Assembly (NCBI RefSeq): GCF_009914755.1
Contig: NC_060936.1
Strand: one strand, 5' to 3'
DNA length: 64,000 bases
DNA from: the human T2T-CHM13v2.0 reference genome, Homo sapiens
The position numbers and the translations under genes were made by a program. Below, one piece after another: positions 1-64,000 of the stretch. Position 1 is the first letter of the stretch. Every line of letters begins with the position of its first letter. A model generated the notes under the pieces. It did not search any database. It had not been told where the DNA came from and saw nothing but the letters and a program-made list of their open reading frames with translations.

Positions 1-235
1 GAGAACATGTGGTATTTGGTTTTATGTTCCTGTGTTAGTTTGCTTAGGATAATGGCCGCCAGCTGCATCCATGTTGCCACAAGGGACATAATTTTGTTCT
101 TTTTATGGCTGTATAGTATTCCATGGCATATATGTACCACATTTTCTTTATCCGATCCACCATGGATGGGGACCTAGATTGATTTCATGTCTTTGGTATT
201 GTGAACAGTGCTGCAATGAACATAAGAGTACATGT
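1..235 (-). mobile_element. L1 (L1PA/L1PB) 3' region fragment
   Basis: gagaacatgtggtatttgg...ttttatggctgtatagtattccatgg is the antisense L1 3' end. Confidence 0.85.
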
Positions 236-244
236 GAAGCTGTG

Positions 245-618
245 TGATACAGTTTGGCAGTGTCCCCACTCAAATCTCATCTTGAATTATAGTTCTCATA
301 ATACTCACATGTCGTGGGATGGACCAGGTGCAGATAAATGAATCATGGGGGTGGTCTCCCCCATCCTGTTTTCATGATAGTGAGTGAGTTCTCTTGAGAG
401 CAGATGGTTTTATAAAGGGCTTTTCCCCACCTTTGCTCTGCACTTCTCCTTGCTGCCGCCATGTGAAGAAGGATGTTTGCTTCCCCCTCTGCCATGATTG
501 TAAGTTTCCTGAGGCTTCCCCAGCCATGCTAAACTGTGAGTCCATTAAACCTCTTTCCTTTATAAATTACCCAGTCTCGGGTATGTCTTCATTAGCAGCG
601 TGAGAACGGACTAATACA
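245..618 (+). mobile_element. THE1 (THE1D-like) MaLR solo LTR
   Basis: tgatacagtttggc...gactaataca termini; 5-bp TSD ctgtg/ctgta. Confidence 0.88.
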
Positions 619-2699
619 CTGTATATCAAGGATTAACACAATCTTTTCCTCTTCTGCATGAGAATTTAACCCTGGGTTAACTTTCTAGCTCTGATCTGCT
701 GAACACCTGATAAAGAGGAAACATCACTGTGCTAGTGGGCCACAGTGCTCATCAAATTGCCCCTTGTTGGTAGACTGCATCTGGACTGGGAGCTCACGGA
801 ATGGATCTGAAATATCTAATGAGGAATCTACAGCTTTGGGAGTCCTTAAGTAGCATGACTGTTGTAACAGGGCATGTCCCCTGCAGACACCCTGGCAGCC
901 ATGAAGATAGAGTTTTTACAACAGCTATTGTCCCATAAGACAGGATAGTTGCCACACCTGCTTAATGTGGGTCTCATCACTTTGTACCAAACTGCCACTT
1001 GGAGGTAGGGGGCAAAAAAGAATGGCCCCTGAGGATCCACAGAAGAGATGCCCAATGCTGCCTGCATCCTCTTAAGTCAGTATGGTGCTGAGCGTGTCTG
1101 AATGCTTAGTTAGCCTAAAAGGAATTACCAAATGAGTATGGCAGAAGTCTTCCTATTTTAATGAATATACTATTACCCACAGACTAGTCATTCCTCTCTT
1201 GCCCTTATAAATATATTAGAGATCCTTGTAATAATTAGCACAATGATTTGTAGGTGTGTGCTAGTGAGTTTAAGTGCTTATACCTAGTTTTCTAAAACAG
1301 ACAAAAATATACCTCCTGAAATCTTATTTACATAATGAATCTGTTAGGCAAAGCCTGTTTCCATGCAAACAACAAATGATATAGCCTAGGCCAAGCACGA
1401 AATATGAATTAGTTGGAACAGAGAGAATGGGGTTTGAGTGAAGGTATAATAAACATGGCTCTTATCCAGCCTGGTTCTCTCTGCTCACAGGCCAGCTGAA
1501 GTTTTTGACATACTGTTCCATAAGGGTGGAGGTGAAATGTGTTCACTCACAAACTACACACGTCTGAACACAGCGACATGTACCAAGGAATGTTCTAGAT
1601 GTGCTTTGGGGAAAACAGAAGAATTTCCAAAGAAGTAAATTGTGAAAAGGTCATAAATGGAATATTTGTATTTGTGCAGGACTAATAAAGGCAAGTCACA
1701 TTAATAAAAGCATATAGTGTGGTTCCAATAATGAAGAAAGGGAACTAGATATATTTCATATATGCCTACAAACATGAATAAATGCACACAAGGATTTATA
1801 TCAAAGTATTAATAGCAGTTATAGTAGTTCTCTGTGACAAGGGAAATGGAGATTTTTATCATCTATTGCTTACATTTTATTTTGCTTGTATTTTCAAAAT
1901 AAAGATATATCTGCAAATTACTTCTGTAATTGCAATTATAATTGAAAAATCACCTTTAACAAGGATTTGAAAAAATATATATGTGATAGGATTCCTTTTT
2001 AATACTGAGCTTCTCCTGCACATTTAAAATATAATTCAGTTTACAGAAATGCAGTTTACCCTTTCAGATCTTCTGAAAAGAAGGAACAAGCCATTTGTAT
2101 TGTGGGCAGACCTAAATGAGAAAATCTGAAGACATACAAATCATTGCACACATAGAGTTGTTAGGATCTTTCTTCCCCCAACAACGTGGCTGTGGGTGTG
2201 GGATCCTTGGGATGAAGATCAAGATAACCAGAATCCCTGAGATCATTCCCTCTTAATTTTCTGAACAGCTCACTATAAGGAATCAGTGCCTGTTTACCTT
2301 TCTAAGTATGGCCACAAAGCCAGAGGGAAAACAAAGGCTGATAAGAATGTCAGAGGGATTCTTGATAACTCTCCATGCCTATGGCTAACTGCATTTATAG
2401 GATTAAATCCATAATCTATGTCAGTGTTTCTCAACCCGTTTTCTATTATGGCTCCTTTGGGAACGTTTTTAGATTTTGTGGTTCCTAATCTCCATCCCTA
2501 ACCTCCAGTGAAATTTTCATAAGCGCAGATATGGTGTATCTCTGTTTACATACGGTGGCTCCTTGTGAAGGAGAGGCATAAACTATTGTAAAAATCCAAG
2601 ATTTTTCCTGTCTTTCCCCAATAACCAATCTTTGTCCCCTCAGAGGTGATTTCAGCCCCATTGAGAATTCATGCTCTATGTATATCTATGTATATAAGT

Positions 2700-3090
2700 A
2701 TATGTGGTATATATACACTATGGAATACTACACAGCCATAAAATAGAACAAGATCATGTCCTTTGCAGGAACAGGGATGGAGCTGGAAGCCATTATCCTT
2801 GGCAAACTAACACAGGAACAGAAAACCAAATACCGCATGTTCTCACTTTTAAGTGGGACCTAAATGATGAGAACACATGGACACATAGAGGGGAACAACA
2901 CACACTGGGGCCTTCCGGAGGGTAGACGGTGGGAGGAGGGAGAGGATCAGGAAAAATAACTTATGGCTACTAGGCACCTGGGTGATGAAATAATCTGTAC
3001 AACAAACTCCCATGACACAAGTTTACCTATGTAACAAACCTGCACTTGTACCCGTGACCTTAAAATGAAAGTTAAAAAAAAAAAAAAAGA
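2700..3090 (+). mobile_element. 5'-truncated L1PA/L1PB 3' end with poly(A)
   Basis: atggaatactacacagccataaa...aacctgcacttgtaccc...A-tail. Confidence 0.88.
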
Positions 3091-3200
3091 AGAAGGAAAA
3101 CAAGAACATCAGCACATACTTCCCACTGTCTTCATCACATTTCCAAAGTTGTTTCAACTTCCACAATAATCAATCATTACTTTTACTGGGGAAAGTATAG

Positions 3201-3203
<3 letters not shown>

Positions 3204-3259
<56 letters not shown>
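3204..3259. repeat. (GT)n microsatellite, ~28 units
   Basis: Uninterrupted GT run. Confidence 0.97.
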
Positions 3260-3262
<3 letters not shown>

Positions 3263-3613
3263 AGGAATGCCAGAGGAATAAAACCATATACTTAAATGCA
3301 AAAATAAAAAGAAAGGAAAAGAAGAAAATAAACAGTTCTTTGAGAATGAACACAAAACAGGGGAAACAGCTTTGATTAGACTAATCACAGCAGTTCTAAC
3401 ATATTCCAACACACCTAGACAGCAAATCTCCCAGTGGAGATGACAGACATGCTATGGCCAGTATATTCTTGTTTTCTTGTCATGCTCATTCTGAAAAGGC
3501 ACGTGAGATACTACTGGGGACAGAAGGAAAACCCAAACAGATCATCTGATAAAAACCACCACGGGTGTGCCTGAGAGCACCAAGGATAAGGGGCCTAAAA
3601 AATAGCCTTCCTC

Positions 3614-4084
<471 letters not shown>

Positions 4085-4489
4085 CTAGCCTTCCTCCAAC
4101 CCAAGACCTCCTTTGGTATTGTGTGCTTGAAAAATCACAGCAACCAACAGTTTTGAAAGCTTTGGAACCTGTTCACAAAGATCTGTGACTGTTGAAACTC
4201 AGATTCATTCCATTCAGAGGAAATAAAAGCAGACTGAACACTAGTTAGCCACAGAGATGGTTCCCAGCAGGACTACAGGGGTGAAGGAGAGAAGAAACCA
4301 GACATGAAAGAGAGATAACTGGAACCAGAATGCACCAAATAGCTCTGGAACTATCTCTGGCTACATTTCACAGAAGAGAGGGCAAAGGCTTCTCAAACCT
4401 TCTCACCTACTCCCTGATGGGGTTTATTCTAGAATCAAAGCTGTTCAGAGTAGGAAGAGCCTCCAGCGGGGTAAAAAGAAAAGGACACA

Positions 4490-7186
<2,697 letters not shown>

Positions 7187-8480
7187 TACTTACTGAAAAC
7201 AAGTTTTACAAAACAACACTAAAACGCTTACCAGATGCAATGTGTTCCAATATACTCTAGTCTAGGCTAGTCTATTTCATTTTTTTAATGCTGGTCACAA
7301 GCCATTAAAATAATGCTATCAACCACAAATGGGTCATGACCACAAATTTAAAAACACAAATGTATTCTAACCTCTTGGGTCCACAGCTGAGAAAGCTAAG
7401 ATTCAGAGAGGTTAAATCCAAGGTCAAAAGGCTACTTCCTGGCAGGATCAGGACTAGTTTAGACCCAGGTAAATGATGACTGTTGTTATCAGTCTAATAA
7501 TTGGGACTCACCTCAACTAACGCCTCCTTTATAAATCCTGATCAGAATTCACCTCTACCCATGACCCCCGCTGCCAACATTATTCAGGTTGCTGTTATTT
7601 ATGTTTTAGTTTTTTTAACACCCCCAGGCCTGCTGCCCTGATATCCCTGTGAACCTGGAGGCATGGTCCCAGGCTAAGTGGTCCCACGGCATTTTCCACA
7701 TCACCAAACTGACCACTCTGTTCCTCTCCTCTACTGCTTCCTTGCCATGAACCACAGCATCCCCCAAGGTGGGCCAGGGAACTACCAGCCTTGAGGAAGT
7801 GATGAGCTTGCTAACTCAGCCAGAAGAAACCTGAAAGGCAAAGCTTAACGCCACCTGAGTCCTGATACACAAATTCCAAAAAACACTAAAGGTGGCCAAG
7901 TCAATTTGGAAGGCCTTGAAGAAGTGGGCCATTCAACCCTATCCAGGCAGAATAAATCCTTCAGGGGTCTAGGGAAAGGACAGCATTTAAAAACCAAAGG
8001 GCAGCCTCTCTCACTTGGCCTCCATCTTGCAGATTAGAAGATGATGTGTCTGGAGAGTCGGCTTTCTGATCAAGTTTCGCCTTACTAAGTGGTGCACCCT
8101 GGGAAAGGGACAGGGAGAAGCACAAAGTGTGGGGCCACCGTAGCAACCAAACCCCAAATGCCTCTTCCACCCTCCACCTTAGCAACCTGCACTCCCAGCC
8201 TTCCTGGAACTTTACCCCACATCTTCACCTTGAGGTTTCAGCAGGCCCCAATCTCTGTGGCTCTCACAAAACCATGCAAATCAAACACAACTCCAATCAG
8301 AAAAGCATCTATCCTCTGCTTCACCCTCAGAGGTCTCAAACATGCATTCTACGTCTTCAAGCTAGGTTTCACATAGCAGCTTAAATATGACTGTTGTAAA
8401 ATCACATGTTCCACGTCAATCACTGTAGGGCATTCCCAATGCTTCAGAAAAGAGATCACTCTCTACACTACGGCTTCAGA

Positions 8481-8700
8481 CAGGGCTTGGTAAATCACAG
8501 TTCATGGGCCAAATTGGGCCAGGTACCTGTTTTTATAAATAAAGTTTTATTGGAACACTGCCATGCCCATTTGTTTACCTATTGTCTGTGCTGGTTTTGT
8601 GCTACATGATAGAGTTGAGTAACTGCAACAGAGACTGAATGGTCTGCAAAGCCTAAAGTATTTACTATCTGCCCCTGTACAGAAAAAGTGTGCCAACCCT
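8481..8700. mobile_element. MER58A (hAT-Charlie MITE)
   Basis: aaataaagttttattggaacac...gcaaagcctaaagtatttactatctg...gccaaccc. Confidence 0.8.
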
Positions 8701-8714
8701 TCACTTACAGAATC

Positions 8715-9495
<781 letters not shown>

Positions 9496-9599
9496 CAGCA
9501 ACCTGCCTAATCCTCGAGTCTCACCCTACATCACACACCTGCTCTCTCCCCCAAAGGGGTCCTCTGTCAATTTCCCCAACGTGTCCTGCTTCCTACCAC

Positions 9600-10050
9600 C
9601 TTCAACTGAGATGAGCCGTGGATATAAAATACACATTCAATTTCAAAGACTTTGTATTTTAAAAAATGCAAAATATCTCTGTAATGATATTTTACATTGA
9701 TTCTTTGTTAAGATATTATAATTTCGATATATTGGGTTGAATGATGTATTATGATCATTAATATCACTTGTTCCTTTTCATTCTTTTTAATGTGACTACT
9801 AGAAAGTTGAAGGTTAATATATGCCTCATATCCTATTTCTAGGAGCGGCACTAGGCTAGACTCTGCAGGGGTTGGCAAACGTTTTCAGTAAAAAGCCAGA
9901 TGGTAAATACTTTCAGCTTTGTGGGCTATTCTCACTCTGCCATTGTCACACAAAAGCAGCCATAGGCAACACATAAAGGAATGATCATGGGCGTGTTCCA
10001 ATACCTTTTATTTACAAAATCAGGCCGGGTATCAGATTTAGCCCCTAGGC
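9600..10050. mobile_element. MER33/MER3-like fragment followed by a MER58 fragment
   Basis: ataaaatacac...tttcaaagact; caggggttggcaaac...gcgtgttccaata. Confidence 0.65.
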
Positions 10051-10179
10051 CATAGGATATTAATCGTATTTTTTAAACGGCCAATTCTGGGAAATTCTGT
10101 TCTATTCATTTGCTCAGAACCCTCTGTGAAAAGCCATTTTTCATTCAACCAGAGTCTGGAACGCAAGTCTGTTCCCGGT

Positions 10180-10740
10180 TTCCTTGACCTGGGCAGTTCC
10201 TGGGACCAAGGGGCAGCCCCTCGCAGGCCGGGTTTCGACCGCCCCAGGGCACCCACCGATCGCACTCACTTGGGCGTGTGGGCCTCGTCCACGCGGTGCC
10301 CCAGCTGGAACTCGTGGGATTTGCTCCGATGCAGCGCGGTGAATCCCGGGATCAAGTGTATCAGTTTTCGGGAGGAGGGCGGTGGGGTCCCCGGGGGCTT
10401 CAGCTTGTTCTTCTTCCTCATGGGCGGCGTGCCCGGCGGGGTCACGGTGGTGACGATGTTGGGGGTGCGCGGCGGGGTGCGGACCGCGTGCCGCTGCCGG
10501 GGCGATGGGGGCAGGGAACGGTGGCCCGACTCCAGTGGCGGGGGCGGGCACAAGCCCGGGTAGGCGTCCACGGTAAGCCTGTCCACGTGGGTGTACACAG
10601 GGGCCCCGGGAGTGGGGCTGGTGTGACAATAGTGCTGGACGCACTTGGACGGGACCCTGGGGCTCTGGGAGAGATGGGTGCGGATCCACGGGGTGGGCTC
10701 CGGGGGGCACACGGGATTGTTCTCCTTCCCCGTCTCTGTG
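10180..10740. promoter_or_regulatory. Intragenic CpG island overlapping the KSR2 exon
   Basis: Abruptly GC-rich and CpG-dense compared with CpG-depleted flanks; extends ~90 bp beyond the donor into the intron. Confidence 0.8.
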
Positions 10741-10783
10741 GTGGGCCACTGGATGGTCCAGTCTTGTTTGGAAAGGTTGCCTC
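10270..10783 (-). CDS. KSR2: KSR2 internal coding exon (514 bp, probably exon 4): proline-rich CA2 region
   Basis: Translation [30 protein letters not shown]...[71 protein letters not shown] matches human KSR2 as I recall it. Minus-strand acceptor cttctgttccaactcag|GAGGC (AG at 10785-10784, phase 1) and donor CCCAA|gtgagt (GT at 10269-10268, phase 2). Contains TP motifs and the RSKSHE 14-3-3-type motif conserved in KSR proteins. Exon number is from recall. Confidence 0.97.
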
Positions 10784-10839
10784 CTGAGTTGGAACAGAAG
10801 AGCAGAGACAATGGGTAAGCCATGAGAAAGCCAGGTGAG

Positions 10840-11255
10840 TTACACCATACACACCATTACATCATACACACATTACACCACGTGCCCATTACATCATGTG
10901 CATGTTACACTATATACCTGTTACATCGTATGCATGTTATCTCATATGCAAATTATATCTTATGCACATTATACCATGTGCCCATTACATCATATGCATG
11001 TTACACTATATACCTGTTACATCGTATGCATGTTATATCATATGCACATCATATCATATGCATGTTACACTATATATCTGTTATGTTGTATGCATGTTAT
11101 ATGCACATATCATATGCACATTACACCATATGCATGTCACATTATATGTGCATTACATCATATGCATGCTATTTCATATGCCCATTACCTCTTACAGACA
11201 TTCTATCAAATGCATGTTACATCATACCCACATTACATCATAAGTACATTTACAT
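10840..11255. repeat. Degenerate purine/pyrimidine-alternating tandem array (TATGCATGTTAC-type) with ~96-bp higher-order duplication
   Basis: Block cccattacatcatatgcatgttacactatatacctgttacatcgtatgcatgttat recurs at 96-bp spacing. Confidence 0.9.
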
Positions 11256-11842
11256 AAAGCCAACCATCTCTACTTGGCTCCTCCAAAAAGACAATAAAAT
11301 CCCCTTGTTGACCCTGTTACCCTATTCTCCATTCAACAGCCTTGCCTTCCACTGCCCCATAGCTGGGAAGACCCCACAGCCCAAATGCTCAGAAAAGCAA
11401 AGAAGTTAATTCTCACTTTTTGAACTTCCCAAGGTCCCAGTTCTGGTAGTTTCAAAGTGATTTAAAGGACTTTAAAGGATAACTTTTCCCTTACATGGAA
11501 ATTTTAATACCTAACCCTCATGTGAGATACACAAATTCCAAGGAAGTCAAGTTCATCCTTAGTCCTTCCCTGACCACTTCCTCAGCCACCGCATACTTCC
11601 TCCAGATCTGTGTCGCCATGTTCTTATTCATGCATTTGTCCAGTAAACATCCTGTGAGTGCCAACTATGCCCTTTGCTTGGAAAAGACACAAAAGCAACA
11701 CAGATGAGACCCTGGTCCCCTGGACTTACATTCTGCCAAAGCAGCCATGATAGACAAGAAAACATGCTCACAGAAGGATTTCACATGGTTATTGGTGCTG
11801 GGAGGGAAATAAACAGAATGACGTGATAAAAAGAATATGGGC

Positions 11843-12140
<298 letters not shown>

Positions 12141-12142
12141 CC

Positions 12143-12586
12143 TTTTTTTTATTTTATTATTATTATACTTTAAGTTTTAGGGTACATGTGCACAATGTGC
12201 AGGTTAGTTACATATGCATACATGTGCCATGTTGGTGTGCTGCACTCATTAACTCGTCATTTAACATTAGGTATATCTCCTAATGCTATCCCTCCCCTCT
12301 CCCCCGACCCCACAACAGTCCCCAGAGTGTGATGTTCCCCTTCCTGTGTCCATGTGTTCTCATTGTTCAATTCCCACCTATGAGTGAGAACATGCAGTGT
12401 TTGGTTTTTTGTCCTTGCGATAGTTTACTGAGAATGATGATTTCCAATTTCATCCATGTCCCTACAAAGGACATGAACTCATCATTTTTTATGGCTGCAT
12501 AGTATTCCATGGTGTATATGTGCCACATTTTCTTAATCCAGTCTATCATTGTTGGACATTTGGGTTGGTTCCAAGTCTTTGCTATT
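12143..12586 (-). mobile_element. Young L1PA (L1PA2-4-like) 5'-truncated 3' end, tail-to-tail with the Alu
   Basis: ttatactttaagttttagggtacatgtgcacaatgtgcaggttagttac, very close to the young L1PA 3' UTR. Confidence 0.9.
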
Positions 12587-15289
12587 AAAAAAAAAAAATC
12601 TAAAAATCTAATGGTGTATTAACATTTTTCATTCATTTGCCATATTGACAGTGCAAATACAAATTTGGTCTAAAGACACAGATTCTCATGCAACCACGTA
12701 AAGCCTTTCTGCATCCTCCATGCTAAGAGCTCTAAATGCATAAAGATCCAACAACACCAAATGTGCAGGCTTCAAAACCATCTAAGTTAGGGCAGTCACT
12801 TTCCTAGGTCTCTTTCCCGGGTGCCTGCATGAAGGTGGTGTTCACAACTGTGTGATGACAATGGGGTGACACTCAAGGAGAGGCTGAAGGGACAGGTGAA
12901 AACAGACTGCCAGGTCTGTGGGCTAAGGTGCAGATTGGCTTTTATACCAAGTCCAACAGGAAGCCATTGGGAGTTTTGAGGCAGGGGAGGCATGGATTGA
13001 ATGTTCATTTCTCAAAGATCACTCAGGCTGCTGCGGGGAAAACTAGAGCCCAATTAAGGGGTATCTCAGGGAGTTGCAAGAGATGATGCTGGCTCTGGTT
13101 TGGGTGGTGGCAGCAAAGATGGAGAGAAGTCGGCCAGGTGTCAATGAAGGAAGACCCACCAGAACCCAGAGGAAGGTAACCACGTGGCCACTTCCATGAT
13201 GGGCCAAGGAAGGAGATTTGGGGCGCAAAGAAATTCCTAGCTGACTAGCAATAACAATAATAATTACTATAACGACTGTAACAAGAGCTAATTTATAGCA
13301 CATTTGATGGTTTCCAAAGTGCTTTCATGAACACTGACTCACTGTCCCATTTTTAATTAAAACAACTCATTTTGTTATTATATATTCAGTACAGAAAAAT
13401 TAGAAAATTGAGATAAGAAAAAAAGGCAATGCTGTTCTACAGCCTAGCCATCATCCCTATCAATAGCTGATGGTCGAGCCTTCCAGATGGTTTGGGGCGG
13501 ATTTTTTTTTTTTAAGGAAAAAAAAATTCCATAAGACCATATTTAATGGTTCATTGTCTGTTTTCTTCACTTGTTATATTGGGACTGTTTACATCTAACT
13601 TAATTTTTGTAACTCTGTGTGCAAAGGGTCATTTTGATTTCCATTTTGTAGGTAAGGAAACTGATGCAAAGAGATGAAGATCTGCTTAAGGTCACAAGAG
13701 AGATGGTAACTGGCAGCCAGATTCAAACCCAAAACTTCGGCCACCTCAACAAGCAGGGCATGAGGCTGTCTGTGAAAGAGAACTGGGGCCTCCATTTGCC
13801 ATCATAGATCATTCAAACGGGAAAAGATACTGAAACAAAGGCTCATTTCTCAAAATGAGCCTCCTCCCAGGCTTGCCAGAAGAACACTCTACCAAAGTCA
13901 CCATCATTACAGTATCTACTCTCAAATATTGACACATACACATTAGCCCAGTGAGTAAGAGAGTCAACGCTGGAGTCGGATGACTTGGGCTCCAAATCTG
14001 ACTCCCCACCACTTATGGCTGTGTGACCTTGGGCACTCATCTAACCTCTCTAAGTCTTAGCTTTGTCACCTGTGCAATGGGACAATAAGAAAACCTAATA
14101 AAACTCAGGGACTAATAAACAATAATAAAACCTAATAAAACTCAGGGACTACTATGAGGATCAGATGCACAAATACAAGCAATGTGCTTAGCACAGCTCC
14201 CAGCACACAATAGGTACACCATAAATGCTAGCTACTGGCATTGTAATTCTCAACACTGTGGTAATACATCAATATCTGCTATTTAAAGAGTGTGTAGTGG
14301 TTCTGACAGCTTTACTATTCTCACCCTTTGTACAGTGAGGAAGTGACATTTAGCTGAAGCTAAATAGGTCTAAGAGCCAGAACAGAACAGAGAATCAAGT
14401 TAAGACAAGTTTCTCCATCGCATGGTAAGCTCTGGATTGATGTATTTGCTGAGGGAATACAAGCTCGTTGTCAAGTTAGCCTAAGTAAAGCCTGTTTAAG
14501 AAAGTCAATCTATTTTCTAAGCTGTCTTAATCAAATACTGCACCATGAAGCCACAAAGTAGTGCTTTTGGCATTATCATGACAAGCTGTTGTCCATCCTG
14601 AATGAAATGGAAAGAATATGGGATTGGGAACCAGAAGAACCCAATAGAATTCTGGTTAAACCACTGACCAGCTCTGTGACCTTGGGCAAATTACTTAACC
14701 TCCCTGAGCTTCAGTTTGGGGGCTCATAAAATGGGAATAATTATGGCTTTGTTGGAGGGTGCAGTGAGAATTAAATGTATTTATTTTACAAATATTTGAA
14801 CACCCTTTACGTACCAGGCACTGTTGTGGACACCAGAATAGAACAAGAAATAAAACACACACACTCAAAAAAAACCTATTTTTGCAGAGCTCACATTCTT
14901 AGTAGGGAAACAAATGAAACAAGTAGATGAACAAATTTATCATATATGTAGTGATAGTAAGTCTTCTAGAGGGAAAGAAAGCAGGGCACAGAGACAAAAC
15001 AAGTGTTGGGGGCTATTTTAATCGCAAAAGGATGAGGAGGTGACAGTGGGCATTTGAGCAGATATCAGAGTGAAGTGAGGACTGAATTAATAAGATAAAG
15101 CAATCAAACCATCAGACAGAGCCTGAGCCATTATGTCAATGCCAACAAATGGCAGATGATTGAAGATGGGTGAAAACATCTATTCTGGGTGCCTTGTGAC
15201 TCATCCCCTTTGTGCCCAGGCATTCACTATGCCAGCCCCTGCCCTCAAGATGATCCCAGTCTAGTGAAAATGATCAATAATCAAAAAAC

Positions 15290-15825
15290 TCTCACTGCAG
15301 TTCCATCCTAGGTACAGACCCCAAATAATTGAAAGCAAGGACTGAAATACTTGTAGACAAATACTCATAGCAGCACTATTCACAATTGCCAAAAGGTGGA
15401 AACAACCCAAGTGTCCATCAACTAAGGAATGGATAAACAAAATGTGGTACGTCCATATAATGGAATATTATTCACCCATAAAAAGGGAAGAAGTACTGAT
15501 TCATGTGGATCCACCTTGAAAAACACTATGCTAAGTAAAAGAAGTCAGACACAAAGGGTCATATATCATATGATTCCATTTATATGAAAAATCCCAAAGA
15601 GGCAAATCTATAGAGAAAGAGAGCAGATTCGTGGTTGCCAGGAGCTGGGGCTGGCAGGGAATGGGGAGTGACTGTTAATAGGAATGGGTTTTTGAGGGGG
15701 TGATGAAATAGGTTTGGAACTAAATAGAGGTGGTGGTTGCACAATCTTGTGAATGAACTAAATGTCACATCCTGGTTTACTTCGAAATGATTAATTTTAT
15801 GTTATGTGAATTTTCCCTACATAAA
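15290..15825 (+). mobile_element. L1MB 3' fragment
   Basis: cagcactattcacaattgccaaaaggtggaaacaacccaagtgtccatc...ttttatgttatgtgaatttt. Confidence 0.85.
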
Positions 15826-16159
15826 ATGAATCAGTAAGTACTCACAATACCAAACACAGAATCCTAAGCTAGAAAAAGTGCAGGAGCATACAGGGCACAG
15901 AAGAGTGGAACCCCACTGGCCAGGAGGTGGGGGTGGGTAGGAGAAGGCAGCCTGGAGGAGGTGGCACCTAAGCCCAGAACTTGAAGGTGAACAAGAGTTC
16001 CCAGGAAAGGTGGCAGTGAGGTGGGTGACAGCAGAAGGATGGTAAGAGAGAGAACAGCAGGGTCAAAGGCCAGGAGATGAGGGACGTGGGAGTTTGGAGA
16101 ACTGCCAGTCGTTCAGTATGGCTAGAGCTATTTTTCGGGATGGGGCGGGGGCGGGGTGG

Positions 16160-16357
16160 TGAGACAGAGTCTTGCTCTGTCGCCCAAGTTGGAGTGCAGT
16201 GGCACAATCTCGGCTCACTGCAACCTCCACCTCCTGGAGTTCAAGCGATTCTCCTGCCTCAGCCTCTCGAGTAGTTGGGACTACAGTGGCCTCGTGATCC
16301 ACCAGCCTCAACCTCCCAAAGTGCTGGAATTACAGGCATGAGCCACTGCGCCCAGCC
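16160..16357 (-). mobile_element. Internally deleted Alu with a G/C-rich tail
   Basis: Right arm joined to the 5' part of the left arm (gggactacag|tggcctcgtgatcc); TSD gctagag(c/t)tatttt. Confidence 0.88.
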
Positions 16358-16390
16358 AAGCTAGAGTTATTTTGAGAGAGGAAAAAATTA

Positions 16391-16770
<380 letters not shown>

Positions 16771-16777
16771 TTAAAGA

Positions 16778-17303
<526 letters not shown>

Positions 17304-19030
17304 TCAAGGTTTAGACCCTAGTCCCGTGGTCATGCCAGGAGAGGAGCTGAAACTCCCCTAATCATAAATGATAATGGGAAGGAAGCTAACTTTCTGTAGG
17401 GGCCGATATTGCTGTATCCTTGAGGCTTGGACCCCAAACTCCTGCTCATGCCGAGGAAGGGCTGGCTCTCCCCATGGACAAATGCAGACAAGTGGACTGG
17501 AGCTGGAGGCCAAGCATCTGCCCACAACATTGCTGCTGAATGCCAGCTCCTGATCATACCAGGGGAGGGGCTGGTGCTTCTTTGATCATATGGCTTAAAA
17601 GCCACACAGCCCAATGGATGGGATCCATGGAGTCCTTCTGGAGCCCAGTGTGCCAGACCAGGGTGCAAAGGACAATGGTGAGTGTGGGGACTATATACCT
17701 GCCACTCCTGTCCATGTGTGATTAAAGCTGTCCCAGAAACCCTGGTGCACAGGCTGTGTGGGCATCCGTCCTTGCGGCTCAACAGGGCTCCTGTGTGTAG
17801 GGAAGCTGAGCATCATGGAAACATGTCTCTGACCATGGTGTGGAGAAAGGATTGGACAGGGCCCGGCAGCAGCAGGAGCCCAGCCTGAGGCTCCTGGAAG
17901 CATCTGGATGGGAGATGACGGGGACCTGGGATAGTTATGGCAGTGGAGATAGAGAGAGGTGGAGTGACTGTATATTAGAAGAGAAAAAAGGAAAAATAGC
18001 CAACATTTATTGAATTTACACATAAAAAGTTATAGACCCACGGAACAATCCAACAAAGTGGGTGGAATTTACTCTGTCTTACAGATGAGGAAACTGAGGC
18101 ACAGAGAGGTCAAGTGGCTTGCTCGAGGCCACAGAGCCTTGTCCAAGAAGGACATGTGGGGTTTGGGTCTTCACCTGACCCATAACCAGGACATTAAGTC
18201 CAGGCTGATGTCCCAGTTGCTAGCCTGGGTCACACAGTGGCCGGTGGCACTGATCACAGCAATAGGAAATGCAGAAGGAAATTGGGCACAGATGAGGTGG
18301 CAAGCTCAGGGTCAGACAGGCTGAGTCTGAATTTCCTGCAGGACACCCAAGAGCAGATTCTGGAATGCAGCTGAACCTTAACTTCCCCTTCTCCCAGAAA
18401 CCCCGGGATCACTCCCCAGGAAGAAGTTATTTTTCTAGCCTGAAAAGATTGAGCACAAAATTCTAAAATCTCATCTTAGTGGGTTTTTTTTTTCTACAAA
18501 GACATGATTATTTCATCACGTTCACCTACTGTTCCTCTCCCATCTGATCTCTGAATCTCCAGAGTAAACATCCCATGACCCTGAATTACATGCTGGTAAT
18601 GCAGGTCTGGAAGAGGGGGGATCATGAGCCTGTCACTCACTGACTAACTCCCCCAGAAAGGAAGATACCTCTGCATATGGAAGACTTGCTTTCTGAACTG
18701 AAAGAACAAGAGTTAATTCTCCTAAGTCAACGCCAACACTTAGACATGAATTTGTCCCTAAAATTCCTCACTGTGACTCCGTTTCTTCATCTGTAGAATG
18801 GGGACAACAGCAGAGCTTTCCCCCATGATTGCTCTGAAGATTAAATAAAACCATGCAAACAGAGCATTTAGCTTCATTCCCTAGCACACAGTCAATGTTG
18901 TATAAATGTTCATGTACAAAGAGTGTAAAACCATCTGTTTCACAGAACGCCACTGAGGATTAAATAAATGCATACAGTGCTTTTCATTTTGAGCCTGACA
19001 CAGAGCTCACACTCAAGAATCATCCAGTCC

Positions 19031-19326
19031 TGCCAGGTGCGGTGGCTCACACCTGTAATCCTAGCACTTTGGGAGGCCGAGGCGGGTGGATCACCTGAGG
19101 TCAGGAGTTCAAGACCAGACTGGCCAACATGGTGAAACTCCATCTCTACTAAAAATACAAAAATTAGCCAGGTATGGTGGCACATGCCTGTAATCCCAGC
19201 TACTCAGGAGGCTGAGGCAGGAGAATCACTTTAACCTGGGAAGGTGAGGTTGCAGTGAGCTAAGATTGTGTCATTGCACTCCAGCCTGGATGACAAGAGT
19301 GAAACTCCATCTCAAAAAAAAAAAAA
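19031..19326 (+). mobile_element. AluS
   Basis: TSD aagaatcatccagtcct. Confidence 0.93.
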
Positions 19327-19399
19327 GAATCATCCAGTCCTTATTCCTGGTCTTGGCAGGTGCTAACTCTGACAGAAAGAAAGCTCAGGGTTATCAGAA

Positions 19400-19818
19400 G
19401 CCTTTATTTTGGGTTGAACTGCAGCCTCCAGTACCTTATTTGCATATAGGATCTTTGCAGATACAATCAAGTTAAGATGAGTTAATACTGGATCAGGATG
19501 CATCCTAAGTCCAATGGTTTGTGTCCTTATAAGACGAGGAGAAGACACAGAGGAGAACGTCATGTGAAGACAGAGGCAGGGGCTGGAGTGATGCAGCTGC
19601 AAACCAAGGAGCACCAAGGATGGCCAGCCACCCGCTGAAGCCGTGGGACAGGCAAGGAACCGATTCTCTCCCAGAGCCTTTGGAGGCACTGTGGCCCTGC
19701 CAACACCCGATTTCAGACTTTCAAGCCCCTAGAACTGTGGGAAAGTATGTTTCTGCTGGTTTAAGCCATCTAGTTTGCGGTAGATTTTTTTTACAAAAGC
19801 CCTAGATAACTCATTCAT
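19400..19818 (+). mobile_element. MLT1 (MLT1C-like) MaLR solo LTR
   Basis: ccttatttg...ggatctttgcagat...aagttaagatgag...gtccttataaga...gtggccctgccaacacc. Confidence 0.82.
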
Positions 19819-19945
19819 TTGCTGGACACTGACTGGGGGACTGCCACATAAAAGCCTGCCTGTGGAGTGCAGCCACCAGATTCTGTGTTAGGAAACTGGT
19901 GCTGATCTCACCTGCCCTGTAAAGTAGATGTTATTGACAGTTATC

Positions 19946-20358
<413 letters not shown>

Positions 20359-20369
20359 TTATACAACAT

Positions 20370-20819
20370 TGTGAAAGGAAAATAAATCTTGGAAGACCCA
20401 AAGTCACTAAGCTAAAGGGAAAAGTCAAGCTGGGAACTGCTTAGGACAAACCTGCCTCCCATTCTACTCAAAGTCATCTCTCTGTTCACTGAGATAAATG
20501 CATATCTAATTGCCTCCCTTGGAAAGGCTAATCAGAAACTCAAAAGAATGCAATCGTTTGTCTCTCGCCTACCTGTGACCTGGAAGCCCCCTCCCTGCTT
20601 GAGTTGTCCCGCCTTTCTGAATGGAACCAATGTACATCTTACATAATCTGATTGATGTTTCATGTCTCCCTAAAATGTATAAAAGCAGACTGTGCTCTGA
20701 CCACCTTGGACACATGTCATCAGGACCTCCTGAGGCTGTGTCATGGGCGTGCATCTTCAGCCTCGGCAAAATAAACTTTCTAAATTAATGAGGTCTGTCT
20801 CAGATTTTCAGGGTTCACA
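20370..20819 (+). mobile_element. MER4A1-like ERV1 solo LTR
   Basis: tgtgaaaggaaaataaatcttgg...gggttcaca; TATAAAA and AATAAA present; 4-bp TSD acat. Confidence 0.9.
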
Positions 20820-21087
20820 ACATTGGCTGTGTGCTTACTGTGCTTGGGATGGGGCTAAATGCTCTAATTGCATCGTTTCATTTAATCTTCAGAATAATTC
20901 AAGGGTAAAGTTCTGCTGTTATCCCCATCCTACTGATGAAGAAACTGTAATGTTATCAACAAGTAATGGATAAGTGACAGGTCATGGCTAAAGTCTTATA
21001 GTTGGTAGTAACCTACACCCTCACTTTCCCCTTAATCACATGGCATCCTGCAGCTGAGCTGGGACCCACCCCTCCCCGTAGCCTACA

Positions 21088-22075
21088 GTTCCCCCAAAGA
21101 CACACAAACACACACTCACACATACCACTCCCCCAAAGACGCACAAACACACAGTCACACATACATACCATTCCCCCAAAGATGCACACACACTCACACA
21201 TACACACCATTCCATCAAAGACGCACACACACTCACACATACACACATTCCCCCAAAGATGCACAAACACACACTCACACATACACACCATTCCACCAAA
21301 GACGCACAAACACACACACATACACGCCGTTCCCCCAAAGACACAAAAACACACACACATACACACCTTTCCCCCAAAGATGCACATACACTCATACATA
21401 CACACCATTCCCCCAAAGACGCACATACACATACACACCATTCCCCCAAAGACGCACAAACACACACTCATACACACACACCATTCCCCCAGACGCACAA
21501 ACACTCACACATACACACCATTCCCCCAAAGACGCACACACACTCACACATACACACCATTCCCCCAAAGACGCACAAACACACACTCACACATACACAC
21601 CATTCCCCCAAAGACGCACACACACTCACACATACACACCATTCCACCAAAGACGCACAAACACACACTCATACACACACACCATTCCCCCAAAGATGCA
21701 CACACACTCACACATACACACCATTCCCCCAAAGACGCACACACACTCACACATACACATCATTCCCCCAAAGACGCACACACACTCATACATACACACC
21801 ATTCCACCAAAGACGCACAAACACACACTCATACACACACACCATTCCCCCAAAGACGCACACACACACATACACACCATTCTCCCAAAGACGCACACAC
21901 ACACATACACACCATTCTCCCAAAGATGCACACACACTCACACATACACACCATTCCCCCAAAGATGCACAAACACACACTCACACATACACACCATTCC
22001 ACCAAAGACGCACACACACACATACCATTCCACCAAAGACGCACAAGCACACACTGACACAACACACCATTCCAC
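21088..22075. repeat. VNTR/minisatellite, ~39-43-bp unit (cacaccattcccccaaagacgcacacacactcacacata), ~24 copies
   Basis: Direct inspection; UG-rich on the KSR2-transcribed strand. Confidence 0.95.
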
Positions 22076-23904
22076 CGGGGCCACGGGAACATCGACTCGC
22101 CCTCAAGTTTACTTTCTTTCCTTGAAGTTTGTTCAAAGTCTGAGAGAGAAGCAGAGAGGAAGAAAAGTCTTACCCTCTGCCAAATTATCTTTCCCATGAA
22201 ATTATCTTCCTCTCCACCCCTACACTTCAAAACTAGAAGTTTGGGGCTAAAAATGCAAAAAGTCTCATTTCATTATCCAAATTACCGGCTTCTAAATTGA
22301 CAGGGATTCAACTTCTCTCTGCCGAAGCTTCAGCAGCGTTTCACTGATGAGCTGTATTGTATCAACTCTTCCCTCTCTCTTTTGATCCTCTTTTTAATAA
22401 AGTCTGAGGGAAATAGGTAATTTATCATTTTAAATAGGAAAGGTGTGGTAGCAGGGGGCTCTGGGGGTTATTAATTGTCACCCTTGCTATCTTGTCATCT
22501 GTTTCTGGCAAATCATTTTATTTCAAGTCTTGAAATGGGTGGGGAGAAGGGAATAGGTTTTTAAGAACTGAAAGGTCTGAAGATTGATTAAAGACATTTC
22601 AAGGTGTAGGGGTTTTTCACTTGACATTCTCTGATAAGGGACTAAGAGAAATAAAAGCCATTCTCAAGGGAAAAAGTGATTTCAGAAAGTCTAAGCAAGT
22701 GTCTAACTTCTTTGTCCCTTCCCATTAAAATGTTATAAACAGGCAATCACGTGGCTTAAATTTCTCTGAATTTCGGAGCCAGCATTGGAATCTACACAGT
22801 AGATTCTTTAGCTCTTCAGAGGCAGAAGTGACAGAGAGTCTACCATTCCAGGATCAACACTGCTTGTAACTTTTGTGAATACTTCAATGCACTTGTTAGT
22901 TTAATCCTCAAAACTCTCTAGCAAGAAGCAGAACTTTTAGATGCTGGCTGAAAATATTAGGCTGAAGTCATTGGTAGAAGAAAAAAACTGTTTTTTGGTT
23001 TAAATCCTCATAACTTTCTGGCAAGAGACAAAACTTTTAGACACTGGTTGAAAATATTTGACTGGAATCACAGGAAAAGCGAAGTACAATAAGTACTAGT
23101 AGTACAAATGACAATTACTGTTTGCTGTGCCCCTACCATGTGCCAGATACTATTCTAAGTATTCACGTGTATCACCTCATAGTATCCTCACAAGACCCCA
23201 TGAAGAAAATTCCGCTATTGTCTCCACTTCACAGTGCTAGGAACAGATAATTATTTGAAAGACTGAGTTGCCCTAGGTTACACAGCTAGTAAGTGGTAGA
23301 TCAGGGTTTCTGATCCAGATCTGTACCATTGGAGGGTTCTCTGGAGCCCCCTAACCCCTCAGGAAATGAGAGACCCGTCCAGAAAGCCCTTGGAAAGCTG
23401 AGCCATTATACACAGGCTTGTGGGTCAGCACCTGGGGCAGCTCCTTCTGACCTCCCGAAAGTCAAATAGGACATTCATTTTAGCCACAATCCCAGAAAGC
23501 CTGAAACCGAAAATCCAGGAAAATTTTTTGAGTTTCGAGTTTGTCATCCTTGCAAAAAGAAGCGAATAAGGACAAATGAAAAACATACAGTTGCCAAAGT
23601 AATTCAACATTAGCAAGAATCTTAATCTAAGACCTCATTAATGAGCTTGGCATTCAGCAGAACCCTGGGTCTCGTTGGGCACTAGCCCCGCCCCAGGATG
23701 TCCCCAGGTAGAACCAAACAAATGCACTGACCCTAGTCTGGGCAGGTCACCTGGGAGATGGGACAGGGCAGGGAGCACAGGCTCTGACCCCGTAATGCCT
23801 CCCACGTCCTGCTCTATGAGATTCATGATTTTATTACCCACCAAGAGACTGGGAAGATTAACCTTCAGTCACTAACTTTAGGGTAGCTTTTTTGTTTTAA
23901 CAAA

Positions 23905-24630
23905 GCTCTTTTTAAGAAAAAATGTATTGAGGTGAAATTCACATTAACCATTTCAAAGTACAGAATTCGGCACCACTTAGTACATTCTCAATGTTGTGTA
24001 ACCGCCACCTCTATCTAGTTCCAAAACACTATCATTACACCCAAAAGAAAACCCTGTCCCCATTCGCAATCCTTCCCAATTCCCTTCTTCCCCCAGCCCC
24101 TGGCAAGCCCTAAACTATTTTCTGTCTCTGTGGATTTGCCTATTCCAGCTATTTTATATGAATGGAATCCTACGCTATGTGGTCTTTCGTGTCTGGCTTC
24201 TTTCCTTTTGCATAATGTTGTCAAGGTTCATCCAAGTGTAGCATGTGTTGGTCTTTCCTTTCTTGTTATGGCTGAATAATATGTATACACCACATTTTGT
24301 TTAAGCATTCCTCAGCTGATGGACATTTAAGTTGTTTCTACTTTTGGCAAGTGTGCATAGTGCTGCTATGAACATTTGTGTACGAGTATTTGTTTGAACA
24401 TCTGTTTTCAGTTCTTTGGGGCATATATCTAGGGGTGGAGTTGCTGGGTCAGATGGTAACTCTGTGGTTAACCTTCTGAGAAACCACCCTGCTGTTTTCC
24501 ACAGTGCCTGCATCATTTTACATTCCCACCCAGCAACATATAAAGGTTCTGACTTCCCCACATCCTCACCAACACTTGTTAGTTTTTGTTGTTTATCATC
24601 ATTGTCATCATAGCCATCCTAGTGGGTGTT
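23905..24630 (-). mobile_element. L1MB 3' fragment
   Basis: tattgaggtgaaattcac...ctatgaacatttgtgtac...gccatcctagtgggtgt. Confidence 0.85.
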
Positions 24631-24998
24631 TAATAAAACATTCTTAGTAATGGCCATAGCTAACATTTATCGAGCACTTACTGTGGGCTGGGCTTTTGCA
24701 GCATCTCCTCTCATTCTCACACCTTATTTCATTTAATTCTCATAACAATCTTGTGAGATTGAGAGGAAATTACAGCTCTGGAAAAGTGGAGTCACTGGCC
24801 CAAGGCCAAGATTCAAAGTGAAATTCAAAACCTGGCAGTCTGACCACAGAGCACGTTCTCTTGGCTGCTATAAACATACTGCACATCTGAATAGGAAACG
24901 AGTACCCAGGGGATAGGAATCATCAGCCCCATGTTTCCGATGGGGAAACTGAGACAGAGAGAGGAGTAGAAACTTTCCCAAGACCCACCCATCTAGAA

Positions 24999-25374
24999 TG
25001 TTACTCAGCCATAAAAAGGAATGAATGAATGAATGGCATTCACAGCGACCTGGATGGGATTGGAGACTATTATTCCAGGTGAAGTAACTCGGGAATAGAA
25101 AACTGAACATCATATGTTCTCACTCATAAGTGGGAGCTAAGCTATGAGGACGCAAAGGCATAAAAATAATACAATGGACTTTGGGAACCCAGCGGGGAAA
25201 AGTGGGGAGTGGGGAAGGGATAAAAGACTACAAATTGGGTTCAGTGTATACTGCTCGGGTGATGAGCGCACAAAATCTCACAAATCACCACTAAAGAACT
25301 TATGTAACCAAGTACCACCTGTTCCCCAAAAAACTATGGAAATAAAAATTAATTAATTAATTAAATTTTTAAAA
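24999..25374 (+). mobile_element. 5'-truncated L1PB 3' end inserted in a MIR
   Basis: 19-bp TSD aaga(c/t)ccacccatctagaa at 24980-24998 and 25375-25393. Confidence 0.9.
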
Positions 25375-26138
25375 AAGATCCACCCATCTAGAAAGTTCCA
25401 GGTCCATCCATCCATCCAGCCCCAACCCCATATTCCTTCCCCTCCACTGTGTAGAATTGTTTTACAATATTTAGCATTTTAATTGTCAAGTGCAATTAAA
25501 CCTGGGACTCAGCTGCTTCCAGTCTCTGGAATGAAGAGAATGATTATCATCATTCATTGGACATTTTAAACTAAAACACAAAGCCCTTCCTGGTTAAAAT
25601 CACAGTTAAAATCTACATCAGGAATACAGCAATAAAACATTGCCTAGTATTGCAATATTGCAATAAAATAAACCCTATCTTAGAGTTGGGGTATTTACTA
25701 CAACTCATAAAATTATAAACTGCAGCCCAGACTCACATGGGGCCAGACTTGGGGGATCAAGGATAAAAGAAATACTCAAGATACCATCCTCAATAACCCT
25801 TTTCAAGTATATCTATATTGCTGGGGGTAACTGGATCTGACATTGGAGACCACAGGCCCCTGGGAGTCATGGATATAAACCTTGATGGTCGCTGTCATCT
25901 CACTACAGCCCTAAACAACCTAATATGGATGTTAGGGCAGGGTCAAAGGCACAATACCCTGAACATCAGGATTCCCGGGTTCCACGGTGGCTTGGGCACA
26001 CACAGCTCTGAGGATCTCATCTCAATTCTTCACCTTGGGGAGGCTTCCCCACCCACCTCCATCCCAGCTACTCTCTCATTCCTCCTCCTGTTTCATTTCC
26101 TCATGACCCTTACCACTCAGTGGAACTGTTTTGTTATA

Positions 26139-26347
26139 CAATCAGTTCTTGTTATTTGTGGCAATTGTGTTCTCTTCCATAAAGTCACTGCAAATACTGA
26201 ATTGGCAAATGCTGAACCATTGCGACTAGGAGAGATATGTGGTTAGGTTCCTGCGAGCCTCTGGTCATCTTATCATCCACTCATCCACACATAACCCTGT
26301 TTTAGGTGTGTTCCTGTTTCAAGACACTGTATTTAATATATATATTT

Positions 26348-26378
<31 letters not shown>

Positions 26379-26884
26379 CATATATATATACACTATATTA
26401 TATATATATATATACACACCATACATATATACACTATATATATATATATATAGTTGATTCATTAACATTGAGCTCACAGCCCACAGCACTGTCACTCAAA
26501 CCTAAACCAAGAATATCTAACACAGGTATTTTCTCCATAAGGCACAGCACACACAGCCTTCTTATTCTAAGGAACACTAGACAGCAGTTCAGCGCTATGC
26601 TTTGGGGCCATTGTAAACAGCAAAATCACCCACACAAAGTACAAACAAAATGTGAAAAACTTAGCATTCAGTTTAAGACCACAGAAAGGACACTGCTTAC
26701 ACCATGAGAGCTGAAATGAGAGGGCAGAATGCTGCCCTGTTCAACCTCAGGGGTTGTGCACATCAGGCGACTCAAAGTTTTTTACCACTCTGCAAATGCA
26801 AGTATTGATTTAAGGGTTACAAATACATTTTAGCCCGTAGGCAAATTCACAAATACAGAATCCACAAATAATGAGGATCGACTG
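26139..26884. mobile_element. MER82 (TcMar-Tigger) containing a (TA)n/(CA)n microsatellite at 26335-26452
   Basis: ggttaggttcctgcgagcctctggtca; end aataatgaggatcgactg; TA at the left end. Confidence 0.8.
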
Positions 26885-27006
26885 TTGTTATCCGTTTATC
26901 ATCCATCTTTCCCACTGGAATATAAGCTCTAAGAAGGCAGAGCCCTGGACTCACCTTCTCACTACTGTATCACCCACTGCCTTGCAATAAATAAATATTA
27001 ATTTTT

Positions 27007-27310
27007 GGCCAGGTGCAGTGGCTCAAAATGCTGTCATCCCAGCATTTTGGAGGTTGAGGCTGGTGGATCACTTGCGCCCAGGAGTTTGAGGCCAGCCTGG
27101 GCAACACAGCAAAAACCCCATCTCTACTAAAAATATGAAAAATTAGCAGGGTATGGTGGCATGCACCTGTAGTCCCAGCGACTTGGGTGGCTGAGGTGGG
27201 AGGATTGCTTGAGCCTGCGAGATCAAGGCTGCAGTAAGCCATGATTGTGGTACTGTACTTCAGCCTGGGTGTCAGAGTGAGACTCTGTCTCAAAAAAATA
27301 TTAAAATAAA
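27007..27310 (+). mobile_element. AluJ
   Basis: gggaggattgcttgagcc diagnostic. Confidence 0.9.
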
Positions 27311-27385
27311 TATAATTTTTTGTCTCAATGCACAAATTATATGTTGCTTTAATAAATATTTGTGGAATGAAACAATTCTTCTTTA

Positions 27386-27649
27386 CTTTTTTTGAGATGA
27401 AGTCTCTCTCTGTTGTCCAAGCACCATCTCAGCTGACTGCAACCTCCACCTCCTGGCTCATGCCTTAGCCTCCCAAGTAGCTGGGATTACAGGTGTGAAC
27501 CACCATGCCCAGCTAATTTTTGTATTTTTAGTAGAGATGGGGTTTCACCACATTGGCCAGGCCGGTCTCAAACTCCTGACCTCAGGTGATCTGCCCGCCT
27601 CGGCCTCTCATAGTGCTGGGATTACAGGAGTGAGCTACTGCACCCGGCC
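27386..27649 (-). mobile_element. AluS with small deletions
   Basis: TSD gaaacaat(t/c)ctt. Confidence 0.88.
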
Positions 27650-28774
27650 GAAACAATCCTTGAACAGTCATAAATTAAAGCTGCCATGATGGATAACAGT
27701 ATTGGTATCATGCACCTTGAATTCAGGCAAGAAATTAAGTGGGAGACAACTCGCTATAGTCAAAATTCTATTCATGCATAGGGCTACCCTAGATGGATAG
27801 TCTTGAGAAATGAAGGCCTGGTGACCAGAAGAAAGGGTGGAAGGTCGTCCTTATCTTGATCCTGCCTCTTCTGGCTCTGCATCCTCTGAGAAACAGCTGT
27901 GCCTCCACCAGCTGGGAAGAATGGGCTCTCTCATGGGCCTCTGAGGGAGGGAGAAGGAGGTGAGAAGCTTAGGAGGCCCATCCAGCTCAGGCTGGCTCCC
28001 ACGCATGCTTGCACAAGAGAGTCCACACCAGGAAAGCCACATTAGAGAGGGATGACCTCTGAGACGCTCCTAATTCCAGAACCCTTTGTTGTTCTATTGC
28101 TCTGCCTCCCTTGAGTGACAGGCATTATATTAGTTTTATAACCTCTTGTGTTGGCAAATTCAAGAAAGCTAAAAGTAGCATTCGATGACCTTATGTGCTG
28201 CAAGGTGCCCTATTTTTATCTCCCAACAACTGACTTGGGGCGCAGGTTTTCCAAATCCCTTTGGCTTTCCCCTCCCTGTGCAGATTCAGTGGGGCCAGCA
28301 CCTGCCCCGGTTTCCCTCCCAATTTCCCTCTGCAAAGACAGTGCTTATGAAGCCTTCAGAGCCAGGTGTGCCAGGAGGTCAATTTGCTCAGGTTATCCAC
28401 ATAGTCTTGACCTAGAGGCAGAGAGAAATGTGGATACTTCTAAGAGAAAGGTGCTGTGTAAACGTCTATCAACCTTTTTAACTCCTCTTAACTAAGGCAG
28501 ACAACTGCATGGGCACCAGGGGGCTTTTCCAAGACATCTAGATTTAATACCTGCCAACATAACTTCTTGCCACAGCATGTAGAACTCAGCAGGGCCAGTG
28601 AGCTGGGTTTGAATCCCAGCTCCACTACTTACTAGCTGTGTGACTTGGGGTAAATTTCTTAACCTCTCTGAACTTCAGTTCATGCATCTAAAAAGGGAAT
28701 AATAAAAGTACCCTCTTCTTAGGGTGAACATGAAAAACCAAGCAAGCAGTGGGCCTGCTATCTTTGTTACTATT

Positions 28775-29137
28775 TGATATGGTGTGGCTCTATGTCCCCA
28801 CTCAACTCTCATCTCGAATTGTAATCCCCACGTGTCAAGGGAGGGACCTGGTGGGAGGTGATTGGATCATGGAGTCGGCTTCCCCTGTGCTGTTCTCATG
28901 ATAGTGAGTGAGTTCTCATGAGATCTGATGCTTTAAAAGTGTTTAGCAGTTTCTCCTGTCCTCTCTCTTTCCTGCCGCCTTGTGAAGGTACTTGCTTCTC
29001 CTTTGCCTTCTGCCATGATTGTAAGTTTCCTGAGGCCTCCCCAGCCATGCAGAACTATAAGTCAATTAAACTCTTTCCTTTATAAATTACCCAGTCTTGA
29101 GTATTTCTTTATAGTGGTGTGAAAACAGACAAACACA
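28775..29137 (+). mobile_element. MSTA/THE1D-like MaLR solo LTR
   Basis: tgatatggtgtggc...; TSD ctatt/ctatc. Confidence 0.88.
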
Positions 29138-29414
29138 CTATCGTTGCTATCATTAGTAGTAATTCTCTTCCCTTCCCCAGGCAGAATGTGTGCATGCATC
29201 TTTTGATCAGACACCTACTTATACACCAGGTACTTTGATCTGAAGATGCACAGTCTCTCCATCCACACAGAATTCACACCCTACCCAGCAGGTTACGAAA
29301 ACATATCATGAAAAAAGTAATACAGCTCATTAATAATTTTTACATGGATTACAAGTTGAAATGATCATATTTTGGAAATATTGGGTTAAATAAAATATAT
29401 TGTAAAAATTAATG

Positions 29415-29980
29415 TCATTCCTCAAAAAGTTAAACACACAATGAGCAATTGGCAATTCTACTCCTAGGTCGATACCCAAAAGAATTGAAAGAAGGGACTT
29501 AAACAGATATTTATACACCAATGTTCAGAGTAGCATTATTCACGATAGCCAAAAGCTGGAAACAGCTCAGTGCCCACTGATGGATGAATAAATAAACAAA
29601 ATGTGATATATCCATATAGCAGATTATTATTCAACCTTAAAAAGTAAGGAAGTTCTGATACATGTTACAACATGGATTAACCTTGAAAACCATATGCTAA
29701 ATGAAATATGCCAGACACAAAAGGACAAATAGTGTATATTTCCACTTACATAAGGTATCTAGATGATGCAAATTTATAAAGACAGAAGGAAGAATAGGGG
29801 TTACCAGGGGCTGAGATTACTTAATGGCCATGGAGTTTCTGTTTGGGATTATGAAAAAGCTCTGAAGATGGATGGTGGTGATGATTATACAACCTTGTGA
29901 ACATGTTTAATGCCACTAAACTGTACACTTAAAAATTGTTAAAATGGTAAACTTTGGTGTGTTTTCCTACAATAAAAAAT
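29415..29980 (+). mobile_element. L1MB 3' fragment nested in a MER33-like element (~29320-30070)
   Basis: ttcctcaaaaagttaaac...gccactaaactgtacacttaaaaa. Confidence 0.8.
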
Positions 29981-30216
29981 TAATGTTGGCTGATTTTTTA
30001 ATGTTTTTAAATGTAACCACTAGGAAATTTTAAATTACATACATGGTTCCCATGATCTTTCTCTTGGACATACAATGTCTAGCACACATCTGGAAGAAGA
30101 GATGGGCGCTAAACAAGGAATCACATCTCACAATGTCATAAAGGTTGTTGCAATGTAACCCAGAGCTGAGGGTTACGGAGAGGTTTCCTTAAGGAAGAAC
30201 ATTTGCACTGGGGTCT

Positions 30217-30579
30217 TGATATGCTTTGGCTGTGACCCCACCCAAATCTCACTGAATTGTAGCTTCCATAGTTCCCACGTATTGTGGGAGAGACCCAGTG
30301 AGAGGTAATTAAATCATGGGGGCAAGTATTTCCCATACTGTTCTCATGGCAGTGAAAAAGTCTCACAAGATCTGATGGTTTTATAAATGGGAGTTCCCCT
30401 GCACACGCTCTCTCTTGCCCACTGCCATGTAAAAAGTCCCTTTGCTTTTCCTTCGTCTTCCGCCATGATCGTGAGGCCTCCCAGTCATGTGGAATTGTGA
30501 GTCAATTAAACCTCATTCCTTTATAAATTACCCAGTCTCAGGTATGTCTTTATTAGCAGCGTGAGAACAGACTAATACA
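30217..30579 (+). mobile_element. THE1 solo LTR
   Basis: tgatatgctttggc...gactaataca; perfect TSD ggtct. Confidence 0.92.
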
Positions 30580-31495
30580 GGTCTGGAGGATGAGTGGCGG
30601 TTCATTAAGCAAAGAAAGAGGGACAAGTGTCCCAGCCAGAACCAGTCTGTCCAAAGATGTGATCCACCGGAGGAGGCTCAGAGTGGCAGAGGAGGTAGAG
30701 TGCAGATGATGGGGAGAGGGAAGGGGGAAAGTGAGGCAGAGAAGAGGTGGACAAGTCAAAGTGGAGAGCTGAGGATTTATCCAGAGGACAGTGCCATGTG
30801 CAATGTCATGGCACCAATGATCACCCCTCACGAACCAAACCCACTGCATTTGAGTTGTAAACTTGTCTGTGTCTTCAACTGGACGATGAATTCCTGATGC
30901 TCAGGGACCATGTCTTGGTATCTTCCATATCCTCAAACCATCTGAGCCCCTGGCACAAAATTTACACCAATAAATATTTTACTGGCTTGACCTAAGGAAG
31001 CCAACACAAATGAGTCCCCCTAGCAGTTAACCCTCCCTGGCACCCAGCCTGCCTCTGGAGCCCAAACGTCAGGTTGACAATGCTTCCAAAGGATATCTCT
31101 AAAAGGAGATGCTGCCGAACCCAGAGATAAAGAACAAATGCAAAACTAAAAATATCCCTGCAGGTCTAAACAATAATTAAACCGTTGAAACTGATAAAAA
31201 ATCATCGGGTAAAGTGGAACTAAGCATGTTTAGATACTAGCAACAGAGATGTTCATGCTTAACATCGTTCCACCCCTAGTTACCAACCCTGTAGGGCAGT
31301 CTGATGCTGGGAGATAGGGTAGCAAATTCGAATTGTTCTGTTGATTATTCTTTCCACATGTCTTTATTGAGTGCATACTATGGAGCAGGTACTTTCTTTT
31401 GAGATGCTAGAAGCCTTGGTCAGCTTCTGGCCAATAGTATCTGGACCAGAACTCCCCTCCTGTATCTAGAGTAACTCCTCTCATACTGCAGCTGA

Positions 31496-31823
<328 letters not shown>

Positions 31824-33289
31824 AGAAACAAATATTTTTAAAGTATCTACTATGTGCCACGAACTATGCTAGACATTTTGCGAGTACCACCTCATTGTAA
31901 TTCTCACAGCAACACTGTGGGGTAGACTCTATTCTTCACAAAGTATATATGAGATTCTAGGGGTCTGTGTTTTACATGTTTTAAGCTACAAACCTCCTAA
32001 GTGAAAAAGCCAAAATTTGAACCCAGAGTTCCTCTTATTTCTCGATAAGGGAGAAGTGAGAAAAGTTCAACTTGAGCAAGAAAAAGAAGAAAACAGGAAA
32101 GGCTGTAGGGTAAGAATGGGACCAGGACATCTAGACCCCTCCGCCCCACATAGCAACATCCTGTGGGTAGAATGGGGGACTACACATAATAATCGCAAAA
32201 AATGCTCATGGGTTTCTAAAAGAAACAACAAAGTAAGATCCATGGTGTTTAAGGATAAAAATGGTTTCACCAAGGACTGAACTTAATAAATATTTACTGA
32301 GCCCTACCCTATGTCAATTGCTTTGCTGTCAGCATTCAATATCCAAGGAAAAAATAAAAATGACAATGATCATGATCACCCTTTTTTGGAAAGTGTACCG
32401 TGTGCCCAACACTATTCTAAATATTATATGTATATTACCTAATTCAACCCTTACAACGGCACTACAAGGTAGTTATTAATATTTTCTTGATTTCATGGAT
32501 GAAGGACAAGGTGGATGTAGCCCCTGACCCCAAGGGTCCCATAGTGGAATAGGGGAGATAAGGCAAGCAAGGAAACAGCCTCTGCATCATGTCAACGCAT
32601 TGAGCAAGGTGCCAAGTAGCACGACAACAGCAATCGGGTGAGGGCTTAGATCCTGATTCACTTATCAGAGCCTCTGTTTCCTCATCTGTAAAATGGGGAT
32701 AGTGTCACCCACCTCATAGGATTGTTTTGAGGGTCTAGTGATTTTATACTTAAAAAATACCCATCCCAGTTTTGGCTCTGGCCATGATAGAGCAAGCCCA
32801 CCAAAGCCTATCTTTCCCAAAAATTCTGGGAAAAAAAATGGAAAAGGCAACAACCTGAGGATTCCTACAAGTCAATGACAGCAGGTGGGTAGGGCAGGGG
32901 AGTCCACATCTGAAGCATGGCCATTATGGCGGTGGTGAGTTTCCTTCATCTGTCAGTTTTGGCCAAAAGTTGGCAGGATTTAGGAACTGTGCTTTGGAAA
33001 TGAGGAGTAAACACTTCAGAGTATCCCATATTTCTGGCCAGAGGACCAGGAAAGGAAGATCTGTGAGTAGGAGAGTATGGGCAGAATCCTTGGGGTTTTT
33101 ATGTGTGTGTGTCTTTTTTCTATCCCAGCCATGTCCCAAAATCAGCCCAGACACAAAACTGCACTCATATGACACAGAAACAGCACAGGCACCAAAGCCC
33201 CCAAAAGATATCCCATTCCTTTGGACTGAGAAGCTCAGAATAGAGGCCAATGTTATGTGAATAAGGTAAGGAAGAGTACATGAGAATTT

Positions 33290-33890
33290 TTTTTAATTTT
33301 TTAATAATTTTAACTTTTGTTACGGATTCATGGGTACATGTGCAGGTTTGTTACAGGGGTATATTGTGTGATGCTCAGGTTTGGGGTATGAATAATCCCC
33401 ATCACTCAGTGATATGGCTTGGCTGTGTCCCCACCCAAATCTCACCATGAATTGTCATAATCCCTACATGTCAAGGCCAGGGCCAGGTGGAGATGATTGA
33501 ATCATGGGGGCAGTTTCCCCCATACTGTGTCTCATGGTAGTGAGTAAGTCTCACGAGATCTGATGGTTTTATAAATGGGAGTTCCCCTGCACAAGCTCTC
33601 TTGCCTGCCACCATGTAAGACGTCCCTTTGCTCTTCCTTCCTCTTCTGCCATGATTGTGAGGCCTCCCCAGCCACGTGGAACAGTGAGTCCATTAAACCT
33701 CTTTCCTTTATAAACTACCCAGTCTCACGTATGTCTTTATTAGCAGCACGAGAACAGGCTAATACAGTCAGGTAATTAGCACAGTACCAAATAGGGAGTT
33801 GTTCAGCACTTGCTCCCTCCCACTCTCTCCCATCTAGTGGTCCCCAGTGTCTGCTATTTGCATCATCTTTAAGTCCATTGCACCCATGGG
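33290..33890 (-). mobile_element. L1PB 3' end interrupted by a THE1 solo LTR (33410-33766, +)
   Basis: gggtacatgtgcaggtttgttac; LTR TSD ctcag/gtcag. Confidence 0.85.
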
Positions 33891-34249
33891 TTTTTTTCTC
33901 TCTCTTTTCTCTCACCACTTTACCGCCAATGAGAAGGCCAGTCATTCAGATCTGTGCAACAAGACAAGAGGCTAAAACTCTAACAGAACCCTATCTTTTT
34001 GGCCAAAAGAACTGGAGAAAGAGGCCCCTGAAAGCCAGATAATGTGCAAGTTATCTCCAAAAGAAAAGAACTGGAGGAGAGCCCTAATCTGTGTGTGAAA
34101 TGCTGCCCACACTTGGAATAAACCCTAAGAAGCATGGCAAAGGCTTTAGGAACTCAACTGGCATTGGAGCACCACCTATAGAAGACAAGACAGCACCGAC
34201 AGTCTGACTCTAACCAGACTACTGACTGCTTAAGAAAAACAAAACAAGC

Positions 34250-35424
<1,175 letters not shown>

Positions 35425-35777
35425 TTTTTTTTTGCAGATAAATTTTGACATTTATTCCATTTTAACAACATTTAAGAAAGAAGTATATTTTTTCAATCGT
35501 ATTTTCCACTTTTTACTAAGCAGGCATTCAAGCTGTCCCACTCACTCATATATTACCCATGATACTAACATATTTTTTATTTTTTTTATTTTTTAAACTT
35601 TTATTTTAGGTTCAGTGGTACATGTGCAGATTTGATGTATAGGTAAACTTGTGTCATGGGAGTTTGTTGTACAGATTATTTCACCACCCAAGTACTAAGC
35701 TTAGTACTCAATAGTTCTTTTTTCTCATCCTCTCCCTCCTCCCACCCTCCACCCTTAAGCAGACCCTAGTATCTATT
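35425..35777 (-). mobile_element. 5'-truncated L1PA 3' end carrying a ~140-bp 3' transduction
   Basis: L1 3' UTR, A-tail, unique segment with AATAAA, second A-tail; TSD tagaac(aac)atcttt. Confidence 0.8.
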
Positions 35778-35793
35778 TAGAACAACATCTTTT

Positions 35794-36303
<510 letters not shown>

Positions 36304-36462
36304 TTATGTATATCAGCTCTCAGCTCAAACATCAAGCTTCCTTCCTAGACCATCTCATCTGAATTTGTCCCTACCCCACTACTCTCTGCCACTGCCTGTC
36401 CACTCAGCACAAGTTTAAAGTGTGTATTTATGTGTTTATATGATCATTGCTCTTCTCCCTTA

Positions 36463-37020
<558 letters not shown>

Positions 37021-37725
37021 TCACCAAAGCAGACTAACCAGAAAGACTGTGTGATCTCCCCCAGATCTTTATTAACAGGATGAACTGCCATCTGTCTCAG
37101 ATAGATGAAGTAGAGATAAACTACACCACACCAGAAAATTCTTGAGATACCTTTCAACTCAATAATAAACATTTGCTCTTTGTAATCACTCTTTGAAACT
37201 GTACGTGGGAAATAAGCAATTTTAAAGAAGCAATTTCTAAATACTTCACTAGCTAAAAAAGTCAGACCATGTCTATGGGATGGGAACCAGAAAGGAGAAG
37301 TCTTGGAAAGAGATGGAGAATGAACAGCTGTCTTCCTGCTGCTGTCAGGCAGAAGGTGAATTAGACTTGTTCTAGGAGGTTCCAGGACTCAGAGGTAAAA
37401 CCAAGAGGAAATTAAAGGAAAACAGATTTAGCTTACTGTAAGGCAAATGCTAATAGTTACCAAGATCTCCTCTGAAACAAAAGAAATGAATGACTTCATA
37501 AGGTCAGCAACTCCCTGTATCTAGAAGACTTGGAGGAAAGGCTGAATAACCAGAAATTTACAGAAGGTAACTTCAAATTGTCCACTTGCTGGGAGATTGG
37601 ACTAGATCTGTGTTTTCCAAACTGTACCATGGGATATGAGTCCTGAAAGGAAATCTGAAAAAGACTGCATGCTATAACCCTCCCCTGGAGATTAAAAAAG
37701 CACATTAGCATATTATAAGCTTTGA

Positions 37726-38100
<375 letters not shown>

Positions 38101-39381
38101 TAGAAGACAAAGCTGATCTTCTCAAGTTGAATATTCTATGATTCTCTCTCCATTAAAAAGGAAGCTCTAGGCTAGTGGATCTCAAACTTGAGCATGTATC
38201 TGAATTCCCTGGAGAGCTTATTAAAACAACGTTAGGCTCCACCCCTAAGTTTCCCATACCTGGGATCTGGGGTGAAGTCTGAAATTTTGCATTTGCAACA
38301 AGTTCTCAGGGGTTGCTGTTGCTGCTGGTCCAGTGATCTCACTTTGCAATTTGTCTAGACTTGGAGATTAAGAACGTTCAGGGTTTGAAAAACTTGAAGT
38401 TGCTAAACTTCGTACATCTCACTGCAAATTAGTCTCCAAGCACCTATAATTCTGACCTTTTCTTCTCACTCCGTAAAATGGTAGGTGGATGCCTTCTGTA
38501 AGGCAAAAGAGAAATCTGATCCTTAATGAAGTAGATACAGTCTGCAAAGCCCTCTCCTGTCAGTAATTGTGACCAGAGAAGACCCAGGTGGCGTTATTAG
38601 GGGAGGCTGCATGGAGCCAGCCTTGCTCAGACCTTTCAGATTCGAATTCAGGCACATACTTACTTTTCCCCCAGGCATCCTCTGAGATGCTTCCACCTCT
38701 GTTGCCTCATGTATCCACCAGGGAAAACTTACTAGGCAGCTACCACGATTCCCTTTTAACTGGTGGCAAAACTGAGGCTCAGAGAAGCAAAGGATGTTGG
38801 CCAAGGTCACACGGTAGAAAGAAACAGAGCTGGGGTTTGAACCCAGATCATTTAAGCCCACGTTTGGATCTTTTTCTTAATATGACTCTTCCTGCCACCT
38901 TGCATGCTGGCCTCTTTCCTATCCTTCAGTCCCTCCCTATCCCTCACATTGGTCAAAACGTAATGCTTGAGGGAAGCCCCTCCCCTCCACCAATTCCTCC
39001 TATAAGCAATTCTATTTAGTTGCACAAAGCACTACTGAGTGTCAGGTACCTGGAGATACAGCAGGGAACAAAACAGACAAGGTCCCCATCCCTGCTGAGT
39101 ACACAGCAAAATTAGGTAAACAGACAACTCATAAAGCCTGCAAAGTATTGTCCACACACACACACACAGCATGTCTTGCTGGTCAGAAGGGTTTCTGGGA
39201 GGAGATGACGTTTTTGCTAAATCTTAGAGGTATCTGGAGGAAGACACGCTGGACCCTAGACCAATGCCCTGGGCTGACGCTTCCACCGTCACACCTGGAC
39301 CCCTGCCAAGGTCCCAAGCTTCCCCAACTCCATACATAGCACTGCCTTCCACTCCACTGCATGGGACCAAAACATAAGAGT

Positions 39382-40011
39382 TGTGAGCCCAAATATCTGA
39401 GACAGGTCTCAACCAATTTAGAAAGTGTATTTTGCCAAGGTTAAGGACGTGCCTGTGACACAGCCTCAGGAGGTCCTGATGACATGTGCCCAAGGTGGTC
39501 AGGATACAGATTTTGCTTTTATGTATTTCAGGGAGGCAGGAGACATCAATCAGCATGTGTAAGAGGTACATTGGCTCAGTCCAGAAAGGTGGGACAACTA
39601 GAGGCAAGGGGCAGGTAGATGACAGACAAAAGGTTGCATTCTTTTGAGTTCTTGATCAGCCTTCCACTAAATACACAATTCAGTCTGGCTCCGTGAATCT
39701 GCATTTTTACCTAAACAATAGGGCAGAGGAAGCAATCAGATATGCATTTGTCTCAAGCAAGCAGAGGGATGACTTTCTGTCCCGCACCTGTGAATATCAG
39801 CTACCCATTTACATTGCCAGGGTGAAATTCAACAGAACTGTTTTAGGGGAAAGATCTTGTGGGCCACAAGGAACAAACTGTGAGAGAAGTATGTCGCTTT
39901 TTAATCTTTGTAGCTATCTTATTTTGGAATAAAATGGCAGGCAGGTTTGCCAGCTTGACTTTTGCCTTAGCTTAGTGCTTCTGGTAGCCCATGGTTTATT
40001 TTCCCTTCACG
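39382..40011 (-). mobile_element. MER4A-like ERV1 solo LTR
   Basis: Reverse-complement homology to the 20370-20819 LTR (cctcaggaggtcctgatgacatgtg); 4-bp TSD gagt. Confidence 0.88.
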
Positions 40012-41314
40012 GAGTCATCCTTGATAAATCTCCTTCCTCCCACCCCACAGTAAGACCCATCCACACTACCTCTGTGCACATTCCTGGAATCCATCTATTC
40101 TGTCCATCAGCACTGCTGTGACCCAGTCCCAAATACCCTCACCTCACACCTGGACAACTGCAGCAGCCTCCCAACTGGTCTCTCTGACTCCCCTCTAGCT
40201 CCTCTCTAACCCATTTGACTAGAACAATGGATGTTTTGCAATCATGTATCAGACCTTCACTCCCCTCCTATCAACCTTAATGGCTCCCTATTCCCTTAGA
40301 ATCCAAATTCTTGCTAATTGCCTACAATTCTCTCCCTAATCAGAGCATAGCCCACATCTCTCCCACCTCACCCACCTCTACCCTTCCCCAACTCTCATCT
40401 CCTGCCACACTGATCTTCCTTCTTTCCTTTATGCCCACCAGCTCACCCCAGGGCCTTGTCACTTGTTGCTTCCTATCTGCAAAGCTCTTCCTCCAGATCC
40501 TTCAGGAGCTTGCTTCCTGTCACACCGATCCTTAGCCTACATGTCACCTTCTCAAAGAAGCCTCCCTTGACCTCCCAGTCACTCCCGATTATATCAAAGA
40601 TGTATTCTTTTTCACAGCCCTGAGTCATTCTCTGATATTTTCCAGTTTATTCATTTACTATCTGTCTCCCCCAACTGGAATATAAGCTTCTTAAAAGCAG
40701 AAACTTTGTCTATCTTGTTTATTGCCTAGAATGGAGTTTGTTACATTATAATGGATCCTCGAATATTTACTGAGTGAATGAATGAATGGCAAAAAAATAA
40801 AAATAAAAATAGCTCAGTGTGATTGGAACAACCAGTCTGTGGAAATGACACTGAGGGGTTTTCAGCCAAGGAGTGACATGATGAGAGGTGCTTTCTAGAA
40901 AGGTCACTCTGGCTGCTGGAGGAGGTGGGAGGGGAGCAGAGGCATATACCAACTTGAAGGACATTTGAATGGGACATGGTGATGAGTGAGACACACAGGA
41001 GGCTGAGGAACGGAGGCATCAGCGATCAAAAACTCCACTGCAGTTCATCCTACACTGCCCAGATCCATGGATTGTGTTGCAACCGATATCAACATTTTAA
41101 TTCACCAACTAAACGTACTCTGTGTATTTTAGAACCAGAAACTTCTCTTCTACTTCTCTCCCCATATTTCTCTCTACTCCCAAAAAACAGATTGCACAGC
41201 ACTATGCCCACAATGAGTGCCCACTGCATAAATACATGGAGCTTCTAGAAGGTGAAAGATCTGACATTCCCTCTGTAAGATGCAAAGGGAGCAATGATAA
41301 AGCATTGCGGTTTT

Positions 41315-41636
41315 GGCCAAGCGCAGTGGCTCATGCCTGTAATCCCAGCACTTTGAGAGGCTGAGGCAGGTAGATCGCTTGAGCTCAGGAGTTTTGAGAC
41401 TAGCCCGGACAACATGGTGAGACACAGTCTCTACAAAAAAAAAAATAAATAAAAATTATCTGGGCATGGTGGTGTGTGCCTGTCCTGTAGTCCAGCTACT
41501 CGAGGGGGCTGAGGCAGGAGGATTGCTTAAGCCCGGGAGGTCGAGGCTGCAGTGAGCTGAGATCGTGCCATTGCACTCCAGCCTGGTTGACAGAGTGAGA
41601 CACTGTCTTTAAAAAAAAAAAGAAGAAGAAGAAGAA
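41315..41636 (+). mobile_element. AluJ with a short (GAA)n tail
   Basis: gaggtcgaggctgcagtgag diagnostic. Confidence 0.9.
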
Positions 41637-42119
41637 TTGCAGTTCTGGAGTCAGACAGACCTGCTTACGCTACATGCAACACCTGGGCACGCTGGTTAGC
41701 TTTTGGGCCTCAACATCTTCATCTGTGAAACAGGGATATTGGGAGCCTCTATCTCAGAGGATTCTCGCAAAATTACAAGGGATCCTACATGCAAAGTGTT
41801 CAGCACTGTGCCAGGCACAGAGTAAGCCCACAAGGGCTATTATTAGGAACCTCAGTCACTTAAATCAAATCAGCAGCCTCTCCCAGCCCCGCGGCCCCTG
41901 CCCTCTGCCTCTGTCCCTGTGTCTGAATCATCCTACTCCCTTTCCCTGTCTTGACTGCTGGTTGGCTGCTATTTCTCCAGACCTGGGATATGTCATAATG
42001 TGATTGATGCACCCAATCATAAAAATAACCAGTTATTTTGATGTGGGGTGCGTCATCCCTAAAAATAACTGAGAACTGTGGAAGTGAAGACACCAAGGCA
42101 AATATTGGTTTGCATTGTG

Positions 42120-44038
42120 TGCACACACACCAACATGCACACACACACAACATGCAGACCCTCACACCAACATGCACACACCCTCACACCAACATGCACA
42201 CACGCTCACACCAACGTGCACACACAACATGCACACACTCTCACACCAACATGCACGCACACACACCAACAGTACGCACTCTCACATCAACATGCACACA
42301 CGCTCACATCAACATGCACACACACCAACAGGCACACACTCTCACACCAACATGCACACTCACACCAACGTGCACACAAACATGCACACACACACTAACA
42401 TGCATATACCAATATGCACGCACACCAACATGTACACACACCAATGTGCACACATACACACCAACATGCACACACCCTCACACCAACATGCACACACACC
42501 AACCTGCACACACCCTCACACCAACATGCACACACGCCAACATGCAACATACCATACACACAACATGCACACACCCTCACACCAACATGCACACATACAC
42601 ACCAGCATGCACACACCCTCACACCAACATGCACACACACCACTGTGCACCCATACCAACATGCACACATACACACCAAAATGCACACACACCAACATGC
42701 ACACTCAAACCAACATGCACACATACACCAACATGCACACTCACATCAACATGCACACACCCTTACACCAATATGCACACATACACCAACGTGCACTCAC
42801 GCCAACATGCACACTCACACCAACATGCACACACCTTTACACCAATATGCACACATACACCAACATGCACACTCACACCAACATGCACACTTATCCCATG
42901 CACATATACACCAATATGCACACATACAACATGCACACACCAACATGCACACATACAACATGCACACACCATGCACACTCACACCAGCATGCACTCATAC
43001 CATGCACATATACACCAACATGCACACATGCAACATGCACACACCAACATGCACACATGCAACATGCACACACCAACATGCACACTCACACCAACATGCA
43101 CACACTCATACCATGCGCATATACACCAATATGCACACATACAACATGCACACACCAACATGCACACTCACACCAACATGCACACACACCATGCACACAT
43201 ACACCAACATGCGCACACACCAACATGCACACACACCATGCACACATACACCAACATGCACACACACCAACATGCACACTCACACCAACATGCACACACC
43301 AACATGCACACTCGTACCAACATGCACACATACACCAACATGCACACTCACACCAACATGCACACTCACACCAACATGCACACTCACACCAACATGCACA
43401 CACCCCAACATGCACACATACACCAACATGCGCACACACCAACATGCACACACACCATGCACACATACACCAACATGCACACACACCAACATGCACACTC
43501 ACACCAACATGCACACATACACCAACATGCACACACACCAACATGCACTCACACACCAACATGCACACACACCAACATGCACTCACACCAACATGCACAC
43601 TCACACCAACAGGCACACACACCAACATGCACACTCACACCAACATGCACACTCACACCAACATGCACACACATGCACATACAACATGCACACTCACACC
43701 AACATGCACACACACCAACATGCACACTCACACCAACATGCACACTCACACCAACATGCACACACAACATGCACACACACCAACATGCACACACAACATG
43801 CACACTCAACCAACATGCACACACACCAACATGCACACATACATCAACATGCACACTCACACCAACATGCACACATACACCATACACACACACACCAATA
43901 TGCACACTCAAAACACTCACACCAATATGCACACACTCATACCAACAGGCACACACACACCAACATGCACACATACACACCAATATGCACACACTTATAC
44001 CAACATGCATACACACACCCAACGTGCACACACACACA
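42120..44038. repeat. VNTR, ~1.9 kb, 14-22-bp unit ccaacatgcacac(t/a)caca
   Basis: Direct inspection; reads GUGUGUGCAUGUUGG on the KSR2-transcribed strand. Confidence 0.96.
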
Positions 44039-44891
44039 GAATAGTCACTTTAAATAGGACGGGGAAATATACCAACTTTAATCAAGGGGGAGAAAAGCCT
44101 CGCTACGACCCATCACTCTTAGCCAGTTGATGATAGTGACAGCTGATTAGAGGGCTCTTGTCCAGAGGCGGCCCAGCAAGGGACAGAAAGAGACAGCCTA
44201 ACTACAGTATCAGAGAACACTGCTAATGGTTTTCCCCAAGCTGCAGCAAAGTGATTGACTTCCAGCCCCAGTAACTTCCAGGACTTCATTTGCCACAAGA
44301 GTGCCCCTAATTCTAAGTTGGTGTCATGCTTCTTTCCTTTAGCAGAGAAATGCCCCCAAGACATATCATTCTGACTTGCACGGCAAAGGACACCGACTCA
44401 TCATTCTTCCAGCCTCTGGAAACGGGTCCCTTGCTGTTGACAGTGCCTCGGAAGAAATTCATTCTTTATTTCTGGGACCATTTTCTTCTTCCCTGTACAC
44501 TTCAGGGATGATGGGCACAAGGTTTGAAAAACCTCCAGACTTTTTAGAAATAGACGAAATCCAACTTGTCAATGGTGTCACCTTCCTGGCGACATCATCT
44601 TTGCCTCCTCCTGGCAGATACTACCTCAGCCTTCTGGAAGATGATGCCACCTTTTCACACGGAGCTCAGCATGCCAAGTGGAACAGACTGGAATGCCAGA
44701 AGAGCACAAGATTCAGAGAAATGGCTCAGGATTGTCAGGACACCAAGACCCTCTGGAAAGGACCCAGAATCTTCACAGATGTCCCCAGCTCCCAGAGAAT
44801 GACATTTGCCTCCAAGATGCAGGAAAGAGGTTGCGACAGCTTCCTGGCAAGAATTCAGAGTGAGTGAAGGTTGGAGACAGAAGCCTGTGGT

Positions 44892-45495
44892 TTTTATTTA
44901 TTTATTGAGACAGGGTCTTGCTCTGTTGCCCAGGCTGGAATGCAGTGGTACAATCATAGCTTACTGCAGCCTTGAACTCTCAGGCTCAAGCAATCCTCCC
45001 GCCTCAACCTCCCGAGTAGGTGAGGCTACAGGTGTATGCCATCAATTTTTTGTAGAGACAGGGTCTCACTATGTTACCCAGACTGGTCTCAAACTCCTGG
45101 GCTCAAGTGATCCTCCTGCCTCAGCCTCCCAAAGCGCCAGGACTACAGACATGAGCCGCCACATCTGGCCAAAGCCTGTGTTGTTGTTATTGTTGTTGTT
45201 TTGAGACAGGGTCTCTCACTCTGTCACCCAGGCTGAAGTGCAGTGGTATGAACACAGCTCATTGCAGCCTTAACCATCTGGGCTCAAATGATCCTCCAAC
45301 CTCGGACTCCTGTGTAGCTGGGACCACAGGTATGTGCCACCATGCCTAGCTAATTTTTTAATTTTTTTGTAGAGATGGGGGAGTCTCACTAGCTTCCCCA
45401 TGCTGGCCTTGGAGCTCCTGGACTCAAGCAGTCCTCCTGCCACGGCTTCCAAGGTGCTGGGATTAAAGGCGGAAGCCACCATGCCCAGCTGGCCT
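44892..45495 (-). mobile_element. Two tandem AluJ elements
   Basis: First has TSD aagcctgtg; second has a (TTG)n tail. Confidence 0.88.
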
Positions 45496-46334
45496 GCATT
45501 TAAATACAAGCATTGTCTCTTACTAGTTAGGCCTCTGTGAGCAAGTGCATGTGTGAGCCTCAGTCTCCTAGTGTGTAAATTGGGGAGAATAATACCTGCC
45601 TAGTAAGGTGATGGTGAGGACTAAACGAAATGATCTCAGGAAATTACATCCCAGGCATAAGGTAAAAAAACAAGTTGTCATTACCATCAGCATCACGTTA
45701 GACAAACGTGGAAGGGATATAAGCTGCCCTATAAATTTCCAAACCCATGCTACATTCGTGGAAGCTCCCAGTGATATTTTACACCCAAAGGAATCTCATC
45801 GTGTTGGGCGAAGACTGCGGACTTCACAGTCAAACAGGTCTAAGTTCAAATCCCAGCCCTGCCCTTACCAGGCATGTACCCTTGATTTCCCCAAGGCTCA
45901 GTTTCCTCAGCTGTGAAATGAATGTGGAGTTTCCAGAGTAGAGGGGATGATAAACGTGCCAGGAAGGGCTCACAAGATGCAACTTACCTCTGCTTCCCCT
46001 TAACAAGGTGGCTTAAGGAAAACAAGAGACACTATGGCTCAATTAACCCCGTAGATCTCCAGCTCAACCCATATGTTGATAGAACCCCCATGGCATTCAG
46101 TCCCAGACCTGCTGCCCAGCCTCCAAAATGCCCAGCAACTCCACAGCCAAGGAGGCCAGCCCAAAGTTTCTTAATTCCCCTGATCACTCATTTAACAAGC
46201 ATTCACCAAGTGCCTACTGAGTGCCGAGCTTTGAATTGGAGCCTGGGAACACAACAAAGAACAAAGCCAACCCAGCCCCTGATCCCCAGAGCTCACCATG
46301 CGGATGGGGAAGAGATCATCACACAAAGACTGGG

Positions 46335-46912
46335 TTAGGGCTCCTCAAAAAAGTGAAACATAGAATGACCACAGGACAGCAATTCCACTTCTAGGCATAT
46401 ACCCCACATTAAAAACAGGTGCTCAAACAAATCTTGGTATGCAAATGTTCACAGCAGCCCTATTCACAATAGCCAAAAGGTGGAAACAATCACCATGTCC
46501 ATCAACAGAGGAATGGATAATAAAATGTGACCTATCCATACAATGGAATATTATTCAGCCATAAAAAGGAATAAAGTACTGATACATGCCATAGTTGGGT
46601 TAATCTTGAATATATTTTGATAAGTGAAAGAAGCCAGATGCAAAGTGTCACATCTTACAGGATTCCACTTACAGGAAATGTCCAGAACAGGTAAATCCAT
46701 TAAGACAGAAAGTAGAAGGGTAGTTGCCAGAGACTGTGGGAAGGAGGGAATGAGGAGCGACTGTTTAATGGCTACGGGGTTTCTATTTGGTGTGATGACA
46801 ATACTTTGGAACTAGACAGAGGCATAATGGCACAACACTGTGAATGTACTCAATGCTACCGAATTGTTCACTTTAAAACGATTAATTTTATATTATATAA
46901 ATTTCACCTCAA
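46335..46912 (+). mobile_element. L1MB 3' fragment
   Basis: cagcaattccacttctagg...gaattgttcactttaaaa. Confidence 0.85.
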
Positions 46913-47210
46913 TTTTTTTTTTTTTGACATAGGGTCCTGCTCTGTTACCCAGGCTAGAGTGCAGTGGCGCAATCATGGACTCAAACCATCCTGGGCTCAA
47001 ACCATCCTGGGCTCAAACCATCCTTCCACCTCAGCCTCCCAAGTAGCTGGGACCACAGGTGCGCACAATCATGCCTGGCTAATTGTTTTTCTTATAGACA
47101 GGGTCTCACTATGTTTCATAGTCTGGAAGTGAACTCTGGGGCTCAAGCAATCCTCCTGCCTCAGCCTCCCAAAGTGCGAGGATTACAGACATGAACCACC
47201 ACACCCAGCC
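46913..47210 (-). mobile_element. AluJ with an internal 16-bp triplication
   Basis: (gggctcaaaccatcct)x3 at 46977-47024. Confidence 0.87.
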
Positions 47211-47610
47211 TGTCGCTTTGATATTTTAAAAAGACTGGATGATGTAGAACAGGGGTAAATGCCTTGACCGGAAAGTGTGAAGTGCTGTGGGCAGCATGGG
47301 GGCCCTGATCCCGTGTCACTGACCAGATTGACTAGCTATCTCAAAAGCTAATTTTTTTTCTTCTCACCTTTGAAGCATCAAATGGGATCTTCCTACAGCC
47401 CATGCCTGAAGACTGCATTCCTAAGAAAGCAAAGGCACCAGGGGTGGGGCTACCTGTCCTGAAGGGAAAAGTGGAGAAGAAGCTGCCCTGCCTGGTGCCA
47501 GCTACTCAGTCTCTCATATCCGCGCTTCTGCCTGGACTGGTTCCTGTTCCAGCTGCAGGCTAATCAAGTCTTGAGAGGAGGCTCTAAGAAGTTCCTAAAG
47601 AAACAGAGGA

Positions 47611-47918
47611 AGCTGGGTGTGGTGGCTCACGCCTGTCATCCCAGCACTTTGGGAGGCCAAGGCAGGCGGATCACTTGAGGCCAGGAGTTGGAGACCAGCC
47701 TGGGCAACATGGTGAAACCCCATCTCTACTAAAAATACAAAAATTAGCTGGGCATGGTGGCACACACCTGTAATCCCAGCTACTCAGGAGGCTGAGGCAG
47801 GAGAATCACTTGAAACTGGGAGGTGGAGGTTGCAGTAGGCTTAGATCGCACCATTGCACTCCAGCCTGGGCAACAGAGTGAGACTCTGTCTCAAAAACAA
47901 AACGAAACAAAACAAAAA
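47611..47918 (+). mobile_element. AluS
   Basis: Dimeric Alu with an (AAAC)n tail. Confidence 0.92.
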
Positions 47919-47994
47919 GTTACTAAAGAAATAGAGGAGGAGGAAAAGGGGGAGGTAGGCAAAAAGTCCAAAAAAAAAAAATATATATATATAT

Positions 47995-48830
47995 ATCAAC
48001 CCAAAATAACTGAAAACAGAGACTCAAACAGCTCTTTGTACATCCATGTTCATAGAATAATTATTCACAACAGCCCAAAAGAAGAAACAACCCCAGTGTC
48101 CATCAATGAAAATATGGATAAACAAAAGGTAGTATATGCATACAGTGGAATATTATTCAGCCTTAAAAAGGAATGATGTTCTAACACATGCTGCAACATG
48201 GGTGAACCTTAACAACATGATGCTGAGTGAAAGAAGCCAGACACAAAAGGCCACGCAGTGTAGAAGTCCCCTTATCTGAAATATCTGGAATAGGCAAATC
48301 CATAGTGGATTGCCAGGGGCTGGGAAAAAGAGAAGAACAGGTATTAAGTGATTCCTTAATGGGTACAGAGCTCTATTTGGTGTGATGAATATGTATTGGA
48401 AATAGATAGTGGTGATGATTGCACAACATTGTAAATACTTAATGCCACTGAATTGTAGACTTTAAAAATGGTCACAATGGGCTGGGCGCGGTGGCTCACG
48501 CCTGTAACCCCAGCACTTTGTGAGGCCAAGGTGGGCAGATCAACTGAGGTCAGGAGTTCAAGATCAGCCCGGCCAACATGGTGAAACCCCGTCTCTACTA
48601 AAAACACAAAAATTAGCTGGGCGTGGTGGCACGCACCTGTAATCCCAGCTACTCAGGAGGCTGAGGCTGGAGAATAGCTTGAACCGGGAGGCAGAGGTTG
48701 CAGTGAGCCGAGATCGCATCACTGCACTCCAGACCAGGCAACAGAGCGAAGACTCCACCAAAAAAAAAAAGAAAAAAAAAGGTCAGAATGGCACAATTTT
48801 ATATTGTATCTATTTTACCATAATAAAAAA
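47995..48830 (+). mobile_element. L1MB 3' fragment interrupted by AluS (48479-48780)
   Basis: Alu TSD aaaaatggtcacaatg/aaaaaaggtcagaatg. Confidence 0.85.
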
Positions 48831-49777
48831 AATTTAATCATAGATGATGCATGGACATTGTCCTTATTCTTTCTAACAGCAAAATTAAGAGGGTTGGGAT
48901 CAGGGATCAAGCGGACTGGTATTGAGGCTCAGCACAGTCACTTCAAGCTGAGTGACCTTGGGCAACTCTCTTAACATCTCTGAGCCTGTTTTCTAATCTA
49001 TAATAGTACCCACAACTAAGGGTGGTTGTGAGCATAATGGATGCAAACCACAGTCCCCGGCTCTTAGTGTTGAATAAATAGTGATGATTGTTGAGACTCT
49101 GGGGCACCTAAAAGGCACCAAAATTCTTTTCCACCTCCAAGAGCTGTGCTAGGTTGAGTGTAAAAAAGGCAGAAGAGGAGGCCACGTAATCTGCCTCCAA
49201 GACTCAGGCTCTTAGCCCTATGAAACGAGGCTGGACGCCTGCAAGATGACAGTAGAGGTGATAATTCAGTGACAATGGCTCTATGTAGAGACTTCAAGGA
49301 AACATCCAAATGACATCTTCCAAGGTTGGGTACATAAGAACATCAACCTTTCTGAAGGCCCTTTGTATGTACATTGCCCAAACACCACCTGTGACTAGGC
49401 TGCTTTGGGGGCCTACAGCTCACCTCTGGGCAGGGCCAGGAGGAAGAAGGGCAGAAGCCGGAGGGGTCTGCTGGACACCATCTCAGATGGCCATAGGAGT
49501 GAGGGACCAAGGTTGCTGTTATGAGCTGGTTTATTGAGCCCACTATACATGTTGGGTGGGTCCTGGGGGGTCTCTGTGGCCCTTTCCACAGGGCCAGGTT
49601 CCTGTCTGTGGTTCCTCATGTGCTATTTTTAATTATTCTGCCCCCCCCAAAGCCTAAAACGTCCAAGAGTCACAGAGGCCTGGGTGCTTATCCCCTGGGG
49701 AAAAGAAGCCTTGGGGAGCTGGAGAAGCCAAGTTCAGTGGCTACTCAGCTGGAGAAAAGCAGATTCCAATAGGATAG

Positions 49778-51053
49778 TGTATTAGTCCATTCTCACATTG
49801 CTATTAAGAAATCCCTGAGACTGGGTGATTTATTTATTTTTATTTTTTAAATGTTATTTTACTTTAAGTTCTGGGATACATGTGCTGAACGTGCAGGTTT
49901 GTTACATAGGTATACATGTGCCATGGTGGTCTGCTGCACCTATCAACCCGTCATCTAGGTTTTAAGCCCCACGTGCATTAGGTATTTGTCCTAATGCTCT
50001 CCCTCCCCTTTTCCCCCACCCCTCAACAGGCCCCGGTGTGTGATGTTCCCCTCCCTGTGTTCATGTGTTCTCATTGTTCAACTCCCACTTATAAGTGAGA
50101 ACACGTGGTGTTTGGTTTTCTGTTCCTGTGTTAGTTTGCTGAGCATGATGGTTTCTAGCTTTATCCATGTCCCTGCAAAGGACATGAACTCATTTTTTAT
50201 GGCTGCATAGTACTCCATGGTGTATACATGCCACATTTTCTTTATCCAGTCTATCACTGATGGGCATTTGGGTTGGTTCCGAGTCTTTGCTATTGTAAAT
50301 AGCGCTGCAATAAGCATACGTGTGTATGTGTGCCTTTATACTAGAATGATTTATAATCCTTTGGGTAATACATATTTTATTTATATTTTAAGACTGAGTC
50401 TCACTCTGTCACCCAGGCTGGAGTGCAATGCAGTGGCACAATCTTGGCTCACTGCAACCTCCACCTCCTGGATTCAGGTGATTCTTGTGCCTCTGCCTCC
50501 TGAGTAGCTGGGATTATGGGCATCTGCCACCATGCCCGGCTAATTTTTTTTTTTTTTTTTGTATTTTTAGTAGAGACGAGGTTTTGTTATATTGGCCAGG
50601 CTGATCTCAAACTGTTGGCCTCAAGTGATCCACCCACCTTGGCCTCCCAAAGTGCTGGGATTACTGGCGTGAGCCACCACACCTGGCCAAGACTTGGTAA
50701 TTTACAAAGAAAAGAGGTTTCATTGGTTCACAGTTCCTCAGGCTGTCCAGGAAGGATGATGTTGGCTGGCATCTGCTCAGCTTCTGGAGAGGCCTCAGGA
50801 AACTTACAATCCTAGCAGAAGGCAAAGAGAGAGCCAGCACTTCACATGGCCAGAGTGGGGTTGGGTGGGGAGGAGGTCCCACGCACTTTCAAATAACCAG
50901 ATCTCAAGAGAACTCACTCACTATCCCAAGAACAGCACCAAGAGGGAAATCTACCCCCATGATCCAATCACCTCTCATCAGGCCCTACCTCCAATACTGG
51001 AGATTATAATTTGACATGAGATTTGGGCAGGGACACAGACCCAAACCATATCA
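49778..51053 (-). mobile_element. MST solo LTR containing AluS (50375-50688, -) and L1PA 3' end (49830-50370, -)
   Basis: tgtattagtccattctcac...ccaaaccatatca; TSD gatag/gatgg; inner duplication agact(g/t)ggt(g/a)attt. Confidence 0.88.
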
Positions 51054-51259
51054 GATGGAGAAGGGGCCAGGGAGGTCCAGGGAAGCAGGAAGTACCGTGG
51101 GGGGAAGAAGAACAGCAGGTGGCCTGGGATTCCCAAGAGGCCCTGGGGCTGAAGAATTGTATATGACCAGGGTTGCTCACCATGAAAACTTGTCCCTAAG
51201 AAAAGGGTGACTGAAAAGGCAATGGAAGGGGCGTGGGATACATTTGCAAAAAGGCATGG

Positions 51260-51777
51260 TGTAAGTTTCCTATGACAATAAGATTAGGGGCTTAATACAA
51301 CACACATTCATTATCTTAAAATTCTGGAGATCAGAATTTCAAAATAGGTCTTACTAGGCAAAAATCAAGGTGTAAAGAAAACTGTATTTGTTCTAGGACC
51401 TCTAGGGGAGAGTCTGTTTCCTTGTCTTTTCCAGCTTCTAGAGACCATCAGTATACCTTGTTCCTGGCCCCTTCCTCCCTCTCCCAAGCCGTTGGTGTAG
51501 CATCTTCAGACCTCTCTCTCTGACTCTGACCTCTGACCCTCCTGCCTTCCTCTTTCCCTTATAAGGACCTCTGGGATGACTTTGAGCACGGCTAGATCAT
51601 CCATGATAATCTCCCCATCTCAACATCCTTCATTTAATGACATTTTCAAAGTCCCTTTACTATGTAATATCACATATTCACAGGTCACATACTCACAGGT
51701 CACACGTTCAGAGATGTCCCTGGGGATGAGGGCATGGGCATCTTTGGGGAAAGGGGGTCATTATTCTGACTACTACA
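51260..51777 (-). mobile_element. MLT1 MaLR solo LTR
   Basis: aaaatcaaggtg...ccttgtcttttccagcttctaga...ttataaggac...cattattctgactactaca. Confidence 0.8.
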
Positions 51778-52680
51778 GCAAGGAATTCCCTCCTCCTCTC
51801 TGAGCCTCAACTTTCTCATCTGTAAAATGGGGCTAATAATAATAGCACTGATATCTGGGGTTTGTCTGAGGATGACACCAGGAATAGAATAATCTCTTAG
51901 CAGGCCCCCTGGGAAAAACCAAGTGTCAGGGGTGGGGAGGGGGACATTGGTCAGGGTCCAACCCTTTCTTTCCCCACCCACCCCCTTTTCCCCACAGATA
52001 CCCCAGTAGGCCTGTGGAATCTTTGGAATCAGGGTTTGCCAATTCCTTGTCCAAGTGTGAGGCTCAGGAGAGAGCGACATATTGACTCCCAGCCCCGGCT
52101 CTGACAAGACAGTGTCATTCTTCATATAAAAGTGAAGAATGAATCTTCACACCCCCCAATCTGGGAGTAATGGGATTTTTCAGGCAGGCTTCATTACTGT
52201 GCCTCGGTGCCATTTGACTGATAATTGCATTCTGAAGCTGGAATTGATAAATTGCCCATGCATTGTCATTACTGGATGTTTACCTGATCTATTTGATGAA
52301 TATTAATTCACAAAAAAATATTTCCATTCCTGAAGCGATTCTGGGCAAAATAATGCCTTTCTCTCTCCTACCAGGGATTGCCGAAACAATGTACAGAGTT
52401 AAGTAATAACAAGCCCTTGTCAGAGTGATTTATTGGGCATGAAAACAAAGAGAGAGGAGGACTTCAGCCTCTCCTTTATTAAGCAACACCTGGGGGAAGG
52501 AACACAGCGTTCCATTCCAGAGCTGGGAGCGGACGGCAGAGAGGTGGCATTTGAAGGCCACAGAGAAAAGAGTTTATACAATATATTCACCTTTTGCCAA
52601 GGTATCTTCCAAGGAGCACCAAGATGTTTCCTATGTACCCCCGACCCCATGCTGGGGAGCTTATAGAGAGAGTTGAAATT

Positions 52681-53004
<324 letters not shown>

Positions 53005-53226
53005 TTATTGAGCACTAGCTACGATTCTGTCTTTCCGGCCATGCATTTAATCCTCACTACAAACTTGAGAGGCTGGGCCCATCATTGTCCCCATTTTACA
53101 GAGCAGTACACTGGGGCTCAGAGAGGTTAAGATCATACTTAACCAAGGTCATAGTGGTTGAAACTGGCAGAGCTGCATCTGGAACCTAACTCTGACTCCT
53201 AAAGACAGTTATCTTTCCACCGTATA

Positions 53227-53730
53227 AGGGGTTAACAAACTATAGTCCATGGGCTATTTTTGTAAACTGAGTTTCATTGACACATAGCCATATCCATTCT
53301 TTTATTGTTTTTTGGGGTTTGAGACAGGATTTTGCTCTGTCACCCAGGCTGGGGTGCAGTGATGCAATCTCGGCTCACTGCAACCTCTGCCTCCCGGGTT
53401 CTAAGTGATTCTCCTGCCTCGGCCTCCGGAGTAGCTGGGATTACAGGCATGTGCCACCACGCCCGGCTAATTTTGTATTTTTAGTAGAGACAGGGCTTCA
53501 CCATGTTGGCCAGGCTGGTCTTGAACTCCTGATCTCAGGTGATCCACCTGCCTTGGCCTCCCAAAGTGCTGGGATTACAGGCGTGAGCCACCGCACCCGG
53601 CCATTTATTGTCTATACCTGATTTCACACTACAATGGCAGAATTGAGTCGTTTCAACAAAGACCATATGGCCTTTGAAGCCTAAAATCTTTACTACCTGG
53701 TCCTTTAAGAAAAAGTTAGCTCACCCCTGC
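53227..53730. mobile_element. MER58A interrupted by AluS (53300-53602, -)
   Basis: ggggttaacaaactatagtcc...aagcctaaaatctttactacctgg...acccctg. Confidence 0.8.
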
Positions 53731-54270
53731 TCCTATACCATTTGCCAGCAAGTTTAGATTCCACCTGGAGACCCTACACTGAATACCCAGTAAATGGCAG
53801 CCGAACAATAATTACTACTGTTGCTGGTTGTTGTTTTAGTATTATACTATTATTATACTGCTTTTATCATCTTTATCTCCTTGAGAAAGACAAAGAAATC
53901 TTTCCAGCCACCCCATTAAGGAACCGGCCTTCAAGATAATAAGCGTTGTGTTTCCTGCAGTAAATCATAAGATCCTTAAACATATTTAATAATATCTTAG
54001 GTCTTTCAATGTTTCCAGCTTCTTAATGAGAATTTAAATTGCAACCACATCCTTCAACAAGCTCTTCTGAAAATGTAAGCTGCTCTCCCTCTCATTACAG
54101 AACAATTCTAGAGATGTCCAAAGGCACACAGTTGGAAAAGGTCCAAGTTATTTACCAAGATACGGGTGGGAATAGTCAGACCTCTTGGGGTACCTTAGCC
54201 CATCTTTCCCTGCTGCCCAGAGCCCACTCAGCATCCGTGGAAGCCATGAAAGAACTCCTGGGCTCTAAGT

Positions 54271-54378
54271 AGGGTGACCAACCATCGCGGATGGACTGAG
54301 GGATTTCCAAGGATGTGGGACTTTCAGTACTAAGACCAGGAACACCCTGGGTAAACTGGGATGAGTTGATCACTCCCT
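54271..54378. mobile_element. MER94/MER81-like hAT-Blackjack MITE
   Basis: Terminal inverted repeats agggtgaccaac.../...gttgatcactccct. Confidence 0.65.
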
Positions 54379-54884
54379 CTCCAAGACATTTGGCATTCAC
54401 CCCACCAGAAACAGATGGGAAGTCCAGCTGAAGTCAACCACAGCTCTTTTAATTTGGGAGAACTTCTTGTTAAATGCTAATCTCCCACACACACCTTTTT
54501 AGGGACTAACTTGGCTGTGCTGAATTTAGACTCTGAATATTACTCAAGCCATCTTTGAACCACCTTGGGCCAAGACACACAGGTGTGGCCTTCCCTGGTA
54601 ACTTCTCTAGAGACCAAGAAGGGTAGAAATTAAGAACACAGATTCTACACTCGCTAGTCATATAAACGTGGGCAAGTTACTGCCTGCCTCTGAGCCTCAG
54701 TTTCTTCATCTGTAAGATGGGGACAATAGAAATACTTGCTTCAAAGGGTTCAGGTCATGATGAAATGAGTTAAAACAACCAGAGCCCATTCAAAAGAGCC
54801 TGGTACCCAATAACTGTTTTGTGCTGGCTATGCTTCAAAATCTCTGAACCTGAATTTGCACCGTGAGGATTTGCTCATATTTTA

Positions 54885-55375
<491 letters not shown>

Positions 55376-55759
55376 TAAACAACGTCCGGCATTTCCTAAA
55401 AGTTAAGGCTCAGGAGGGAGATGAGTATAAGGACAGATCACAGGATAGGAATATGGGATTCCGGAGGCACTTGCCCTGGCCCGGGGCTTTGCTGCTCACA
55501 TGCGGCATATTCCAATCCCCTGCAAGTTAGAATTACCCAGGATGCTTTTTAAAATCCTGGTACCCAGACGCCACCCCAGCCCAATTAAATCAGCTCTAGG
55601 AGTGAAGCCCAGGCAGCCAGAGTTTCAAAGCTCCCCAGGTGACTAACTGCAACCAGGAGCGAGACTCATGGCTCCAGCCTAGACCAGATCCTAAAATTCG
55701 TCTAGGGCTCCATTTCCCTCTCTCTAAGTCGGCAGAAGCAGACTAAGGACTTCAATATA

Positions 55760-56110
55760 GAATTATCTTAAGGAAATTTACAAAACATGAAATTGACCAT
55801 TTTCACACAGACACTTCAACGGCATTTACAGTCAACAATGTGGTGCAACCACCACCTCTATCTACTTAAAAACATTTATATCACCCCCAGAGGAAACCCC
55901 AGACCCACTAATAACAGTCACTCCCCATGTCCCCTCCTCTCAGCCCCTGGCAACACCCATCTGCTCTGGCTCTATGGGTTTACCCATTCTGGACATTTCA
56001 TAGAAATGGAATCCTGCAGTACAAGCCCTTTTGTGTCTGGCTTTTTTCACTTTGTCTAATCTTTTTGAGGTTCATCCACATTGCAGCATGCACGCATATC
56101 TCATTTCTTT
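55760..56110 (-). mobile_element. L1MB 3' UTR fragment
   Basis: acatgaaattgaccatttt...attctggacatttcatagaaatggaatc. Confidence 0.8.
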
Positions 56111-58521
56111 TAAGTTACATTGAGACACTAGTGCTCGGTGAACCGAATCGAAACTCCAATTCACCTGCTGTACAGGCTGGGGCCTCAAGAACAAGCCTCT
56201 CACTTCCCAGAGTGCCTGTCCCCGTGCCCGTCCCCTGTCAGGATCCATTACGGAGGGACAAGGATGGAGACACAGGCGCCTGTTCCGCTCAGCCCCGCTC
56301 AGCGTCAGCTGGAGCAGCTGTGACACTTCCTTTTCATGGTGGGGAATCTGCAGTGCCACCAAGAAGCTGCGAGCCCCTGATCAAACCTAACAGGAGTGAA
56401 GCTGAGCAGTGAGACAGCCTCACTCTCACCCGATGACCTGCTCAAGAAACAAAGCCGGGAGAAAATGAAGCAAGTGATTCCCGGGCCTCTTGGAAACCGA
56501 GTGTATTTTAGAAACCCACCTCCAAATTCCACCAACCACCAGGGCATCTCCCCTACATCTAAAAAACCAGAGTGAGGGCTTAGATGCAGCGTATAAAAAA
56601 GAGAGAGAGGGAGAGAAGAGACATAAGAAACCCACTGTCACTTTCGAAGGTTTCCATAAACTGGGTTCCACCGAATAATACTATTCCACAATGTGTTAAC
56701 AGGTTCTATGGGAAAGAGAGACCCAATGCTCTAATAAGTTTGGGTTATCACCAAATATCAGCTCCCATTTTTGGAGATTCTACAAGCAAGTTTGCAAATT
56801 AAAGGCTCTGAGAAGTCCTGCAGGAAAGAAAACTATACTCATTTATTTAACACATCTGATCAAGGAAATATTTCTAGGGGAGGAAACTCACTGACCTATA
56901 AATGCATCATAAACATCCCTACACATCTTGAATTCTTTGTTCAACAAATATCTATTGAGAACCTACTATGTGCCAGGCACAGTTTCAAGGACTGAGAATG
57001 TGGTGGTGGAAAAGATAGTTGTGATTCCTGCACCTCAAAAAGTCTACATTTGAGTAAGTGGAGATAGGTAATTAACAAGCTAATAAGTAAACAAGAATAA
57101 CAACACCTGAAATCCGCTCTTTCAGTGTTTGCCTCAAAGTTCCCTTCATTCAAACCTTTCCAGCCCCCTCCAGTCAAGAGTGATGTCTCCTTCTTTGAGC
57201 TCCTACAAATTTATGGTCTGCACCATTCAGGAGGTAATAAATTGCACTCTGCCTGTGACAGCTCCCAAATAATTATGTTGAACTTTCATAATCTCTTGGA
57301 TTGATAAAGTTCCAGGCTTTATGTCTTGTTTTCTCAGCCACATTGCATGTTCCTTGGAGGAAGGAAAGGAGTCTGTTTCTCTCCCCTCTTGACTCCAATT
57401 GTGTAAAGCCCAAAGTATGGCATTTCCTTGGGCCGCTCTGGGTGGATTATAATGAGTCTAGATGTCATGTATGGCCCTGTCCAGGGGCCCCTTGGACCTA
57501 CCAAAGCAGAACCACAGACGCAGAGCCCAGAAATCAGTGTTTTTGCAAAGCATTCCAGGTGACTCTGATGCACAGCCAAGCTTGAGAACCTCTTAGCCTA
57601 CAGTATCCACCCCCGCCTCCTAGATCCTGGGATTAAATCCCAGCTCCAACCTCGATAAGTGGGAAATCAAGGTTGGAAAATCAAATGAGGAAGTTATTTA
57701 ACCCCTCTAAACCTCAATTTCCTCATCTCTAAATTGGGAGTAATAATAGTGACTACCTCAAAGAGTTGGTATGAGGATTAAATGAGATTTTCCTTTGGAA
57801 AAGGTTTAGCCCAGGGCCTGGTCCGCAGCTGGGACCCAATCCCTGCTAGATCTCACTAGCATGATTACTTCCATGATCACTAAGAAAACGTAGCATGTCT
57901 AATTGCATCTCAATCTGAAGCCTCTGCCCATCTCTCCATCCTCAACTCCTACACCCCTCTCCTCTCCCATCCATTCCAGCCCTGGTGAATTCGTTGCCAT
58001 CCTTCCAATGAAACCTGCTCATTCCCACTCTGGCTAGCTGACCACAAGCTCCTTCCTCCCAGGCCACATCTAGATGACATTTCCAGCCTCCTTTGCAGTT
58101 AGAGTTCTGGCCAATGGAATACGGATGCAGCAAATTAGAGCACTTCTAGACATGGTCAGTAAGAACTCCTGTGCAATCTTACACACCCTCTCCTTTTCCC
58201 CTCCCCTTCTCCCCAGTCTACCTTCTGGGTGTCAATATCCAGGGCAACCCTGGTAACTACACATTGAAGATGGTAGAGCATGGGTCCTGGGCTTCCTGAA
58301 TGACCATGTGGAGCAGACTCCCCACCCCCCGCCTCTAATCCAGAGCATCCATTTTTAGTCTTTACCTAAATTAGAATTAAACTTCTACCATATTCAGCTA
58401 CTGAGACTTTAAGGTTTATCTTTTACAATAATCAGCATTACCTTAACTAATACATCACCAGAGGGGCTTAGATGTGCTGTTCCCTCTTCCTGGAAATTTC
58501 TTCCCTATTCATACCTCTACG

Positions 58522-58767
58522 CCAAGGTTTCTCAACTTTGACATTGTTAACTTTTGGGTCTGGCTAATTCTTTGTTGATGGGGGTTGCGCTGTCCTGTGT
58601 ATTGAAGGATGTTAGGCAGCATCCCTGGCTCCTACCCACTAGAAAGGCGAAGTAGCACCCCCACCCCCTTCCCCATTTGTGACAAGCCAACCTACCTCCT
58701 GAGACTGCCAAATGTCCACGGGAGCAGAAGAGAGGGGTGCAAAAATCACCCCCAGTTGAGATTCACC
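58522..58767. mobile_element. MER20
   Basis: ggtttctcaac...gcagcatccctggctcctacccactaga...aaaatcacccccagttgaga. Confidence 0.8.
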
Positions 58768-59565
58768 AATCGACATAAATGTCAGCTTCTTAGAAAGTAT
58801 TTTCCTGGCCACTTAAACTAAAATAACCCCCTTGCCTCATCAACATCACTCTCTGTTGCTTTGCCCCACTTGTTTGTGGTTGTCCATAGAAAGTGCCACT
58901 CACTGAAATTATATTATGAATCAGTTGACTGGTTTGCTGGCTGTCTCCCCAGCTTGCACGTAAGTCTCACATGAGCAGAGGCCTTGTCCATTTTGTTCTC
59001 TGCTGTATCCCTCACGCCCAGCCCAGCATCCAGCTCCTAGCAGGAGCTGAAAAATAAATAATCCAATAAATACTTAATGAATGAGAGGCAAATCAGATGC
59101 CAGCAGTGAGAAATGGATGGGGATGGGAGGATTAGAACTCAGGGGATGGACAGTATAATTTGACCCCAATTTACTTAGTGATTCAGAAAGCAGAAAGTGA
59201 TTCAAGTGACTGAAGAGAGGGTAAAGATGAATTTTGGAGGCTGTGGGCATTTGTGAGGTTCAGTCTCTGCAGCTCTGTCAACAGCAGCTCTCAGCTAGGA
59301 GGAAGTAGAGCCCGAATGAGCCTTTGCTGAGGCCCCCAGCCCTCAAGGACTGGCCACCAGTGAGCTGCTAACCAATGGAACCTAACAAACTGATCTCGGT
59401 TTGTTTTTTTTGTCTTTTGTTTTGTTTGTTTTGTTTTTTTGTTTTGCCTCACTGCAGTCATATAACAAAGAACCCACATAATTCAGGAACTATCACTCTA
59501 TTAATCTGCACTCTACAGTATCTCCATCAACTGCCAGTTTAATACGAAAATAAATCCTCTCTCAA

Positions 59566-59948
<383 letters not shown>

Positions 59949-60624
59949 TAATATGCAGAAGAAATGAAGGACAGATGCTGCAGTATGAAGATGGTTAAAC
60001 TGTTTAACCATCCCAGACCTCCAGCTTGTCTTTGTTTTGTTTTGTTTTGTTTTGGGGGTGGTGGTGTTATTTTTGGTTCCTTTTAGAAAAGGGAAAATAG
60101 AAATGAAAAGAGATGAGTAAAGTTAATGAGCTTATAAAAACAAAGCTAAAAATAAATGAAGACATGAGAATGATGATTGTGGGATGAAATAAAATTAAGT
60201 TAAATTGAAATTAAAATGTGCTGTGATATCTTTCAAAGAGGATCAGACTTGATAAATTGATGAGTCTTTATCAATTGCATCAAAAGACCCATCAATTGGT
60301 TGCTTCCCAACCAATGCCTGGGTCTCGGATGAAACCCTTTTGGTGACTGGTGCTTCAGAAGGCCCGTACTTGGAGGGCAGGCCTGGCAAATAGAAAGTTC
60401 TTGCTTTAATGAAGCCCAAACTATGGCCAGGGTGACTTCTGCCCTCCTGGCCCTGCTCTGCCCTCTACACCCACACAACACAGCCTCCTCTGCCCCGTAG
60501 AGCCCTTCTCACAGGTGACAATGGGACGTGACTATACCCCTCCCCACTTCTGTTTCAGGAAACTATCTCTAGTTCCTTCAACCATACTAGAAGGGATACA
60601 ATTTGGGGGAAGGAATAACTTTAG

Positions 60625-60815
60625 CACAGTGCTTCTCAAAGTGTGGCCCCCTGTCCAGCAGCATCGGCAACACCTGAGGACTTGCTATTAATGCAGATTC
60701 CCAGGCCCCGCCCCAGACATATGGAGTCAGAAATTCTGGGCATGAAGCCCAGCGATCTGTGTTTTCACCAGCCCTCTAGGAGATTCTGATCCATGCTCAA
60801 GTTTGAGAAGAACTG
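60625..60815. mobile_element. MER5A
   Basis: cagtgcttctcaaagtgtggcc...caagtttgagaagaactg. Confidence 0.82.
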
Positions 60816-61391
60816 CTTCCCATTAAGACAGGACTTAGCAGATTAACCTCTCTCTGCCTCCACTTCCCCTCCATAAAATGGGGCAATTAGAAGTACCCAC
60901 ATCACAGAGTAATTGTAAGAAATTAGTGAGATAAGGTATGTGACAGAGTTTACCGGGACTCTGGTAAGCCTGGAGCTTACTGAGGAGGTCAGTGAAAGAT
61001 AATACCAGTTACTAATGTTATCACTACAATTAGCTAAGGTTTGATAGCTATAAAGAGGACAGCTCTAAATTTGGTCAAGCTCTACTTAGAGTCACCTGCT
61101 TAGAAAAGAAGATGTTTTGGAGGTTCTGCAGGGACCTGAGGCAACTCCCAGGCAGCACTTAGAAGTTCACAACCTGCCTGCTGCCTGAACTTAGAAAAAA
61201 GTGTGGTTATTCTTGCCTCCTTCAGCAGGCCAGCTGAGAATGCCAAGTGACAGTCTCTGCTGGGGGTTAGACCACTGAGCTTGGGCTCAAGGAGCAGGCA
61301 GGATTTTTCTTGGAAAAAAATAAGGTCCCAATGTGAGAAGATTCTTGTTGGCATTCATTTTCACCAACCATCTGCCTTTGAGAGCTCTACA

Positions 61392-61716
61392 GCTGCCCTG
61401 TCCAATAGGGTAGTCACTAGACACATATGGCTACTGGGCACTTGAAACATAGCTAACCAAATTGAGATGGGCTGTAAGTATAAAATACACACAGATTTCT
61501 AAGACTTAACACAAAATAAAAGAACTTAAAATGTCTCCGTAAAAATATTTTATATTGATGACATGTTGCAATGATTCTACTTTGGATATACTGGGCTAAA
61601 AAAACCATAATGTTAAAATGAATGTCACTGGTTTCTTTTTTACTTTTTTAATGTAGCTACTAGAAAAATGTTAAACTATTTGTGGCTTGCTTTATATTTC
61701 TATTAGAGAGTTGATC
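61392..61716. mobile_element. MER33
   Basis: ctgtccaatag...cactagacacatatggctactg...ataaaatacac. Confidence 0.78.
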
Positions 61717-61865
61717 TAGACAGTTGAGCACACAGGAGAGCCAAGTCCAATTCATTCCAAGCGAAGTCTTCAGCTCCTCTTGAATTTATTACAATGAATT
61801 TCAGATAGTAAATGGTCCTGTACTCTCCATTTCCCAGCATCATCATTTGCTAGCTAAGAAGAGTC

Positions 61866-63665
61866 CCCTCTACAAGGAAAGCTATAAAACACTGAAAAAA
61901 GAAACTGAAGAAGACATGAGAAAAATGGAAAGATATCCCATGTTCATAGAATGGAAAAATTAATATTGTTAAAATGTCCACAGTACCCAAAGTGATCTAC
62001 AGATTCAATGCAATCTCTATTAAAATACCAATAACATTCTTCTCACATAAATAAAAAAAAATCCTAAAATCTGTGTGGAACCACAAAAGACCCCAAATAG
62101 CCAAAAAAAAAAAAAAAAATCATCCTGAGCAAAAAGAACAAAGCTGGAGGCATCACACCACCAGCACCAGACTTCAAAATATAATCCAAAACTACAATAA
62201 CCTAAACAGCATTGTACAGGCATACAAACAGACATCAGACACATAAGCCAATGGAACAGAATAGAGAACTCAGAAATTAATCCACATATCTATAGACAAC
62301 AGATTTTGACAAAGGTGTCAAAAAAAAACTGGATAGCCACATGCAAAAGAATGAAACCAGACCCCCATCTCTCATTCAGTACAAAAATCAACTCAAAATG
62401 GATTAAGGATCTAAATGTAAGACTTTAAACTTAAAACTACTAGAAGTAAACATAGGCAAAAGGCTTCAGAACATTGGTCTGGGAAGGGATTTTATGAATA
62501 AGTCCTCATAAATACAGGCAACAAAAGCAAAAAAATAGACAAATGGGATTATATCAAACTAAAAAGCATCTACACAGCAAAAGAATCAATCAACAAATTA
62601 AAGAGACAACCTACGGAATGGCAGAAAATATTTGCCAATTATCTATCTTACACGGGACTAATAACCAAAATATTTAAGAAGCTCAAACAACTCATTAGCA
62701 AAAAATAATGATAATCTGATTAAAAATGGGCAAAAGACCTAGAATAGACATTGCTCAAAAGAGGACATACATATGGCCAACAGGTATATGAAGAAATGCT
62801 CAGCACCACTAATCATCAGGGAAATACAAATTAAAACCACAATAAGATATCATCTCACACCAGTTAGAATGGCTACTATCAGAAAGACAACAAATAACAA
62901 ATGCAGAGAAAAAGGAACTCATACATTGTTGGTGCGAATGTAAACTAGTACAGCCACTACAGAAAACAGTATGGAAGTTCTTTAGAAAACTACACATAGA
63001 ATTGCCATATTATCCAGCAATCCCACTACTGAGCATTTATCCAAAGGAAAAGAAACCAGCTTATCAAAGAGATGGCTACACTCTCATGTTTATTGCAGCA
63101 CTATTCACAATAGCCAAGATATGGATTGACCCAAGTGTCCAAGAAGAGATGAATGGATAAAGGAAATGTGGTATATATATACACAACAGAATACTATTTA
63201 GCCACAAAAACAATGAAATCCTGCCATCTGTGGCAACATGGTATAACTGGAGGACATTATATTAAGTGAAATAAGCTAAGAACAAACACTACATGTTCTC
63301 ACTTATAGGTGGAAGCAAAATAGTTGATCTCATAGAACTAAAAAGTAGATGAGAGGATAACAGGCTGGGAAGGCTAAGGGGAAGAGTGGGATACGGAGAG
63401 ATTTATTAAGAGATACATTATAGCCAGATGGGAGGAATAAGTTCTAATGTTCTATACCACTGTGGGATGACTACAGTTAACAATAATATATACAGTTAAT
63501 AATAAATAGCTAGAAGAGAGATTGAATGTTCCCAAGACAAAGAAATGAGAAATGTCTGAGATGATGAATATGGTAATTACCCTAACCTGATCACTATACA
63601 TTGTATGTATCAAAATCCCATAAATATCTACAATTATTATATGTCAATTAAAAATAAATAAATAA
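61866..63665 (+). mobile_element. L1PB/L1MA fragment: ORF2 3' portion (internally deleted, decayed) plus 3' UTR and A-rich tail
   Basis: gatctacagattcaatgcaatc...aagaacaaagctggaggcatcac...catctcacaccagttagaatggc. Confidence 0.9.
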
Positions 63666-64000
63666 GAGCCTGGAGCATGGGAGGATGGGGGTGGGAGATG
63701 TGGTCAATCATCTTGCCATCAGGATAAAAAGGGTGGGGGGCTCTGCCACTTTCACTGTGACAACCCCTCCCAAACACCAAGACCCCTGACAAAGGGCGGA
63801 GATTAAATAAACTGCACAATGGGTACCTCAAAATATTCCCAACCAGGTAAAAAGAAGTTCCCTTTGGAGATCTTATCTCCCCAAAATGTTCCAGCGGAAC
63901 CACATTCCTCCACAGAGGCTCCATTCAGAGAGCACTCGGGAGGCGTCTAGGGGCATGAAGAGTGAACTCTACCTCGGTGCCTTGTGCTAACCACAGCAGG

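What the first reader, a model, noticed from the sequence alone, without database searches (positions are those of the whole stretch)
42120..44038. 1.9 kb VNTR presenting ~85-90 RBFOX UGCAUG motifs in the KSR2 pre-mRNA
Seen: the plus-strand core CATGCA occurs about 87 times by my hand count, so the KSR2 transcript reads GUGUGUGCAUGUUGG repeatedly; the polarity is correct only for the KSR2 strand. Established: UGCAUG is the high-affinity RBFOX1/2/3 site, and flanking UG runs bind TDP-43/CELF. Inference: an unusually dense RBFOX landing pad in a neuronal gene's long intron, which could act as a distal splicing regulator, a co-transcriptional sponge or a nucleator of RBFOX/LASR assemblies.
Basis: partly seen in the sequence, partly recalled or inferred. 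Interest (0 to 1): 0.7.

Follow-up and report, generated by a model that had tools for sequence, protein, structure and literature searches.

The report
Giant RBFOX-motif repeat in KSR2 intron
A 1.9-kb repeat deep inside an intron of the neuronal gene KSR2 really does carry 87 binding motifs for the RBFOX splicing factors; it is already listed in a published catalogue of such clusters, where it ties for largest, but nothing yet shows that it does anything.

Summary
Window 42120-44038 holds 87 CATGCA on the + strand, which read as 87 UGCAUG (90 GCAUG, 79 UGCAUGU) in KSR2 sense, and none in the other polarity.

The array is a locus-specific GT-rich minisatellite. It has 102 copies of a 13-nt core, GUGUGCAUGUUGG, separated by short GU spacers, and lies 31.3 kb upstream of the only exon in the window. 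Each unit matches the published Rbfox/LASR module, a GU-rich element abutting GCAUG.

The locus is not new. It is row 6674 of S2 Table in PMC12435732, with 95 sites, tied with EPHA8 for the largest of 19,977 human clusters. It is never discussed in that paper's text. The same paper reports that adding motifs beyond about 4 does not increase the effect.

The class is common and symmetric between chromosome strands. Mouse Ksr2 has no comparable array. The motif is not conserved better than its flanks. hg38 and CHM13 have the same array length, so "VNTR" is unproven.

My reading is an incidental, probably RBFOX/LASR-bound by-product of repeat expansion, with at most a local effect. A genome-wide sponge is unlikely.

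One new lead: a second array 123-435 nt upstream of the exon's 3' splice site is the best predicted pairing partner of the distal array in the 64 kb.

The parts
42120..44038 (-). Distal GT-rich minisatellite in KSR2 sense. It has 102 copies of the core GUGUGCAUGUUGG with spacers of 0-22 nt (mostly 3-9). It carries 87 UGCAUG, 90 GCAUG and 23 GUGAGU, and hnRNP M-type GU pentamers cover 74% of it.
   Evidence: The paired-unit pattern occurs only at this locus in the whole T2T genome (24 forward, 0 reverse).
41332..44674 (-). The same cluster delimited by the published rule (at least 4 (T)GCATG in 500 bp, extended by sites less than 500 bp away). It holds 95 GCATG and equals hg38 chr12:117792071-117795414, S2 Table row 6674 of PMC12435732.
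   Evidence: The offset to hg38 is identical on both sides of the array.
10839..11255 (-). Exon-proximal tandem array (periods 16/32/64/96). In KSR2 sense it carries 7 AACAUGCA (6 of them UAACAUGCA(C/U)A), 123-435 nt upstream of the 3' splice site. These are the reverse complement of the distal unit and form a predicted 12-13 bp duplex per copy.
   Evidence: It is the best predicted partner of the distal array. Its unit is locus-specific.
10270..10783 (-). KSR2 coding exon of 514 nt, the only exon in the window. It lies 31,337 nt downstream (in transcript sense) of the distal array.
   Evidence: Hub annotation given with the finding. Sequence read, which shows a polypyrimidine tract and AG at 10784.

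Best explanation
The feature is a locus-specific, GT-rich minisatellite deep in a KSR2 intron of at least 53 kb. It most likely grew by slippage or unequal exchange of one roughly 18-nt unit. That unit happened to contain UGCAUGU next to GU runs.

Because the unit was amplified about 100 times, nascent KSR2 RNA displays 87 high-affinity RBFOX sites. Each site abuts hnRNP M-type GU elements, which is the published Rbfox/LASR 'multipart module'.

- Inferred, not shown: in RBFOX-expressing neurons the intron RNA is coated by RBFOX/LASR while it exists.
- Shown: the array is an extreme member, tied for largest in hg38, of the already catalogued class of deep-intronic (U)GCAUG clusters.
- My judgement: the motif load is mainly a by-product of repeat expansion. 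Any consequence is local to KSR2 pre-mRNA processing and does not scale with motif number. It does not act as a cell-wide RBFOX sponge.
For: Anatomy:
- 102 cores with variable GU spacers.
- TRF period 18, 72% matches.
- The unit is unique to this locus.

Fit to the known class:
- S2 Table row: KSR2, 95 sites, distal_intron, '-'.
- 745 hnRNP M pentamer hits cover 74% of the array.
- GU-rich motifs abut protected GCAUG within 1-10 nt, more often upstream (PMC11874969 passages).

By-product reading:
- Tight TGCATG triples are frequent and strand-symmetric genome-wide: 6334 and 6011, against 333 and 339 for the reversed control.
- The large clusters in the catalogue mostly lie near chromosome ends.
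- Mouse Ksr2 has 16 clusters, the largest with 15 sites.
- Motif positions are conserved at 96.4% and the rest of the core at 94.4% (22/612 against 40/714 mismatches; Fisher p = 0.09).
Against: - The array ties for first of 19,977 catalogued clusters.
- It contributes 55 of the 3480 long-range motif triples in the whole T2T genome.
- Its length is identical in hg38 and CHM13, whereas the co-leader EPHA8 has 95 sites in hg38 but 158-166 in CHM13. This could reflect constraint.
- The exon-proximal array is the best predicted pairing partner of the distal array in the 64 kb. That is what a functional RNA bridge would look like.
- Against binding: predicted ensemble pairing hides the motifs. Mean unpaired probability is 0.164 (n=87), against 0.249 for the 22 other sense motifs and 0.431 for 146 random hexamers. 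However, the fold is not better than shuffles (z = -1.26) and the centroid is nearly open.
- There is no CLIP, expression or population data for this locus.
Confidence: 0.6

Rival explanations
1. The array is a functional distal Rbfox/LASR splicing element. It is brought to the 3' splice site of the 514-nt KSR2 exon by base pairing with the exon-proximal array (an RNA bridge that loops out about 31 kb). There the RBFOX/LASR assembly modulates exon use or intron removal.
For: - Precedent: Ntrk2 clusters about 25 kb from the regulated exon are needed for RbFox1 regulation. The authors invoke RNA looping.
- Intermolecular duplex scan: the proximal-array windows rank 1, 4, 5, 8 and 15 of 1026 windows, at -114.3 kcal/mol against a mean of -57.7 +/- 11.7.
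- They beat their own dinucleotide shuffles: 0 of 150 and 1 of 150 shuffles reach the observed value.
- Co-fold ddG: they rank 1 and 2 of 513 non-overlapping windows, at -40.2 and -39.0 against -11.6 +/- 6.4.
- Each of 7 proximal copies forms a 12-13 bp duplex of -13 to -22 kcal/mol, against -8.0 for self-pairing of the distal core.
- Both arrays are locus-specific.
Against: - The evidence is purely in silico and post hoc.
- Only 64 kb of a larger intron was scanned.
- The pairing overlaps the RBFOX motif itself, so paired copies cannot bind RBFOX.
- An L1 3' end fragment (-36.5) and a (CA)n tract (-35.0) score close behind.
- The exon is 514 nt, which is not a multiple of 3, and I have no evidence that it is alternative.
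- No conservation data are available.
- Published data show no dose effect of motif number.
Confidence: 0.15
2. The array acts as a sponge or condensate nucleator. The intron RNA sequesters enough RBFOX/LASR to change RBFOX availability elsewhere, or forms a nuclear body with effects in trans, as PNCTR does for PTBP1.
For: - Valency is extreme: 87 sites in 1.9 kb.
- Multivalent tandem-repeat RNAs that sequester an RBP exist (PMC6224606 passages).
Against: - It is a single intron present in two gene copies, and it exists only until the intron is removed. Set against thousands of other GCAUG clusters (19,977 catalogued), the share of RBFOX it could hold is small. This is my inference.
- PNCTR carries hundreds of PTBP1 motifs and sequesters a substantial fraction of PTBP1 (passage); I saw nothing comparable for this intron. 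That PNCTR accumulates as a stable transcript is recalled.
- The PNCTR paper's main text does not mention RBFOX, GCAUG or KSR2 (0 occurrences each).
Confidence: 0.03
3. The relevant ligands are not RBFOX. Instead they are GU-binding factors or U1 snRNP: hnRNP M, CELF or TDP-43 on GU runs, and 23 GUGAGU decoy 5' splice sites. These would suppress cryptic splicing or premature 3' end formation in a very long intron.
For: - hnRNP M pentamers cover 74% of the array, and there are 23 GUGAGU hexamers.
- One preprint reports hnRNP M suppressing cryptic splicing through deep-intronic binding. I saw only its abstract in a search listing.
Against: - UG runs are short: 64 of 2 repeats, 49 of 3, 21 of 4, 3 of 5 and 2 of 6. 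The requirement of about (UG)6 for strong TDP-43 binding is recalled, not tested.
- Such GU-rich tracts are ubiquitous, so nothing singles this one out except its UGCAUG load.
- The array contains no AAUAAA or AUUAAA that would need masking.
Confidence: 0.07
4. The array matters, if at all, at the DNA level. Alternating purine-pyrimidine tracts could form Z-DNA or other non-B structures. These could affect elongation, chromatin or recombination, regardless of the RNA motifs.
For: - 1046 of 1919 bases lie in alternating Pu/Py runs of 12 or more (longest 23).
- That CA/TG tracts can adopt Z-DNA under negative supercoiling is established knowledge (recalled).
Against: - Nothing in my calls tests this.
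- The runs are short and are interrupted by CCAAC in every unit.
- RefSeq lists no functional element in the window (hub annotation).
Confidence: 0.04

Closest known systems
Deep-intronic (U)GCAUG clusters embedded in LASR-binding sequence (Tomassoni-Ardori et al. 2025, PMC12435732; Ntrk2 clusters 1 and 2)
   Same: Sense-strand GCAUG cluster in a distal intron of a neuronal gene, tens of kb from the nearest exon, embedded in GU-rich/(TG)n sequence. This locus is itself row 6674 of their S2 Table.
   Different: - The tested Ntrk2 clusters have few motifs, and the authors say 4-6 suffice. This one has 95 by their count and is a regular tandem array.
- It has no eCLIP or deletion data.
- It is not named in the paper's main text (0 occurrences).
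Rbfox1/LASR multipart RNA modules (Peyda et al. 2025, PMC11874969)
   Same: The unit is GU-rich sequence directly abutting UGCAUG, with GUUGG downstream. This is the arrangement enriched around nuclease-protected GCAUG (passages).
   Different: - Those modules are single or few and are mostly near regulated exons.
- Here one module is repeated about 100 times, 31 kb from an exon.
- I read passages of that paper only.
EPHA8 intronic TG-rich array (hg38 chr1:22577728-22579966; T2T locus L009 1559-4565)
   Same: Tied at 95 sites in the hg38 catalogue. It is also a TG-rich degenerate tandem array, in sense orientation, in a neuronal gene.
   Different: - Its spacing is irregular (8-28 nt) and its unit is different.
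- CHM13 carries 158 TGCATG (166 GCATG), so it differs in length between assemblies and outranks KSR2 in T2T.
PNCTR and other short-tandem-repeat-enriched RNAs (Yap et al. 2018, PMC6224606)
   Same: A genetically normal tandem repeat encodes a high-density array of sites for one RNA-binding protein.
   Different: - PNCTR sequesters a substantial fraction of PTBP1 and assembles a nuclear compartment (passage). That it is a stable Pol I transcript comes from a section heading.
- This array is a transient Pol II intron, with no evidence of accumulation.
Rbfox 'RNA bridges' (Lovci et al. 2013; recalled, and referred to in the discussion of PMC12435732)
   Same: A distal RBFOX site, plus long-range complementarity to sequence beside an exon.
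   Different: - Published bridges are conserved stems next to, not overlapping, the RBFOX site.
- Here the complementarity is array-to-array, overlaps the motif, and is only predicted.

Membership tests
Deep-intronic (T)GCATG cluster, as defined in PMC12435732 | At least 4 (T)GCATG within 500 bp on the gene's sense strand | tested here: met
   93 GCATG in 41673-44329, or 95 with the paper's extension rule. Up to 32 per 500 bp in T2T. The paper lists 95 sites and a maximum of 29.
Deep-intronic (T)GCATG cluster, as defined in PMC12435732 | Located in a distal intron, more than 500 bp from exons | tested here: met
   31,337 nt from the only exon in the window (hub annotation). The S2 Table calls it 'distal_intron'.
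Deep-intronic (T)GCATG cluster, as defined in PMC12435732 | Embedded in hnRNP M-type GU-rich or (TG/CA) repeat sequence | tested here: met
   745 hits of the paper's 14 pentamers cover 74% of the array.
Deep-intronic (T)GCATG cluster, as defined in PMC12435732 | Rbfox CLIP peak on the cluster, and loss of regulation when it is deleted | not testable with these tools
   No CLIP table is held. The paper states that no human-brain CLIP exists. Its pipeline removes reads that map to repeat elements first.
VNTR (variable number tandem repeat) | Head-to-tail copies of a unit of 7 nt or more | tested here: met
   TRF period 18, 108.5 copies.
VNTR (variable number tandem repeat) | Copy number differs between haplotypes | tested here: inconclusive
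   hg38 and T2T-CHM13 have the same span and the same 95 sites. Only two haplotypes were compared. KSR2 is absent from the 3 supplementary files of PMC8327921 that could be searched; one file could not be searched.
Multivalent RBP-scaffold RNA (PNCTR type) | High-density tandem array of one RBP's motif | tested here: met
   45 UGCAUG per kb.
Multivalent RBP-scaffold RNA (PNCTR type) | An accumulating transcript that sequesters a substantial fraction of the protein | not testable with these tools
   No expression or imaging data. It is intronic, so presumably short-lived (inference).
Rbfox RNA bridge | Complementarity between the distal site region and exon-proximal intron | tested here: met
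   In silico only. Ranks 1 and 2 of 513 windows by co-fold ddG. z = -3.4 and -3.1 against shuffles. 12-13 bp per copy.
Rbfox RNA bridge | Conservation or covariation of the stem, and an experimental requirement for it | not testable with these tools
   No primate genomes or RNA-RNA contact data are on hand.
TDP-43 UG-repeat site | Long uninterrupted (UG)n. The threshold of about 6 repeats is recalled. | tested here: not met
   139 UG runs: 64 of 2 repeats, 49 of 3, 21 of 4, 3 of 5 and 2 of 6.

The most novel reading that the evidence does not exclude
Two locus-specific tandem arrays in one KSR2 intron form a multi-register RNA 'zipper'. The exon-proximal array (7 UAACAUGCAYA-type copies, 123-435 nt upstream of the 3' splice site) pairs with a few of the 102 distal units and loops out about 31 kb. 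This parks the largest RBFOX/LASR platform catalogued in human genes next to the 514-nt coding exon. The platform then tunes exon use or intron removal of this neuronal gene in a primate-specific way. KSR2's link to energy balance is recalled.
Probability: 0.1. Interest if true: 0.75.

Novelty: already known. Interest (0 to 1): 0.35.

Why it matters
If the array is bound and active, it would be the extreme test case for whether motif valency matters in Rbfox/LASR assembly on nascent RNA. It sits in a neuronal gene. Its paired-unit sequence is unique in the genome, so it can be followed by CLIP and FISH despite being repetitive.

As things stand it mainly shows two things. First, tandem-repeat expansion can create very large RBP-motif arrays without evidence of selection. 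Second, standard CLIP pipelines that discard repeat-mapping reads may never have looked at such arrays.

The predicted pairing with the exon-proximal array is the only element I did not find in print. The searches were made, which cover main texts only. It gives a cheap, falsifiable experiment.

Tried and rejected
- Full genome-wide ranking in T2T. I obtained totals only. The resulting bound is that at most about 63 arrays could contribute as much as KSR2 (3480/55).
- Strand bias relative to transcription could not be tested, because I had no gene table for other loci. Only chromosome-strand symmetry was tested.
- Rfam over 40000-46000 gave 0 matches.
- A stable RNA structure is rejected. z = -1.26, 18 of 200 shuffles fold as well, and the centroid is nearly open.
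- Motif-specific purifying selection within the array is not significant (p = 0.09). Power is low, and concerted evolution confounds the test.
- Literature, main texts only:
  - KSR2 + VNTR gave 1 paper, unrelated.
  - KSR2 + RBFOX gave 25 papers, 15 listed, none about this locus by title. I opened one, which only cites SF3B1/KSR2 work.
  - KSR2 + tandem repeat + intron gave 18 papers, none relevant by title.
  - RBFOX/VNTR/GCAUG turned up nothing on RBFOX-motif VNTRs.
- The PNAS paper on human-specific repeat expansions is not held.
- The supplements of Course et al. 2021 have no KSR2 in the 3 files searched; one file could not be searched.
- Searching the S2 Table by numeric phrase ('cut 1' and similar) returned 0. 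I paged all 102 long rows instead.
- Simple k-mer complementarity put a (CA)n tract ahead of the proximal array. The energy-based scans reversed that order.
Full report
**1. The observation**

The sequence at 42120-44038 is a degenerate tandem array, C/A-rich on the + strand (C 794, A 774, T 216, G 135). TRF calls 42122-44037 with period 18, 108.5 copies, 72% matches and 17% indels.

- CATGCA occurs exactly 87 times on the + strand, and TGCATG 0 times.
- The KSR2 transcript (- strand) therefore reads 87 UGCAUG, 90 GCAUG and 79 UGCAUGU.
- The commonest spacing between motifs is 18 nt (28 of 86 gaps), then 16, 13, 22 and 14.
- The whole window has 133 motifs, against 61.2 +/- 8.6 in shuffles (0 of 100 shuffles reach 133).
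- Dinucleotide-preserving shuffles of the array alone give 42.2 +/- 4.4 (maximum 54 of 1000), against 87 observed. Of the 135 + strand G, 90 sit inside CATGC.

**2. Anatomy**

- Anchoring on the sense 13-mer GUGUGCAUGUUGG finds 102 non-overlapping copies with up to 3 mismatches: 54 exact, 37 with one mismatch, 8 with two and 3 with three. Spacers are mostly 3-9 nt; UGUGA occurs 17 times, UGU 16 and UGUAU 10.
- The 14 hnRNP M pentamers used in PMC12435732 hit 745 times and cover 74% of the array. There are 23 GUGAGU and no AAUAAA or AUUAAA.
- UG runs are short: 64 of 2 repeats, 49 of 3, 21 of 4, 3 of 5 and 2 of 6.
- A pattern of two cores separated by 0-8 nt occurs 24 times in the 3.1-Gb T2T genome. 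All 24 are here, on one strand, with 0 for the control. This is not a dispersed family.
- The array lies 31,337 nt upstream, in transcript sense, of the only exon in the window (10270-10783; hub annotation). No Rfam family matches 40000-46000.

**3. RNA accessibility**

- A 300-nt piece folds no better than shuffles: -79.2 against -75.8 +/- 2.7 kcal/mol, z = -1.26, and 18 of 200 shuffles fold as well. The centroid is almost open.
- In the ensemble the motifs are nevertheless mostly paired. Mean unpaired probability is 0.164 (n=87), against 0.249 for the 22 other sense UGCAUG in the window and 0.431 for 146 random hexamers.
- I read this as promiscuous weak self-pairing through the CAUG palindrome and G-U wobbles, not as a defined structure. 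It counts mildly against free access.

**4. How unusual is it?**

In the T2T genome, tight triples (TGCATG, 1-30 nt, TGCATG, 1-30 nt, TGCATG) number 6334 forward and 6011 reverse. The reversed-pattern control gives 333 and 339. That control contains CpG, so it is a poor null. The KSR2 array supplies 69 of these triples.

Long-range triples with gaps of 255-285 nt number 1886 and 1594. KSR2 supplies 55 and the EPHA8 locus 114. At most about 63 arrays could therefore match KSR2 on this measure. Only totals are available, because just the first 100 places are listed. Such arrays are thus common and symmetric between chromosome strands, but few are this large.

**5. It is already catalogued**

From PMC12435732 (Tomassoni-Ardori et al., PLoS Genet 2025) I read the abstract, sections 8, 9, 13 (part 1), 20 and 21, several passages, and rows of S1 and S2 Tables. 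The paper defines clusters as at least 4 (T)GCATG in 500 bp. It lists 19,977 in human genes and 21,005 in mouse, and shows that two Ntrk2 clusters about 25 kb from an exon are needed for RbFox1 regulation.

- S2 Table row 6674 reads: chr12:117792071-117795414, 95 sites, KSR2, '-', maximum 29 per 500 bp, distal_intron.
- Applying their rule to T2T gives 41332-44674 with 95 GCATG.
- The offset to hg38 is 12,739/12,740 both for this cluster and for the next one downstream (45341-45750, against 117796080-117796490). This confirms the identity and shows the array has equal length in hg38 and CHM13.
- KSR2 is not mentioned in the paper's main text.

I paged all 102 rows whose Type cell exceeded 400 characters. 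That set includes every cluster with about 24 or more intronic sites, and every cluster of any type with 95 or more. Six rows are chr22 duplicates, leaving 96 unique.

| Gene | Sites |
|---|---|
| KSR2 | 95 |
| EPHA8 | 95 |
| TOGARAM2 | 81 |
| LINC01043 | 81 |
| GMEB2 | 77 |
| ABCC5 | 76 |
| CEP112 | 75 |
| LOC124900798 | 73 |
| AGRN | 68 |
| DOCK1 | 61 |
| PCBP3 | 60 |

- Three rows have a higher local density than KSR2's 29: CBFA2T3 (33), LOC105377727 (30) and C1QTNF1 (30).
- Most of these large clusters lie near chromosome ends.
- In CHM13 the EPHA8 array has 158 TGCATG and 166 GCATG over about 3.0 kb. The hg38 table gives it 95 sites in 2.24 kb, and that is its only large row. EPHA8 therefore varies between assemblies and outranks KSR2 in T2T.

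**6. Evidence bearing on function**

For:
- Each unit has the layout that Rbfox1/LASR protects on nascent RNA. GU-rich motifs abut GCAUG within 1-10 nt, more often upstream (PMC11874969, passages only).

Against, or neutral:
- The same catalogue paper reports that raising the motif threshold to 6 or 8 does not raise the isoform change. [quoted passage not shown]
- Mouse Ksr2 has 16 clusters, the largest with 15 sites.
- UGCAUG positions are conserved at 96.4%, against 94.4% for the other seven core positions (p = 0.09).
- There is no CLIP for human brain, and the paper's pipeline removes reads that map to repeat elements.
- The PNCTR paper, the model for repeat-RNA sponges, does not mention RBFOX, GCAUG or KSR2 (passages).

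**7. A second array and a possible RNA bridge (new here, in silico only)**

The nine + strand TGCATG at 10899-11216 belong to a tandem array at 10839-11255 with periods 16/32/64/96. This array ends about 56 nt from the exon's 3' splice site.

- In KSR2 sense it reads ..GUAACAUGCAUAUGAU... It carries no UGCAUG but 7 AACAUGCA, which is the reverse complement of the distal unit, at 123-435 nt from the splice site.
- Each copy forms a 12-13 bp duplex with the distal unit, at -13.2 to -22.2 kcal/mol. Distal core self-pairing gives -8.0.
- I scanned a 200-nt distal probe against 1026 sense windows of 120 nt. The proximal windows rank 1, 4, 5, 8 and 15. The best is -114.3, against a mean of -57.7 +/- 11.7. 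C-rich exon windows rank 2, 3 and 6.
- Against their own dinucleotide shuffles, the two best proximal windows have z = -3.4 (0 of 150 shuffles reach them) and -3.1 (1 of 150). The exon window is unspecific (z = -1.7, 9 of 150).
- Co-fold ddG allows for intramolecular folding. On that measure the proximal windows rank 1 and 2 of 513 non-overlapping windows, at -40.2 and -39.0 against -11.6 +/- 6.4. Next come an L1 3' end fragment at 12121-12240 (-36.5) and a (CA)n tract at 3121-3240 (-35.0).
- A plain k-mer count had put the (CA)n tract first.
- The proximal unit is also locus-specific: 5 of the 7 genome matches with up to 2 mismatches lie here.

Caveats: the hypothesis was formed after I had seen the data, only 64 kb was scanned, the pairing overlaps the RBFOX motif, and no conservation data exist.

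**8. Verdict**

The array is a real, sense-oriented, top-ranked RBFOX/LASR-type motif array.
- Both the kind and this very locus are already in print, the locus as an unremarked table row.
- The weight of evidence favours a by-product of minisatellite growth that is probably bound but has at most a local effect (confidence 0.6).
- A functional distal element acting through an RNA bridge is the most interesting live alternative (0.10-0.15).
- A cell-wide sponge is unlikely (0.03).

Items recalled and not tested here: Lovci 2013 RNA bridges, the TDP-43 (UG)6 threshold, Z-DNA formation by CA/TG tracts, and KSR2's role in energy balance.

Noticed in passing
window 10839-11255: A locus-specific tandem array (periods 16/32/64/96) lies just upstream of the 3' splice site of the KSR2 exon. 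In KSR2 sense it carries CAUGCA/UGCAUA but no UGCAUG. It is the best predicted pairing partner of the distal array in the window.
   Followed up: yes
window 12121-12240 (- strand): What looks like an L1 3' end fragment (a recalled resemblance, no repeat library on hand) contains CACACCAACATG. This is the same 12-mer as the + strand unit of the distal array. It is a possible hint about the seed of the minisatellite, or chance. It also ranks third as a pairing partner.
   Followed up: no
window about 3200-3260 (- strand): A long, uninterrupted (CA)n microsatellite in KSR2 sense lies in the intron downstream of the exon. It is complementary to GU runs and ranks fourth by co-fold ddG.
   Followed up: partly
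L009:1559-4565 (T2T contig C1, EPHA8 intron): This TG-rich array has 158 TGCATG and 166 GCATG in CHM13, against 95 sites in 2.24 kb in the hg38 table. There is a large length difference between assemblies, unlike at KSR2.
   Followed up: partly
window 27459-27777 (- strand): Four sense GCATG lie within 319 nt in T2T, which meets the published cluster rule. No matching KSR2 row exists in S2 Table. The cause is either an assembly difference or a difference in how the rule was applied.
   Followed up: no
S2 Table of PMC12435732 (rows 108-469 and 581-942): Six large chr22 clusters appear twice in the table. The published total of 19,977 therefore seems to include duplicated chr22 rows.
   Followed up: no
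S2 Table of PMC12435732, row 15344: RBFOX3 itself carries a 41-site sense cluster (maximum 28 per 500 bp) in a distal intron. PTPRN2 carries eight clusters of 24 or more sites.
   Followed up: no
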